A stretch of 61,055 bases of DNA from Spirochaetaceae bacterium (GCA_007695055.1 REEM01000222.1:1-61055), one strand, 5' to 3'; shown: positions 1 through 61,055, counted from the first letter of the stretch. Notes: a model not told the origin generated them from the sequence alone. A program made the numbers and translations.

Positions 1-1120
1 CCTGATGTAAGACGCGCGTATTGCCGGTGGCAAGCGCATCCCAGAGGAGCACCATCATGGTGGCATGGTATGCTGTGTCACATTCACGCCCAGCGTACTC
101 GCCCTCACCGAAATACCGCACGATCTCTTTTGGCTCAACAATTGCCTCTGCGACCAACGCAACTCCAGGAGCAACAACACGCGCGCAGGCATGGAAAATC
201 CGGAGTATGAGATGCGACTCTTCTTGATTCTGACAACTGGTACCGATACGTTTCCAAAGAAAGGGAACCGCATCTAAACGAATGATGTCGGCGCCACAGT
301 TTGCAAGAAAGAACAGAATTTCGGTCATTTCCACCAGGACGTCGCAGTTGGTGTAGTTGAGGTCCCACTGGAAGTCGTTAAAGACGGTCATGACCCACTT
401 GCCAAGCTCCGGTACATAGCTAAAGTTTCCGGGCGAGGTCTCAGGAAAGACCTCCGGCATAGATTGTTCAAACTGGTCCGGTATTGTCCGGTTGTCAAAC
501 ATGTAATAGTAGTCTTGGTATTGTTGTTCACCGGCGCGAGCCTTAAGGGCCCATTCGTGCTCATTTGAGGTGTGGTTGACAACCAGATCAAGCTCCAGCA
601 GCATGCCCTCGTCGTGCAGCCTACCAGCAACCCGGCGCAGGTCATCTATACTGCCGAGCCGGGACTCGACTTCTTGATAGTTGCTTACCGCATAGCCACC
701 ATCACTCTTTCCAGCGGGCCCCTTGAGGAGCGGCATAAGATGGACAATAGTTATACCCAACTCCCGTAGGTAGGAAACTCTCTCTTCCAAGCCCGAAAGG
801 TCACCGGCGAAGCGATCCAAATAGGCCATATAGGCTGCATGTCGGCTGTCCTGCAACCAAGCAGGGTGCCGTTCACGCTCGAGGTCAAGGAGACGCATAC
901 GCTCAGGGCGGGCCACATACGAGTGGGCAAGCCGCCACAGCAACTGGGAAACCGCACTCTCAAACTCAGCCGATTTTCCATAGAGACCTTCAAGCAGATC
1001 TACAATGCTAAAAAACTGGGCGCCAAGCCGAGTGAAGAAACGCTCGTCGAGTTTCAGGTTGGAACTCCGAAGATCGTCAATAACGGTGCTGAGGATGCAG
1101 TCTGATTGTCGTTTATCCAT
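1..1120 (-). CDS. GH13 amylosucrase-like glycoside hydrolase (3' end truncated by window edge)
   Basis: Not in the ORF track because it runs off the left edge. Manual translation from ATG at 1120: MDKRQSDCIL...YLDRFAGDLSGLEERVSYLRELGITIVHLMPLL...SDGGYAVSNY...DLVVNHTSNEHEWA...FQWDLNY...IRLDAVPFLWKRIGTSCQN...VAEAIVEP. These are GH13_4-type conserved regions with nucleophile Asp (RLDAV) and acid/base Glu (AEAIV). Confidence 0.88.
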   Translation of the reverse strand, partial: MDKRQSDCILSTVIDDLRSSNLKLDERFFTRLGAQFFSIVDLLEGLYGKSAEFESAVSQLLWRLAHSYVARPERMRLLDLERERHPAWLQDSRHAAYMAYLDRFAGDLSGLEERVSYLRELGITIVHLMPLLKGPAGKSDGGYAVSNYQEVESRLGSIDDLRRVAGRLHDEGMLLELDLVVNHTSNEHEWALKARAGEQQYQDYYYMFDNRTIPDQFEQSMPEVFPETSPGNFSYVPELGKWVMTVFNDFQWDLNYTNCDVLVEMTEILFFLANCGADIIRLDAVPFLWKRIGTSCQNQEESHLILRIFHACARVVAPGVALVAEAIVEPKEIVRYFGEGEYAGRECDTAYHATMMVLLWDALATGNTRVLHQ

Positions 1121-1189
1121 GCTTATTCTTCCGGTAGCTGCATGGTAACAGAGCGTTCACCCGCTGTCTATCGGAGTTGGACCCCTTTA

Positions 1190-2008
1190 TCAACGATCAC
1201 TGCGTGCGATATAGAAACTACCTTCCAAACGCGCAAAGCACCAGTCGGCGCTAAAAGCCAATACTGCAGCGGAAACAGCACCGGTAAACACGAGCGCATA
1301 GTTGTCCCGCACCAGACCTGAGATGATTATTGCACCAAGACCGCCAGCACCAACGACAGCGCCAATGGTTGCGGTGCCAATATTGATCACCACCGAGGTT
1401 CGTACTCCAGCAATGATCACGCGTGCCGCAACCGGCAACTCGGTGAAAAACAGAATTTGAACAGGTGTCATTCCCATTCCGCGTGAGGCCTCAACAATGT
1501 CTGGCGGAACCGCCTCCAGGCCCGATATAGTGTTGTTCAAAACCGGGAGAATGCTGTACACAAAAAGGGCAACGACGGCTGGCTTGAATCCGAATCCAAG
1601 GGCGGGCACCGCCAGCGCGAGCACCGCAACCGGCGGAAAGGTCTGCGCCAGCGAACTCAGGTCCCGCACAATACCTAAAAAGTCCCGTCCGACAGACCGA
1701 GTAACCAGTACGCCTAGACTAATCCCGACCACCGCTGCCGCACTTCCCGAAACTGCAACCAGCACCAAGTGTTCACCAAGCAGGGTCATGAGCGAGGCTC
1801 GTTCGTACAGGTAACCGCGACGCCCCGGAAACATCATCCGCAACACAGCCTCAAGCTGTGAGGGGTTAGCAGCAAGCCACAGAAGGGTCACTACTCCCAT
1901 CACAAGCAGCACCGGCCCTACTACATCGGCAGAGCCCATGATCATTCGCACCCGGAAGCGCTCGCGCGCGGATAGCTTGTGCTGTGAAGGACTAGACATA
2001 CCCATCAC
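1190..2008 (-). CDS. yehW: Osmoprotectant (betaine/choline-type) ABC transporter permease, YehW-like
   Basis: Hydrophobic protein with QTFPPVAVLALA and the EAA-type loop (IVEASRGMGMTPVQILFFTELP); last gene of the 4-gene ABC cluster. Confidence 0.85.
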   Translation of the reverse strand: MMGMSSPSQHKLSARERFRVRMIMGSADVVGPVLLVMGVVTLLWLAANPSQLEAVLRMMFPGRRGYLYERASLMTLLGEHLVLVAVSGSAAAVVGISLGVLVTRSVGRDFLGIVRDLSSLAQTFPPVAVLALAVPALGFGFKPAVVALFVYSILPVLNNTISGLEAVPPDIVEASRGMGMTPVQILFFTELPVAARVIIAGVRTSVVINIGTATIGAVVGAGGLGAIIISGLVRDNYALVFTGAVSAAVLAFSADWCFARLEGSFYIARSDR

Positions 2009-3086
2009 TCTGATTCACCGCCTCTATATCGGTGAGCCGAACCTCACCAACCAGACGGTTACCGTCCGAAAGCACCGGCACTGCCTTCATGCCTCGTCCA
2101 AGCAGACGGGACAACGCGTCTCGCAACGAGTTCACCGTACTCACACCGAGTTCCTCGGCACGCACCTCTCGTACATCGCCCCAGTTCCCTCCACTGCGAC
2201 GGCACATACCCACCAGGACTTCACCTGCATCCACAATCCAGAGCATTCCGGTGCCGTTGATCTGCATGTCCTCGGGGGGTCTCCCGTTCTGGAGTAAAGC
2301 CCGATCCAGGAAGACGGCCTTATGCATATAGGACTCGACGGTGAAACAGGAAAGCCGTTTCAATGCGCGGTCGGCTCCTACGAACTCGCGCACAAACTCG
2401 TTGTGAGGGGCTCCCAATATGCGTTCGGGAATATCGTCCTGAACCACCTTGCCGTTGCGCATGAGAACAATTCGATCTCCGAGACGTATGGCCTCATCTA
2501 GATCATGCGTCACAAATACCACCGTTTTTTTTAACTCACGATTCAGCGAAAGGAATTCTCGTTGCAGCACCTCGCGTCCAAGGGGATCAACCGCACCAAA
2601 CGGTTCGTCCATGAGAAGTACCGGCGGATCCGCGGCTAAGGCACGAGCCACGCCCACCCGTTGCGCCTCTCCACCGGATAGCTCGTGCGGCAACTTATCA
2701 CGATAGGCTCCCGGAGAAAGGCCAATGAGTTCAAGCAGCTCATCTGCCCGTGTGTCGCGCTTGTGTTTGTCCCACCCCAGCAACCGCGGCACAATGCCTA
2801 TGTTCTCACGCACCGACATATGCGGGAGCAGACCAACGCTCTGAATTACATAGCCTATTCCACGCCGCAGTTCCTCTGCCCTGATCTTCGACACCGGTGT
2901 GCCGTCAAGACGAATGGTTCCGGAGCTCGGCTCTATCATGCGATTAATGAGCCGCAGGCTCGTAGTCTTCCCGCAGCCTGAAGGCCCAATGAACACACAG
3001 ATCTTTCCGGCTGGCAGCTCCAACGAGATATCATTGACCGCGCTCACGCCATTGTATTCTTTAACGACATGTTCAAACTCAATCAT
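1992..3086 (-). CDS. yehX: Osmoprotectant ABC transporter ATP-binding subunit, YehX/OpuBA-like, with C-terminal CBS-like region
   Basis: Start re-called at ATG 3086 (MIEFEHVVK), which overlaps the upstream stop. Walker A GPSGCGKTT, signature LSGGEAQRVGVARAL, Walker B LLMDEPF, VFVTHD. Confidence 0.9.
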   Translation of the reverse strand: MIEFEHVVKEYNGVSAVNDISLELPAGKICVFIGPSGCGKTTSLRLINRMIEPSSGTIRLDGTPVSKIRAEELRRGIGYVIQSVGLLPHMSVRENIGIVPRLLGWDKHKRDTRADELLELIGLSPGAYRDKLPHELSGGEAQRVGVARALAADPPVLLMDEPFGAVDPLGREVLQREFLSLNRELKKTVVFVTHDLDEAIRLGDRIVLMRNGKVVQDDIPERILGAPHNEFVREFVGADRALKRLSCFTVESYMHKAVFLDRALLQNGRPPEDMQINGTGMLWIVDAGEVLVGMCRRSGGNWGDVREVRAEELGVSTVNSLRDALSRLLGRGMKAVPVLSDGNRLVGEVRLTDIEAVNQSDGYV

Positions 3087-4251
3087 CAAGAACATCCTTC
3101 TGCCCAGGAGGTGTGAGCACCGCAATGATAACCGCCAAGCCGCGGTCAACACATATCGACAGCGCAATGATAGGCAGTACCCCCATGACAATGAGGTCAG
3201 GGGCGCCCTGCCCCAGACCTTGAAAAACAAAAGCACCAAGACCACCGGCCCCAATCAGGGCTGCGACTGCGGTATTTCCAATGGCTTGCACCGTAGATAC
3301 CCGGACGCCCGACAGCATTATGGGGAGAGCTATGGGCACCTCAACATAGCGCATGAGCTCAACCCGGGTCATGCCCATACCCCGGCCGGAGTCAATAACA
3401 CCGGTCTCGATTGCGGCTAAGCCTGCGTAGGCGTTCCGCGTAATAGGCAGTAGAGCATAGAATGTAATAGCTATGAGAGCGGGCGCGTTGCCAATTCCAC
3501 GAAGCCCAAGTTCTCGCAAAAGAGGAAACTGGCGGGAAAGATACGCAAGGGGTGCAATCATGAGACCAAAGAGTGCGAGGCTGGGAATGGTCTGCAATCC
3601 ATTGACCCCACCAAAAACCGGCTTCTCCAGGTAGCGCTGTTTCCACGCGAGTACTCCGAGGGGCACCCCAATGAGGGTTGCAAGGCCCACGGCAGTAAGC
3701 GAGATAGAGAGATGGGTCGACAGCTCGCTCATGAACCGATCTCGCCTGTTGGCAAACTCCATGACCACGGCCCAACTGTCGAGGCTACCACCTAAAAACA
3801 GCCCCACCGCCAAGATGAGAGGAGCAGCCCCAATGAAGACCCGCACCGGATACACCACCGGCGCGTTCTTTAATGACCCCTGTATGAGTATGTAAGCGGC
3901 GAGTACGGCCAGCCAGAATCCAGCAGAAGGGCTCACGCGCCCAAAGGCCTCCGGAGCAACCAACACGGCGCCTGATAGCGACAGCGCCAACAGCATTACC
4001 GCCAGATAGAGCTGCCCCAGGACAATCTTGGCGGCCCTCACCGCAGGCCGTTCCGGAAGGAAGGCTGCCGCCAGACTCAACACTAACAAGGTGAGGGGAA
4101 GGAGAACATGGGGACCGCTTGGCAAGGCATGATAGAGGTACGGCACACCGAGAGCTACCCTGTTCTCCTTCATGAGAAGAAAAGGCAGACTCAGTGCACC
4201 AATGCCAATGACCGCCCCAAGGGCGGTCGTCTTCTCGCAGGCTAACCGCAC
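3079..4251 (-). CDS. yehY: Osmoprotectant ABC transporter permease with extended N-terminal membrane domain, YehY-like
   Basis: QTIPSLALFGL, YALLPITRNAYAGL and DSGRGMGMT motifs; long hydrophobic N-terminus as in YehY. Confidence 0.85.
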   Translation of the reverse strand: MRLACEKTTALGAVIGIGALSLPFLLMKENRVALGVPYLYHALPSGPHVLLPLTLLVLSLAAAFLPERPAVRAAKIVLGQLYLAVMLLALSLSGAVLVAPEAFGRVSPSAGFWLAVLAAYILIQGSLKNAPVVYPVRVFIGAAPLILAVGLFLGGSLDSWAVVMEFANRRDRFMSELSTHLSISLTAVGLATLIGVPLGVLAWKQRYLEKPVFGGVNGLQTIPSLALFGLMIAPLAYLSRQFPLLRELGLRGIGNAPALIAITFYALLPITRNAYAGLAAIETGVIDSGRGMGMTRVELMRYVEVPIALPIMLSGVRVSTVQAIGNTAVAALIGAGGLGAFVFQGLGQGAPDLIVMGVLPIIALSICVDRGLAVIIAVLTPPGQKDVLDD

Positions 4252-4270
4252 ATATGCTCCATTGATTCGC

Positions 4271-4353
4271 TTAGCTACCGTGGTTTCCTTGGCTTCCTTG
4301 GCTATGGAAGCAGCCTTGGCTACTGAAGCTTTCTCAGCTACTGAAGCTGCCTT
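4271..4353 (-). repeat. Degenerate 18-bp-period tandem repeat in the yehZ-yehY spacer
   Basis: Minus strand: aaggcagcttcagtagct / gagaaagcttcagtagcc / aaggctgcttccatagcc / aaggaagccaagga... Confidence 0.6.
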
Positions 4354-5320
4354 AGTTAAGGAATCCGTGTTCGTTTAGGTACTCTCGAGCAACCTCCGAC
4401 GCGTCACGGCCCTCAACCTGTATGGCTGCGTTCAGTCCTTGCAGAACCTCGAGCGTTAAGCCTTCAAACACCGGAGCCAATAGGCCCTCTATTTCCGAAT
4501 ACTCCTCAAGCACAGCAGCCCGGATGATCGGCGCAGGCTCGTAGACCGGCTGAACCCCAAGCGTGTCGTCAAGTACACGAAGGCCAAGGGCCGACAACTG
4601 TCCGTCGGTTCCATAGGCCATGGCTAGATTCACTCCGTCGGTTTGTCGCGCAGCCGCCTGAGCGGTGACCGCTGTATCGCCTCCGGAAAGCAGCAAAAGG
4701 CGATCCGAGGTAAACTCAAACCCGTAGGCAGCCTCAAAGGCCGGAAGGGCATCATCTCTGGCTGCAAACTCCTCGCTACCGGCCAACCGTACCTGTCCAC
4801 CGTCGTTCATATAGCGAGCAAGGTCTTCAAGCGTAGACAAGCCTTCGGCCTCGGCCAGGTCTTCCCGCACCGCAATAGCCCAGGTGTTATTTGCCGGTGC
4901 TGGCTGCAACCAAACTATGTCGTTGGCCTCTCGGTCAAGCTCTCGTACCGCCTCGTACCCGGCTGTCGCGTCGTTCCAGACATCACGAGGACCGTCGCCA
5001 AAGAAAAAGGCACCGTTTCCGGTGTACTCGGGATACAGGTCGATTTCGTCATTAATAATTGCTCGTCGGATGACATCGGTCGGACCAAACTGTGTTCTAT
5101 CGGTAACGGCAAAACCGTCGTTTTGCAAGATCTGCACGATCATGGAGCCAAGCAAGGCACCTTCGGTGTCAATTTTCGAGGCAACCACAACTGGGCCCTT
5201 TTCGACAACCTCGACCTCGGCTGGCGAGCACGCCAACGCCAACAGCAATAGAACCGCCGCCCCCAGAACTAACCGAATGTTCCCGTTCTGCCTGTGTGGC
5301 TTTCTCATCTTTAGCATCAT
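4352..5320 (-). CDS. osmF: Osmoprotectant ABC substrate-binding lipoprotein, OsmF/YehZ-like
   Basis: Lipobox LLALAC; VVVASKIDTEGALLG, DLYPEYTGNG, NNTWAIAVR, MAYGTDG, QPVYEPAPIIR; AAGGAG RBS upstream. Confidence 0.88.
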   Translation of the reverse strand: MMLKMRKPHRQNGNIRLVLGAAVLLLLALACSPAEVEVVEKGPVVVASKIDTEGALLGSMIVQILQNDGFAVTDRTQFGPTDVIRRAIINDEIDLYPEYTGNGAFFFGDGPRDVWNDATAGYEAVRELDREANDIVWLQPAPANNTWAIAVREDLAEAEGLSTLEDLARYMNDGGQVRLAGSEEFAARDDALPAFEAAYGFEFTSDRLLLLSGGDTAVTAQAAARQTDGVNLAMAYGTDGQLSALGLRVLDDTLGVQPVYEPAPIIRAAVLEEYSEIEGLLAPVFEGLTLEVLQGLNAAIQVEGRDASEVAREYLNEHGFLN

Positions 5321-5391
5321 TTCGCTCCTTAATTATCGCGTTGCTGACCCACCCAAAGCGGGTGACCCACTGTTTGAGTCTCACCCCTAGT

Positions 5392-5420
5392 AAGGTAGAA
5401 AGCCAGCACGAGATCGTCAA
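5392..5420 (-). promoter_or_regulatory. Putative sigma70 promoter of the yeh/osmF operon
   Basis: Minus strand TTGACG (5415-5420), 17-nt spacer, TACCTT (5392-5397). Confidence 0.45.
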
Positions 5421-5442
5421 GGAATTGTAGTTACAACCTTTT

Positions 5443-6441
5443 CTATTTCTTATCTCTATTATCTGTTTTTAGACCGATGTTTTCAACACGCTGACGTAGA
5501 AGCTCTGCGATACGCGCCTTGGTCGCATCACGTAAAACAAGGTCTGCCGCTGGTGCGTTCTCCTCTATTTGGTCGGGACGTCTGGCGCCAACAATTGCAG
5601 AGCTCACTCCTTCAGAAGCAAGAACCCACGCAATTGCTATGCGTGCAGGGGTCTGCCCCAGCTCCTCGGCGAGGTATGAAATCTCCCGTACAAAGTCAAG
5701 ATTTGCCTGCAGCTGTGGCTCCTGAAAGTGCTCATTGCGTCGACGCCAGTCGTCCTTCGGCAATGCTGCAATTCGTTCAGGCGTCATTTTACCGGTCAGC
5801 AGGCCGTTCTGCATTGGGCTGTACACGACCACCCCAGTATTCTTCTCACGGCAGTAAGGAAGGATGTCGGCTTCAATGCCTCGAACCAGCATACTGTAGG
5901 GAGGCTGCTGCGAAGTCACCGGGTGAATTGCCGCGACCCGGCGCGCCTGGCCTACGGAAAAATTGGACACCCCTCCATAGCGAACCTTGCCAGCCTGTAT
6001 GAGATCTGCAATTGCGGCCCATGCCTCTTCAATGCGTTCATCCGGAATGGGCCAGTGGATGTTGTAAATGTCAATGCTGTCTATGCCGAGGCGTTTCAAA
6101 GAGGCGTCACACTCACGCTTCACGCTCGCCGCAGACAAGTCATGGCTCACTTTCTTGCCGCCCGCTGGCCAGACCAGGCCACACTTCGTTGAGATGTAGG
6201 GGCGCTCACCCACGCCACGAATAGCCTTACCGACAATCTCTTCCGAATGGCCGAGTCCGTATACGGGCGCGGTATCGATCCAGTTAATGCCAAGATCCAG
6301 CGCGGTATGGATGGTCTGTATCGAGTCGGTATCGTCCTGCTTACCCCAGCCAAATGCATAACCAGTCCCGCCTATAGCCCAGGCGCCGAGCCCAATGGTG
6401 GTGAGTTCTATATCCGAGTTGCCTAATTGACGTGTGCGCAT
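5443..6441 (-). CDS. Aldo/keto reductase
   Basis: Start re-called at ATG 6441 (MRTRQLGNS). IGLGAWAIGG, WIDTAPVYGLGHSEE, ISTKCG, SLKRLGIDSIDIYNIHWP, GKVRYGGVSNF, VVYSPMQNGLLTGK. Confidence 0.92.
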   Translation of the reverse strand: MRTRQLGNSDIELTTIGLGAWAIGGTGYAFGWGKQDDTDSIQTIHTALDLGINWIDTAPVYGLGHSEEIVGKAIRGVGERPYISTKCGLVWPAGGKKVSHDLSAASVKRECDASLKRLGIDSIDIYNIHWPIPDERIEEAWAAIADLIQAGKVRYGGVSNFSVGQARRVAAIHPVTSQQPPYSMLVRGIEADILPYCREKNTGVVVYSPMQNGLLTGKMTPERIAALPKDDWRRRNEHFQEPQLQANLDFVREISYLAEELGQTPARIAIAWVLASEGVSSAIVGARRPDQIEENAPAADLVLRDATKARIAELLRQRVENIGLKTDNRDKK

Positions 6442-6532
6442 GATTCCTCCCACGCTGACTTCATTTGACGAAACTCTATCAAAATCCCATGATAAGGGAA
6501 AGGAACGCGTGAGGAATGTTTTGGAGGTACCG

Positions 6533-7438
6533 GTGACAGATAAGGACGCAAGGATCGTGGTGTTGCTCAATATTGTACGTGGCGCGCTGATTGGGATTGC
6601 AAACACCATTCCCGGTGTGAGCGGTGGTACCATCGCGGTGGTAACCGGAATATACGAGGACGCCCTGCGTAGCCTGAGCGGTTTCTTCCGCGATAATGGT
6701 GGATGGAAAGCGAACGCCCAGTTCCTTGCCCCTATAGTTCTGGGGGTGGCGATAGGTCTCTTCGGTTTTGCTCATGTGATTGGATATTTGCTTGAGACGT
6801 CCCCGGTAGCCACATCGTTTTTCTTTCTGGGTTTAATTCTCGGTAGCCTCCCATTCCTCATTAAGACCGCCCGCAAGGATTCGTTTCGGCCTATATATCT
6901 TGTTCCGTTGTTGCTGACCCTTGGATTCATGGTCTATATGTCGCTTGCCGAGCGACCACCGGAATCCGACCCAATTCGCACCCTTGGTTTAGCGAGCGCC
7001 GGGCTCGTGTTTCTCAGCGGTGTCATTAGCTCGGGAGCCATGATTATTCCTGGGATTAGCGGCTCCTTTATTCTGCTCCTCATTGGAATGTACACAACCT
7101 TTATTGCCGGACTGCGGGAGGGGAACGTAGTCGTGATTGGCGTGTTTATTGCGGGATCTCTTGCCGGACTGGTATTCATTGCTAAACTGATTAGTTTCTT
7201 TCTGCGTAGATTTCATGGCGCAACCTATTACGCCATACTCGGTCTGGTTGTGGGTTCCATACCCGGGTTCTGGCCAGGCCTCCCAAGCGGTATGGCAGGA
7301 ACCATGAGCATTGCCGCGCTGGTGGTGGGGTTTACACTTGCCTATTATCTTGGAGCCGAGAAGAAGACCCAGAGACTCGCACCAACACGCGCGTCAGTGG
7401 AACCGCCCCCAAGCCACTCAACACCCCCGGAGGCCTAA
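6533..7438 (+). CDS. DUF368 family membrane protein (family described as undecaprenyl-phosphate translocases)
   Basis: GTG 6533 follows GGAGG. Two internal repeats, GIANTIPGVSGGTIAVVTGIYE and AMIIPGISGSFILLLIGMY, are diagnostic of DUF368. Confidence 0.85.
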   Translation: MTDKDARIVVLLNIVRGALIGIANTIPGVSGGTIAVVTGIYEDALRSLSGFFRDNGGWKANAQFLAPIVLGVAIGLFGFAHVIGYLLETSPVATSFFFLGLILGSLPFLIKTARKDSFRPIYLVPLLLTLGFMVYMSLAERPPESDPIRTLGLASAGLVFLSGVISSGAMIIPGISGSFILLLIGMYTTFIAGLREGNVVVIGVFIAGSLAGLVFIAKLISFFLRRFHGATYYAILGLVVGSIPGFWPGLPSGMAGTMSIAALVVGFTLAYYLGAEKKTQRLAPTRASVEPPPSHSTPPEA

Positions 7439-7439
7439 T

Positions 7440-8357
7440 ATGGGCCTACTCAGCAGCCTCGTCTCTACCTACTCTATTGTCGCAGTTGACCGCGAGGCCA
7501 AGGTCATGGGTGCTGCGGTACAGTCACACTTTTTTTCGGTCGGCTCCATCATTTCCTGGGCAGATGCCGGTATTGGGGTGGTCGCCACCCAGTCGCTGGT
7601 GATGCCCGAGTACGGCCCGCGCGGGCTTGCGTTACTGGAGCTTGGCTTGGGTCCAACGGAGGTGCTCGCAGCGCTCACGGCGGCCGACAAAGCCGCCGAT
7701 GTCCGTCAGGTGGCCATTCTCTCACCACACGAGAGCGCCGTGCATACCGGTTCCCGCTGTATTGCCGAGGCGGGGCACATATGCCGCCCACATTTTTCCG
7801 TCCAAGCAAATATGATGATGAATCCTGGGGTACCGGAGGCGATGGCCGAAACCTTTGAGTCCACCGAGGGTAGGCTTGAGTCACGGATGATGGCTGCTCT
7901 GCGCGCTGCTGAGAGCCAAGGCGGTGACATCCGTGGACGGCAGTCTGCAGCAGTGCTTCTTGTTTCGACCGAGGCTACGCCCAAAGTACGTGAAGCTCGG
8001 CCCCTTGATCTCCGTGTAGAGGATCATCCCGAACCACTAACCGAGCTCCAACGTCTGCTTCAACTCCACCATGCATACGCAGAAGCCAATGCTGGTGACG
8101 CCGCTTTGGCCGAGCATAGTTCTGAAGACGCAAACCTGCACTACCGTCGAGCACGAGCTGCCGCCCCCCACAAGCTTGAGCTGCGCTTCTGGGAAGCCAT
8201 GGGCCGCGCCGCGGCAGGCGAGATTGGGGCAGCACGTGAGGCTCTGAAAGAGCTGGATGCGGAAAGCCCATGCTGGCGGGAACTGGCACACCGACTCCCT
8301 ATCACAGGGCTGATTCGTCTTGACCCGGCAGGGTGGGACGCATTGTTATCACCATAA
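7440..8357 (+). CDS. DUF1028 family protein (Ntn-hydrolase-like) with helical C-terminus
   Basis: Start ATG 7440, 1 nt after the DUF368 stop. STYSIVAVD...GAAVQSHFFSVGS, GVVATQS, GGDIRGRQSAAVL, DLRVEDHPEPLTEL. Confidence 0.85.
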   Translation: MGLLSSLVSTYSIVAVDREAKVMGAAVQSHFFSVGSIISWADAGIGVVATQSLVMPEYGPRGLALLELGLGPTEVLAALTAADKAADVRQVAILSPHESAVHTGSRCIAEAGHICRPHFSVQANMMMNPGVPEAMAETFESTEGRLESRMMAALRAAESQGGDIRGRQSAAVLLVSTEATPKVREARPLDLRVEDHPEPLTELQRLLQLHHAYAEANAGDAALAEHSSEDANLHYRRARAAAPHKLELRFWEAMGRAAAGEIGAAREALKELDAESPCWRELAHRLPITGLIRLDPAGWDALLSP

Positions 8358-8426
8358 AACCAACACGTCTGAGATCATCCGAACTGCTCTCGACTCAGAC
8401 CTCGGTTCTGAATGAAATGCCTACCG

Positions 8427-8455
8427 TTGACAAGCCATCTAGGGGCGGATACGAT
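8427..8455 (+). promoter_or_regulatory. Putative sigma70 promoter of infA
   Basis: TTGACA (8427-8432), 17-nt spacer, TACGAT (8450-8455); GGAGGAG RBS before GTG 8525. Confidence 0.65.
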
Positions 8456-8524
8456 AGAGCATTAAGCACACGCGAATACGGCTAAGGGATTAGTCGGAAT
8501 GAAGCGCTCAATCATGGAGGAGCC

Positions 8525-8743
8525 GTGGCGAAAGAAGAAGCCATTGAAGTTGAAGGTATTGTTAAAGAGTCTCTCCCGAACACAATGTTCAGAGTAGAGC
8601 TCAAAAATGGCCATGTGATTCTCACTCACCTTTCGGGGAAAATGCGTAAGCACTATATTCGAATTGTACCGGGTGACAAGGTGCGGGTGGCCCTCTCCCC
8701 CTACGATCTGACCCGGGGACGCATCATTTACCGAGAAAGATAG
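8525..8743 (+). CDS. infA: Translation initiation factor IF-1
   Basis: [11 protein letters not shown]...[13 protein letters not shown]...[34 protein letters not shown]; 72 aa. Confidence 0.98.
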
Positions 8744-9160
8744 TTATCTATACCGAAGTATAGCCCACACAGCCCCGTCTCCGCCGTTGTCGCGTCCCGG
8801 GGTGCCGGTTTCACCCACCCCTGGATGTGAGGCAAGTAGACTCCGAACCGGAGCACGCAGAAGGGACGTTCCGTTGCTGTGATTCCCTTTCCCATGAATA
8901 ACGAGCACCTTGCGCAAACCCCGCGCCTGTGATGTCTCAATGAACCGGCGGGTACGAGTTATTGCCTCTTCTACCGTACATCCATGGAGGTCAAGCTCGT
9001 CGTCTATGGGAAGCCGTCGTTTAGCAAGGTTCTGTTCATGTCTTCTCAGCTCGGCCTCGGCCGGATCCTCAGCTTTTGGGCCTGCGGGTGGCGGGTATTT
9101 ATCAAGCCATTTGGCCCATTCAAGACTACCTGAGTCGCCTGATCGTGAGTTATCTGCCAT
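8744..9160 (-). CDS. Standalone Smr/MutS2 domain protein
   Basis: ELDLHGCTVEEA...VLVIHGKGNHS...LLRAPVR...GGDGAVWAIL. Confidence 0.88.
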   Translation of the reverse strand: MADNSRSGDSGSLEWAKWLDKYPPPAGPKAEDPAEAELRRHEQNLAKRRLPIDDELDLHGCTVEEAITRTRRFIETSQARGLRKVLVIHGKGNHSNGTSLLRAPVRSLLASHPGVGETGTPGRDNGGDGAVWAILRYR

Positions 9161-9162
9161 TG

Positions 9163-11217
9163 CTAATCACCATCATTGCTGCTCACCACGAACCCGGTCG
9201 TTCCTATAAGGGACGCGGCTTCAACCCAGCCCTCAACGCGGTCTCCGGTCCTTATCAGCACGAAATCACCGTGTCGCACCGAGGCGTCAACCGCTGCCCC
9301 TGCGCGAAGTTGCAACCACGCACTGGCTTCACGATCCGGAATGCGCCTCATACTTACACCTTCGCTTCCGACAACGGTAACCGGATGTTCAAGAACTCGG
9401 GCCGAGTACACCATAGCGCCAAGACTCAGGAATCCACCGAAACTCAGCATGACTATGGCAATTATGGCGCCGCCGCGTAGCCTCGACAGACCACCAAGCA
9501 CCGCAGCAGCACTCAATCCCACAATCATCAGCAGGAAAAACAGGTCTGGATGATACACAAAGGGAAGTTCTAACTGCCTATTAAGCTCAAGCTCCGCCTC
9601 CACCGAGTTGAGCTCGCTCCGCAGAGCTGGAAGACCCGGATCAAGCATTACCGAACGCCTCAGCGAATACACCGCCTGGGCACTTCTTCCAGCACCCAAA
9701 TAGGCAAGTCCTGCGTTATACCACAGCCCAGGACTCTCATGCCATTCAGGCATAAGTTCACCATAAAGGTCCAGTGCCTCAAGGTAGTGACCTTGGGTAT
9801 GAGTCTCTACCGCTTGGACAACTCGGTTATCGGGAGTTAATGGTGGTGAAGACGCTCCAAGAAGACTGGCCAAGAAAAAGATGCCTACCAACAGCGCGGT
9901 TGAGCTGGCAGCGGCACGCCGCCTACGAACGACAACCCCGAGCACCAGTACAACAATGCCCGGAATAAGCGAGAGGTATGAACTAGGTTGCCTATACCAG
10001 TTCGCCGGTTGCATTCGCTCAATCTCCTCAACACTCAGCGGTCTGCGTTCGGCTGCCTGTTCATGACCACGGGTACTTTCACTACGAGCCTCAACCTCCA
10101 ACCGGATAGGTGCTGGTGCCGTGCGCGCCACCCGTTGCTCCTCCGCATCAAACCAAACAAACGGAGGCACACGTAGTTCAATGCTCCCGGCCCTTCGTGG
10201 GGTAATTCGGTAGCGGGCCTCAATGCTGCCTTGGTATCCACCTGCCGAGGGTTCAATACGTCTCCGCACTCCTTCACGAGCGACAATGAACTCGTGCGAC
10301 TCAAAGGAGGGCAGCTGCAGCTGATCAAAATTCCCCTCTCCATGGAGGCGAACAAAAAGGGTAGCAGAACTGCCTTCTACAAGTGCTGGCGGATCAAGTT
10401 CAAAGCTATAATCAAAGCGCCCGTATGCCCCGGTACCACGCACCTCCTCGGGGAGTTCCTGTACGCTGAAACTGCGTGGTGCCGCAGTTCGAGTCATTCC
10501 GCCCGCACGTAGTTGAGCCTGAGGTAGCATGAGCTCACCCGGGGCAGTAGGTGTTAAAAGATACGCTGCAGCCGGGATAGTGAGCAAGGTCACTTCACCG
10601 ACACTCTTCCTTTGTATTCCACCAAGGCCGGGTACCGATACAAACTCCGCGTTGTTTGGTTCATCCACCTGGAGGTCGTCCGGGAAGACCGCCGTGCGAA
10701 GATTTCGCATTTCAAGCGAGACAGGGACTGTCTGTCCCACATACAGTGACTCAAGCTCTACATGCCATACGAGGTCGAAGGGTATATCCCCACCACCTCT
10801 TGGGCGTACCTCAATCAGCACAGGCTGTGTCCGCACGACATCCCCGCCAAAATCAAGACTGAACTCTTCAATGATTGCACGCCCGGCAGCAGCTGCACGC
10901 AAGGGCACTCTCACCCTTACTATCCGACCATCGCCAAATGCACCCGACAGACGAGAGGAGACTTCTATTGTCGGCTCGGCCGCGCCTGTTACCTGCGGTG
11001 GGTACTGGGGTGTCGACAGCTCAGGCTGTTCATTTCCGCCCGGATAGGCAAACTCCAACTCCAGCAGAAAGTCGTCCCCCACCGATACCGGGTCTATTGG
11101 AACTATAGGTTGAACGCGTTCTTCGCCGACCGCTCGAAACGAGATCACAAGCAGCAGCCAACATACTACCAGTAGCGTTCGACGTCTCGAGGTTCCTGCG
11201 TATCGGTTGCCCGCCAC
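9163..11217 (-). CDS. batD: BatD-family protein fused to a C-terminal TPR + SH3b (BatE-like) region
   Basis: Signal peptide; repeated Ig-like BatD modules (LYVGQTVPV, GAYGRFDY, LHGEGNF, YRITPRRAG); TM segments; TPR (PGLWYNAGLAY...G..AQAVYSLRRS); SH3-like end (DFVLIRTGDRVEGWV); sits in the Bat operon. Confidence 0.7.
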   Translation of the reverse strand: MAGNRYAGTSRRRTLLVVCWLLLVISFRAVGEERVQPIVPIDPVSVGDDFLLELEFAYPGGNEQPELSTPQYPPQVTGAAEPTIEVSSRLSGAFGDGRIVRVRVPLRAAAAGRAIIEEFSLDFGGDVVRTQPVLIEVRPRGGGDIPFDLVWHVELESLYVGQTVPVSLEMRNLRTAVFPDDLQVDEPNNAEFVSVPGLGGIQRKSVGEVTLLTIPAAAYLLTPTAPGELMLPQAQLRAGGMTRTAAPRSFSVQELPEEVRGTGAYGRFDYSFELDPPALVEGSSATLFVRLHGEGNFDQLQLPSFESHEFIVAREGVRRRIEPSAGGYQGSIEARYRITPRRAGSIELRVPPFVWFDAEEQRVARTAPAPIRLEVEARSESTRGHEQAAERRPLSVEEIERMQPANWYRQPSSYLSLIPGIVVLVLGVVVRRRRAAASSTALLVGIFFLASLLGASSPPLTPDNRVVQAVETHTQGHYLEALDLYGELMPEWHESPGLWYNAGLAYLGAGRSAQAVYSLRRSVMLDPGLPALRSELNSVEAELELNRQLELPFVYHPDLFFLLMIVGLSAAAVLGGLSRLRGGAIIAIVMLSFGGFLSLGAMVYSARVLEHPVTVVGSEGVSMRRIPDREASAWLQLRAGAAVDASVRHGDFVLIRTGDRVEGWVEAASLIGTTGFVVSSNDGD

Positions 11218-11771
11218 TGTCCTGTCTCCTTTCGGCGCATGTATTCCAACACACGCCGTGCTTCATCAGAAACCGCACCGTTGGTGCCCGCGCCCCCACT
11301 ACGGGTTGTTGGAGCAGACTCCGCCGCCTGTACGCGTTGCAGCGCAAGCTCCAGATTAATCTTAGACCCCATGGAGGAGGGATTGAGCATAAGCGCTCGC
11401 CGAAACTGCTCGTAGGCCTCGGCGTAGCGACCTTGCCGATAGTAGAGGTTGCCTCTGTTGTGATGCAAAGCAAAGAGCACATCTGGTGGTGCGTGCGCGG
11501 CGGCAAGATCCCATGCCTCAACGGCAGCCTCATTCTCAGCTACTGCATGATATACGGTTCCCAAGTTATAAAATACATGACTCTCAAACTCTCGATCCGC
11601 TTCCAGCGCGTCTAAATACCGAACGATTGAGTCCTGAAACTCACCGCGCTCAAAGCTTAGATTGCCTCGCAATACGGTAAGATACGGATCTCCAAATCCA
11701 CATCCGCTCAGCGCCACCAGTAGCAGCAATAGAAAAGGTGCTCCATAGAGCTTCAAAACCACCTCCTCCAT
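11166..11771 (-). CDS. batC: TPR protein, BatC-like, probable lipoprotein
   Basis: Lipobox LVALSGC; TPRs (VFYNLGTVYH, LHHNRGNLYYRQGRYAEAYEQFRRALMLNP, KINLELAL). Start uncertain (ATG 11771 or TTG 11756). Confidence 0.7.
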   Translation of the reverse strand: MEEVVLKLYGAPFLLLLLVALSGCGFGDPYLTVLRGNLSFERGEFQDSIVRYLDALEADREFESHVFYNLGTVYHAVAENEAAVEAWDLAAAHAPPDVLFALHHNRGNLYYRQGRYAEAYEQFRRALMLNPSSMGSKINLELALQRVQAAESAPTTRSGGAGTNGAVSDEARRVLEYMRRKETGQWRATDTQEPRDVERYW

Positions 11772-12742
11772 CTCAGAGATCGTATGAGTACGTGGACAGC
11801 CAACATGACGAGCGCCCACCCCAAAAAAAACCGGTAACGTTCAACCGGAACCGTACGAAATCCCTCGCTGTCACGTCTACCCTCGAACTCAGACAAAGCA
11901 TCGGGAAGGCGTGAAAATACACCGGCCTCGGATGCATCCAGATGAACTCCCCCGGCTATTTCGGCGATCCGCCGCATCCTGGCTGGTTCTGCTCGGCTAT
12001 GTACCAGGTTCCCGTCTCTATCAAGAGCTCGGCTACCGTCCAGCAGCGGAACAGGGCCGCCCTCCGGACTCCCTACCGTTACCGTAAAGACCCCAATTCC
12101 GCGCTCAGCCGCTTCACGAGCTGGCCCAGATTCATCACCACTATGGGCCTCTCCATCTGAGAACACCACCACTGCACGGTGGCGGTCGGAGTCGGCTGGA
12201 AAGGATGCAAGCGCCGTAGTGAGCGCGCGTTCAAGATCTGTACCGGGAGTGCTGAGCAACTCCGGGCCAATCACGTTCAAGGTGGACTCAATTGCAGCAT
12301 TGTCTTCAGTAAGTGGCAGTAAGCGGGTTGCGCTGCCGGTAAAAGCCACCACGCCAAAACGTGCTCCGTCCAGATCCTGCACCACCGCGCGCATGAGGTC
12401 GCCGCTACGAGCTAGCCGTGACGGCTGTGCATCTTCCACCAGCATTGAAAGCGATACATCAACCGCAAAGACGACATCGAGCCCACTCCTGTCCTCCCTT
12501 ACGGTTGTCAGACCCCAGCTGAACCCAGCCAGCGCGGCAAGCAGCAGCACATAGAATGCGACAAAGCTGAGGCCGCCAAAGAAACTCTTTATTAAAAAGA
12601 GGTTCCGCACGGTGTTCTCATGCAGACTCCCTATGAGGCGGGTGGTTTCCTTGCAACCGGCACGGTAGTTCAGGACCAACACCAGGATAATGAGCGGAAG
12701 AAACGCCAAAAGCCGGAAAACTTCGGGGTAGGTCACGGTCAT
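11753..12742 (-). CDS. batB: VWA domain membrane protein, BatB-like
   Basis: MIDAS DVSLS, SRLARS, FGVVAFTGSA, PLTED, PGTDL, VFSDGE; N- and C-terminal TM segments. Confidence 0.8.
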   Translation of the reverse strand: MTVTYPEVFRLLAFLPLIILVLVLNYRAGCKETTRLIGSLHENTVRNLFLIKSFFGGLSFVAFYVLLLAALAGFSWGLTTVREDRSGLDVVFAVDVSLSMLVEDAQPSRLARSGDLMRAVVQDLDGARFGVVAFTGSATRLLPLTEDNAAIESTLNVIGPELLSTPGTDLERALTTALASFPADSDRHRAVVVFSDGEAHSGDESGPAREAAERGIGVFTVTVGSPEGGPVPLLDGSRALDRDGNLVHSRAEPARMRRIAEIAGGVHLDASEAGVFSRLPDALSEFEGRRDSEGFRTVPVERYRFFLGWALVMLAVHVLIRSLRWRRWF

Positions 12743-13740
12743 AGACGCTCCCTCAACACGCCGCGCCGCACCACGAAATCAAACATAATGAGGATCATCC
12801 CAAAGAGGATAAAGTGTCTAGACAGACTTTCCGTACGCACCTCCACCCGTGCTCGCCGTTCAACCGTCTCTACCGTATCAAGGGTCTGAAAGATGGCTTC
12901 AAGCGAACCAAGACTTGCTGCCTCAAAAAAGCTCCCGCCGGTGATATCCGCCAGATCCCGCAGAGCTTCGGCCTCATATGCGTCGGTCACGGTTCCCCTG
13001 TAGCTCCGACCGGTATGCGGATCGGTAAACTCAATAGGGATTTCTCCCGGCGAGCCAATCCCCACGGTATGAATGCGCACCCCGAGGTCACGGGCTACAC
13101 CAGCCGCAACACCTGGAAGAATTTCAGCAACATTATTCTTTCCGTCGGTCAAGAGAATAAGAACTCGTTGCTCGGCGGTACTCGACTGTAGATGCAAAGC
13201 TCCCAAGGCAATTCCTAATCCAATAGCGGTTCCGTCACCAAGTTCCATAATTGATAGCTGATCTAGTTCGTCGAGGAGGTGTCGATGATCGACGGTTGGC
13301 GGAACACGTAAAGCTGCATCACGAGCAAAGCTCACTAACCCAATGGCATCATTCTCACGGCTGCGCACAAAACGCCGAATAATCCGTTTTGCAGCCTCGA
13401 ACCGATTGTAAGGCGCAAAGTCCATGGCGGCCATTGTTGGAGACTCATCAAGCACAAACACAATATCCATGCCACGGGTAAGGTTAATTCGCTCGCGGTA
13501 CACCCGCGCAGGCGAAGACAAGGCAACAATACATATCACTACACCTAACCAGAACGCCAGTATGGAAAGCCCATACAGAAATACCACACTCCAGATGCGT
13601 GGAACGAAGTGTTTACCTCGCCATACCGATATAGGGAACCGCAGCCGGCCTCCCCGGTTCGGCGCTCCATGCCGCAAGTACATCACAAGGGGCACAAATG
13701 CCAGCAGCAGCAGCGCAATCGGTTGTTCAAGCACCCACAC
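12739..13740 (-). CDS. batA: VWA domain membrane protein, BatA-like
   Basis: Start re-called at GTG 13740 after GAGGAGG. DIVFVLDESPTM, NRFEAAK, DAIGLVSF, DGTAIGLG, ILLTDGKNN, RIHTVGIG. Confidence 0.82.
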   Translation of the reverse strand: MWVLEQPIALLLLAFVPLVMYLRHGAPNRGGRLRFPISVWRGKHFVPRIWSVVFLYGLSILAFWLGVVICIVALSSPARVYRERINLTRGMDIVFVLDESPTMAAMDFAPYNRFEAAKRIIRRFVRSRENDAIGLVSFARDAALRVPPTVDHRHLLDELDQLSIMELGDGTAIGLGIALGALHLQSSTAEQRVLILLTDGKNNVAEILPGVAAGVARDLGVRIHTVGIGSPGEIPIEFTDPHTGRSYRGTVTDAYEAEALRDLADITGGSFFEAASLGSLEAIFQTLDTVETVERRARVEVRTESLSRHFILFGMILIMFDFVVRRGVLRERL

Positions 13741-14692
13741 GTTGTGATCCTCCTCGCGCACCTCTTCGTCCGCCTGTTCCTCGCCCCCGTTGTCCACGGG
13801 CAACACCACGGCCTATCGGAGCGGATTCTAACTCGGCAATAACCTGCGACACACCTCCCAGGTGCTTGCCACGTTGTTCAGGCGTAGAGGGGCGGCCAGC
13901 AAACTTCACCAGATCACCTGTTCGGAACACCTCCGCAATCAGATCTGATCCGCGTGCATCAATACCCGAGATATAGTGAATGATCTCTACACTCGTAGCC
14001 GACATAAGATCACGGCCTAATCGTTGCGTGAAGTAGCGCCTGACATCTTCCAACAGAACGATGTAGAAACTCCGAGCATCAAGCTCCTCCAAATTTGACT
14101 CCAGCCGTTTCAGCGACTTCCGCAAACGCCGGTATGGTTGTGCCCGCCTATAGCGTGCAACTAAGGTTGAAACCTGACCCCGCCCAAGGCGGAGCAGCAT
14201 CCAGAGAAGCAAGGGCCCCACAATGATCAAGGCCACAAAGGCAGCAAGTCGCAGTCGTGTAGTTGGCAGTATCATGGGCGGCTCGAGTGGAGCAGGGTCG
14301 GTACGGCCTTCTTCAAGAACAGAAGTCACATGAACGGTCAATCCACTCAAGCGAATACCACCTAGATCTACCGTGGGAAGAGTCTGGGTGCCTGGTCGAA
14401 AGGCAGTAAAGGAAATTCGGATCTCGGTTTGCTGGGCATCTATAGGAAAGAGCCGCATGTCATGAAAAGTCAACCAGGAGACCTCCGGCAGTGCTGCTGG
14501 CACAAGAAGCTCAACACTGCTTGCCGTGCGGATACGAACACGTAGCTCTGCTCGGTCACCCACGTGGTACTCCGTGGGCAGCACCACACTTTCGGTCACG
14601 GTGTAACTCTCGGTGAAACCAAGGACACCCGGCCCGATTAGCATGACGACCAGGAGAAGATAGATCATGCAACGCCTACATCCTCGGCTCAT
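13727..14692 (-). CDS. Bat-operon membrane-anchored hypothetical protein (N-terminal Ig-like domain, TM, C-terminal helical domain)
   Basis: Signal-like N-terminus, central TM, C-terminal FAGRPSTPEQ after DLVKF. Occupies the usual position between DUF58 and BatA, with an ATGA overlap with DUF58. Confidence 0.65.
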   Translation of the reverse strand: MSRGCRRCMIYLLLVVMLIGPGVLGFTESYTVTESVVLPTEYHVGDRAELRVRIRTASSVELLVPAALPEVSWLTFHDMRLFPIDAQQTEIRISFTAFRPGTQTLPTVDLGGIRLSGLTVHVTSVLEEGRTDPAPLEPPMILPTTRLRLAAFVALIIVGPLLLWMLLRLGRGQVSTLVARYRRAQPYRRLRKSLKRLESNLEELDARSFYIVLLEDVRRYFTQRLGRDLMSATSVEIIHYISGIDARGSDLIAEVFRTGDLVKFAGRPSTPEQRGKHLGGVSQVIAELESAPIGRGVARGQRGRGTGGRRGARGGSQRVGA

Positions 14693-15585
14693 TTCTTTCT
14701 CCTGCGTCGAAAGAAACGCACCAGTTCCACTCCCGGATCCTCGTCAACGCCAATCTCCAGTACTGCAACGCCAAGCCGACCACATTCGCGAGCCCACGCC
14801 CTGCGGTCCACCTCCCAGAAATCCTTAAACTGACGCCGGAAAGCTCGGCTGCGCCCATGTGCCAGGATAGTTTTCCCGGTTTCCGGGTCTTCAAGCTGTA
14901 TAAGGCCTACGGGAGGGAAGCTGTCTTCCACCGGGTCGTTTACACGAATCGCAATGACATCGTGCCGGCGAGCGAGAAGCGCCAACTCACGATAAAACCC
15001 AGCGGTTTTGAAGTCAGAAAGAATGACACAGATACCACGGCGCGGTAGCCCCTCGTTTGCACTACGCAAGGCCTGTTCAAGGTTTGATCCGGTACCGACC
15101 GGCCTGAAGCTCAAGAGATCTTGAATGAGACGCAGCGCATGCCGTCGGCCCTTACGCGGCGGTACCCAGGCCTCCACCTGGTCAGAAAAGAACAGTCCGC
15201 CTATGCGGTCGTTGTTTCGCACTCCGGCAAAGGTAAGAATGGAGAACACCAAACTCTGGATCTCACGCCGTGCGCTGTCGAGTGTAAGGTCGTACACCGA
15301 GGGGCTTACATCAACAATCATGAACAAGGTGAGTTCCCGTTCCTCACGAAAGGTCTTGGTGAATACGCCATCAAGACGCGAGCTGACGTTCCAGTCAATA
15401 AGGCGTACATCGTCACCCTCGACATACTCACGTGTCTCATCAAACTCAATACCGGGGCCCTTGAATACCGAACGATAGTTTCCCGCAAGCAGGCTTTCAA
15501 CAACCTTGTTTGAGATGAGTTCGAGTCGCCGTACCTTCTTGAAAAGGAGCGCGGCATCTCCGTCGGAATGAGAGGGATTCTTCAT
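14689..15585 (-). CDS. DUF58 family protein (MoxR partner)
   Basis: Start re-called at ATG 15585. GNYRSVFKGPGIEFDETREYVEGDDVRLIDWNVSSR, KTFREERE, DVSPS, ILSDF. Confidence 0.9.
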   Translation of the reverse strand: MKNPSHSDGDAALLFKKVRRLELISNKVVESLLAGNYRSVFKGPGIEFDETREYVEGDDVRLIDWNVSSRLDGVFTKTFREERELTLFMIVDVSPSVYDLTLDSARREIQSLVFSILTFAGVRNNDRIGGLFFSDQVEAWVPPRKGRRHALRLIQDLLSFRPVGTGSNLEQALRSANEGLPRRGICVILSDFKTAGFYRELALLARRHDVIAIRVNDPVEDSFPPVGLIQLEDPETGKTILAHGRSRAFRRQFKDFWEVDRRAWARECGRLGVAVLEIGVDEDPGVELVRFFRRRRKK

Positions 15586-15592
15586 GAAAAAC

Positions 15593-16591
15593 CTACGGCA
15601 CTGGTACCGACTGCAACAACCCGGTAATGAGGTCATCCGACGAGAGTTCCTCGGACTCGGCCTCATACGATAGAATGATCCGGTGTCGCAGCACCCCTGC
15701 CGCCACCGCCTTAACGTCCTCGGGAATTACGAAGCTTCGCCCCTCAAAGAGCGCATTAATCTTGGCACAGCGATACAGATAGATCGTCGCCCGGGGAGAG
15801 GCTCCAAACTCAATGTAACGTGCAAAGGAGTTTACAGCCCGTTCCTGCCTCCGTGAGCCGGTTACTATTGCTACAATGTACTCCTCAATGCGTTCATCCA
15901 TAGTAATCTGGGCAGCAACTTCCTTGAGTCTACGAATATCAGCTTTGTAGAGAACGCGTTCTACCGGGATGTCGTGCGGAATGCCAACACGTCTGAGAAT
16001 AGCTAGTTCATCCTCAATGGAGGGGTAATTCACCGTTAGCTTCAAGATGAAGCGGTCGAGTTGTGCCTCCGGCAGCTGGTAGGTACCTTCCTGCTCAATA
16101 GGATTCTGGGTGGCCATGACGAAGAAGGGCTCCGGCAAGGGATAGGTGTTCTCGCCTATGGTAACCTGTCGTTCCTCCATCGCCTCCAGCATAGCGGACT
16201 GCACCTTTGCGGGTGCACGATTGATCTCGTCCGCCAGGACGATATTGGAAAAAATGGGGCCCTTTCTCGGCACAAACTCGCCGGTCTGTTGCCGGTACAC
16301 CATGGTGCCGATGAGGTCAGCTGGCAACAAGTCCGGTGTGAACTGTATGCGTCTGAAACCTGCATCTACCGCCTCCGAAAGGGTCTTAACCGCGAGTGTC
16401 TTGGCGAGACCAGGAACCCCTTCAAGCAGCACATGTCCACCGGCAAGGATGGCGGTCAGCATTCCGCGAATCATTTCACCTTGACCAACTACCCGCCTTC
16501 CAATCTCGGTACGTGTGCGGTCAAGTAGATCACCAGCGCGCTTAACCTGGTGCTCAAACTCGTTGGGTTCAATAGTATCAAAGTCGCTCAT
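15593..16591 (-). CDS. moxR: MoxR family AAA+ ATPase
   Basis: GHVLLEGVPGLAKT, RIQFTPDLLPADL, LADEINRAPAKVQSAMLEAM, ATQNPIEQEGTYQLPEAQLDRF, GASPRA. Confidence 0.95.
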   Translation of the reverse strand: MSDFDTIEPNEFEHQVKRAGDLLDRTRTEIGRRVVGQGEMIRGMLTAILAGGHVLLEGVPGLAKTLAVKTLSEAVDAGFRRIQFTPDLLPADLIGTMVYRQQTGEFVPRKGPIFSNIVLADEINRAPAKVQSAMLEAMEERQVTIGENTYPLPEPFFVMATQNPIEQEGTYQLPEAQLDRFILKLTVNYPSIEDELAILRRVGIPHDIPVERVLYKADIRRLKEVAAQITMDERIEEYIVAIVTGSRRQERAVNSFARYIEFGASPRATIYLYRCAKINALFEGRSFVIPEDVKAVAAGVLRHRIILSYEAESEELSSDDLITGLLQSVPVP

Positions 16592-16623
16592 TATCGATCC
16601 TTGCTGTTGATGTATTTTCGCGC

Positions 16624-17913
16624 TCAGGTCCGGTAGTCGGCGTTGATCCGTACGTACTCATCCGACAGATCGGAACCGTATACCGTGGCCGCGGCAGAAC
16701 CTAGTCCTAAGTCTATGACAACCTCTACACACATTTCATGCGGGGGATACTCCAACCCGGCGGTATTGTCCGGCAGGAGCTCGGTACTCTGCAGGTAATG
16801 CGAAAGCCGCAACTCCTTTGCCTTGTCCAGGTGGAAACTCCCGGCAAAGAACACAGATTCCTCACCTATAGAGAGCTTCACGTTGTGCGAGTCTATCGCA
16901 ATATCATGATTTCCACAGTAGTCCCCGACTGCGGCAATGATACGCCCGACGTTTGGGTCGTTTCCATACAGCGCAGTCTTGACCAAGGGTGAGTTGACCA
17001 CCGCCTTAGCCACCGCAACAGCCTGCAGCTCCGACTCGGCGCCCGAAACCGTCGTGCGCAACACATGACGCGTTCCTTCGCCGTTGCGCACCACGTCCTC
17101 GGCTAGCTGGCGACAGATCAGCCGCAGCGCTTCACCAAACTCGCGGGGATCCGGCCTCTGCCGACGACCGCTTGCAAGCGCTACCACCATGTCGCTCGTA
17201 CTCTGATCTCCGTCCACCGAGATCCTGTTAAAGCTGGCACTGACAGCCGCTGCAAGTTCCTCTCGGAGCACCTCACGGGGGACATCAAAATCTGTCAGGA
17301 TAAAGGCCAGCATGGTTGCCATATTCGGCTCAATCATCCCGGCGCCTTTTGCAACGCCAACGATACTGCCACCGCCGAGTTCTATTCGTCGCAGTTTAGG
17401 AAAGGAGTCGGTAGTCATGATGGACTCCGCGACCGCGAGCATTGAGTCGTGTCCTAACTGGGCCACCAGCCCTGGAAGAGCGGCCTTCATGGGCTCTACC
17501 GGTAGACGCCAGCCGATAATTCCGGTTGAGGATGACAGCAGTACCGAGGAGTCCAGTCCGAGCTCAGCGCCAAGGTGTGCAAGTATATCGCCTGCGTCCT
17601 CCACCCCGGTTTCGGTGCAAACATTTGCAACTCTATTATTGATAAGGATTCCTTGCAGGCTCTCAGCATTAAGCACGGCTCGTGCTCGCGTTATTGGGGC
17701 TCCGGGAATACGGTTTTTTGTGAGCGAGAGCCCAAAACTCGTGCACGGCTCATCTGCTAAAATGAGGCTCAAGTTCATAGTGAAGGGATTGGTACTTGGG
17801 CGCTCCTCAGGAACAAACTGAAGACTCGAAACTGCTATCTGGAAACCGTCCGGAAGGCGGCCACCTTCACGAAGCGTCTGTCGATGCTGCTGCCGACTGC
17901 TGTACTCCTGCAT
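16624..17913 (-). CDS. argJ: Glutamate N-acetyltransferase / ornithine acetyltransferase ArgJ
   Basis: SSTGIIG, IMTTD, AKGAGMIEPNMATMLAFILTD (autocleavage Thr), DGDQSTSD, DGEG-like NGEG, NSPLVKTALYGNDPNVGRI, SDLSDEYVRINADYRT. Start ATG 17913 or 17919. Confidence 0.93.
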   Translation of the reverse strand: MQEYSSRQQHRQTLREGGRLPDGFQIAVSSLQFVPEERPSTNPFTMNLSLILADEPCTSFGLSLTKNRIPGAPITRARAVLNAESLQGILINNRVANVCTETGVEDAGDILAHLGAELGLDSSVLLSSSTGIIGWRLPVEPMKAALPGLVAQLGHDSMLAVAESIMTTDSFPKLRRIELGGGSIVGVAKGAGMIEPNMATMLAFILTDFDVPREVLREELAAAVSASFNRISVDGDQSTSDMVVALASGRRQRPDPREFGEALRLICRQLAEDVVRNGEGTRHVLRTTVSGAESELQAVAVAKAVVNSPLVKTALYGNDPNVGRIIAAVGDYCGNHDIAIDSHNVKLSIGEESVFFAGSFHLDKAKELRLSHYLQSTELLPDNTAGLEYPPHEMCVEVVIDLGLGSAAATVYGSDLSDEYVRINADYRT

Positions 17914-19885
17914 CCTCATACTTATAGTACGCAGGCCGGAGGCTTGACAAGCGTAAGGACGCTCGTACGCCCAACACTCGGTTGAGACGTTCCATGAGGT
18001 TCAGATATCGGCGCGATGGCGGTGCCAGAAGGAGGAGTTGCTCACGCCCCACGCTTCGCTCATGAGCCGCCTCGGTAGATGTTTCGAAGGCTATACGGTC
18101 TAACTCTGCTGGGTCGGCATCGAACTCTTCTACCAGGACTGCTCGAGCCTCGGCAGTGAGTGGAAGGTGGTGATGCACAGTCAAGTACCGGGCAATCCGG
18201 TGAACGGCCTCACGCCCCGGAGGCGCAAGTTCCCGCACCAATGACATAGCCCAGCCAATGCGGTATGAGCGCGTGAGGCCGCTCTCAATGGCGCCAAGCG
18301 CCGCGGCGTTTGTACTCTCAATAGCGAACTGAACCGCAGACCTGCTCACATGGAGTTTCTTGTCCAGCACCAGGGCCGACTCCACCGCCAGCTGTTTTGT
18401 CAGCGCATGCTGCGCTTCACGCCGCCGGCCCTCGTCAGGAATGCGCTCGGCAGCCGACATCGACCTATTCCACCGCCGAAAAACTGGTGAAAGAACACGT
18501 GCAACACTTTGCCGCTCACGGACATCAAGAGCAATGGTTCGCTCAATAATCCGAATCCCGTCGCCCTTGTCTTCGGAGCCAAGTAGCCGCAGAGCAAACT
18601 CCTTGCCGTGCCGTCGTCGCGTATTGGAGTACTTTTTTTCAGCGGCAAACAACGCAGTATAGGCCCGATCCACCTGGTGATTTGCTTCATAGAGTGAACG
18701 GTAGAGCTGCATAGTTTGGCGGAAGTGCCTGAGTTCCTGGGCAAGTTGATCACGAAGGTGCTCACGAGCCTTCTTGCTGCTATCCTTACGATGCCACATC
18801 TCGCTACGCCGAGCCATGTCTTCATACAAGGTCTCGATAGCGCTTACAATATTGGAACTCATTTCCTGCACAGACTGGAGCACCGGGATGGCTGCGGCAA
18901 CACGGTGTATTTCCTCGGACTCGTTGAGCAGCTCTACCAGCATGCGCAGACGGCTATTGCGTGCGAACACCGCGCTGCGATACTCACGACGAGCCTTGTC
19001 AAGGTTGAGTGAACTGTCACGAAAAATCTGACCGCCGCTGTAGTGCGGGCTGTAATACGGAAGCACCCTGCCAGCCAACAGTTCGAAGAGCAACACCATT
19101 ATTTCATCTACATCGCTCAGACCCAGAAAGGTAAAGTTGTCGTTCTCACCCGCACTGAGTATCCGCTCGAGAAACCCTTCGGTGCGCATACGACCTGCGG
19201 CTTTGTTGGTGACACGGCCATGAAAGCGGTCATTCAGAAGATCTGCAAGCACAGGGGCGCGCTTCCTGAGATCTTCTAAGGCGGCCTCGAGCTCCGGCAG
19301 CACCTCCAAACGCAGATCCTCTACCCGCGAGTAAAGCCCGCCTCGCCTGTAGACATCTATTCCTTCAACTGCGTCCGATAGCTGTCGACTTTCGGTCAGG
19401 TCATAGACCGCCCGCGCAACGGCGTTCGGAAGTGCGTCGGAGTTTTCAATGACGTGCTTGGCGGCAAGCAGCCTGCGGTTGCTTGGGTCGTAGCCCTCAA
19501 GCAGCTGGTTTCGAGCCGTCATAAGCACGGTTGGGATGTCTCCGAGCGTCTCGGTCAGCAGACGCTCGGCCTCCTCTTTCTCGCCACCACGTACAACATG
19601 GTAGCCAATGCGCATGACCACTGCGAACACACCTGCAATGACGGTGTAAACTGCAAAGTACAAAATGAGGTTGGTCGGTGGCGCGGTGCCATAGCTTATG
19701 TAGTAGCCACCGAAAAGTGCGAAATAGGTGACCGGCCCGGCCGTCCAGGCAAGACCAAGTATGGTTCTACCCCAGGACTCACGCTGAAGAGCATCTGCGA
19801 GTCGGCGCACCAGACCTTTGTCCTCGGGCTCTCTGTCTTGTCCACCGGTGTGCTTGGTACGATGTTGAGATGGGGCGCGATACAT
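17867..19885 (-). CDS. Hypothetical protein, two N-terminal TM helices plus a long helical/coiled-coil soluble region
   Basis: Single ~670-aa ORF; hydrophobic segments at ILGLAWTAGPVTYFALFGGYY and LILYFAVYTVIAGVFAVVM. No family recognised. Start ATG 19885 inferred. Confidence 0.7.
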   Translation of the reverse strand: MYRAPSQHRTKHTGGQDREPEDKGLVRRLADALQRESWGRTILGLAWTAGPVTYFALFGGYYISYGTAPPTNLILYFAVYTVIAGVFAVVMRIGYHVVRGGEKEEAERLLTETLGDIPTVLMTARNQLLEGYDPSNRRLLAAKHVIENSDALPNAVARAVYDLTESRQLSDAVEGIDVYRRGGLYSRVEDLRLEVLPELEAALEDLRKRAPVLADLLNDRFHGRVTNKAAGRMRTEGFLERILSAGENDNFTFLGLSDVDEIMVLLFELLAGRVLPYYSPHYSGGQIFRDSSLNLDKARREYRSAVFARNSRLRMLVELLNESEEIHRVAAAIPVLQSVQEMSSNIVSAIETLYEDMARRSEMWHRKDSSKKAREHLRDQLAQELRHFRQTMQLYRSLYEANHQVDRAYTALFAAEKKYSNTRRRHGKEFALRLLGSEDKGDGIRIIERTIALDVRERQSVARVLSPVFRRWNRSMSAAERIPDEGRRREAQHALTKQLAVESALVLDKKLHVSRSAVQFAIESTNAAALGAIESGLTRSYRIGWAMSLVRELAPPGREAVHRIARYLTVHHHLPLTAEARAVLVEEFDADPAELDRIAFETSTEAAHERSVGREQLLLLAPPSRRYLNLMERLNRVLGVRASLRLSSLRPAYYKYEDAGVQQSAAASTDAS
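17921..17950 (-). promoter_or_regulatory. Putative promoter of argJ (possibly leaderless)
   Basis: Minus strand TTGTCA, 18-nt spacer, TATAAG, then 7 nt to ATG 17913. Confidence 0.4.
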
Positions 19886-19909
19886 GGGCCGAGTATAGTC
19901 ACTCGGCCC
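19886..19909. promoter_or_regulatory. Perfect 9-bp-arm palindrome overlapping a putative -10 element (operator or terminator)
   Basis: GGGCCGAGT-atagtc-ACTCGGCCC; on the minus strand it ends immediately before ATG 19885. Confidence 0.55.
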
Positions 19910-19950
19910 TGTTTTTCGCAAGGCGGCTCTTTTAGCCTGCGCCAGACGTC

Positions 19951-21237
19951 CTAAACCTTGGCGAGCGACTGCTCAAGATCGGCAAGGATGTCGTCAATGT
20001 GCTCAATTCCAACCGAGAGTCTCACCAGACCAGCATCGACATCAGCCTCGGCCTGTTGTGTATCATCCAGTTGCGAGTGAGTCGTACTCGCCGGATGTAT
20101 TGCCAAGGACTTTGCGTCCCCAACGTTTGCCACATGTGAGAAAAGCTCGACCCCATTGATGAACGTTTCGCCCGCGGAACGTCCACCCTTGATCCCGAAC
20201 ACCACCATTCCGCCAAAGCCCTTGGTAAAGTACTTCTTGGCGTGAGCATGAGTCGGGTGCCCTTTCAGCCCCGGATAACGAACCCACTCAACCTTCGGAT
20301 GTTTCTCCAGGTACTCAGCCACCGCGGCGCCGTTCTCAGAGTGGCGTTCCATTCGCAGCCCCAGAGTCTCAATGCCCTGAAGGAAGATCCACGCGTTGTC
20401 GGGAGCAATTGCAGCACCCAGGTTCCGCAAGGGCACCAGTCGCATGCGGAGGATGTAAGCCAAGGGCGAGAGATCTCCCAGATCATGGGCAAAGCGCACA
20501 TCATGATAACTACCGTCAGGTTCGTTGAGGGTGCGGAATTTGGGGTTCTTCCAGTCAAAGCGCCCAGAGTCCACCACAGCACCACCAATACCGGTACCAT
20601 GCCCACCAATCCACTTGGTCAAGGAATACACTGCAATATCTACGCCGTGATCCAAGGGCCGGAAGAGAGCCGGTGTGGTGAAGGTAGCGTCGGCTATGAG
20701 GGGGAGTCCAAAACGATGTGCGACCTCTGCAACCGCCTCAAAGTCAGGAACCGTAAGTCCAGGGTTTCCAATGGTTTCCAGGAATACCGCCCGGGTGCGA
20801 TCATTAATGGCGGCCTCAATGGCGGCCAGATCAGTGGGATCAACAAAGCGCACCGTGATTCCAAACTGCGGTAGGATGTCGTTAAACATGGTATAGGTTC
20901 CACCGTAGAGATGGCTGCTCGAGACAATCTCGTCACCCGTACCGGCTATGTTAATTATGGAATAGAATACCGCTGAGGTACCGGAGGCCAGTGCCAGCGC
21001 AGCCGCCCCACCGTCCAAGGCCGCCAGCCGTTGCTCGAGTACGTCCTGTGTTGGATTATGGAGACGGGTATAGATGTACCCGAGTTCTTTGAGTGCGAAC
21101 AAATTCGCAGCATGCGTGGTGTCGCGAAAGTTATAGGCAGTAGTTCTATGCAGAGCAGGCGCGCGGCTCGGTTCACCACCCGACTCTTTGCTTAATCCCG
21201 CATGAATGGCGAGTGTTTCCAGTTTCTGTGTACTCAT
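19951..21237 (-). CDS. metY: O-acetylhomoserine aminocarboxypropyltransferase / sulfhydrylase
   Basis: ETLAIHAG, IYTRLHNPT, ALALASG, LYGGTY, PLIADAT, YSLTKWIGGHG (PLP Lys), HVANVGDAKSLAIHPASTTH, VRLSVGIEH. Confidence 0.92.
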   Translation of the reverse strand: MSTQKLETLAIHAGLSKESGGEPSRAPALHRTTAYNFRDTTHAANLFALKELGYIYTRLHNPTQDVLEQRLAALDGGAAALALASGTSAVFYSIINIAGTGDEIVSSSHLYGGTYTMFNDILPQFGITVRFVDPTDLAAIEAAINDRTRAVFLETIGNPGLTVPDFEAVAEVAHRFGLPLIADATFTTPALFRPLDHGVDIAVYSLTKWIGGHGTGIGGAVVDSGRFDWKNPKFRTLNEPDGSYHDVRFAHDLGDLSPLAYILRMRLVPLRNLGAAIAPDNAWIFLQGIETLGLRMERHSENGAAVAEYLEKHPKVEWVRYPGLKGHPTHAHAKKYFTKGFGGMVVFGIKGGRSAGETFINGVELFSHVANVGDAKSLAIHPASTTHSQLDDTQQAEADVDAGLVRLSVGIEHIDDILADLEQSLAKV

Positions 21238-21250
21238 GTTTCCTTCCTCC

Positions 21251-22183
21251 TTAGACGTTGTCGAATAACCAGGTGCTCAGATACCGTTCTCCGGTATCAC
21301 AGATAATTGTCACTATGCGTTTGCCAGCATTCTCTGGACGGGCAGCTACCTGAGCCGCTACGTATACATTGGCGCCAGCCGAAATACCCGCGAGAATTCC
21401 TTCCTTTTTGGCTAGCTGGCGCGCCGCCTCTGCCGCGTGCTCAGACTTCACCTGAACGACCTCGTCAATCAAGCTCCGATCCAGCACCTCAGGCACAAAC
21501 CCAGCGCCAATTCCCTGAATGCGATGTGGCCCGGGAGTTCCGCCGGACAATACCGGGGAGTCAGAAGGTTCGACCGCAATAACTTTTATAGCCTCATTAA
21601 GCTGTTTAAGTACACTGCCGACGCCTGTAACCGTTCCCCCGGTGCCCACGCCAGCTACAAAAATATCTATTGTACCATCAAGATCGCGCCAGATCTCCTG
21701 GGCTGTGGTTTGCCGGTGTGCCTCAGGATTAGCAGCATTGGCGAACTGCCGCATAAGAACCGCTCCACTACGCTTGGCTACAATCTCCTCGGCCTGCTCA
21801 ACCGCACCTTTCATGCCCTGGGTACCCGGCGTAAGATTCAACTCGGCACCATATGCCGAAAGCAGCCGCCGCCGCTCAATGCTCATGGTGTCGGGCATGG
21901 TCAGAACGACTTTATACCCCTTCACGGCGCCAATGTAGGCGAGTGCAATGCCGGTGTTACCGCTGGTGGCCTCGACTATAGACCCACCAGGCTTTAACTC
22001 ACCCGACTCCTCAGCTGCCTCAATCATTGCCAGACCTATTCGGTCCTTAACGCTTGCACCCGGATTTCTATTCTCCAGCTTTCCGTAGAGCTCGACACTT
22101 GATGCAGACTGGGGCGCAAAACTACGCAGCTTCACCAATGGAGTTCTTCCAATGAGTTCTGTTACCGACTCAACCGGTTTCAT
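21251..22183 (-). CDS. cysK: Cysteine synthase A
   Basis: LIGRTPLV, KLENRNPGASVKDRIG (PLP Lys), EATSGNTGI, GVGTGGT, HRIQGIGAGF, GISAGA, DTGERYLST. Confidence 0.95.
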   Translation of the reverse strand: MKPVESVTELIGRTPLVKLRSFAPQSASSVELYGKLENRNPGASVKDRIGLAMIEAAEESGELKPGGSIVEATSGNTGIALAYIGAVKGYKVVLTMPDTMSIERRRLLSAYGAELNLTPGTQGMKGAVEQAEEIVAKRSGAVLMRQFANAANPEAHRQTTAQEIWRDLDGTIDIFVAGVGTGGTVTGVGSVLKQLNEAIKVIAVEPSDSPVLSGGTPGPHRIQGIGAGFVPEVLDRSLIDEVVQVKSEHAAEAARQLAKKEGILAGISAGANVYVAAQVAARPENAGKRIVTIICDTGERYLSTWLFDNV

Positions 22184-22365
22184 ACCACCTCCTTAAAGCA
22201 AGGAATATACACTATTAAGCCTATGGGGTATAGGGTGTTTGTTGCATTGGTGGCAAAAATCGGCGGGGGCTACCGCAACTTGCAAGGGAAAGCGATAGCA
22301 ACCTGTCACTTGTTGCGTAGATCGCCATAGCCTCAATCGCGGGCAGTGAGTATAGTTAGGGATAA

Positions 22366-23148
22366 ATGAGCAAAGATCAAACAGCACCGTCTACAGCCGC
22401 TCGAATGTACTCCGACTTTCTATCTCTCATGCAGCGCTATCGGAGTTTTGTTCGATGGCTGTTCAGTCGAGGCTTTCCTTGGAAAGAGACCGCGAGGCAG
22501 TTCTTTCTCGTCTTTGATAGCGCACTTGGTCCAATAATAGCTGGTAGCATTATGCTCAGCCTATTGTTGACCTGGGTAAGCGGATACTACGGCCGCTATC
22601 TGGGCGCGACCCGCTATGTGAGCACCGCCACTGTGGAGGTGATCCTGCGGGCAGGATCGGTCATGCTAACCTCGACCATATACTCAGCCAAGGTGGGGAC
22701 GGCAATGACGGTTGAGATTGGCTCCATGCAGATGACCGGCCAGCTAGATGCCTTAAAGCTCATGGATGTGGAGCCGTTCAAGTATCTCGTTATTCCACGA
22801 GTCGTTGCCTCGCTGCTCGTTTTACCAATATTTGTCGGAATCACGCACGGCATTGCGATCTTTAGCTCGGCGTTCCTGCTCAACTGGTGGTTTGCACTAC
22901 CTATTCCCATATTCATGGACAACGCCTTCATTTTTCTGGACGCCACCGTAATTACCAGCACCATGATCCGCGCTGTGCTGATTGGTTTTTTTGTCTCGCT
23001 CAATGCATGTTGTTTTGGAACATTCTACTGCGAAAGCGCAGCGGATATGGGAGAAACAACCACCAAGGCCTTGGTACTTAATATCTTTGTGGTGTTGGTG
23101 ACGGACCTGTTAGTGAGCGTTGGCCTCCGCCAAGGTGGTTTCCTTTGA
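22366..23148 (+). CDS. mlaE: MlaE family ABC permease (divergent)
   Basis: KVGTAMTVEIGSMQMTGQLDALKLMDVEPFKYLVIPRV matches the MlaE signature; C-terminal MGETTTKALV; followed by MlaF- and MlaD-like genes. Confidence 0.82.
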   Translation: MSKDQTAPSTAARMYSDFLSLMQRYRSFVRWLFSRGFPWKETARQFFLVFDSALGPIIAGSIMLSLLLTWVSGYYGRYLGATRYVSTATVEVILRAGSVMLTSTIYSAKVGTAMTVEIGSMQMTGQLDALKLMDVEPFKYLVIPRVVASLLVLPIFVGITHGIAIFSSAFLLNWWFALPIPIFMDNAFIFLDATVITSTMIRAVLIGFFVSLNACCFGTFYCESAADMGETTTKALVLNIFVVLVTDLLVSVGLRQGGFL

Positions 23149-23903
23149 TTAGGTGTGGCAATGTCCATATGAGATTCCGGGACAAGCGAGTTCTCAACGG
23201 GCTCGATATAGTCATTGAGGACAACAAGGCTACGGTGATCATGGGCCGTAGCGGCATTGGCAAGTCGGTGCTCCTCAAATGCATCTGTGGCCTCTTAGCG
23301 CCGCACAAAGGCGTTATAGACATTGACGGACATAACATTGTTACTGCCTCGCCACGTCAAGCTAAGGTCATTCGCTCGGCAATTGGTATGTTACTCCAGG
23401 AGGGGGCCTTGTTCGACGGCATGACTGTGTACGAAAATATTGCGTTTCCGCTAACCTATCATCGTAAACACAGCCCTGCAGAGATTGACCGCGAGGTACG
23501 CCGCTATGCCGATATCGTCGAGATGACACCCTTTCTTGATGTGGTTCCCAGGGAGCTCTCCGGCGGCATGAAACGCAAGGCCGCTATCGCTCGCTGCATG
23601 ATAACCCAACCCAGGTATCTTTTTTACGATGAACCCACCACCGGCCTTGACCCAATTAGTGCTGGCACGGTGGATACAATGATTAAGAAACTCAGCGACA
23701 CGGTAAAGATTACATCGCTCATTGTTACCCATGACGTCGACCTGGCCCTATTTGCTGGTGACACGGTCGCGCTAATTGAGGATGGCCGGATAAGCGCAAT
23801 AGAAGCGCGAGCCGAGTTCAAGCGGCCTGAATCTGAACTGCGAACACGCTTTATTGAACAACGTGAGATTCTGCACGAGGAGTACCATGCGAACAGGAAG
23901 TAA
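23145..23903 (+). CDS. mlaF: MlaF family ABC ATPase
   Basis: GRSGIGKSVLLKC, LLQEGALFDGMTVYENIAFPL, LSGGMKRKAAIAR, FYDEPTTGLDPI, VTHD. Confidence 0.88.
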   Translation: MIRCGNVHMRFRDKRVLNGLDIVIEDNKATVIMGRSGIGKSVLLKCICGLLAPHKGVIDIDGHNIVTASPRQAKVIRSAIGMLLQEGALFDGMTVYENIAFPLTYHRKHSPAEIDREVRRYADIVEMTPFLDVVPRELSGGMKRKAAIARCMITQPRYLFYDEPTTGLDPISAGTVDTMIKKLSDTVKITSLIVTHDVDLALFAGDTVALIEDGRISAIEARAEFKRPESELRTRFIEQREILHEEYHANRK

Positions 23904-24690
23904 GACACGAGCCGCCATCTTCACGCTTATCTCGGCCGCAATTCTGGTGACACTGTATTCCATTGCCTTGAACTTTGTTTTTAGCGCCGGACCAAGCTAC
24001 GAGGTAGAGTTCAATCATGCCGGTACTATTAGCCGAGGCACCGTGGTAAGCAAACTGGGAATCAAAATTGGCTCGGTCGTCAGCCTTGAGATTAATCCCA
24101 AAACCCAAACGAGCGTACTTGTAGGCATCCGACTTGACCGCAACCTCTATCTGCGTGAAGACGAGAACTTTGCGATTCTGACGCGTGGAATGTTTGGTGA
24201 CCAGACTGTGGAAGTATATCCCGGCTCCGGTTCTGCCCCAATTGCCGAGCCCGGCACTCGGTTTCAGGGTGAGCCAACAATTGACCTATCCTCTATCATG
24301 GCGGATGGTGGCCGGGCGGTTCGAAATGTGAGTGAGACCTCGGAACTTCTGAATGAGCTCTTGAAACGCAACTCCGACATGGTTGAGCAAGTTGTTGCAA
24401 ATCTCAGCTCGGCAAGCGCCCGAGCAGATGCGCTATTGAATAATCTTGACGATATGGTCGGTGAAGGCGAGATTGCGGCAACAATAGCAACTATTCAGCA
24501 GGCAGCTCTTGAGGTTGCTATGCTTGGAGCTCGTCTAAGCGACGACGGGTCGACCCTTGCTCGGCTTCAGGACCATACAACTGGAGATCGGATCGAGGAG
24601 ATTCTTGCCAACTTGGTGGAATTGTCGGATAATTTACGTATTGCCTCCGAAGGAATACGACTGGTATTCGAGGAGATAGAAGACGAGTAA
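23887..24690 (+). CDS. mlaD: MCE/MlaD family protein
   Basis: Start re-called at ATG 23887. N-terminal TM, MCE domain (GTVVSKLGIKIGSVVSL...ILTRGMFGDQTVEVYPG), C-terminal helical region. Confidence 0.82.
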   Translation: MRTGSKTRAAIFTLISAAILVTLYSIALNFVFSAGPSYEVEFNHAGTISRGTVVSKLGIKIGSVVSLEINPKTQTSVLVGIRLDRNLYLREDENFAILTRGMFGDQTVEVYPGSGSAPIAEPGTRFQGEPTIDLSSIMADGGRAVRNVSETSELLNELLKRNSDMVEQVVANLSSASARADALLNNLDDMVGEGEIAATIATIQQAALEVAMLGARLSDDGSTLARLQDHTTGDRIEEILANLVELSDNLRIASEGIRLVFEEIEDE

Positions 24691-24753
24691 GTGATGCGTG
24701 CGTCGGGAACGGTCTTTGCCCGGTTCGCGTACAGCACTAAACTGGAGGTTGTG

Positions 24754-25545
24754 ATGGAAGAACAGGAACAGCATCCGTTATTCTTTGGTGCACGTGGGCT
24801 TCATGGCTACAAGTTACAGGCCTCCGACGGAGAGATCGGCCATGTAGAAGATCTGTACTTTGACGAAGATCGCTGGGGCGTCCGGTACCTGGTAGTCCGC
24901 ACAGGCCCTTGGCTCTTTGGGCGCTCCGTGCTCATTACTCCGCTTGCAATTACCGGGGTGTATCCAGAAAGCAAATGCGTTGCAGTCTCGCTAACCAAGG
25001 AGCAGGTCAAAAACAGTCCTGACACAGACACCGACCGCCCGATTTCCCGCCAAATTGAAAACGAGCTATTTATCTATTACGACTTCCCGGTTTACTGGGG
25101 TGGCGCTGGCCTCTGGGGCGCTCATTCTACCCCAACCGGCGCTCTTGCTGAGCACGGTGACGAGGGGATTGGCAAGGGCGATGTGGAACCAGAGAACGAG
25201 AGCAAACTCCGAAGTTGCAACGAAGTAACCGGCTACCATGTCAATGCAGTCGATGGCGAGGTTGGCAAGGTTCGGGATTTCTGGTTCGAATGCGAAACAT
25301 GGCGGGTTCGATATTTGCAAATAGAACTCACCAAGACCGAGAAATCCAAACAGATACTGGCATCAACAAAGAGTGTAGACCAGGTGGTGTGGGCGGCATC
25401 TAGTGTGCAGATGAATCATGGCACCGAGAAATTCCGTTTTGCCCCAACCTACAAACCCGGTTCGGCCATTACACGTGATCTTGAACACGATATTTGCAAC
25501 CACTTTGAGCTGCACCGGTACTGGGAACGTCCACCAGAGCTCTAA
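24754..25545 (+). CDS. Tandem PRC-barrel domain protein
   Basis: GGAGG RBS. Two repeats, GYKLQASDGEIGHVEDLYFDEDRWGVRYLVV and GYHVNAVDGEVGKVRDFWFECETWRVRYLQI. Confidence 0.82.
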   Translation: MEEQEQHPLFFGARGLHGYKLQASDGEIGHVEDLYFDEDRWGVRYLVVRTGPWLFGRSVLITPLAITGVYPESKCVAVSLTKEQVKNSPDTDTDRPISRQIENELFIYYDFPVYWGGAGLWGAHSTPTGALAEHGDEGIGKGDVEPENESKLRSCNEVTGYHVNAVDGEVGKVRDFWFECETWRVRYLQIELTKTEKSKQILASTKSVDQVVWAASSVQMNHGTEKFRFAPTYKPGSAITRDLEHDICNHFELHRYWERPPEL

Positions 25546-25576
25546 GCTCACCGTCATCTCGGTCCAATGAACTTTG

Positions 25577-25610
25577 CCCGGTCACCACAAACACCCGGTC
25601 ACCACAAACA
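25577..25610 (+). repeat. Perfect 17-bp tandem duplication upstream of the M16 protease RBS
   Basis: cccggtcaccacaaaca at 25577-25593 and 25594-25610. Confidence 0.9.
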
Positions 25611-25622
25611 ATAGAGGTTTCC

Positions 25623-28457
25623 ATGCGTTTACTTGTTACTCATGCACAACGTCTCATCCTTGCAGTTCTCATCCTGCTGTTGCTTCCGCTTGCCGTCGGA
25701 GCGCAGTCTGTTGAAGATAGACTCGCACTCCCAATAGACTCGGCGATCCGTCATGGCCAGCTGGAGAATGGTGTCCGCTATATCATTCGCAAGAATGAAG
25801 AACCGGCTGGGCGCGCCTTTCTGCGGCTGGTCGTAAATGCTGGCTCCACACTTGAAACCGAGAACCAGCTCGGGCTGGCTCATTTTGTTGAACACATGGC
25901 GTTCAACGGTACCGAGGATTTTGAAAAAGATGAAATTATTGCCTACCTTGAGTCGCTCGGCATGCGCTTTGGGCCTGATGTCAACGCGTACACCAGCTTC
26001 GAAGAAACCGTATACATGCTCCAGCTCCCCACCGACTCCACCGAGCGCCTTGAACGCGCCTTTCATATTCTTGAAAACTGGGCCCACAAAGTAAGCTTTG
26101 ACCCTGAGGAGGTGGAACGAGAGCGCGGTGTTATCCTGGAGGAGTGGCGTGTAGGACTTGGGGCTCAGACACGACTACGAGATGCCCAGTTTCCTATACT
26201 CTTTCAAGGATCCCGGTATGCTGACCGCCTTCCTATTGGAAAACCTGAGGTCTTTATGAATGCTCCGCGCGAGGAACTCCTGGCCTTTTACCGTGAGTGG
26301 TACCGCCCGGAGCTCATGTCGGTGATTGCTGTTGGAGACTTTGACAAGGACCTTGTCGAGGGATTTATCCATAAATTCTTTGGTCGTATTGAGTCTCGAG
26401 ACGACGCACCTGAACGACCGGAGTTTCTGGTGCCCGAACACACCGAAACACTTTTTGCAATAGCCTCCGACCCAGAAGCTCCACGTAGTTCCGTTGCCGT
26501 CTACAATAAACGCCCCCCCAATCCAATGCAAACAAGGGCTGAGTATCGCGAGCGTCTGGCTGACATACTCTACGCCATGATGATGAATGAGCGCTTCTCC
26601 GAACTATCCCAAGCCAGCGACGCCCCATTTCTCCAGGCAAGCGCCGCCACCGGTCGGATTGTTCGCGCAGCCGATGTTCACCTCCTTCAAGCAGTAACTG
26701 ACGAAGGCGGAATAACTGCGGGACTCGAGGCCATTGCGCGTGAAACACAGCGGGTGCAGATCCACGGGTTTAGTGAGGTGGAACGAGAGCTCGCAACTCG
26801 CCGCTTTGAGCGCTCAATGCGCACCGCCTACAACGAACGCGAAAGAACCCCGAGTGACCGCTTCATGGTGGAATACACATCTCATGTTCTGCACGGTGAG
26901 GCCATTCCCGGAATTCAGTACGAGTACGCGCTCACACAGGAGCTCCTGCCCGAGATTAGCCTGGAAGAGCTCAATGCTCGTGCCGAGCAGTTCCTGAGTG
27001 ACCGCAATAGGGTTGTCATGGTCACGCTTCCGGAGCGCGCTGGCCTTGCCCCCCCAACTGAAGTTGAGTTGGCCTCCGCGCTGGGGCGCGCCGAGACTGC
27101 GAGCTTGACCGAGTTTAGTTTTGCTGGTTCGGACGGCCCGCTCATAGATTCAAGTCCAGAGCCGGGGGAAATCATCTCCGAAATCTATCATGAAGAGGTT
27201 GATGCTACCGAGTGGATGCTCAACAACGGAGTTCGAGTAGTCTGGAAGAATACCGAGTTCCGCAGCGACGAAGTCCAGTTCTCTGCCTTTGCAACAGGCG
27301 GCACATCTTTTGCCAACGATGACCGTGTCTTAGAAGCACGAAAACTCAAGGACATGTTCGCTCGTTCCGGTGTTGCCGAGTTTAGCCAGAGCGAGCTTGA
27401 CCGACTGCTAGCGGGGAGTTCGGTACGGGTTGAGCATGTGGTGGAGTCAGTGTTTCATGGCTTGGCTGGCCGTGCATCCACAGAGGACCTTGATACCCTG
27501 TTCCAGCTCATACATCTTCAGTTCACAAAACCTCGGTTAGATGAGCAAAGCTTTGAAAACTTCATTCGTCGCGAGGAGGTCGCACTGCGCAGCCGTGCGA
27601 CCCAGCCCTTTGCAGTATTCCAGGATCGCCTAACTGAACTCCTCTCGCCAGGCAGCACTCGCACGCGCCCATTCCGTGCGGAAATGCTTGGAGAACTCAA
27701 CCGCCACAATGCCATAGACCTTCACCATGACCTTTACGGAAACGCGGGGGCCTTTACCTTTGTGTTTGTGGGAAACATAACTACCGGTGAATCTGCGGAC
27801 TTCAAGGAGCTTGTGCTCGCCTACCTCGGCTCACTTCCAAACGAGCGGCCAGCACCAAGGTTCCATGACCGCCGCACGCCTCGACCGGAGGGCCGAGTTG
27901 AAGACGAGGTGCGCGCTGGAATTGAGGACGCAGGGCGCTTAGCGCTGGTCTACCACGGCGAGCATGACTGGTCACAGGAGCAGAACCACCTTCTGGCCAG
28001 CCTCGCCGACGTCCTACGGTTGCAGTTGCGAGACCGCGTTCGCGAGCGGGAGAGCGGCACCTACTCGGTAGGTGTACAGCGCTCTATCAGCCGCTTTCCC
28101 GAACCCGAGTACCTACTCCTCCTGAGTTTTGGTGCCGACCCTGCACAGTTGCGCAGGCTTGCCGCAGTCGTAGAGGAAGAGACATTGGCGCTTGCCAGTT
28201 CTCCCGAAACTGCCGAGCGTTACCTCGACCGTGTCAAGGAAACACAGCGCCGTGAACACGAACAAGATCTGCGATCAAATAGCTACTGGAACTCAGCACT
28301 CGAGTTTGCGTACAAATACGAGCGTCCACTGGAGTCAATCCTTGCTATTCCAGACCTGATTGGAGCACTCACCGCCGAGAGGATTCGAGCCGCTGCAGAA
28401 CAACATCTTGTGGTTGATCGCTCACTCCTTCTCATGCTCTATCCTGTCGAGGACTAA
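25623..28457 (+). CDS. pqqL: Exported M16 family zinc protease (PqqL-like)
   Basis: Signal peptide; GLAHFVEHMAFNGT (inverted HXXEH), NAYTSFEETVY, ERERGVILEE, RLPIG, FYREWYRPELM; four-domain, 944 aa. Confidence 0.9.
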   Translation: MRLLVTHAQRLILAVLILLLLPLAVGAQSVEDRLALPIDSAIRHGQLENGVRYIIRKNEEPAGRAFLRLVVNAGSTLETENQLGLAHFVEHMAFNGTEDFEKDEIIAYLESLGMRFGPDVNAYTSFEETVYMLQLPTDSTERLERAFHILENWAHKVSFDPEEVERERGVILEEWRVGLGAQTRLRDAQFPILFQGSRYADRLPIGKPEVFMNAPREELLAFYREWYRPELMSVIAVGDFDKDLVEGFIHKFFGRIESRDDAPERPEFLVPEHTETLFAIASDPEAPRSSVAVYNKRPPNPMQTRAEYRERLADILYAMMMNERFSELSQASDAPFLQASAATGRIVRAADVHLLQAVTDEGGITAGLEAIARETQRVQIHGFSEVERELATRRFERSMRTAYNERERTPSDRFMVEYTSHVLHGEAIPGIQYEYALTQELLPEISLEELNARAEQFLSDRNRVVMVTLPERAGLAPPTEVELASALGRAETASLTEFSFAGSDGPLIDSSPEPGEIISEIYHEEVDATEWMLNNGVRVVWKNTEFRSDEVQFSAFATGGTSFANDDRVLEARKLKDMFARSGVAEFSQSELDRLLAGSSVRVEHVVESVFHGLAGRASTEDLDTLFQLIHLQFTKPRLDEQSFENFIRREEVALRSRATQPFAVFQDRLTELLSPGSTRTRPFRAEMLGELNRHNAIDLHHDLYGNAGAFTFVFVGNITTGESADFKELVLAYLGSLPNERPAPRFHDRRTPRPEGRVEDEVRAGIEDAGRLALVYHGEHDWSQEQNHLLASLADVLRLQLRDRVRERESGTYSVGVQRSISRFPEPEYLLLLSFGADPAQLRRLAAVVEEETLALASSPETAERYLDRVKETQRREHEQDLRSNSYWNSALEFAYKYERPLESILAIPDLIGALTAERIRAAAEQHLVVDRSLLLMLYPVED

Positions 28458-31400
28458 GCCTCGCTCGGACGGCGGCGATCTCGGCGCTCGTACAGAATCC
28501 CGTACAAGCAGGGAACAACAACAAGTGCGGTCAAGGTTGAGAACAAGAGGCCAAAGACAATGGTGCTCGCCATTGGCCCCCAGACTATCGACTCGCCACC
28601 AAGGCCCATTGCTATGGGTAACAGCCCGCCAATGGTGGTAAACGAGGTAAGGAGAATTGGCCGCAGCCGAGTCACCGCCCCGTCTATTACCGCCTCAGCT
28701 ACCGGGGCGCCTTCTTTGCGACGCTCGTTTATGAAGGAGACTAACACAATGGTATCATTGACCGCGATTCCGGCCAGCGCAACTCCAGCATAGATGACCG
28801 TAGTAGACAGAGCTGTTCCGGACAGTATGAGATACAGAATAACCCCCACAAAGGCAAAAGGCACCGAGAGAAGGATAAGAAATGGTTGGAGGTAACTCTT
28901 AAACTGAGTGCCGAGTATCGCGTAGATAGCAAAGATTCCAACGAGAAAGACGCGGAGTATATCAAGCAGAATATTCAGTATCTCGGCAAAGCGTCCGCCC
29001 ACCGCTAGTTCAACACCTTGGAAGCGCTCGGCGAGTTCGTCATCGTACAGGCTTCGAATGCTTCTGTTAATCTCTGCTAGATTCTCGTTGGTGTAGGTCT
29101 CGGCCTCAACCGTGGCCTCCCTTCGTCCATCAAGACGTCGGATACTTGAGATCCCACCGGCCTCCTCTATGCGAGCAACGCTCGAGAACGGAACCAGCAA
29201 GCCAGCCCTGTTAGGAATTCGCAACTGCACCAACTGCTCAACTCCAGACTGGGTCGCCCCCCCGTACCGAACCAACACCTCGGCCTCTTCGTTACGACTG
29301 AAAAAGCTGCCAGCCGGAACTCCGTCAAAGCTTGCACGCACGAAATTCCCAATACTCTGCTTACTCAGCCCGAATCGGGCGGCAGCGTTTTCATCTACCA
29401 AGATTCTGAGCTCCGGACTCCCTTGATCCAGATTGTCCTGAATATCAAAGACTTCCGGGAAATCGGTCAGCTGCAACCGCACCGCCTCAGTCACCTGAGC
29501 AAGCTCCTCTAACTCCTCACCAAAGAATCGAAATACAATAGGCGGGTCCTGAGGTGGCCCACTTGGAGCCTTGCGAAAGCGCACCGTCTCCGGGCCTGCT
29601 ATATGAAGGGTGCTCTCCTGTATGTCACCCATGACCTCCGCAATGCTCCGTGTTCGGCCGTCATCAAGCTCGGCTAGATCGACCGTGAGCTGGGCAACGC
29701 TACTGCGAGTAACCGAACCGTCCTGACGCCCGGTGAATCCTATAGTAGAGACAACAGAGATAATCTCCCCGTCGCCAAGTCGCGGAAGCACTTCAGCCTC
29801 GAACTCCGCGACTATTTCGTCAGTGCGCTGCAGCGGCGTACCGGGAGGCATCTCAATCTCAATGAAAAACACCGAGAAATCCTCAGCGGCAAAGAGGTCC
29901 GGTGGTATGGTGCGCACCAACCCAAAGGTTCCAATCATAATCACAAACATAAGCGCCACCGTCTTGAACTTATGCCTATAGACGCGGCGAATGAACCCAG
30001 CGTAGAGCGACTGCATTTTTTCGAGCACTCGTCGCCGTGGTGGTCGGGAGCCTCCCGGCCAGTCAGCATAATGTGATGGAAGAAACACACTTGCCTCAAA
30101 TGTAGATGCCACGAGTGCAATAGTGACGGTAATTGGCACGACGCGGAGAAATCGACCTATGACACCCGGCAGAAATGCTAGCGGCAGAAATGCTGCAATG
30201 GTCGTGGCGGTTGCTGCAATAATGGGAATAACAACCTGGTCTACCCCGCGGACTGCAGCGTCACGCTGCGATAGCCCTTCCGACTGCAGCCTATAGCTGT
30301 TCTCCACAATCACAATGGCGTGGTCAACAATAAGCCCAAGAACCAGTACCAGTGCGAATAAGGTGTTGCTGTTGAGTGTCTCGCCGGTCGCTTCAAGAAT
30401 TATAAAGGTAACAGCAAAGGTTACCGGGATACCCAGCCCGGTCATGAGTGCGTTACGGATACCCACGAACAGGAACAAAATTACCACAAGCAAAATAAGG
30501 CCCAGCACTGCATTCGAAATCAGCACATCGAGACTGTCGCGGATTTGTACTGTTGAGTCATTGAAGAAGGCTAACTCAACCCCTGTGGGTAGATCAGATG
30601 CATAAGCGGTGGCGACCCGCCGCGCTTCATCAATAACACCAATGGAACTACCTCCCGGGATCTTCGTTATGCGCAGCGAGATTGCCGGGAGGCCATTAAA
30701 ACGGGCCCCTCCGGCCTCGGAGTCATAGTCCTCACGTATCTCGGCAACATCACCGAGCAAGACCACACCTTGACCATCACTGCTAGCTGTACGGACGACG
30801 GTACGTTCGAACTCATCAAGATCGCGGATTTCACCGACGGTTCGCAGAATATAGTCGCGTGCGCCACTACTAATTGTGCCACCTGGCACCGTGACATTGC
30901 GAGAACGAACCGCTGCAACAACCTCGTCTAGTGCAAGTCCAATAGCCTCGGCTCGACTACGGTCAACCGAAATAAGCACCTTACGATCACGCGATCCGAC
31001 CGGAGTGACTCCAGACACCTCGGGAACCCTGCGGAGTCGATCTCTGAGTTCAAGCGCAGAGCGGTTGAGCACCTCATACTCAGTTTCTCCGTAAAGCACA
31101 ACCTCAATGACAGGAAGAAAGTCGTTGGACGAGAAGTCTTCAATTGAGGCCTGCAGTGTGCCATCCGGTAGGCTAACGTTTGAAAACCTATTTCTCACCT
31201 CCTGAAATAGCGAGTCAAACTCACGTGCACCAACCCCTTGGTCAAACTCCAGGGTTACAACCGAGACTCCTTCATCCGAGATCGAGCGCACCGTGTCCAG
31301 GCGATCAAGACCCTGCATCTCATCTTCAATGGGAATGGTGACGTTGCGCTCTACATCTGCGGCTGCTACCCCGGGGTAAGGTACCGTGATGTTGACAAAA

Positions 31401-31528
31401 AAGAACGGCACCTCTGAGAACTGTTCCTGTGGCAAATTCCTGAGACTGAAAAAACCCAAGACAAGAATAACTACGGTCGCAATGGTGACCAGTACAGAGT
31501 TTGATACGGAGAACCTGCCTATACTCAT
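28454..31528 (-). CDS. RND family efflux transporter permease (AcrB/AcrD/AcrF-like)
   Basis: 1024 aa, two 6-TM halves with large loops; LVLGLIVDHAIVIVEN, GIAVNDTIVLVSF, RLRPILLTSFTTIGGLLP. Confidence 0.92.
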   Translation of the reverse strand: MSIGRFSVSNSVLVTIATVVILVLGFFSLRNLPQEQFSEVPFFFVNITVPYPGVAAADVERNVTIPIEDEMQGLDRLDTVRSISDEGVSVVTLEFDQGVGAREFDSLFQEVRNRFSNVSLPDGTLQASIEDFSSNDFLPVIEVVLYGETEYEVLNRSALELRDRLRRVPEVSGVTPVGSRDRKVLISVDRSRAEAIGLALDEVVAAVRSRNVTVPGGTISSGARDYILRTVGEIRDLDEFERTVVRTASSDGQGVVLLGDVAEIREDYDSEAGGARFNGLPAISLRITKIPGGSSIGVIDEARRVATAYASDLPTGVELAFFNDSTVQIRDSLDVLISNAVLGLILLVVILFLFVGIRNALMTGLGIPVTFAVTFIILEATGETLNSNTLFALVLVLGLIVDHAIVIVENSYRLQSEGLSQRDAAVRGVDQVVIPIIAATATTIAAFLPLAFLPGVIGRFLRVVPITVTIALVASTFEASVFLPSHYADWPGGSRPPRRRVLEKMQSLYAGFIRRVYRHKFKTVALMFVIMIGTFGLVRTIPPDLFAAEDFSVFFIEIEMPPGTPLQRTDEIVAEFEAEVLPRLGDGEIISVVSTIGFTGRQDGSVTRSSVAQLTVDLAELDDGRTRSIAEVMGDIQESTLHIAGPETVRFRKAPSGPPQDPPIVFRFFGEELEELAQVTEAVRLQLTDFPEVFDIQDNLDQGSPELRILVDENAAARFGLSKQSIGNFVRASFDGVPAGSFFSRNEEAEVLVRYGGATQSGVEQLVQLRIPNRAGLLVPFSSVARIEEAGGISSIRRLDGRREATVEAETYTNENLAEINRSIRSLYDDELAERFQGVELAVGGRFAEILNILLDILRVFLVGIFAIYAILGTQFKSYLQPFLILLSVPFAFVGVILYLILSGTALSTTVIYAGVALAGIAVNDTIVLVSFINERRKEGAPVAEAVIDGAVTRLRPILLTSFTTIGGLLPIAMGLGGESIVWGPMASTIVFGLLFSTLTALVVVPCLYGILYERRDRRRPSEA

Positions 31529-31546
31529 GAATAACTCCCGATACCT

Positions 31547-32635
31547 TTACTGTACATCTGCCGACGAGACCATGGATGGTCGTACCACTACCCCGTCACG
31601 CACACGAGTAAGTCCGGAGCTTACCACTCGCTCTCCCTCGCTAATCCCTTCCAGCACCAGGGCCCGATCCGCAAACTGCTCACCTAAGCGAAGCTCACGC
31701 CGCTCCACGCGGTCACTATCAGTAAGGACGTAGGCATAATTGGCGTCTCGCTGGCGGAGTATGGCAGACACAGGCAGAAGGACTCCAGCCGCGCCGTTCT
31801 CAACCTGTATCCGAACCGAGGCAGCCATTCCTACGCGAGCTCGGTCGCCGCACTCATTGCTCCACGTAACTCGCACACGATAACTGCCTGTTGCTGCATC
31901 GGCACCGGCGGCAACCGCCGACACTACCGCGCCAGTAACGGGTTCAGGGCAGGCTCGTGTCCGCACATCAGCCAGGTCGCCCCGCGACACAAGTGCGATC
32001 TCCCTTTCTCCAAGAGACAAATCAACACGGAGGCTCTCAAGATCAACCACGCGGGCAACCGGACTCCCGGCGCCAAGATAGTTGCCTGCCTCTATCTCCG
32101 GGGGACGGGATGCAACCACCCCGTCAAAAGGGGCGCGCACTGTGCGAGCCTCGAACTGTCGCCTGGCCGACTCGTAACGAGCTCCTGCACCTCCGACTGC
32201 GGCGCGGGCTCGGGACAGGTCGAGCCTACTTGCACTCCCGCGCTCAAAGAGGCGTTCAATAGCTACCGAGTCCAGTCGTGCGGTTTCCAGCTCCTCACGA
32301 GCCTGCTGCATGGCGTAGCGCTCAACCTCGTCATCAAAGCGGAGCATCACCTGCCCGGCCTTTACCGCGTCACCAAGCTCAAAGCCAAGCTCGCGTATGA
32401 CACCCTGCGTCTCGGTTACCAGAAGAACCTCGCGCGCACCCGCTACAATACCAGTAGACTCCACAGTATCTATGAGGCGACCCCGCCGGGCTTCAACCAC
32501 CTCCACAGCAGGTTGCATCCAGTCTCCGGCGCTATCGGTCGCCCACTCTCCGGTGGCAGCAGAGCGCCCATCCGAAGCTCCTCGGCTACAGGAAACAACA
32601 AGAAGTACAATAGCCAGAATCGGCAACACCTTCAT
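31547..32635 (-). CDS. RND membrane-fusion (periplasmic adaptor) lipoprotein
   Basis: Lipobox LVVSC; lipoyl-hybrid motifs (GDAVKAGQVMLRFD, VRAPFDGVV), helical hairpin, VLEGISEGERVVSSG. Confidence 0.88.
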   Translation of the reverse strand: MKVLPILAIVLLVVSCSRGASDGRSAATGEWATDSAGDWMQPAVEVVEARRGRLIDTVESTGIVAGAREVLLVTETQGVIRELGFELGDAVKAGQVMLRFDDEVERYAMQQAREELETARLDSVAIERLFERGSASRLDLSRARAAVGGAGARYESARRQFEARTVRAPFDGVVASRPPEIEAGNYLGAGSPVARVVDLESLRVDLSLGEREIALVSRGDLADVRTRACPEPVTGAVVSAVAAGADAATGSYRVRVTWSNECGDRARVGMAASVRIQVENGAAGVLLPVSAILRQRDANYAYVLTDSDRVERRELRLGEQFADRALVLEGISEGERVVSSGLTRVRDGVVVRPSMVSSADVQ

Positions 32636-32797
32636 TACATCTACCTCCGCCGGCCGAAAGATACGCTTTCCTGAGCGAACCGCATAGTCCCAATTAGGCT
32701 ACAGATCCCGCCAAATAGTTGGAATGCACGCAGTCTGCCTGCCCCAGGCATGAGGCTACACTTTGTTTTCTGGGAAAAATTGTCTACCTTACAGTCC

Positions 32798-33739
32798 ATG
32801 AGTACAGACATCATTGAGGTAAACCACCTATTCAAGACCTACAGGGATACTCGCGCGGTTGACGACTTAAGCTTTAGAATTGAAGGGCCCGGCTGCTTTG
32901 CGTTTTTGGGGCCGAACGGTGCGGGCAAGACCACGACCATGAAGGTTCTTTACGGCAAGGCAAGACCGGACTCACGTGACGAAACGCAGTTGTCAGTATT
33001 TGGCTATGACCCGCGGTCATCTGAACTGAACATTAAGGCCCTTGCCGGTGTTGCACCCCAGGATGACAACCTGGACCAAGAGTTAAATGTATTACAGAAC
33101 CTCCAGATTTACTCTAAGTTCTACGGACTGGCCAGCTCCAAGGCAGCAGCCCGCATAGACTATCTGTTGGAGTTCATGGAGCTGGCTGAACGGCGCACCG
33201 CGCGAGTCCGTGAACTCTCTGGCGGCATGAAACGCAGGCTTATTATCGCACGCGCATTGCTTGGCAACCCACGGCTTCTGATACTCGACGAGCCAACAAC
33301 CGGGCTCGACCCACAGGTACGGCAGCTCATCTGGGATAAGCTCCGAAGCCTGATCAAGACCGGGGTCACCATATTGCTCACCACTCACTACATGGAGGAG
33401 GCCTACCAGATTGCCGACACCATTGTCATCATGGACAAAGGCAAGAAGGTACTTGAGGGCGCGCCCCGACGCCTTCTCAGTGACAACATAGAGTCCTATG
33501 TACTGGAACTCAACCGACCTGAGCGCAAGGATGAGTTGCTGGCAATGCTGAAGCCTAACGGGCACCCTGAGATTCGGGTTGAGGACTCTGGTGAACGGGT
33601 ACTCTACTACGCGGGCAACATCTCGCACCTGGAAGACCTTGGGTCACACCTGGCTCCAGACGAGTTCCTTGTGCGTCCCAGCAATCTGGAAGACCTGTTT
33701 TTACGAATCACCGGCCGGAGGCTTAACGATGCCCAGTAG
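32798..33739 (+). CDS. ABC-2 exporter ATPase, NodI-like
   Basis: Start re-called at ATG 32798. GPNGAGKTT, LSGGMKRRLIIARAL, ILDEPTTGLDPQVR, LTTHYMEEA. Confidence 0.88.
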   Translation: MSTDIIEVNHLFKTYRDTRAVDDLSFRIEGPGCFAFLGPNGAGKTTTMKVLYGKARPDSRDETQLSVFGYDPRSSELNIKALAGVAPQDDNLDQELNVLQNLQIYSKFYGLASSKAAARIDYLLEFMELAERRTARVRELSGGMKRRLIIARALLGNPRLLILDEPTTGLDPQVRQLIWDKLRSLIKTGVTILLTTHYMEEAYQIADTIVIMDKGKKVLEGAPRRLLSDNIESYVLELNRPERKDELLAMLKPNGHPEIRVEDSGERVLYYAGNISHLEDLGSHLAPDEFLVRPSNLEDLFLRITGRRLNDAQ

Positions 33740-34550
33740 CAGCGAGAACTTTCTGTCCGCACCAATAGATAGCGCCACTGCCCGCCCACGAAGCTTTGCT
33801 GGGCGAATCATGAGTGTCTGGTATCGTCATGTTCGTGTGTACAGTCGCACCCTCATTTCAAATGCACTGCCGCCATTCCTTGAGCCATTGATCTTCCTTG
33901 TTGGGATTGGAATGGGATTAGGCCAGTTTGTGGGAACCATGAACGGGCAACCCTACATACAGTACCTTGCAGCCGGACTGCTGGTGACCGCAGCAATGTT
34001 TACCGCAACCTTTGAGTGTTCCTTTGGTACCTATATTAGACTTGAGTTTGACAAGGTCTACGACGGCATGCTTGGCGCACCCATCACCGCCAACAACCTT
34101 CTGTTGGGCGAAATTGTGTGGGCAGCAACCAAAGGCTTTGTGTTTACCTTGGCCGTGTTGATTGTTGCCATGAGCGCCAGAATTCTCTCCCCGGGATGGA
34201 TTCTCTTGGCCCCAGTAATTGGTTTCTTCACAGGCGCAATGTTTGCTACTCTTGGGCTGCTCATGAACGCCTTTGTGAAGAACATTAACCAGTTTAACTT
34301 TTTATTCTCGGGTCTGATCTCGCCAATGTTCTTCTTTGCCGGTGTGGTCTTCCCTATAGAGAACCTCCCGCGCGCCGCCCAACCCATAGCACTTATCCTC
34401 CCTCTCACCCATCCGGTTCGCCTCACACGCGCACTTGCTGGCGCAGGGTGGAGTCCGGAGCTGTGGTGGAGTATTCTGTATATTGTGGTCGTGACCGCGG
34501 CTTTGGGAACCGCAGCACTTAAGCTACTCAACAAGAAGCTGGTGGACTAG
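33729..34550 (+). CDS. ABC-2 exporter permease, NodJ-like
   Basis: Start ATG 33729 overlaps the ATPase end. PFLEPLIFLVGIGMGLG, YIQYLAAGL, PMFFFAGVVFPIENLP, LPLTHPVRL. Confidence 0.85.
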   Translation: MPSSSENFLSAPIDSATARPRSFAGRIMSVWYRHVRVYSRTLISNALPPFLEPLIFLVGIGMGLGQFVGTMNGQPYIQYLAAGLLVTAAMFTATFECSFGTYIRLEFDKVYDGMLGAPITANNLLLGEIVWAATKGFVFTLAVLIVAMSARILSPGWILLAPVIGFFTGAMFATLGLLMNAFVKNINQFNFLFSGLISPMFFFAGVVFPIENLPRAAQPIALILPLTHPVRLTRALAGAGWSPELWWSILYIVVVTAALGTAALKLLNKKLVD

Positions 34551-34639
34551 GCCCGGCAGAGCTGAAGGTGGCGCCGATGCCAGCTCGCCAGCGTTGGCGC
34601 CAGCTCACCGGAGTCAGCTGACGCGGCCAGCGAGCGCAT

Positions 34640-36730
34640 CTACTGCTTGTCAGGCTTCTTCTTTGATGGCGGTTTCGTGCTCGCCTTCCCGTTGCTGGCA
34701 GAGCTTCCCTTGCTGGCCGCCTTTCCGTTGCCGGGCAGGCTCTTCCCGTTACCAGCCGGACTCTTCCCGTTGCCAGCTGCAGCACCGTCCATCTCGCCCG
34801 CCGAGGCCATGGCGTCCGCTGTCTTATTGGTAACCAGCTTGACCGACTTGAGTGCCTTGGTAGAGAGACGAACGCCAGCCGCCCGCACCCCTTTAATGAG
34901 GTAGTCCTCAATCCTGAAGACCTCTTCCAACACGCGCAACTGCGGCTTGGGCTTGTAACTTAACACGACACTCAGATCCTCACGCACCGTGAGCTTGAGA
35001 ATATCAGCGCCTTCAGGAACCAGGTCGTAGGTTTTGGCGAGAATGTACTGCTCAATACGACATCGCTTTAGGTAACTCGACCCGTCTTTGTTCCGGTACA
35101 CCACCGAGAACACAAGCTGCGACAGCTCGTCTTTGTCGGCTGGCCCGCAGTACAGCATTCCCTTGCCCACGAACAGTTTCTCCGGGACATCAATGACGTT
35201 GTAGGTGCCGCCAGCACGGATCACCAGCACCCGGTCATACGGCGAGGCCTCAAAAAGAACCTTGCCGCCGCTGATTCCGTGTCCCAAATAGCCCGTCTCT
35301 TCGTCATAGCGCAAACCCAGGTTTCGCTGAGCCGCCTCCCGCGCGTCAACTTTGTCAAAACGGGTAATCTCAGACTTGCGGGTAAAGGACTCTGCAAAGC
35401 CCTGGCTTAAGGTGTCGAGATAGGCAAGGGTATAGGCTCTCAGGTTTGAAAGATGTTCCTTAATCTCAGCAAGCCTATCCTTAATCTCACGCATCTCGCG
35501 CTTGGCTTTGTTAATGTCGTAAAGCGATATACGCCTGATAGCAATCTTCAACAGTCGCTCGATATCCTCCTCGGTTACCGTGCGCTTAATCTGAGACTGA
35601 AACGGCTTGAGCCCGTCGAACACGGCCTGCGTGACTGCATCGCTGGTCGTCTGTTCTTCAATGTCTTTGTAGATGCGCTCCTCAATGAAGATCTGCTCCA
35701 AGGTTCGCGCATGGAGTCGATCCCGCAATCTACCTTGCTCAATTTCAAGTTCACGTTTGAGGATCTCGGTAAGCCGCCCAGCCTGGTACTGTATGACATC
35801 GGTGACCGTAAGCGAGACCGGAGCTCGGTCACGAATGACGAGCAGGTTCACCGAGATAGCATACTCGCAGTCGGTGAAGGCATAGAGCGCATCCACAACC
35901 TCTTGCGTGTGAACACCACGAGCGAGCTTAATCTCAATCTCTACGTTTTCGGTTGTGAAGTCCGAGATCGAGGCAATTTTGATCTTGTTCTTGCGAGCCG
36001 CCGCCTCAATAGACGCTATGAGGCTCTCGGTCGTTGAACCAAAGGGCAGTTCCCGAATTACGAGTCTTTTGGCATCCGAGGTATCCAGACGGGCCCGCAC
36101 CAATACCTTTCCCTGCCCGTCCTCGTATCCGGAGACATCAAGCAAACCACCACCCGGGAAGTCCGGATACAAGGTGAAGGAATCACCACGAACCGCGGCC
36201 TTCATGGCCTGAATCGTTTCCAGCAGGTTGTGCGGCAGGATCTTGGTGGACATTCCAACCGCAATGCCCTCGGCCCCCAGTAACAACACGTACGGCAGCT
36301 TGGAGGGGAACACCAACGGTTCCCTGTTACGGCCGTCATAAGAGGGCTCAAACTCGGTGAGTTCTGGGTTGTACAAGGTCTCCTTGGCGAAGGGAAGCAC
36401 CCGACACTCAATGTAACGCGCTGCTGAGGCGTCGTCCCCGGTTGCTATATTGCCAAAGTTCCCCTGCTTATCAATAAGCAGCTCTTTGTTTGCCAGTACC
36501 ACCAAGGCAGAGTAGATAGATGCATCACCATGGGGGTGATACTTCATGCAGTGACCGACAACATTGGCTACCTTGTGGAACTTGCCGTCGTCCATGTCAA
36601 ACAGCGAATGCAAAATACGCCGTTGCACCGGCTTGAGACCGTCGCCCAGGTCCGGTATCGCCCGGTCTTTGATGACGTAGGATGCGTACTCAAGAAAGTT
36701 GTGTTCAAAGAGTGAAGTTACATAAGCCAC
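34640..36730 (-). CDS. parC: DNA topoisomerase IV subunit A (spirochaete-type), with low-complexity basic tail
   Basis: YASYVIKDRAIPDLGDGLKPVQRRIL, YHPHGDASIY, SAARYIE (catalytic Tyr); lacks a recognisable full GyrA-box CTD. Confidence 0.92.
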   Translation of the reverse strand: MAYVTSLFEHNFLEYASYVIKDRAIPDLGDGLKPVQRRILHSLFDMDDGKFHKVANVVGHCMKYHPHGDASIYSALVVLANKELLIDKQGNFGNIATGDDASAARYIECRVLPFAKETLYNPELTEFEPSYDGRNREPLVFPSKLPYVLLLGAEGIAVGMSTKILPHNLLETIQAMKAAVRGDSFTLYPDFPGGGLLDVSGYEDGQGKVLVRARLDTSDAKRLVIRELPFGSTTESLIASIEAAARKNKIKIASISDFTTENVEIEIKLARGVHTQEVVDALYAFTDCEYAISVNLLVIRDRAPVSLTVTDVIQYQAGRLTEILKRELEIEQGRLRDRLHARTLEQIFIEERIYKDIEEQTTSDAVTQAVFDGLKPFQSQIKRTVTEEDIERLLKIAIRRISLYDINKAKREMREIKDRLAEIKEHLSNLRAYTLAYLDTLSQGFAESFTRKSEITRFDKVDAREAAQRNLGLRYDEETGYLGHGISGGKVLFEASPYDRVLVIRAGGTYNVIDVPEKLFVGKGMLYCGPADKDELSQLVFSVVYRNKDGSSYLKRCRIEQYILAKTYDLVPEGADILKLTVREDLSVVLSYKPKPQLRVLEEVFRIEDYLIKGVRAAGVRLSTKALKSVKLVTNKTADAMASAGEMDGAAAGNGKSPAGNGKSLPGNGKAASKGSSASNGKASTKPPSKKKPDKQ
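34686..34775 (-). repeat. 21-bp-period repeats encoding (A/P)GNGK(S/A) in the ParC tail
   Basis: Plus-strand units tt(c/t)ccgtt(g/a)cc at 34722, 34743 and 34764, plus a related unit at 34686. Confidence 0.75.
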
Positions 36731-36754
36731 GAATTCTATCTCCGTTAGCGGCCC

Positions 36755-38599
36755 TTAGATCAAGTTGTCCATGATAAAGTTGCGCCGGTCGGGGGTGTTC
36801 TTTCCCATGAAAAAGGTCAGTGTGTCGTGAATGCCCTTGAGCGCCTTTATGCTCACCCGGACCAGTCTGATATCGTCCCCAATGAACTGACCAAACTCTT
36901 TTGGTGATATCTCTCCCAGCCCCTTAAAGCGCGTGATCTCAGGATTCGATATCTGTTCCAACGCCTCATCGCGCTCCTTAGGAGAATAACAGTAACGTGT
37001 CACCTGCTTGTTCCGAACCCGAAACAAAGGCGTTTCCAGAATGTAGACCCGGTTTGCCACTACCAGATCCTCAAAGTAGTTCAGGAAAAAGGTCAAGAGC
37101 AGGTTCCGAATATGGAACCCGTCGTGATCGGCATCGGTTGCAATAACAATGCGACCGTAGCGCAGACCTTCTACATCGTCCTCAATTCCAAGCGCCATCA
37201 TCATGTTGTAGAGCTCTTCGTTCTTGTAGATCTCGGCCCTTTTCTTGCCGTACACGTTCTGAGGCTTGCCGCGCAATGAGAAAATTGCTTGCGTATAGAC
37301 GTCGCGCGCTGAGACCATGGAACCGGAAGCAGACTGGCCCTCGGTAATGAAAATAGTGCTGTTCTCACCCTTAGGCCCGTCATCCAAATGGAATTTACAG
37401 TCACGCAGATTAGGGATCTTCAGAGCAATTTTCTTGGCAGCCTCGCGTGCCTCTTTGCGCACAGCCGTCAGTTCTTTGCGCAGCCTCTCGTTGTGCGCAA
37501 TTTTTGTTGACAGGCGCGTTGCCGCGGTTTTGTTCTTGTGCAGAAAATCTACAATAGCGGTACGCACCTCGTTCACAATTGGCGTCCGCACCTCAGTATT
37601 GCCAAGCTTATTCTTGGTCTGGCTTTCAAAAATCGGATTCTGCAGTTTCACCGCAATTGCACCAGCTATACCTTCCCGCACATCAAGCCCGGAGTAGTTC
37701 TTCTGGAAGAACTCATTCACGCCCTTGAGGATACCTTCACGAAAGGCACTCTGATGAGTGCCCCCGTCACTGGTGAACTGCCCGTTCACAAATGAGAAGT
37801 AGGTCTCACCGTAGTTCTCGGTGTGCGTAAATGAGAACTCAAGGTGCTTGCCTTTGTAGTGCGCTATGTCGTACATCCGGTCGGTACCGATCTCAGCCTC
37901 GAGCAAATCATACAGACCACGCTCAGACTTATAGATGGATCCGTCAAACTTTATGGTTAGCCCGGCATTGAGGTATGCATAGTTCCACAGCCGTTGCTCA
38001 ATGAACTCACGGTTAAACTCAAACTCTCCAAAAATTTCCGGGTCGGGCCAGAATTCGACATAGGTTCCATTCTTGTGTTTTGAGGAAGCACCCTGCTTCT
38101 GCGAGACGAGGTTGCCCCGCTGAAATATAGCCTCACTAAACTTGCCGTCACGAAACGCCACAACCCGGAAATGCTCTGAAAGGGCGTTAACGGCTTTGGT
38201 CCCCACCCCATTGAGCCCAACGCTGAACTGAAAGACCTCGTCGTTATACTTAGCTCCGGTATTAATGACCGACACACACTCTACCACCTTGCCTAGAGGG
38301 ATACCCCGTCCATAGTCACGCACCGTAACTAGGTTATCCTTAAACTTAACCTCGACGCTCGAGCCATGGCCCATGATGAACTCGTCGATACTGTTATCAA
38401 GCACTTCTTTCAGCAGGATGTAGATTCCATCGTCAAGATTGCTACCGTCACCCAGTCGCCCAATGTACATACCGGTACGCAGCCGGATGTGCTCCAGTGA
38501 ACTGAGTGTCTTGATCTTGCTTTCGTCGTATTCATTGCCACCTGCAGCAGCGCCTGAGCGCTTAGCGCGAGGGGTCGGTTTTGTTGGTGTTTTCGCCAT
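36755..38599 (-). CDS. parE: DNA topoisomerase IV subunit B
   Basis: EHIRLRTGMYIG, EVLDNSIDE, DYGRGIP, GLNGVGTKAVNALS, ITEGQSA, LRGKPQN, ATDADHDG, RFKGLGEI. Start ATG 38599 or 38608. Confidence 0.93.
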   Translation of the reverse strand: MAKTPTKPTPRAKRSGAAAGGNEYDESKIKTLSSLEHIRLRTGMYIGRLGDGSNLDDGIYILLKEVLDNSIDEFIMGHGSSVEVKFKDNLVTVRDYGRGIPLGKVVECVSVINTGAKYNDEVFQFSVGLNGVGTKAVNALSEHFRVVAFRDGKFSEAIFQRGNLVSQKQGASSKHKNGTYVEFWPDPEIFGEFEFNREFIEQRLWNYAYLNAGLTIKFDGSIYKSERGLYDLLEAEIGTDRMYDIAHYKGKHLEFSFTHTENYGETYFSFVNGQFTSDGGTHQSAFREGILKGVNEFFQKNYSGLDVREGIAGAIAVKLQNPIFESQTKNKLGNTEVRTPIVNEVRTAIVDFLHKNKTAATRLSTKIAHNERLRKELTAVRKEAREAAKKIALKIPNLRDCKFHLDDGPKGENSTIFITEGQSASGSMVSARDVYTQAIFSLRGKPQNVYGKKRAEIYKNEELYNMMMALGIEDDVEGLRYGRIVIATDADHDGFHIRNLLLTFFLNYFEDLVVANRVYILETPLFRVRNKQVTRYCYSPKERDEALEQISNPEITRFKGLGEISPKEFGQFIGDDIRLVRVSIKALKGIHDTLTFFMGKNTPDRRNFIMDNLI

Positions 38600-38660
38600 A
38601 GGTGTCATGTACTATATATCGAAGTATTCCACAGAAAGTAAAGGGGCATAATACAAGGAA

Positions 38661-38684
38661 GGTGCCAGCCTTTCAGCTGGCACC
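38661..38684 (-). terminator. Probable intrinsic terminator after clpC
   Basis: Perfect 9-bp stem GGTGCCAGC/GCTGGCACC with a 6-nt loop, 5 nt past the clpC stop, followed on the minus strand by TTCCTTGTATT. Confidence 0.7.
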
Positions 38685-38689
38685 GTATA

Positions 38690-41224
38690 CTAGTTGGTTG
38701 GAACCGGCAGCTCTTCCTGCTTAGGCTTGCTCGCCTTCCCTTGAAAGTGAATCTTGCCCTTGCGCATAGTCACCACAATGTTGTTGCCTTCATCAAAGCG
38801 CCCACGCAGAAGCTCGGTGGAAAGCGGGTCTTCAATCTCACGTTGAATTACGCGTCGCAGTGGCCGTGCACCATACTTCACGTCATAACCGGTCTCTATC
38901 AGGTAGTCCTTGACCGACTTCTTGACCTCAAGCGTTATGTCTTTGTCAGCAAGTCGTTTCTGAACATCGCCAAGGAGAATCTCAAGAATGCTGGCGATCT
39001 GGGCCATTGCAAGACTATGGAACACCACGATCTCGTCAATTCTGTTGATAAACTCGGGACGGAACATGCGCTTAAGCTCATTCATAGCCGAGCTCTTGAT
39101 CTCGTTATACTCAAGCAACTCACGTCCGGTCTGAAAACCTACCATGGACTCGCGTGATATCTCCCGAGCCCCAGCGTTTGAGGTCATGATTAGAATGGTG
39201 TTGCGAAAGCTCACCGTATGACCAAGGTTGTCCTGCAACTCACCTTCCTCCAACACCTGAAGCAGGATATTGAACACATCTGGGTGCGCTTTCTCGATTT
39301 CGTCTAGCAGAATAACGCTGTAGGGCTTGCGCCGAATCTTCTCAGTAAGTAAGCCACCTTCGTCGTAGCCGACATATCCTGGAGGCGCACCTACCAGCCG
39401 GGATACATTGTGCTTCTCCATAAAATCCGACATGTCAAGGCGCACGAGGTTCTGAGGGCTTCCAAACATGAACTCAGCCAAGGTCTTAGCCAGCAGCGTT
39501 TTTCCAACACCGGTGGGCCCGAGAAAGATGAAGGAACCAAGCGGCCGTTCCGGTGCACTGAGACCGGTACGTGATCTGCGAATAGCCGAGGCGACCGCCG
39601 CAATTGCCTCATCTTGGCTAATGACGGTTCGGTGTAGTTCATCTTCAATCTGTAGTAGCTTATCACTTTCGCTCTGTGCCAAACGAGCCAGCGGGATTCC
39701 GGTTATGTCGGACAGCACATACTGTATATCCTCACCGTCAACAACATTTTGTTCGGTCTTGAGCGTCACTTTCCACTGACTCTTGACCTCTTCCATCTTC
39801 TCCTTCAGCTGATTTACTTCGTCACGGATTGCCGCGGCGCGTTCGTAGTTTTGGGAGTTGACTAAGGCTAACTTTTCGGCGTTAAGCTTCTCTATCTGGG
39901 ATTCAATATCTGCCAACTCAGTAGGGCGCACACTGTTATTAATGCGCTTACGTGCACCCGCTTCATCAAGCAAGTCTATGGCCTTGTCCGGCAAAAAGCG
40001 GTCAGCAACATAACGCCGGGACAGCATAGCTGAAAGTTCAAGTGCTCCCGGGGTGTAGGACACATTATGAAAATCCTCGTAGCGTGTTTTAATTCCACGC
40101 AGGATCTCCAGGGTTTCCTCCACTGATGGTTCCTCTACATGAATACTCTGGAAGCGACGCTCAAGCGCGGCATCTTTTTCCACGTATTTCTTGTACTCAT
40201 TGAGAGTTGTGGCACCTATGCACTGCATCTCGCCCCGTGAAAGAGCTGGCTTGAGCATGTTTGAGGCATCAACCGCGCCTTCTGCTCCACCAGCGCCAAT
40301 AATTGTATGGAGTTCATCAATGAAGATAATTACGTTACCAGCGGCAACAATTTCCTTCATTACTCGCTTGAGTCGTTCTTCAAACTCACCGCGGTACTTG
40401 GTACCGGCAATAAGGGAGGCCAAGTCGAGCGTCATGACTCGTTTGCCAAGCAACACATCTGGAGCGGTGTTGTCTACAATACTCTGTGCAAGCCCCTCCA
40501 CAATGGCGGTCTTACCCACTCCTGGTTCACCAATCAGCACCGGATTATTCTTGGTGCGGCGCGCGAGGATTTGTATTACACGTGCGATCTCGCGGTCACG
40601 ACCCACAACCGGATCAAGCTTCCCATCACGAGCATACTGAGTGAGATCACGCGAGAACTCGTCGAGGGTTGGGGTTGTTTTCTTCTGTTGTTGACCCTGC
40701 CCTGGCTTTCGTTGTTTAGCTCCGGTGGGGGGCGCACCTGCCGTCTGTGCTTGCGCATGCGGTTCTGAACCTTGAGAGCCTGAGGTGCTTCCCGAGAGCT
40801 CGGCAATGACGTCTCGTAACATTTCAATGGTTATGTCTAACTTGCCAATATACTTAGCCGTCTCACCATCGCTTTCTCTTCCACACGCAAGAAGCAGGTG
40901 TTCTGTTCCAATGTACTCATGGCCAAGGTTTCGCGCTTCTTCTGCCGAGTCCTCAAGTACCTTTCGACCTCGCGGTGACGGCGGAACGTCGCCCAAAATG
41001 AAACCACCACGCTTACGCGGAATTGAGTTCTCAATCTCAAGAATCATCTTCTGTGGATCTATGCTCACCTTTTCAAGTGCTTTAAATCCCAGCCCGCCGC
41101 CCTCTTTGAGGAGCGCCAGTATGATATGTTCAGGCAGAAGCTGGTCCGAATGGAACCGCTTGGCCTCATCTTGCGCGAGGATTGTCAGAACCTTTTGTGC
41201 CCGTTGCGTTAAACCTTTAAACAT
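38690..41224 (-). CDS. clpC: ATP-dependent Clp protease ATPase subunit ClpC
   Basis: Double Clp-N domain (PEHIIL / GTEHLLL), [29 protein letters not shown] coiled coil ([11 protein letters not shown]), [32 protein letters not shown]. Confidence 0.96.
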
Positions 41225-41246
41225 TGATCAATCCTCCTCGGCAAAG

Positions 41247-42302
41247 TCAAACTCGGTCTAGCGTTTCTCTGACCAGTTTAGCCCGCCGCTTGTTTACCTC
41301 TTCATCATCTATGTCCGATGTATCGGCTTCGGAAATCAACCTTATTACATGCGACCTCTGTCCAATAAAGAACAACTTAGTCACATCCTTAAGCGAAATC
41401 CGTGACGACAGACCGGCGGCTACCCCAAACCGTATCAAGGAGAGCAGCTCAAAGAGCTCTTCATCGGAAAGCTCCTTGACACCGGATAGCCGTGCAAGAG
41501 CCGCCTTCACGGCTTTATTAACCTCCTCGGAGCGTTCCCCAAGCAGGCGTTCTCTTGCTTTCCTTTCATAATGTACCAACATGACTAGGCAATCTTCAAG
41601 TCGATCAATCAATGATCGTTCGGAAAGTCCCAAAGTTACCCTGTTTGACAACAAAAACATCGCCGCACGTGATCTTCCGTCGGCATCGGGGAACCGTTTG
41701 AGGCCAACCTCGGCCGGAAAGTTCGCTTCCACCACCTCTGCTAGCTCTCCCAACTCGGTGAGTGCCGGAAGATGCAACATAGCCGAAACCCGCATGGCGG
41801 TGCCGCTATTTGCTATTTCGCTACTGAGGTAGCCCCAACGAAGCGAAACCGCGTAACCAAGCTGGTCTTCGAGCTCCCCGTCCAAGCGATCAGCCGCTTC
41901 ATAGGCCGCCTCAAGACAATTCCCGGACTGGAATGAGACAATTCTGACATGATCTTGTTCGTTCAGCACAAGAGCCAAACCTTCGTCACTGCTTATGTAG
42001 ACCGAGGAGTCTGGGAAAGCGGCTGCCGGACTCGACAGCAGGTTCCGCTCAACAAATACACGCCTTTCAAGGGCTGCGACTCCACCGAGACTCGGTGCTC
42101 GAAAAACTGTTGGTGATGCCTCAACAGCCCGCTCGACCTTGCGCCGCACCTCGGCCGACTCTTCCGGTGTCAAGGAGGCCGGAAAAGGGTATCCGTCAAT
42201 ATTTCGTGACAATCGCACGCGCGATGACACCACGACATCCTCATCCGGGCCAGAACCGCTGAACCAACTGTCTACTTGGGGTTCACCGCTTGGAATAATC
42301 AC
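41247..42302 (-). CDS. mcsB: McsB-like ATP:guanido phosphotransferase homologue with altered active site
   Basis: VVVSSRVRLSRN, FP, NEQDHVRI, MRVSAMLHLPAL, SNRVTLGLSE, C-terminal RRAKLVRE; located between mcsA and clpC. Confidence 0.85.
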   Translation of the reverse strand: MIIPSGEPQVDSWFSGSGPDEDVVVSSRVRLSRNIDGYPFPASLTPEESAEVRRKVERAVEASPTVFRAPSLGGVAALERRVFVERNLLSSPAAAFPDSSVYISSDEGLALVLNEQDHVRIVSFQSGNCLEAAYEAADRLDGELEDQLGYAVSLRWGYLSSEIANSGTAMRVSAMLHLPALTELGELAEVVEANFPAEVGLKRFPDADGRSRAAMFLLSNRVTLGLSERSLIDRLEDCLVMLVHYERKARERLLGERSEEVNKAVKAALARLSGVKELSDEELFELLSLIRFGVAAGLSSRISLKDVTKLFFIGQRSHVIRLISEADTSDIDDEEVNKRRAKLVRETLDRV

Positions 42303-42823
42303 TCCGGTGGCTCCACGGAAGGCTCCTTCATTGAACCAACCTCATCAAATCGTCTGAGTCGATCGCGGAGAAAGGCCGCTTCTTCATAGTCCTCGTCCGC
42401 AAGCGCTGCATCAAGTTCTCCTTGTATTCGAGGTTTGTCAAAGAATATTGACTTATATGGAGCAAGACGTCGAGGTATACGCCCTTGGTGTGCAGGCTCG
42501 GGGACGGAACGCGACAAAGCGCCAGCAATTTGACGTTCAAAAACTTCGTAACACTCGGGACAGCCAGCACGTCCGGTACGCCGCAGGTCGTCGTAGCTTC
42601 TCATGCATCCGGGACAGATCAAACGGGTCTCGGTGTCATCTCCGACTGCCGTTCCGCGCAACAGGACCGAGTACAACTCCCCGGGGGTATAGGCAGCATC
42701 ACGGCGCGAGATTCCAAGTTCGGCGGCACAACTCTTGCACAGATGTATTTCCTGGGCTTCCGATCCGGCGCTCAGGTGAACCTTCACATCAGCACGAGCT
42801 GCACCACAACTACGACATTTCAT
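42299..42823 (-). CDS. mcsA: McsA-like protein (CXXC motifs + UVR domain)
   Basis: Start re-called at ATG 42823. CRSC, CKSC, CPGC, GCPECY, HQGRIP, ALADEDYEEAAFLRDRL. Confidence 0.88.
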   Translation of the reverse strand: MKCRSCGAARADVKVHLSAGSEAQEIHLCKSCAAELGISRRDAAYTPGELYSVLLRGTAVGDDTETRLICPGCMRSYDDLRRTGRAGCPECYEVFERQIAGALSRSVPEPAHQGRIPRRLAPYKSIFFDKPRIQGELDAALADEDYEEAAFLRDRLRRFDEVGSMKEPSVEPPE

Positions 42824-42884
42824 GAACTCCTCCGTAGAGACAGTGTAGCGGATCTTGCAAAAGAATTCATTCGTTCGACAGCAT

Positions 42885-44264
42885 CTAATGGCGCCGAATG
42901 ACCTCAATGGGACGAATAGCACCGGCACGGCGCGCCGGAAAGTACGACGCAAGCGTGGAGAGGAGAATCGTTAGCACCGCAGCCAGAATCAGTTCGGCTG
43001 GCTGCAGAACTATGGGAATTTCCTCAAGATAGAACTCGGCAGTCAGGAGTTCTACTGAACCAAAGCTCCGCCCGACAAATGGCGCAGCTAAAAAGCCAGT
43101 TGCGTACAAGACTCCGTTGACCGCCTGTTCAATAAGGCGAAGCACCGTGTTGATGTTGACCGCGGCCAGAATTCCAATTGCCATTCCGAGTATCGCTCCG
43201 AATACTCCGGAAACAAATCCCGCAAACAAAAATATCAATATGATCCCACGTGGTGATGCGCCGGTGCTTTTTAGGATTGCAATCTCATGTTCTTTTTCCA
43301 GCACCATTAACACAAGTGCCGACGAAACATTCACCGCCGCTACACAGACAATGAGAAACATAATAAAAATCAAAAGGTTCTTGGTCGTCTGAAAAGAGAT
43401 GTAGCGCGACTGCTCAAGCTGGTACCAACTGAATACCCGCACACCGGCACCTAAACGGCTTCTGATCTCACTCAGGGCGGTGCTGCTTGCGCTTTCTGTT
43501 TCGAACCCCATCAACGAGGAGACCCCATGGAAGACCGCGTTTGGGCTATACAGGGGATTCTGTATTGCAAAGGGCTCCTCAACTTTCACACCTAAGATCT
43601 GGTTTGCTACCCCCTCGGACAGGAGTGCGAGTCCACGTTCAAAGGGAATAAAGACCCACAACCGATCAAGCTCTTGATACCCTGTTGCAACAATTCCTTT
43701 TACAACGAAGCTTGCCGGGCGAGGCAGAAAGCCGCCCGAGGGACTCGGCCGAACGGTTACAATGCGGACATTATCCCCTACCGACAAGTCAAAGCGCGAA
43801 GCCAGGTCAACCCCAATGACAATAGAGTTCGCCTCTTGAAGATCAAAGGCTCCCTCACGCACCTCGACGTACTCGGCAAATCCAAGGTCTTCACTATACA
43901 ACTCTGGTGAAACCGCGCGCACCGTAACTCCGGAGCGCCCTGCAGGAGTCTGTAGTAAGCCCAAGCCCTGCCGCTCCACCGAAATAGTCGTCACCCCCGG
44001 AACATCCAAGGCCACACGCCGCAGCTCATGAATCTCGGCGCTGCTCAAGCGTGAGGACAAAAGCACCTGCCCGTGGTATGTGCCGGTCTCAATAAACCGC
44101 GCGGTTATGCCTGCAATCATGCCGTCGGCAACCTGAAGCACCACAACCAGCGGCACTAAACTCAGCGCCACAATCAGGACGGCAGACCGAATCCGGGCAC
44201 CCTTGCCAAGACCAACGCCAAAGAGATAGCGCATTGCAATAAGCAGAGAAGCAGCAACTCTCAT
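42885..44264 (-). CDS. lolE: LolE/LolC-type ABC permease (FtsX family)
   Basis: N-terminal TM, large periplasmic loop, LIVCVAAVNVSSAL..VLEKEHEIAILKSTGASP, SYFPARRAG. Confidence 0.82.
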   Translation of the reverse strand: MRVAASLLIAMRYLFGVGLGKGARIRSAVLIVALSLVPLVVVLQVADGMIAGITARFIETGTYHGQVLLSSRLSSAEIHELRRVALDVPGVTTISVERQGLGLLQTPAGRSGVTVRAVSPELYSEDLGFAEYVEVREGAFDLQEANSIVIGVDLASRFDLSVGDNVRIVTVRPSPSGGFLPRPASFVVKGIVATGYQELDRLWVFIPFERGLALLSEGVANQILGVKVEEPFAIQNPLYSPNAVFHGVSSLMGFETESASSTALSEIRSRLGAGVRVFSWYQLEQSRYISFQTTKNLLIFIMFLIVCVAAVNVSSALVLMVLEKEHEIAILKSTGASPRGIILIFLFAGFVSGVFGAILGMAIGILAAVNINTVLRLIEQAVNGVLYATGFLAAPFVGRSFGSVELLTAEFYLEEIPIVLQPAELILAAVLTILLSTLASYFPARRAGAIRPIEVIRRH

Positions 44265-44977
44265 GCGGTGTACAAACTACCTTGCTCAAGATGGAATCGC
44301 CGGTCACCCGACGCTGCTATACCTGCATCATGAGTAACCATGATCAGGGTCTTTCCGAATTTTCGCACCAGTTCAAAAAGGGTGTCTTGCACTGCACGAC
44401 TGTTACGCTCATCTAGATTGCCGGTAGGTTCATCTGCAAGTACGATGTCGGGGTCATTCATGAGGGCGCGAGCCAAAGCAATGCGTTGGCGTTCACCACC
44501 CGAGAGCTGGGTTGGATAGTGTTCGGCGCGCGCGCTCAATCCAACCTGATCCAACAGATGTGATGCTCGTTCGCGTGCTGCAGCACGCGTGAGGCCCGCC
44601 ATATAACCCGGCAAGAGAATATTCTCTAGTGCGTTGAAGTCCTTAAGAAGATAATGGAACTGAAAAACCAGCCCAACCACCCGCCGTCGATACTCGGTGA
44701 GCCCTTCCTCGTCGAGGGCTTGCACCTCATAGCCTGCAACATCAACCGAGCCTGAACTTGGTGTCTCAAGACCCCCAATGATGTTCAGCAACGTAGTTTT
44801 TCCGCAGCCACTTTCGCCTGTTATAACGGTCACGAGTTTCTCGGGCAGTTTGAGATCTATGGAGTTAAGAATGACCAGTTCTTCACTACCCGAGAGAAAG
44901 CGCTTAGCTACGCCCTTGAGTTCAACCAGACTCTCGTTTCGCTTGGTTGATTCTTGTTCCTGTGAGTTCTGAGCCAT
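44261..44977 (-). CDS. lolD: Lipoprotein-releasing ABC ATPase LolD
   Basis: GESGCGKTTLLNIIGGL, VFQFHYLLKDFNALEN, LSGGERQRIALARAL, LADEPTGNLD, VTHD. Confidence 0.88.
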   Translation of the reverse strand: MAQNSQEQESTKRNESLVELKGVAKRFLSGSEELVILNSIDLKLPEKLVTVITGESGCGKTTLLNIIGGLETPSSGSVDVAGYEVQALDEEGLTEYRRRVVGLVFQFHYLLKDFNALENILLPGYMAGLTRAAARERASHLLDQVGLSARAEHYPTQLSGGERQRIALARALMNDPDIVLADEPTGNLDERNSRAVQDTLFELVRKFGKTLIMVTHDAGIAASGDRRFHLEQGSLYTA

Positions 44978-45043
44978 GCCTAACAAACCGTCCTTACACT
45001 ACTCTGGTACCCGCGGCCTGCTGTGGTGCCGCACATCTGTCTG

Positions 45044-46378
45044 TTACTCATCTCTAAGCACCTCAGCTGGCTTAATCCAGGCTGCCCGAAGCGAGGCAAA
45101 ATACCCAGCCGATGCAGCTGAGGCTACCGCGGCAAGAAAGACACCAAGCACCTCGCTAAACAGCATGTGACTCGGCACTTCCATGATATAGAAGTGCTCC
45201 GGTGAGAAAAAGGGAACTGGTGACGCACCGCCACCTCCCACAAGAGATACTACCACGGCGAGTCCCCCAAGAGCGAGTTCTGCCGCCGCAAATACACCGT
45301 TGATGTTCTGCGAAATGAACAGACCCAGGGCGGTTCCAATGAACGCACCGAGAACTCCAATCATGAGGCCCTCAACAACAAACACCAGTTGCACTGCCTG
45401 TGGTGGCGCACCCAATGCCTTGAGTACCGCAATCTCCTCCGAGCGTTCCACAACACTGCGCCGAAGCGCCTGATAGATATTGACTGCAACCACCAGGAAG
45501 ATGAGCCCAATAAGAAACATCAGCACCGTCTTCTCTACCCGCAATGCTCCAAAAATGGCCCGATTAAAGTCGCGCCAGGACAACACCTGTGCAGTATTGA
45601 GTTCCAGGTACTCGGCAATCTGTTCACGCATCCGGATATCATTAAAGCGGTCGTTAAGCTTGATGCCCCATGTCAGATCATCCCCGGCGCCAAACATTGA
45701 CTCAGCCTCCTGCAGCGAGATAAACCCCCATGAGCGGTCATACTCCAGGAAGCCACTGTAGAAAACGCCACGCACCTGAAACTCAACCTCTCGAGGGTTG
45801 CGCAATGCAGCATCACCCGAACCCAGATCTAGAAAGGTGACGGTATCTCCTACACGAACTCCAAGATGGCGAGCGAGCTGTGAACCAATGACTAAGGAGC
45901 CATGCGATGCCAAAGAGAACTCGCCTGAGACCATCTCTATGCGCTCCGCGATGCCAGGGTCAAGATCAAGCACATCTACCGGCACACCCCGAAGGACAAC
46001 AGCCTGCGGCTCCTCAAAGAAACCGCGTGCTATGGTCTGCAGTTCGATAAAGGGCAGCACGGTACGAACCCCACTCCGACGACTGAGGTCCAGCGGAGAT
46101 GCATTACTCTGCAGTTCGCTAGCCGATATGCGCAGGTGATAGGAGTTGATCTCAAGAATGTCCTCAATGGTGTCAAGTTGAAAGCCGTTCATGACAGCAA
46201 GCACCGCAGTTAAGGTCATTACTCCAACTGCAATGCCACTCACCGAGAGGATTGAGGCAGTGTAGCCCTTTTCTCGCCGTCGAGTGCGAAAGTGCCGCTG
46301 TGCAATAAAAAACATCCAGGCCCCGCGGGGTGCTCGTCCTTGAGAGGGGGACCCTTGTCTACTTCCGAATCTAATCAC
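45044..46378 (-). CDS. lolC: LolC/LolE-type ABC permease
   Basis: GIAVGVMTLTAVLAVMNGFQ, ALRVEKTVLMFLIGLIFLVVAVNI, EEIAVLKALGA, PAEVLRDE. Confidence 0.85.
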   Translation of the reverse strand: MIRFGSRQGSPSQGRAPRGAWMFFIAQRHFRTRRREKGYTASILSVSGIAVGVMTLTAVLAVMNGFQLDTIEDILEINSYHLRISASELQSNASPLDLSRRSGVRTVLPFIELQTIARGFFEEPQAVVLRGVPVDVLDLDPGIAERIEMVSGEFSLASHGSLVIGSQLARHLGVRVGDTVTFLDLGSGDAALRNPREVEFQVRGVFYSGFLEYDRSWGFISLQEAESMFGAGDDLTWGIKLNDRFNDIRMREQIAEYLELNTAQVLSWRDFNRAIFGALRVEKTVLMFLIGLIFLVVAVNIYQALRRSVVERSEEIAVLKALGAPPQAVQLVFVVEGLMIGVLGAFIGTALGLFISQNINGVFAAAELALGGLAVVVSLVGGGGASPVPFFSPEHFYIMEVPSHMLFSEVLGVFLAAVASAASAGYFASLRAAWIKPAEVLRDE

Positions 46379-47472
46379 TCAAACTCCCGGGTGCGAACGA
46401 CCTGTCCATTCTGGAGGACTTCCTCCCGTAGACGCCGGTCGTCACGGTAGTAAGAACGCAGCACCTCGGCACTGTCACGATAGAGCACATCGATATACTC
46501 ATGTGCATTGGTGTAGCGCCGCTCTCGCTGAAGCTGGCCATTACGCAGATACTGCACTCTCTGCAACTCACCGTCTTCATCGTAGTCGAATAGTTCCTGC
46601 AAAGCAGCCGAACGCCCACGGCCCCTGCGTTCAAGCAGCAGCCCATTGGCATAGCTGTAGGCGAAGCCACGCTCGAAAACTCCAGCATGATACTCAGCTT
46701 CCTCAAGGATATCGCCACCGGCGGTATATATCCGGACGATCTCTCGGTCACGTTCGTGATCAATCTCACGAATGGTAGAAGCAAAGCTATCTGCTGAGGA
46801 GTCATATACATAGTAGGTACTCACAGCACGCGCACCTGCACGGTACTCCACCTCATCCACGGTGCGTCCATACTCATCATATCGTACCCTGATATCTCCA
46901 TGGAGCCCTTCGTGATACTCCTCAAGCAAGCGCCCTTCGAGCACTGAATAGTAGGCGTTGCGCGTCATCCCTGCACTGTCGACCATCCGCACCGCCCTGA
47001 GTTCTCTTCCTGGCCCATAGTGAAACTCATCCCTACGCGCCAACTCACCGGCAGCGTCAAAGATTACCATCTCCACAAGCACTTTTCCACGATATCGATA
47101 CTCTCTCCTCTCTACAAGCGTGCCTTCCGAAAACAGCTCCTCCGAGATAAACCGTTCTTCCGCATCAAGCAGGCGTACCGCAACAAGGTCACCGTTGCTA
47201 AACTCTTCTTCTCTGAGAGTGCCTGCTGGCCCGGGCAGTCGCCGAGTTTCCCGAATGAGTTCACCATGCTCAAAAAAGCGCTCAGACTTGGCCTCGCCGT
47301 TTCTTACTAGCTGAATTACAAAGCGATGTTGGTCGCGCTCACCCGGAGCAATAGGCTCAAGCCGCATTCCCGCAGCATTACTCCGAAAGAGTTCCTGTGC
47401 GGTGATCGTAACAGGAAAAAAAAGGCCAAGAAGAAGCCAAAATGCAATAATGCCAATAGAGGAGTATCTCAT
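46375..47472 (-). CDS. Exported hypothetical protein made of beta-hairpin (YD/MORN-like) repeats
   Basis: Start ATG 47472 gives a signal peptide (MRYSSIGIIAFWLLLGLFFPVTITAQ). Repeats such as EEFSNGDL, ELFSEGTL, IFDAAGEL, RYDEYGRT, IYTAGGDI, DYDEDGEL, YLRNGQL. Confidence 0.7.
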   Translation of the reverse strand: MRYSSIGIIAFWLLLGLFFPVTITAQELFRSNAAGMRLEPIAPGERDQHRFVIQLVRNGEAKSERFFEHGELIRETRRLPGPAGTLREEEFSNGDLVAVRLLDAEERFISEELFSEGTLVERREYRYRGKVLVEMVIFDAAGELARRDEFHYGPGRELRAVRMVDSAGMTRNAYYSVLEGRLLEEYHEGLHGDIRVRYDEYGRTVDEVEYRAGARAVSTYYVYDSSADSFASTIREIDHERDREIVRIYTAGGDILEEAEYHAGVFERGFAYSYANGLLLERRGRGRSAALQELFDYDEDGELQRVQYLRNGQLQRERRYTNAHEYIDVLYRDSAEVLRSYYRDDRRLREEVLQNGQVVRTREFE

Positions 47473-47486
47473 GTGGCGGGGTAGAG

Positions 47487-47521
47487 CGCGGCGCCGTGTT
47501 CCCTCGCGGCGCCGTGTTCCC
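47487..47521 (-). repeat. 17-bp direct repeat with 18-bp period between ftsY and the next start
   Basis: Plus strand cgcggcgccgtgttccc at 47487-47503 and 47505-47521. Confidence 0.88.
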
Positions 47522-47534
47522 AAGTCAGACCTGT

Positions 47535-48437
47535 TCACCGCTGCTCCAGAAGGTCGGCTATGTAACGCTCTGAGTCGAATGGAATAAGGTCCCCGTAGCC
47601 CTCGCCGTTCCCAAGAAAGGCGCACGGGATTCCAAGCTCTTGAGCAATAGGCACGAGCACACCACCGCGCGAGCTTGAGTCGTACTTGGCCAACACCACT
47701 GCGTCGAGACCAACCGCCTCATGAAAGGTTTCGGCTTGTCGCAGTCCGTTCTGACCCGTGGTTCCGTCAATGACAAGGATCTTCCGGTATCGCGACTCAT
47801 CACAAGCACGACGGATAATCTTGTCAATTTTTCCAAGCTCCGCTACCAGATTCGCCCGGTTGTGCATACGGCCAGCTGTATCTGCAATAACGAGGTCGTC
47901 GCCACGTGCAGAAGCGCTGCTTATAGCGTCGTACACAACTGCAGCCGGGTCGGCGCCGCTGCCCTGCTTAACAACGCGGAGACCAAGACGTTCACCATGA
48001 AGGCTTAGTTGTTCCACAGCAGCGGCGCGGAAGGTGTCGGCTGCAGCCAGGACGACTCCAGAAAGATCATAGTGAGACGAATAATGAGAGGCCATCTTGG
48101 CAATGGTGGTTGTCTTCCCAACACCATTCACGCCGAGTACCAAGCGCACATTGAGCTCACCAGGAACCGGCTCCAGGGCAGTCTCTTTGAGCACCGGCAG
48201 CAGCTGTTCCTTGAGGGCCTCAAGCAATATCGCCGGTTCTCTCAGTCGAGTTCCATAGCGGCCGCTGCGCAAGGCAGTAACCAGCTCCATGGCAGTTCGT
48301 GCGCCAATATCCGACGCCGTAAGCCGGTCCTCCAGCTCCTCAAAGAACTCTTCGTTGTCACCCTTAAACCCAAGCAGCTCCGTGAGCCGCGCACCTAAGC
48401 TTTTCTTTACCGCCATCGTCGCTCCGTTTTTGGTCAT
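47535..48437 (-). CDS. ftsY: Signal recognition particle receptor FtsY (short, NG domain only)
   Basis: GVNGVGKTTTIAK, AAADTFRAAAVEQL, DPAAVVYDA, DTAGRMHN, DGTTGQN, GEGYGDLIPFD. Start 48437 (ATGA overlap) or 48416. Confidence 0.93.
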   Translation of the reverse strand: MTKNGATMAVKKSLGARLTELLGFKGDNEEFFEELEDRLTASDIGARTAMELVTALRSGRYGTRLREPAILLEALKEQLLPVLKETALEPVPGELNVRLVLGVNGVGKTTTIAKMASHYSSHYDLSGVVLAAADTFRAAAVEQLSLHGERLGLRVVKQGSGADPAAVVYDAISSASARGDDLVIADTAGRMHNRANLVAELGKIDKIIRRACDESRYRKILVIDGTTGQNGLRQAETFHEAVGLDAVVLAKYDSSSRGGVLVPIAQELGIPCAFLGNGEGYGDLIPFDSERYIADLLEQR

Positions 48438-49927
48438 CGTGTGTGTGAGGCCTGCGCCGCGCGAACGTACCGGCCCAGTTGAATTGCCGATGTCACGAAC
48501 AGACCGGTAGATACAGCAACACCGCCCCAAGTTGCATAATACGCTATGTCCCGCTGGCGTCGCAAACGGTCGGCTTCAGAGTCACTCAGTCCGGGAGCTC
48601 GGCCGCCGTCGGGCGGCACCATGGTAGAAAGATTCTCATAAATGCCGTTACTCAGAAGGGCTACCGGTACAGAGAGTACAAAGAGCCCGAACGCCGTATA
48701 GAAGGAGTTACGCCGGCGCTCAATAAGCCCTCCCTCACCACCACGGTCAATCTCCAGATCTCGTTGAACTTCATTTGGCGTTGCTGCTCCAAGAATGAGT
48801 TGGGATCGGTAAAACCCATCCCGAAGCAACACAATGTGCTCGTTGCTCTCACCTAGTTCCACCCGTAGCGGGGTGCGGCCGATCCAGACCGAGTCACTGT
48901 AGACATCCGCACCGGAGGGCATAGACTCCACAATTATGGCCCGGGTTTCCTCCGGTTCAGGCTCAAACACCATCTCAGCCCGCGCTCGTGGCGCCAAGCT
49001 CAAAGTCCTTGTTTGCACAGGCAGGTTGCGTCCTTCTATCCGAACCTCGTGAAGCCCCGGCGGCACAAACCTTTGTTCCACCTCTCCATAGCCAAGAAGC
49101 TCGTCATTAAGAAACACTGCCACATCTCCACGGCCTGGAGACACCCGTACCCGAGCTACCTCCCGTCCCAGAAGCAGCGCCCCTAGATCATCCTCGAGCT
49201 CGTGAAGAAGCGAGGCTAGCTCCTCCGGCAGCGCAGTTAAAGTCACACGCCCGAGATCACGTCCCAGTGCCTCGGAATACAGGGCCACCTCCAGATGCAG
49301 GTACTCGCCAATGGTTGTAAGTGAACCGTACACTAAAGCGTCCAACCCCTCTTCACGCACGATCCTCGCGGGGCGGGCGGAAGAGGCAAGAACACCGGCA
49401 GCCTTGTTCACCAGTTCAATTCCGCCCTCCTGCGGAAACTCGAGCCGACCGGGGTCGTAACGCATGATCCGCGCTAACTCCATCTCCGCTGTTCGCACCT
49501 GCGCAGCAAGCGACGCCTGGCGCTCCTCGCGCTCACGCCGACTCAAACGTGCAAATACCACCGCATCACGTTGATCCCGCAGTTCCTTCAGCTGGCGGCC
49601 CGCATCACGCTGCGCCGCCTTCACCGTTTTTTCGGACATAGCCGCGCGCTCCTCTTCCTGGTACACGCGCCGCTCGAGCTCCGAGAAGTCGTTCATAAGC
49701 AGCAGGGGAATGCCGGTTGCAAGATGTCGGTACTCGCTACCAAGTTCCTCTGCATCAAAGGCCAGGCTTGCAAACCCAAGACGCCATAGTTCACCCGCAT
49801 CCTCTGGAAGAAGTGCCTCGACCTCTCGCGGGGCCTTGTCCACCGCTGTTAGTGGAGCAACACACATGATGAGGAGCAGAGGTATGAATACGAGTTGTGG
49901 AAGATGGTGACTCTTAGGAGACCTCAT
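48434..49927 (-). CDS. Exported PEGA-domain protein
   Basis: Signal peptide; PEGA-like repeats (VAVFLNDELLG...GLHEVRIEG; VESMPSGADVYSDSVWIGRTPL...LRDGF); two C-terminal hydrophobic helices. Confidence 0.75.
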   Translation of the reverse strand: MRSPKSHHLPQLVFIPLLLIMCVAPLTAVDKAPREVEALLPEDAGELWRLGFASLAFDAEELGSEYRHLATGIPLLLMNDFSELERRVYQEEERAAMSEKTVKAAQRDAGRQLKELRDQRDAVVFARLSRREREERQASLAAQVRTAEMELARIMRYDPGRLEFPQEGGIELVNKAAGVLASSARPARIVREEGLDALVYGSLTTIGEYLHLEVALYSEALGRDLGRVTLTALPEELASLLHELEDDLGALLLGREVARVRVSPGRGDVAVFLNDELLGYGEVEQRFVPPGLHEVRIEGRNLPVQTRTLSLAPRARAEMVFEPEPEETRAIIVESMPSGADVYSDSVWIGRTPLRVELGESNEHIVLLRDGFYRSQLILGAATPNEVQRDLEIDRGGEGGLIERRRNSFYTAFGLFVLSVPVALLSNGIYENLSTMVPPDGGRAPGLSDSEADRLRRQRDIAYYATWGGVAVSTGLFVTSAIQLGRYVRAAQASHTR

Positions 49928-50288
49928 ACTTCATTGCCTTCTCTACCGCGGAGGTGACTCGCTCGGAATGAAAGGGTTTCACTATGAAGTCACGGGCACC
50001 AAGCTGAATTGCACGAAGAATCATGTCCTGCTCACCCATTGAGCTGCACATGATCACTCGAGCGCGCGGGTCGAACCGGATAATTCGCTCGAGCGCGGCG
50101 ATTCCGTCCATAACCGGCATGGCGATATCAAGCAGTACAACATCCGGTTTCCGTACAACGTACTGGATAAGACCGTCACGGCCGTCCTGAGCCTCACCTA
50201 CCACCATGTGACCGCCGGTCTCAAGAACCTCGCGAAGGAGTGTGCGCATAAAGGGGAGGTCGTCGACGACGAGCACCTGTATAGACAT
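49914..50288 (-). CDS. cheY: Single-domain response regulator, CheY-like
   Basis: VLVVDDLPFMR, GEAQDG, PDVVLLDIAMPVMDG (phospho-acceptor Asp), MCSSMG, DFIVKPF; 124 aa. Confidence 0.85.
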   Translation of the reverse strand: MSIQVLVVDDLPFMRTLLREVLETGGHMVVGEAQDGRDGLIQYVVRKPDVVLLDIAMPVMDGIAALERIIRFDPRARVIMCSSMGEQDMILRAIQLGARDFIVKPFHSERVTSAVEKAMKYEVS

Positions 50289-50301
50289 ACCTACACGCTC
50301 C

Positions 50302-51403
50302 TTACATAGCGTCCCGATTATTTCGCAAATACGCCGTTATGAACTCATCAATCTCACCGTCCATCACAGCTTGCACGTTTCCGGTTTCAACCTTGGTGCG
50401 ATGATCCTTGACCATAGTATAGGGTTGAAAGACGTAGGAGCGTATTTGGTTACCCCACCCAATATCCCGTTTCTCATCAGCCTTTGCGGCGTTCTCTTTG
50501 TCGCGCTCGGCACGATAATGGTCGTAAAGCCGGGAACGCAGCATTTTCATGGCCGTGTCACGGTTTTTGTGCTGACTGCGCTCGTTCTGGCACTGAACCA
50601 CGATACCGGTCGCAAGGTGCGTCAGCCGGATTGCTGAGTCGGTCTTGTTCACATGCTGACCACCGGCGCCGCTTGCTCGGTAGGTGTCAACGCGGAGATC
50701 CTCGGGACGGATTTCTACATCGATATCGTCTTCTATAACTGGAGAGGCATACACAGACGCAAAGGAGGTGTGTCTCCGGCCTCCTGAATCAAAGGGCGAT
50801 ATTCGAACTAAACGGTGAATGCCGGTCTCACAGCGCAAATAGCCATAGGCATTCTCACCCTTGACCTCGATCGTGACAGATTTAATGCCGCCCTCGGCCT
50901 CTTGCAGATCAAGAATAGTCGTGGCGAAGTTATTGCGCTCCATCCAGCGGCTGTACATACGGAGCAACATACTGACCCAGTCACATGCCTCGGTTCCGCC
51001 AGCACCGGAGTGTATGGTAAGAAAGGCCGGTGATGCGTCAAGCTCATCTTGGAAGTACTCGCGCACCATGAGCTTATCAAAGCGGTCACGGATACTCTTG
51101 AGCCCTTCCTCAATCTCGCGTGCAACAGTCTCATCATCTTCCTCAATGCCGAGGGTCTGGAGGGCCACAAGATCCTCAATTTCATCTTTGAGTTGCGTCC
51201 ACGGTTCAATTCGATTCTTGTACCTGGTGAGTTCGCTGAGAGTTTTTTCGGCCGCGTTACGGTCGTTCCAGAACTCAGGTTCACCAGTTTTTGTTTCTAA
51301 ATCCTTAATGAGGGCAGCTACCCGTTCGGGGTCAAAGCCCCCTCCAAATATCAAGGATTTCCGACTTCAGTTCTGCAATTTTATCACCAAGATCCGCAAG
51401 CAT
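50302..51403 (-). CDS. prfB: Peptide chain release factor 2, with programmed +1 frameshift after codon 23
   Basis: ATG 51403 (GGAGG RBS) MLADLGDKIAELKSEILDIWRGL then TGA; the +1 frame continues DPERV...EFWND...GAGGTEACDW...LVRISPFD...GAGGQHVN. The track start at 51354 is an artefact. Confidence 0.95.
51331..51346 (-). promoter_or_regulatory. prfB +1 ribosomal frameshift site
   Basis: Minus strand TGG AGG GGG CTT TGA C: internal SD GGAGG, 3-nt spacer, CTT-TGA-C slippery site. Confidence 0.93.
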
Positions 51404-51552
51404 GCTGCCTCCACACAATCTTTACAAGCGCACCTATGCGGTAGCGCATCCTAAAGGCCGAGTATAACCGATCGTCTTAACTATTTCCAGGCGAACAGGT
51501 ACCGGCAGGGCCGCCAGCCTAATGCGTGAGTATTTTCAAGAAATGGGCATTA

Positions 51553-51582
51553 TAGACAGAGGCGCCGAACGCCGATTATAGT
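51553..51582 (+). promoter_or_regulatory. Putative leaderless promoter
   Basis: TAGACA, 18-nt spacer, TATAGT, then 7 nt to ATG 51590; no SD. Confidence 0.4.
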
Positions 51583-51589
51583 ACGTATA

Positions 51590-52882
51590 ATGAGAAGCCG
51601 AAGCACACATGACCGGTCAAGTGGCGGGGCGGCAGTATGGCTGCCGGTTCTGTTGAGCGCTGTTTTGATCCTCTCCCCCTTTCCAGGAGCCCTACCCGTA
51701 CTGGGCGCGCAAACTGCCAGTTCCGAGGCATCAACTGTCCGCAGCCCCTCACGGGTTCGTGCCGCCGAGCTTGACGGTGAGGTGCTGGTCACCTGGCGGG
51801 ATGCGGCCGGATATGAAGGTGCCTACCGGATTTGGCGTTCCGCATCCGCCTTTGAGGCCGGTGCTTTTGAGGAGTCGTCCGACCTCTTTCTTGCCGGTAC
51901 CGTGTCTTCCGGTATCGAGTCACTTACTGATCGACCGGCAGTACCGGGTGCCTATTACTACGCAGTGACAACAGACATAGAAACGCCGTATCTCATTGAA
52001 CAACGGAACTATCTTCCTCGGCCAGTACGTGTGGTCATGACGGCTGAGCAGGCTGAGGAGCCTGCACGCGTTAGATCACTTTCGGTTGAGACTCACAACA
52101 GCGAGGTCATACTGCGCTTTGAAGCTTCCCGCCATGGACGCCGTCTATCCGCCTATGCCTCAACCGAAGCCATTGAGAGCAGTGAAGATCTTCAGCGAGC
52201 GGTTCGTCTTGCGGTGTTTGACAGTGACCAGCGCGAATATCGCGACTACCCAGTACCGGGCATACCAACCTACTACGCGGTGCTTGATGCCGAACAGGTC
52301 ATAATCGGTGAAGGCGCGCTAGTCCCGGGTCAAAATGCAACGGTGCAGCCAGTCCGGATTGCACTTGGTTCGGTTCTCCGTGGTACAGGCGCGCCCCAGG
52401 TAGGTGCCCGTCGAGAGGCTCCAATACCGCTATTGCGCATGCCTTGGCTCCCGGCGACCGGTGCCTATGCACTTGATCTAAGCACAGCACCCGAAGAACT
52501 TGACAGCGAGACTCAGGCGGCCTTAGACGCAATCCTTGCTCATCACGGTGCGCCTGAGCGAATGCCGCCGGTGCCCACAATACTCCCTGGCGACAGAGAT
52601 GCACCCGGAACCGGACTGCGAAGTAGTCTCACGACCGTGCTTAACGGGCCCTTCTCACGCACTGAATGGGCCGAGGCAGAGATGCAGCTGAGTAACTTGC
52701 TTACCGTCGCTTCATCTTCTATGTACCGTGCACGCGTTCAATTTTATAGGGGACAGTGTTTGTACTTTCTTGGCCGCTTCAACGAGGCTGCGTTGGCTTT
52801 CGTTGATGCTCGAGACCAACTCTTTGCGGAGTCACAGCAGTGGCTAGATGCTGCGCTGCGTGCAGGTGATGCCAGCCGCTGA
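51590..52882 (+). CDS. Exported hypothetical protein, two FN3-like domains and a C-terminal TPR
   Basis: Hydrophobic leader; repeats EVLVTW...YRIWRS...AYYYAVT and EVILRF...YRDYP...TYYAVL; TPR-like QFYRGQCLYFLGRFNEAALAF. Confidence 0.65.
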   Translation: MRSRSTHDRSSGGAAVWLPVLLSAVLILSPFPGALPVLGAQTASSEASTVRSPSRVRAAELDGEVLVTWRDAAGYEGAYRIWRSASAFEAGAFEESSDLFLAGTVSSGIESLTDRPAVPGAYYYAVTTDIETPYLIEQRNYLPRPVRVVMTAEQAEEPARVRSLSVETHNSEVILRFEASRHGRRLSAYASTEAIESSEDLQRAVRLAVFDSDQREYRDYPVPGIPTYYAVLDAEQVIIGEGALVPGQNATVQPVRIALGSVLRGTGAPQVGARREAPIPLLRMPWLPATGAYALDLSTAPEELDSETQAALDAILAHHGAPERMPPVPTILPGDRDAPGTGLRSSLTTVLNGPFSRTEWAEAEMQLSNLLTVASSSMYRARVQFYRGQCLYFLGRFNEAALAFVDARDQLFAESQQWLDAALRAGDASR

Positions 52883-52886
52883 GGCC

Positions 52887-54905
52887 TTACTCGGTTTTTA
52901 GCGACAACTCAATGAGCAGTTGCTCGTCCTCGCCAGGATTCAACTCAAGTGGAATGCGAAAGACAGAACAGCAATGCTGGAATCCCTCAACATAGCCTAC
53001 CACATCCCGTGAAACCGAGTAGACTGGATGGCTCCATAACTCAACCGGGGCGGATAATGCTACGCGCACAACCGCACCGTTGAGCAGATCCCTATATCGT
53101 AATTCTCGGACCTTCTGCACAACCTTTTCTTGCGGCCCAATCTCCTGTTTGCTTCCATCTTCGTGGGCAACATGCACCTCAAGCGCTCGCACAGCATCTG
53201 AGGCAAACGAGAAGTTAGCTTCGCAACCATACATACAACTCAGTGCCTCGGTACCAGTGTTGGAAAAGCGGTACTGCACACGAAGTGTGGCACCCGAAAA
53301 AACGAAACTCTTCTCAAGTCGGATAACCACTCCCGGTCGCAGCTCCTGTTCCGCTACGAATGAGAGAGCATGGTGTTCGCGGTCCAGATCCTGGACACGA
53401 TATAGACTGTGCCCAACATCGCAGTACTCCGGCACATCGCCGCGGAAGAAACGCTCAGGACCGTAGTCTGACTCCCAGAAATGGTCAACAAAAGTCCGCT
53501 TCTCGTAGCTGTCGTAAATAAACTGTCGTTGCTCAGGATCATGGTAGGACTCTTCCTGGCGACTGAGAGTATCAAGGTAGTTCATGGATACCGGCAGATA
53601 ATCGAGCTCGAATAAACGCCCACCGCGTTGATGAAGGTAGGCATTAATGCTCTGGCCTTGAAAGATGTACTCGGCAAGCCCGTCCATGTCAAAGTCCACC
53701 GAGACAATGGATGAGATAAATACGCCCCGCTCACGAGTAACCTTTTCCGCCTCGATCAGCGCCGAGTACACCTGTTTGCGCAACGTGTTGCGGTAGATGC
53801 CGCCGGGAGGCCCATGCCAGTAGGCGCTATGACACTGTCCGCGCCACAGTTCCTCGCGCGCTGCTTGTTTGCGGTACTTGTCTCCTCGGATCTGATTCAC
53901 CAGAATATGGGTATACTGCATTTTCGCATACATGAGGTTGCTTTCTGGATAGCGTGCAAGAAACTGCCGGAAAAAGCCACCAAAAAGATAGCCGTTACGG
54001 CCAATCCCATCTGCAACACTCTCGCTGAGACCCCGAAACCCCTTTTGCTTTGCTGCAGGCAGCGCCCACAACATCATGTCCTCATATGAAGTCGAGGGAA
54101 AATACGCACGCGTTCGCGGTTGGTCGTTCTTCAGATAGCGCCACGGATGTATGGGTTCAAGCCAGTCCCGATTCTTCTTCACCAGGTTCAGGAATCTTGA
54201 AAGCCACTCCTCTTCATAGGCAATCCGATAACTGTCCGCTGTACCACCTAGTCGCTCACCCTCATCAAGAATGACCACGACCTTGTTCTCATCTTCACAG
54301 GCAAGATCCCTCAGGTGCTCGATCATATCTTCCGGGGAGTCCGTCAACAGTTTCCAACGTGATGTCTTGCAGATAGGAAACACAACGACAGTCTTACCTT
54401 GATCCTCGGTGATACAGGGCCGATACAGGTCATCTCCCGAGAGGCCCGCCGTAATGAAGTGATAGTCGGCCAGAAATGTATACTCCATACCACTATTGCG
54501 CAGTGCCGAAGGCAACGAGGGCTCCCACACAAGTTCAGTTAGCCACGCGCCGCGTGGCCGCCGACCAAACTGTTTGCGGAGAAAGGTAGTCATGCGTTCA
54601 ATTTGCCCAAGTCGGTCGGTGTGGGGAATGAGAGGGAGTACCGGGTCGTAAAACCCGCCGCCAAGAAACTCCAACTGCTTGCGCGAGGCCATCTCCGAGA
54701 GTACGTCTATGAACTCCGAATGGTGCTTCTCCAACCACTGAAACAACGAACCCGAGTAGTGAAGCGTTATGGGTATCTCAGGATGGTTGTAGAGGGTCCT
54801 CACAAAAGGCTTGTAGGCCCGCTGATAAATGCTCTCAAAGCTTTCATCATCGCTACCGAGCGGTTGCGTATTGCTGGTTCCAAATACAAGTTTTAAACTC
54901 TGCAT
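52887..54905 (-). CDS. GH57 family 4-alpha-glucanotransferase/alpha-amylase-like protein
   Basis: TLHYSGSLFQWL, EFLGGGFYDPVLPLIP, PRGAWLTELVWEP, TSYEDMMLWAL, YPESNLMYAKM, GQCHSAYWHG..GGIY, DFDMDG, C-terminal beta-domain. Start ATG 54905. Confidence 0.88.
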   Translation of the reverse strand: MQSLKLVFGTSNTQPLGSDDESFESIYQRAYKPFVRTLYNHPEIPITLHYSGSLFQWLEKHHSEFIDVLSEMASRKQLEFLGGGFYDPVLPLIPHTDRLGQIERMTTFLRKQFGRRPRGAWLTELVWEPSLPSALRNSGMEYTFLADYHFITAGLSGDDLYRPCITEDQGKTVVVFPICKTSRWKLLTDSPEDMIEHLRDLACEDENKVVVILDEGERLGGTADSYRIAYEEEWLSRFLNLVKKNRDWLEPIHPWRYLKNDQPRTRAYFPSTSYEDMMLWALPAAKQKGFRGLSESVADGIGRNGYLFGGFFRQFLARYPESNLMYAKMQYTHILVNQIRGDKYRKQAAREELWRGQCHSAYWHGPPGGIYRNTLRKQVYSALIEAEKVTRERGVFISSIVSVDFDMDGLAEYIFQGQSINAYLHQRGGRLFELDYLPVSMNYLDTLSRQEESYHDPEQRQFIYDSYEKRTFVDHFWESDYGPERFFRGDVPEYCDVGHSLYRVQDLDREHHALSFVAEQELRPGVVIRLEKSFVFSGATLRVQYRFSNTGTEALSCMYGCEANFSFASDAVRALEVHVAHEDGSKQEIGPQEKVVQKVRELRYRDLLNGAVVRVALSAPVELWSHPVYSVSRDVVGYVEGFQHCCSVFRIPLELNPGEDEQLLIELSLKTE

Positions 54906-54929
54906 ACTCATCTCGCTCAGAAAACTCAA

Positions 54930-54975
54930 GGGGCTACATGGGTGTAACCGACTGCGGAAAAGAAAGTGTAGCCCC
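54930..54975. other. Inverted repeat (9-bp arms, 28-nt loop) between rnfA and the GH57 gene; possible attenuator/terminator
   Basis: GGGGCTACA (54930-54938) / TGTAGCCCC (54967-54975); followed on the minus strand by TTGAGTTTTC. Confidence 0.35.
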
Positions 54976-55007
54976 CGGCACGGCCTTTGTAAAGCTACCG
55001 AATGCCG

Positions 55008-55595
55008 CTAAAACAATGCAGACAGAAAAAAACTATCAAAAGCATGAAAGGCCATGGCCATAAGACCGGCGCTAATAATAACTATAGGGGTGCCACGAAA
55101 GGCCGGGTGAATCCATTCAGACTCCATATGTTCACGTATCGCCGAAAGCAAGACCAATACAAGCATTACCCCGAAACCAGCCCCTATTCCTGCAGCCATC
55201 ACCTCGCCAATGCCAAGGTCAATGTCTATCACGATCAGGGATAAACCAAACACAGCGCAGTTCGCTGCAAAGAGCGGCAGATACTCGTTCATAAGCGCTG
55301 CAAATGCTCCACCTATTCGTTCGGCACCAAGCGCAAAGCCCTGTACAATTCCTGCAATCAGCAACAGCAGTACAAAGGTGCGGATCATTGTGAGTCCCAA
55401 GGGTTGTAGCACCAGCGAATCCAGAAACCACGCTATCATTGCGGTCAACACCAAAACGAAGCTGAGGACTGCCCCAAAGCTCAAGGAGGAGCGCAAGTCA
55501 CGCGAGTACTCAAGTGCCGGACACATTCCGACAAAGTAGTACAACACGAGGTTATTAACCAGAAGAAACTGAAAAACAAGTCCCACAGCACTCAT
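55008..55595 (-). CDS. rnfA: RnfA/NqrE family membrane subunit
   Basis: NNLVLYYFVGMCPAL, YLPLFAANCAVFG, GAGFG...IREH, FRGTPIVIISAGLMAMAF; both conserved Cys retained. Confidence 0.88.
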   Translation of the reverse strand: MSAVGLVFQFLLVNNLVLYYFVGMCPALEYSRDLRSSLSFGAVLSFVLVLTAMIAWFLDSLVLQPLGLTMIRTFVLLLLIAGIVQGFALGAERIGGAFAALMNEYLPLFAANCAVFGLSLIVIDIDLGIGEVMAAGIGAGFGVMLVLVLLSAIREHMESEWIHPAFRGTPIVIISAGLMAMAFHAFDSFFLSALF

Positions 55596-56209
55596 AGACC
55601 TGTTTCCTCCGACTCGCTGTGCAGACGTAGATAGGCTACCAAAGCTCGGATATAGCCAAGGACCAACAATGCACCGGCCGCCGAACCAAATATCCGCACC
55701 GGAGCCTGTGATAGTACGAGTACCTGTACCGAGGCCTGACCCCAGCTCAATCCGCCGGTGCCAAAAATCTCACGAATACCGGCAATGAGGCTCAAAGCGA
55801 CGAGAAAGGACAGTCCGGTATACGCGGCCGATAGAGTAGCCTCGCCCGGCCCTTTGCCCGCCTGTGCACCGCCCATAAGCCGCAGCACCAGGCAGTTAAC
55901 CGCAATAAGGGGAACAAAGACACCGAGTCGCATGCGCATTTCTGGATAGACAAGCTCCAGCAGGACCTCCACCACGGTAGTGAGCGCGGCTATGACTGCC
56001 AGCGATGTCAAAAACCCCGCCCGCCCAGAGAGATGCGGTTCAACAATACCCAACAACGGTGCTGCTGCCACAAGCACGAACAATGTGCACAGTCCAAGAA
56101 TCATACTCTGAGACAGATGTGTTGTCACAAACAAGGCCGGGCAGAGACCAACAAGCCCAACAAAGACTGGATTTTCGCGTAAAGGTGTATCCACTGAAGC
56201 ACTATCCAT
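55592..56209 (-). CDS. rnfE: RnfE/NqrD family membrane subunit
   Basis: Start ATG 56209. ENPVFVGLVGLCPALFVTT, LGVFVPLIAVNCLVL, IREIFGTG; both conserved Cys retained. Confidence 0.86.
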   Translation of the reverse strand: MDSASVDTPLRENPVFVGLVGLCPALFVTTHLSQSMILGLCTLFVLVAAAPLLGIVEPHLSGRAGFLTSLAVIAALTTVVEVLLELVYPEMRMRLGVFVPLIAVNCLVLRLMGGAQAGKGPGEATLSAAYTGLSFLVALSLIAGIREIFGTGGLSWGQASVQVLVLSQAPVRIFGSAAGALLVLGYIRALVAYLRLHSESEETGL

Positions 56210-57299
56210 GCATTTCCCCTTGAGCTCGCCGCATGCCAAAAATTCGGGGTGCCGTTAGCCGGTTGATTAACGGCACACACACGTTCATGACAAGCAGTGC
56301 CGTAGCACAGCCACCAGTATCCATCCCAAAATGGCGGAAAAGATACCCCAACACCCCAGCCCCAACGCCGTAAACCCACATACCAAAACCGGTGTTGGGT
56401 GAGGATGCTGGATCCGTTGCGAAATAGAACGCCGTGAAGAGAAAACCGCCAGACAGAATTGCAAACAACACATCGCCCTCGAAAAGCCCGAGGCCGTACG
56501 GAATCCCTCCAAAGGCACGAGCCATGAAGGCAAATGCGACAAAGAAAGATGTAGGAATCTGCCATGCCGCGGTACCGGAGGCAAGGAGGTATACACTTCC
56601 AAGCAACAGAAGCACCGCCGAGACCTCACCAATTGCACCAAGGGTATTGCCGAAGAACAAGTCCAAATACCCATGCGGAAGATCTACCCCAATGCGAGAG
56701 AAGACCTGCTGATTTACGAAGTCGGTAAACTCTATGTCCAGAGCAGATGTCGGATATCCGGATGCCCGCAATGCTCCAATAGGTCCGGTTCCCCCTGAAC
56801 CAGCCTCTACCGTGTCGCGAACAATACTAAGTGGAGTAGCCCCGCTCCAACCTTCGGGAAAGCCGGCGGGTGCGGTCCAACGGGACAGCTCCTCCGGCCA
56901 ACTAATCTGTGCGAACACGCGTGCCCCAAGTGCCGGATTCATCCAGTTACTGCCAAGGCCACCAAAGGTCATTTTGATAACGGCAATTGCAAATACAGCC
57001 GCCAGAAAGGGAATAAATACCGGAACACCCGGAGGCATAGAGAGCCCCAGCAGAAGACCCGTGAGAACCGCACTACCGTCCTGCAGCGTGGTTCGCTCCT
57101 TATGGACAGTCAGCGCAAACTCGGTAAGACATGCCCCAACGACGGCTGATAGAACAGGGAAGAGCGCCCCAAGACCAAAAAGAAAGAGTCCCCAGAGGAC
57201 TACCGGAAGCAGGCAGATCGAGACACTCCACATCATGCCGTGCGTGGTTAATGCAGAGAAATACAGTGGCCCCTTGCTCGGCATAGCGGTGGAGCTCAT
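56202..57299 (-). CDS. rnfD: RnfD/NqrB family membrane subunit
   Basis: DGSAVLTGLLLGLSMPP, FGGLGSNWMNPAL, SGATPL (covalent-FMN Thr motif), GAIGEVS, GGFLFTAFYFATDPASSP. Confidence 0.9.
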   Translation of the reverse strand: MSSTAMPSKGPLYFSALTTHGMMWSVSICLLPVVLWGLFLFGLGALFPVLSAVVGACLTEFALTVHKERTTLQDGSAVLTGLLLGLSMPPGVPVFIPFLAAVFAIAVIKMTFGGLGSNWMNPALGARVFAQISWPEELSRWTAPAGFPEGWSGATPLSIVRDTVEAGSGGTGPIGALRASGYPTSALDIEFTDFVNQQVFSRIGVDLPHGYLDLFFGNTLGAIGEVSAVLLLLGSVYLLASGTAAWQIPTSFFVAFAFMARAFGGIPYGLGLFEGDVLFAILSGGFLFTAFYFATDPASSPNTGFGMWVYGVGAGVLGYLFRHFGMDTGGCATALLVMNVCVPLINRLTAPRIFGMRRAQGEMHG

Positions 57300-58654
57300 A
57301 TCTGGTTCCCGAACTGCGTATTCTGAAGCTCGGCCCTGTAGTCCAGAAGATGCTCAGACTTAGCCTCCGCAATGCGCTGCATGAGAGGTATTCGGGAAGG
57401 ACAGACATGAGAGCAACAGCCACATTCAGTACAGGCATTAAGCCCCTTAGCTTCGGCCTTTGTTTGCCAACCATGTTCAATGAGCTTATAGAGACGTTGC
57501 GGCTCGAGCCCCATGGGACAGGCTCGTACACAGCGACCGCAACTAATGCAGCTACGACGCTCAGCAGCACGGATCTCGGACTGCGTGAGTGCCAGAATTC
57601 CCCTTGTTGTCTTGGTGACAGGAGTTTCGAGGTCGGTCACCTCGAACCCGGTCAGAGGATCTCCAGACACAATTCGCACCGCCGAGGCAACTAGACCGCC
57701 GCACTCCTCTATGACCTCGCGGAAGGTGGTACCAAGACGCACCTTAACATTCCCCGGCCGGGCAATACCGCCGCCAGCAACCGTCACAACACGCTCAACA
57801 CACGGTTTACCAAACAACACGGCTTCTGCCGTCGCATATGCGGTTGCAGCACCAAGCACGAAACAGGAAACCTCTCGCTCATCCTTACCATACGGAATCT
57901 CTTTACGCTGTACCGACCTGAGCAATTGAGGCACCGCAGCCTGAGGGTATTTTGTTCCAACTTCAAGGATACGGGCGAGAGACTCACGCTCACTCAGTTC
58001 GCGCCGCAACCTGCGGACAGCCTCTTTCTTGTCCGCACCGATAGCAAAGACCACGTCCTCGACATGCAGGAGATGGGCAATGATCTCTGCGCCGGTCACG
58101 AGTTCCGCGCAGTGCTCCCGTAGAAGTCTATCTTCAGAACTGAGGTAAGGGCCGGACTCAGCACCGTTTACGACAACACGGCTGACTCCTGCTCGGCGCG
58201 CGTACTGGAGGCTGCGATGCAGTGGATGCGGATTCCCACTTAACTCCACAACACCGAGATCACGAAGCAGAGTAACCACGTCTTTGCGTGGCATGCTCCG
58301 CCAATCACGCGCATCAAGATCCTTTCCCAGCTTGGAAAAGGCGCCCGAAAGCTCAATGACTACTGCTTCACACTCGCCGCACTCCGGGCTCCAGATTGTG
58401 CGAATTCTCCTCACAATGCCGGGGACGGGTGCATGAACGTGAGCACCATCAGCAGGCGCCCGTCCAATGAGCATTCCCTCGGTAACCCGACTGCCTGGTT
58501 CAACTAACCGTTCACAGCTGGGACCCAGATGCTGTCGTAAAGGCACAATACAGATAGGCGGAATTGCGGAGTTCCAAATTGCTCCGTCCCGCGTGAGATC
58601 TTTATCGTCATGTGGATGGATACCACCCTTAGGGAAGCTTCGGACTATGGTCAT
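57296..58654 (-). CDS. rnfC: RnfC-like iron-sulfur protein with degenerate flavin/NAD-binding motifs
   Basis: GGIHP, PLRQHLG, HAPVPG, NGAES.PYL, KYPQ, ERVVTV, CISCGRCVRACP and CTECGCCSHVCP (2x[4Fe-4S]). Confidence 0.88.
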   Translation of the reverse strand: MTIVRSFPKGGIHPHDDKDLTRDGAIWNSAIPPICIVPLRQHLGPSCERLVEPGSRVTEGMLIGRAPADGAHVHAPVPGIVRRIRTIWSPECGECEAVVIELSGAFSKLGKDLDARDWRSMPRKDVVTLLRDLGVVELSGNPHPLHRSLQYARRAGVSRVVVNGAESGPYLSSEDRLLREHCAELVTGAEIIAHLLHVEDVVFAIGADKKEAVRRLRRELSERESLARILEVGTKYPQAAVPQLLRSVQRKEIPYGKDEREVSCFVLGAATAYATAEAVLFGKPCVERVVTVAGGGIARPGNVKVRLGTTFREVIEECGGLVASAVRIVSGDPLTGFEVTDLETPVTKTTRGILALTQSEIRAAERRSCISCGRCVRACPMGLEPQRLYKLIEHGWQTKAEAKGLNACTECGCCSHVCPSRIPLMQRIAEAKSEHLLDYRAELQNTQFGNQI

Positions 58655-60216
58655 ACTACTTCGATGTTCCTTCGTTTATAGAACAATTGGGTGACTCGGT
58701 CACCTTTGTCGATTGTCGGGAATACTGTCCTTATACGTACCAACACGGGCACGAGCAAGAGCAACACAGCCGGAATAACGCTACGAATGAGTTCCGACCG
58801 GGCCCAGTATACGTGTCGAACCGGGCGGTACTCAACCCCGTTTGGTAAACCTGCCGCCAGCAACATCGACTCTATACCCAAATGCTCATTCTCACCTATC
58901 GCTTCCAGCTCACCAGCGATCCAATCCTCGTCAAAACTGAAAGCCACCCGGTCACGCCGCTCAATTCGCCCGTTATTGCGCTCAAACTCCGGAATACTGA
59001 GATCTTCACCTCTTTCCGGGAGCCTGAACTCCCACCCGTACATAAAGGCCTCTTGGAATGCCCGATGTGCAAGATAGTCCTCGATCGTGGGGAGCTGCGT
59101 CTCGTTCACCGAGTTGAGAACCATATCACTTCGTTCAGCTGTGTTCACCGGTTGCGGCAAGGCTGGAATACTCATCTCATTTTCGGAGCTCGCTACGGGA
59201 ACAAGCAGCAAGACCAGCAGGGCCCCCAAGGGAGCCAAATAGAGATCCCCCGGAAGTCTGTGCGGCCGGAGCCGTTCGGGCAGAATGGCTATGGGTTCAA
59301 ACACGCCGTGCTCGCGCATAGCTCTACGGCGGTGCTCAACCGCTATCCCTGCCGTAGCTGCGGCACCGATACCCGCCAAAGTCAGGAGCAGGCTGAGGAG
59401 AGCCCGCGGTGAGTACCACAGAACCATTCCCAACGCCACAATCCCTGCCAATGCCAGATATATAACCAGGAATCGAAACTGAGCCCGGAATCGTGCTGCG
59501 GAACTGAACGTCACCCCTTCACTCGCGCCAACGCCAAAGGCAGCCATAATACCCGGATAGGATATCACCCACGACAGGTATACCAACATCCCAGCCGCTG
59601 CACCAAAGGGATCTCCAGTACCTAGTGTTGCCAGAATGAGCAGCAGTCCAGCGCTAAGTACAAAGGCAGCGCGACGTCGCGACCAGATGGTTGATCCGAG
59701 TACCGCACAAAAGACCAAGATAGGTAACAGCATGCTGTCAGGGACGCTTGTGTCAGCGTTCAGGAGTGGAACTCCCCTCTCCTGTAGCGTGGGGCCAATG
59801 CGTTCCATGAGCGTCGCGGCATCACCTGGAATGTAGATTACGTGGTAAGACTCACCTTCTTGCTGAACCTGGAAGTAGTTCGACACACTCTGCATGTAAG
59901 GATCAAGTCGAGGGTCCCTTTGGTCAAATCGGGACTCAAGATCCGAAAGTTTTACAGTTGAAAGGGGACCGAAATCATTGTACCAAAAGCGAGTAGTCTC
60001 CGCACCAATATAGGAATCTACACCGGCCGCGTTCAGGGTAGAACTCAGCTCGGCGAGGTCGTAGGAACCATGCACTACGAAGGTAGCAAACCCTGGCCAG
60101 ATGCTGTCGCCCAGCCCGGCAGGGCTGAGAGTTCGTGTCCCAGCCAGTGCGAGCGAGAAGACCAAAATGGCCAGGATAAGGAGTTGCTGAGGGCCCCGGC
60201 TTTCTACGTTTTTCAT
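58651..60216 (-). CDS. Hypothetical polytopic membrane protein translationally coupled to rnfC
   Basis: 521 aa: N-terminal TM, ~130-aa soluble domain, central cluster of about 5-6 hydrophobic helices, second soluble domain, C-terminal TM; ATGA overlap with rnfC at 58651-58654. Confidence 0.72.
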   Translation of the reverse strand: MKNVESRGPQQLLILAILVFSLALAGTRTLSPAGLGDSIWPGFATFVVHGSYDLAELSSTLNAAGVDSYIGAETTRFWYNDFGPLSTVKLSDLESRFDQRDPRLDPYMQSVSNYFQVQQEGESYHVIYIPGDAATLMERIGPTLQERGVPLLNADTSVPDSMLLPILVFCAVLGSTIWSRRRAAFVLSAGLLLILATLGTGDPFGAAAGMLVYLSWVISYPGIMAAFGVGASEGVTFSSAARFRAQFRFLVIYLALAGIVALGMVLWYSPRALLSLLLTLAGIGAAATAGIAVEHRRRAMREHGVFEPIAILPERLRPHRLPGDLYLAPLGALLVLLLVPVASSENEMSIPALPQPVNTAERSDMVLNSVNETQLPTIEDYLAHRAFQEAFMYGWEFRLPERGEDLSIPEFERNNGRIERRDRVAFSFDEDWIAGELEAIGENEHLGIESMLLAAGLPNGVEYRPVRHVYWARSELIRSVIPAVLLLLVPVLVRIRTVFPTIDKGDRVTQLFYKRRNIEVV

Positions 60217-60260
60217 AAGCTGTTGATATCCGAAGCCGCATCGGACGTCTCGCGGCAGAA

Positions 60261-60740
60261 TTAGAGAATACTGAACGCAACCGCGATGAAGAACCCAAGG
60301 AGCATCCCTACCGAAACCTCGGCAACGGTATGCCCATTAACCTCACGCACCGGACTAAACTCAATTCCATAGCGCCTGTTTAGCTCAATTCCTAGCCGGT
60401 TGAGACTCTGCGCCTGAACTCCGGCGGCACGCCGAACGCCAAGCGCATCCCGAATTACCAGTAAACTGAAAACCAGAGAGATGCTGAAGAGTGGGTCACC
60501 CACTCCGTACTCAAAGCCAACCGCTGTCGCCATGGCGGTCACGGTTGATGAATGACTAGACGGCATTCCGCCCGTCTTCCAGAACAGGGTTACCATGAGA
60601 TCACGAGAGTTCCGCGAACGTTGCTTAACGGCCTCGATCAGAGCCTTTAGGATCTGCGCAACGAACCAGCTGAAGAACGCCGACGAAAACAGCGGGCTTC
60701 TAAAGAGTTCGTACAAGTAGTCAACAGCGGGCGGTCGCAT
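60261..60740 (-). CDS. Divergent PAP2 family protein (DUF212)
   Basis: AQILKAL, KTGGMPSSHSSTV, VIRDALGVRRAAGVQA, GHTVAEVSVGMLLG. Confidence 0.9.
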   Translation of the reverse strand: MRPPAVDYLYELFRSPLFSSAFFSWFVAQILKALIEAVKQRSRNSRDLMVTLFWKTGGMPSSHSSTVTAMATAVGFEYGVGDPLFSISLVFSLLVIRDALGVRRAAGVQAQSLNRLGIELNRRYGIEFSPVREVNGHTVAEVSVGMLLGFFIAVAFSIL

Positions 60741-60899
60741 GGTGTTGTAGTTTGTCTTTGCCCTCGTGCTTTGTCAAGTAGAGTTGTCGGCCGGTTGTCG
60801 GCATCGAACATGGCGCCAACCGTTGAGCCAAGCTCGGGGCCACCCCAGCGCCAACCGAGACAGCTTGACCTCGCCGCGCAGCGGCCGTAGAGTGAGCGA

Positions 60900-61055
60900 A
60901 TGCCACAATCGTATGAACTTGGAGCTGACGATGACGGGCGGCGCCTTGACCGCATCCTCCGAAAACTCCTCAATGATCACTCGCTTGGCGACATCCATGC
61001 ACTGTTTCGTAAACGACGGGTGAAGCTAAACGGCAAACGGGTTGCGGCGAAGGAC
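60900..61055 (+). CDS. RluA/RluC family pseudouridine synthase, N-terminal S4 domain (truncated by window edge)
   Basis: Not in the ORF track. MPQSYELGADDDGRRLDRILRKLLNDHSLGDIHALFRKRRVKLNGKRV is typical of S4 (RLDR.L...RK..V.LNGK). Confidence 0.75.
   Translation, partial: MPQSYELGADDDGRRLDRILRKLLNDHSLGDIHALFRKRRVKLNGKRVAAKD

Follow-up and report, generated by a model that had tools for sequence, protein, structure and literature searches.

A cluster of four rnf paralogues in a Spirochaetaceae bacterium is a soda-lake, further-reduced variant of the known, little-understood ‘non-canonical Rnf’. The cluster, rnfC-D-E-A, lies on the minus strand at 55008-58654 of the window, a stretch of 61,055 nucleotides (GCA_007695055.1 REEM01000222.1:1-61055), and encodes subunits C, D, E and A only, compared with the six (A, B, C, D, E and G) of canonical Rnf. 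It is best explained, with a probability of about one half, as a degraded spirochaete Rnf copy in which a one-way electron wire runs from RnfC to RnfD. The first-pass annotation had proposed that neither an NAD(H)/FMN terminus nor a periplasmic FMN shuttle nor a ferredoxin-entry subunit is encoded here; the motifs and the gene content agree, and the cluster alone would appear unable to couple ferredoxin oxidation to NAD+ reduction.

The rnfC paralogue (RnfC2, 57296-58654, 452 aa) overlaps the rnfD paralogue (RnfD2, 56202-57299, 365 aa) by 4 nt, rnfD overlaps the rnfE paralogue (RnfE2, 55592-56209, 205 aa) by 8 nt (ATGGATAG), and rnfE overlaps the rnfA paralogue (RnfA2, 55008-55595, 195 aa) by 4 nt, as read directly from the sequence. 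The length given for RnfE2 is counted from the ATG at 56209, while its longest ORF begins upstream at 56239. A directly read ATGA overlap also joins rnfC to a gene conserved at the head of the locus among Spirochaetia; its product is a 521-aa membrane protein, termed X (58651-60216, minus strand). The conserved locus is opened by a DUF212 (divergent PAP2) gene (60261-60740, minus strand; PF02681, 141 bits) and closed by a GH57 gene of the glucanotransferase/amylase type (52887-54929, minus strand; PF03065, PF09094 and PF09095), 78 nt beyond rnfA. Such 4- and 8-nt overlaps imply translational coupling of rnfC-D-E-A and of X to rnfC. ORF calls revealed no rnfG or other FMN_bind gene between rnfD and rnfE or elsewhere in the cluster and no rnfB after rnfA, where GH57 comes next; indeed, with D and E overlapping by 8 nt and GH57 placed where it is, rnfG has nowhere to fit and rnfB is lacking. 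The gene overlaps and the two missing genes had been noticed at first pass, and both observations are borne out by the ORFs and by junctions of 4, 8 and 4 nt. One metatranscriptome from the same study contained 0 reads.

The origin of the cluster was traced through loci of Spirochaetia, 54 of them on metagenome or genome contigs and a further 22 in relatives. Across this class the order DUF212, X, rnfC-D-(G)-E-A-(B), GH57 is conserved, with a graded series of states. At one end stands the full CDGEAB set bearing canonical motifs; next come loci whose G-like ORF is divergent and which either have B or lack it; then CDEA; then CD only (L045 and L072); and at last X-GH57 without any rnf gene (L044 and L067). 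Degraded RnfCs nest within the X-linked canonical clade of the RnfC tree, and the proteins of this cluster fall in the X-linked spirochaete clade in both that tree and a tree of X+C+D. Since degraded copies are nested among full rnfCDGEAB operons at the same locus, tree and gene order together show the cluster to be, on comparative grounds, a degraded descendant of such a canonical operon and not a separate invention. The first-pass annotation had pointed to a Treponema rnf locus near PAP2 (DUF212), GH57 and pseudouridine-synthase genes and had suspected a spirochaete-wide system; the parallel is correct, and the synteny extends across Spirochaetia, the T. pallidum version having been published as ‘non-canonical Rnf’ (PMC4436053).

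X adjoins rnfC in all surveyed loci of the contig set and the relatives, and persists in the two loci from which the rnf genes are gone. The DUF212 gene stands upstream of X in 33/54 contig-set loci, some of which end at a contig edge, and in 17/18 relatives, and most loci that are long enough have GH57 after rnfA or rnfB. Profile search matched X to no Pfam or NCBIfam family. It carries conserved DPRLDPY and AHRAYQ motifs, evolves at a dN/dS of 0.18-0.20, and in its AF2 model has eight TM helices and two extramembrane alpha/beta domains, which the charge distribution would place in the periplasm. Fold search returned weak RND/SecDF-like matches at most.

RnfC2 is a recognizable RnfC (TIGR01945, 365.6 bits, above the cut-off of 246), and its AF2 model (pLDDT 92.6) superimposes on solved RnfC with a TM of 0.90-0.93, against 0.68 for NqrA. 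The altered motif strings described at first pass were all found as quoted, and they align opposite the canonical motifs of the solved chains 7zc6_C, 8ahx_C and 9eri_C; replaced are the five FMN/NADH motifs GGAxFP, ECEPY, GAEKQL, VxNVxT and GGPMMG. Against 88 columns conserved at >=90% across 71 canonical RnfCs, RnfC2 departs at 22, of which 19 fall among the 40 columns of the NuoF-like domain and 3 among the 16 of the SLBB domain, that is, 22 of 56 flavin-domain positions, compared with none of 32 in the N-terminal barrel (0/14) and the ferredoxin domain (0/18), a clustering with Fisher p = 8e-6. The altered residues are fixed among relatives down to 75% identity. From these motifs and the homology to NuoF, RnfC2 is predicted to have lost FMN and NADH binding. 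All eight Fe-S cysteines are retained in both CxxCxxCxxxCP motifs (CISCGRCVRACP and CTECGCCSHVCP), as had been reported, and the same is true of 42/43 degraded RnfCs, so that the pair of [4Fe-4S] motifs in RnfC is the sole cofactor site kept family-wide. To describe RnfC2 as a plain ferredoxin-like domain is nevertheless an oversimplification, since selection on the former flavin domain (omega 0.06-0.08) is as strong as on the rest of the protein.

The membrane subunits keep their predicted cofactor residues. RnfD2 (PF03116, 294.7 bits) passes TIGR01946 with 220.3 bits (cut-off 207), while RnfE2 (PF02508, 117 bits) and RnfA2 (PF02508, 111 bits) match their families, TIGR01948 and TIGR01943, at 105.9 and 135.5 bits, under the cut-offs of 213 and 229. 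Alignment of RnfD2 to 7zc6_D and 9eri_D showed the predicted flavinylation Thr (WSGATPL) and the predicted riboflavin/Na+ site residues (NPAL and ATD) to be present; both Cys of RnfE2 (GLCPAL and VNC) were found by alignment to 9eri_E and 7zc6_E, and both of RnfA2 (GMCPAL and ANC) by alignment to 7zc6_A. The intactness of the SGAT Thr and of the four RnfA/E Cys, read earlier from motifs, is thereby confirmed against solved subunits. A flavinylatable Thr/Ser of RnfD is kept in 10/11 CDEA lineages, and profile search detected no domain fused to RnfD2.

Purifying selection on rnfC-D-E-A is as strong as on a canonical operon. Compared with L020/L015, dN/dS is 0.08/0.07 for C, 0.05/0.06 for D, 0.09/0.08 for E and 0.06/0.06 for A at a dS of 0.5-1.1; RnfC2 overall gives 0.07-0.09, with each of its three domains within 0.06-0.11, and the canonical operon of the same genome pair gives 0.006-0.11. 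Values of 0.05-0.09, in the same range as that operon, mean that the four genes are not pseudogenes. A functionless, decaying remnant heading for deletion would fit the later decay stages seen in relatives, where only CD or X-GH57 is left; however, four intact, translationally coupled ORFs, the dN/dS on par with the canonical operon and the derived residues fixed in relatives make such a relic extremely improbable.

A second reading holds that the membrane part is an ion channel, transporter or scaffold, gated by RnfC as a di-cluster redox or oxygen sensor, with the flavin and [2Fe-2S] sites leftover or structural. It draws on the family-wide retention of the [4Fe-4S] pair alone and on treponeme-type copies, which survive even in a 1.14-Mb genome after losing the A/E Cys as well as the flavinylation Thr and ATD motif of RnfD; these losses also speak against the wire and suggest that the family-wide function may not be transmembrane electron transfer. 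In the present cluster and in most CDEA lineages, however, the A/E Cys and the flavin residues of RnfD stay conserved (omega 0.05-0.09), which argues for their continued use in this lineage and leaves the gated, non-redox membrane part rather improbable.

Another contig of the genome (C135:12241-17294) carries a second rnf operon, a complete and canonical rnfBCDGEA, found by genome profile search, with RnfG at 129 bits (cut-off 102), RnfB at 69.8 (cut-off 68.7) and RnfC at 548 bits. A search of the whole genome for rnfG, rnfB and a second canonical operon had been called for at first pass; the operon was found, whereas stand-alone rnfG or rnfB was not. A second, canonical RnfC accompanies the degraded X-linked copy in 14/14 genomes, versus 1-2/14 genomes with a canonical X-linked copy (p ~1e-6, ignoring phylogeny), and the degraded and canonical pairing recurs in 41/51 genomes of a phylum sample. 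It is highly improbable that the cluster, by means of cryptic cofactor sites, continues to work as a ferredoxin (or flavodoxin):NAD+ ion pump, the role put forward for T. pallidum. That proposal is a published working model (PMC4436053 and PMC7512555) and is compatible with the preserved RnfC fold (TM 0.9 to solved RnfC), but the 22 replaced residues are near-invariant ones of the flavin domain, RnfG and RnfB are absent in cis, and the ferredoxin:NAD+ reaction is already covered by the canonical Rnf of the same genome.

In the Rnf structures, electrons must be shuttled by RnfG between the metal centre of A/E and the FMN of RnfD (PMC9588780; PMC11889175), the distances being 29 A versus 8 A (PMC9588780); without G, the U-shaped electron path is broken. 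A mechanism is proposed for the one-way wire, in which a cytoplasmic one-electron carrier would dock on RnfC2 and single electrons would pass from one 4Fe-4S cluster to the other, then to the riboflavin and on to the periplasm-facing FMN of RnfD2, while RnfA2 and RnfE2 would be kept as the half of the complex that serves as scaffold or ion path. RnfD-based one-way conduits have a precedent (PMC11334425). The periplasmic partner would come from outside the cluster, and the genome encodes three candidates: the RnfG of the canonical operon, an NqrC-like protein, and a free, secreted FMN_bind protein of 106 aa that carries a TGAT motif. An ApbE flavin transferase is encoded as well. Where a second complete Rnf exists, as here, the X-linked copy has shed the flavin/NAD(H) pocket of RnfC, along with RnfG and RnfB.

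The four conserved RnfA/E Cys, whose [2Fe-2S] cluster has no redox partner in the wire, fit a loop with RnfG and RnfB supplied in trans better than they fit a C-D wire. RnfC2-D2-E2-A2 would then borrow RnfG and RnfB, or an NqrC-like protein, to form a hybrid complex with an ion-coupled U-loop ending at a non-NAD acceptor on RnfC2, and would amount to an Rnf isoform whose output module is a different one. Both RnfG and RnfB have genes in this genome, a canonical operon occurs in every checkable genome with a CDEA-type copy, and selection on the [2Fe-2S] Cys of A/E and on the RnfD Thr makes full sense only with both redox neighbours. Such borrowing is unlikely, however, as A2 and E2 share only some 30% identity with the canonical A1 and E1 and yet must bind the same G/B TM helices; cis G fades gradually in other lineages, which first retain its SGAT motif, next lose that motif and later lose the whole ORF, instead of in one sudden loss; and genomes G102, G190, G275, G320, G350 and G368 hold the degraded complex only, with no match to RnfG at E<=1e-5.

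More broadly, it is tentatively suggested that the X-linked degraded Rnf forms a distinct functional class and a new kind of device, either a one-way wire for electrons from cytoplasm to periplasm or an ion path under redox gating, and that the assignment of the T. pallidum complex as a flavodoxin:NAD+ pump is wrong. Were this so, the NAD(H) module, RnfG and RnfB would have been stripped once a second Rnf was present, perhaps repeatedly, the di-[4Fe-4S] domain of RnfC would be the only universal cofactor module, and the present copy, with RnfD flavins and A/E cluster sites, would be an informative intermediate.

Compared with canonical Rnf (7zc6, 8ahx and 9eri), the cluster has homologous C, D, E and A subunits with the [4Fe-4S] motifs, the RnfD Thr and the A/E Cys, but lacks RnfG and RnfB, has a replaced RnfC pocket, and has RnfE and RnfA under the NCBIfam cut-offs. 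Two-subunit Nqr/Rnf-like complexes, for which Meheust 2021 is reportedly also a source, are likewise pared-down derivatives around an RnfD/NqrB-like subunit. For these, one-way electron transfer from the cytoplasm to an extracytosolic flavin has been proposed (Huang et al. 2024, PMC11334425). Their RnfD is fused to an NAD-binding domain and lacks the flavinylation Thr, and an RnfG/NqrC-like subunit is kept; the cluster shows the reverse, having no G, a retained RnfD Thr and an Fe-S RnfC as cytoplasmic module. Membership in this group was rejected, as RnfD2 has no fused domain and the cluster no FMN_bind gene. NqrA sets a precedent for the loss of cofactors from this subunit: it is an RnfC homologue whose NAD(H)/flavin function is gone, although it remains bound to RnfD/NqrB (PMC12174285). 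NqrA also lacks both Fe-S clusters, whereas RnfC2 retains the Fe-S motifs. Membership in Na+-NQR was likewise rejected: RnfC2 scores 42-62 bits against NqrA models (cut-off 321-450) with a TM of 0.68, all four proteins fall far under the Nqr model cut-offs, and no NqrF is present in the cluster.

The ‘non-canonical Rnf’ of T. pallidum is operon tp0153-tp0147 (Deka et al. 2015, PMC4436053; model PMC7512555). A 1,139,633-bp genome, probably of T. pallidum, carries DUF212, rnfC, rnfD, a G-like ORF, an rnfE-like gene, an rnfA-like gene and GH57. The T. pallidum type and this cluster share the locus architecture, the absence of RnfB and of an RnfG-type flavinylation motif, and an RnfC in which the eight Fe-S Cys are kept and the NAD/FMN motifs lost. 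They differ in that an ORF of 231 aa still separates D from E in T. pallidum, whereas this cluster is without any G-like ORF, and X is present here but absent from the T. pallidum locus. Furthermore, the RnfD Thr, the riboflavin-site residues and the four RnfA/E Cys are kept in this cluster, unlike in treponeme copies. Finally, the probable T. pallidum genome has no Rnf besides its degraded copy, whereas here such a copy stands beside a canonical Rnf.

On the minus strand of the window, a DUF212/PAP2-like gene (60261-60740) is followed by X (58651-60216), a 521-aa membrane ORF without a family, then by rnfC (57296-58654), rnfD (56202-57299), rnfE (55592-56209) and rnfA (55008-55595), and finally by a GH57 gene (52887-54929) that begins 78 nt past rnfA. 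X is translationally coupled to rnfC through an ATGA junction, and the C/D, D/E and E/A junctions measure 4, 8 and 4 nt. There is zero room for rnfG, and GH57 rather than rnfB lies downstream of rnfA, so both genes are missing from the cluster, as the first-pass annotation had claimed. The reduced copies RnfC2 and RnfD2 scored above their NCBIfam cut-offs (365.6 and 220.3 bits), and RnfE2 and RnfA2 fell well under theirs (105.9 and 135.5). In the sole RNA run tied to the source study, a metatranscriptome, 0 reads were found on the locus. Past GH57, on the opposite strand, lies a 430-aa ORF (51590-52882, plus strand) with a signal-like N-terminal segment and no Pfam family; a similar-sized family-less ORF occupies the matching position at several of the related loci (L015, L016 and L018). 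The neighboring prfB gene for peptide chain release factor 2 (50302-51354, minus strand) apparently misses its first ~25 codons in frame, which the +1 frameshift commonly programmed in this gene would presumably explain.

RnfC2 was aligned to the solved chains 7zc6_C, 8ahx_C and 9eri_C and to 120 homologues, and the flavin/NAD(H) motifs were found replaced, with every substitution exactly as listed earlier. Among 71 canonical RnfCs, 88 columns are at least 90% conserved, and RnfC2 deviates at 22 of them: 19/40 in the NuoF-like domain and 3/16 in the SLBB domain, with 0/14 in the N-terminal barrel and 0/18 in the ferredoxin domain, a skew with p = 8e-6. By homology to NuoF/Nqo1, we take the changed residues to include the glycine-rich FMN/NADH loop, the Glu of ECEPY, the Glu of GAEKQL and the Asn of VxNVxT. 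These replacements are fixed among relatives down to 75% identity. The AF2 model (pLDDT 92.6) superimposes on solved RnfC with a TM of 0.90-0.93 and on NqrA with 0.68, so that the fold is predicted to be intact. Sequence alignment also bore out that RnfD2 keeps its flavinylation Thr (SGATPL), along with NPAL and ATD, and that RnfE2 and RnfA2 each retain both cysteines. Anatomy, family searches and motif alignment thus confirm a reduced C-D-E-A cluster with an altered RnfC. Nor is it decaying, since against two relatives (dS 0.5-1.1) dN/dS of C, D, E and A is 0.05-0.09, uniform across the three domains of RnfC2 and in the range of the canonical operon for the same genome pair (0.006-0.11); X gave 0.18-0.20.

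Rnf is a central energy-conserving enzyme in anaerobes. In the solved complexes, electrons pass from RnfB to the [2Fe-2S] of A/E, the FMN of G, the FMN of D, riboflavin, the 4Fe-4S of C, the FMN of C and finally NAD+, with RnfG physically moving between A/E and D as a shuttle (PMC9588780, PMC11889175, PMC12174285). Judged from its sequence, the C-D-E-A cluster by itself would be unable to run this loop, because G, B and the flavin site of RnfC are missing. One segment would remain complete, from the RnfC 4Fe-4S via riboflavin to the periplasm-facing FMN of RnfD, and its sites are conserved in 10/11 lineages with this gene content. For this reason we favour a one-way electron wire, which would lead from a putative cytoplasmic one-electron donor to a putative periplasmic partner, with RnfA/E possibly serving as a scaffold or ion path. 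The partner could be a secreted, stand-alone FMN_bind protein of 106 aa encoded in the same genome (C15:66991-67311, plus strand; PF04205, 62.5 bits), which carries the flavinylation motif VVTGAT and is a candidate for a free flavoprotein of the periplasm; ApbE is encoded as well. A comparable flavinylated lipoprotein, TP0171, has reportedly been found in T. pallidum.

The assembly of the window (3.4 Mb, 92% complete, from a soda-lake metagenome) also carries a second, canonical operon at C135:12241-17294 with the complete set rnfB-C-D-G-E-A, in which RnfG (129 bits), RnfB (69.8 bits) and RnfC (548 bits) are all above cut-offs. The genome-wide search suggested in the first-pass annotation therefore did recover rnfG, rnfB and a second operon, but neither gene stands alone. 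That annotation's interpretation was supported in part: its view of the cluster as lacking an NAD(H) site, G and B stood, but the genome as a whole does possess rnfG and rnfB. The main rival to the wire is a hybrid complex, in which the window's C-D-E-A would recruit RnfG and RnfB from the canonical operon; such a complex would account better for the conserved A/E cysteines, but cis G decays gradually in other lineages, and some genomes keep a degraded complex without any detectable RnfG. In a phylum sample, canonical and degraded copies were found together in 41/51 genomes, a canonical X-linked copy was the sole Rnf in 2, and a degraded copy occurred alone in 7, of which 6 gave no RnfG match at E<=1e-5. 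The genome of the window further contains an nqrB-C-D-E-F-like cluster (C243:32757-36676, minus strand) without an adjacent nqrA, whose NqrB-like protein is RnfD-sized (314 aa), and NqrA was not found anywhere in this 92%-complete genome. RnfC2 was considered as the missing NqrA of this cluster, but the lack of nqrA from the genome is all that speaks for it. Two further RnfD/NqrB-family genes lie outside the rnf/nqr operons (C14:2028-2903 and C200:2-439, both minus strand), one a 291-aa solo protein with a TAAT flavinylation-type motif and the other clipped by the contig end beside tatC.

The synteny survey across Spirochaetia combined gene contexts of RnfC homologues, 47 loci from species-representative genomes obtained via the X protein (by a 4-sequence X alignment; all titled as spirochaetes) and 22 loci of relatives. 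It revealed a common frame of a divergent pseudouridine synthase, DUF212, X, rnf genes and GH57, in which the rnf content varies. Full CDGEAB with canonical motifs was observed at 27/54 contig loci and at L078 among the relatives. Other loci have a divergent G-like ORF with B (some such ORFs still with SGAT), a G-like ORF without B, C-D-E-A with neither G nor B (the window and 12 others), or C and D only. At L044 and L067, the latter from the window's own order, X, DUF212 and GH57 stay while every rnf gene is gone. X (~500 aa) is Spirochaetia-specific: its profile matched 49/401 Spirochaetota genomes, every one in this class, and a word-indexed homologue search with the profile returned close relatives only. 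It is predicted to cross the membrane with 8 TM helices and to carry two alpha/beta domains outside it, probably periplasmic by charge distribution; DPRLDPY and AHRAYQ are its conserved motifs, it has zero conserved Cys, and its fold gave only weak RND/SecDF-like matches (E about 1e-2, TM about 0.2). X and DUF212 were considered as stand-ins for G and B and rejected, as both occur with full canonical CDGEAB and outlast total rnf loss. Since X is found with canonical and degraded rnf alike and survives rnf loss, it is neither a G/B replacement nor an obligate Rnf subunit.

The RnfC tree places the degraded copies in a single clade nested among canonical X-linked RnfCs. In the X+C+D tree, canonical lineages are interspersed among them, and on this tree the state of G changes at least 5 times and that of B at least 4 times, so G and B were lost more than once. 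The interleaving suggests repeated independent degradation, but a single degraded clade was not rejected by the AU test (p = 0.35), and the degraded state may have had one to three origins. A second, canonical RnfC was present in 14/14 searchable genomes with a degraded X-linked copy (13 and the window's own) against just 1-2/14 with a canonical one, a contrast of p about 1e-6 uncorrected for phylogeny. The cluster is a further-reduced, selection-maintained variant of a known, uncharacterised spirochaete system beside canonical Rnf. The non-canonical form is a derivative of normal Rnf found across the class, and its task probably differs from the textbook reaction, because it is kept by selection, usually with canonical Rnf alongside, and its NAD(H) site is lost.

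What has been proposed for the energy metabolism of T. pallidum, the syphilis spirochaete, currently centres on its "non-canonical Rnf". To our knowledge, it has not been purified or characterised from T. pallidum. There, tp0153-tp0147 are co-transcribed, with TP0152 as RnfC, TP0151 as RnfD, TP0149 as RnfE-like and the RnfG-type flavinylation motif absent (Deka et al., PMC4436053), and the system was modeled as a flavodoxin:NAD+ pump (PMC7512555). Locus L085 (G102:C1:166500-180500), on a single contig of 1,139,633 bp that is probably T. pallidum, reads DUF212, C, D, a 231-aa ORF, E, A and GH57. Because this gene order matches, the window's cluster is at the orthologous locus of the T. pallidum operon, and together with the published tp0153-tp0147 it bears out the first-pass annotation's mention of a Treponema locus near PAP2, GH57 and pseudouridine synthase genes. 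The degraded operon is the only Rnf-like operon of that genome, in which RnfG gave no match at E<=1e-5. L085 and the other treponeme-type copies no longer have the NAD/FMN motifs of RnfC, the Thr and ATD of RnfD or any of the four RnfA/E cysteines; the eight RnfC Fe-S cysteines, retained in 42/43 degraded copies, are their sole remaining cofactor residues. Such losses agree poorly with the flavodoxin:NAD+ pump. These copies are best matched by a role as a sensor or one that is purely non-redox, which suits the window's copy less well. Unlike the treponeme-type copies, the soda-lake copy still has the RnfD flavin sites and the A/E Fe-S cysteines, and because these membrane sites are still there, it represents an intermediate stage, found in free-living and non-pathogenic relatives, from which the function of the family could be worked out. 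The one-way wire favoured for it would have its analogue in the two-subunit Nqr/Rnf-like complexes (PMC11334425).
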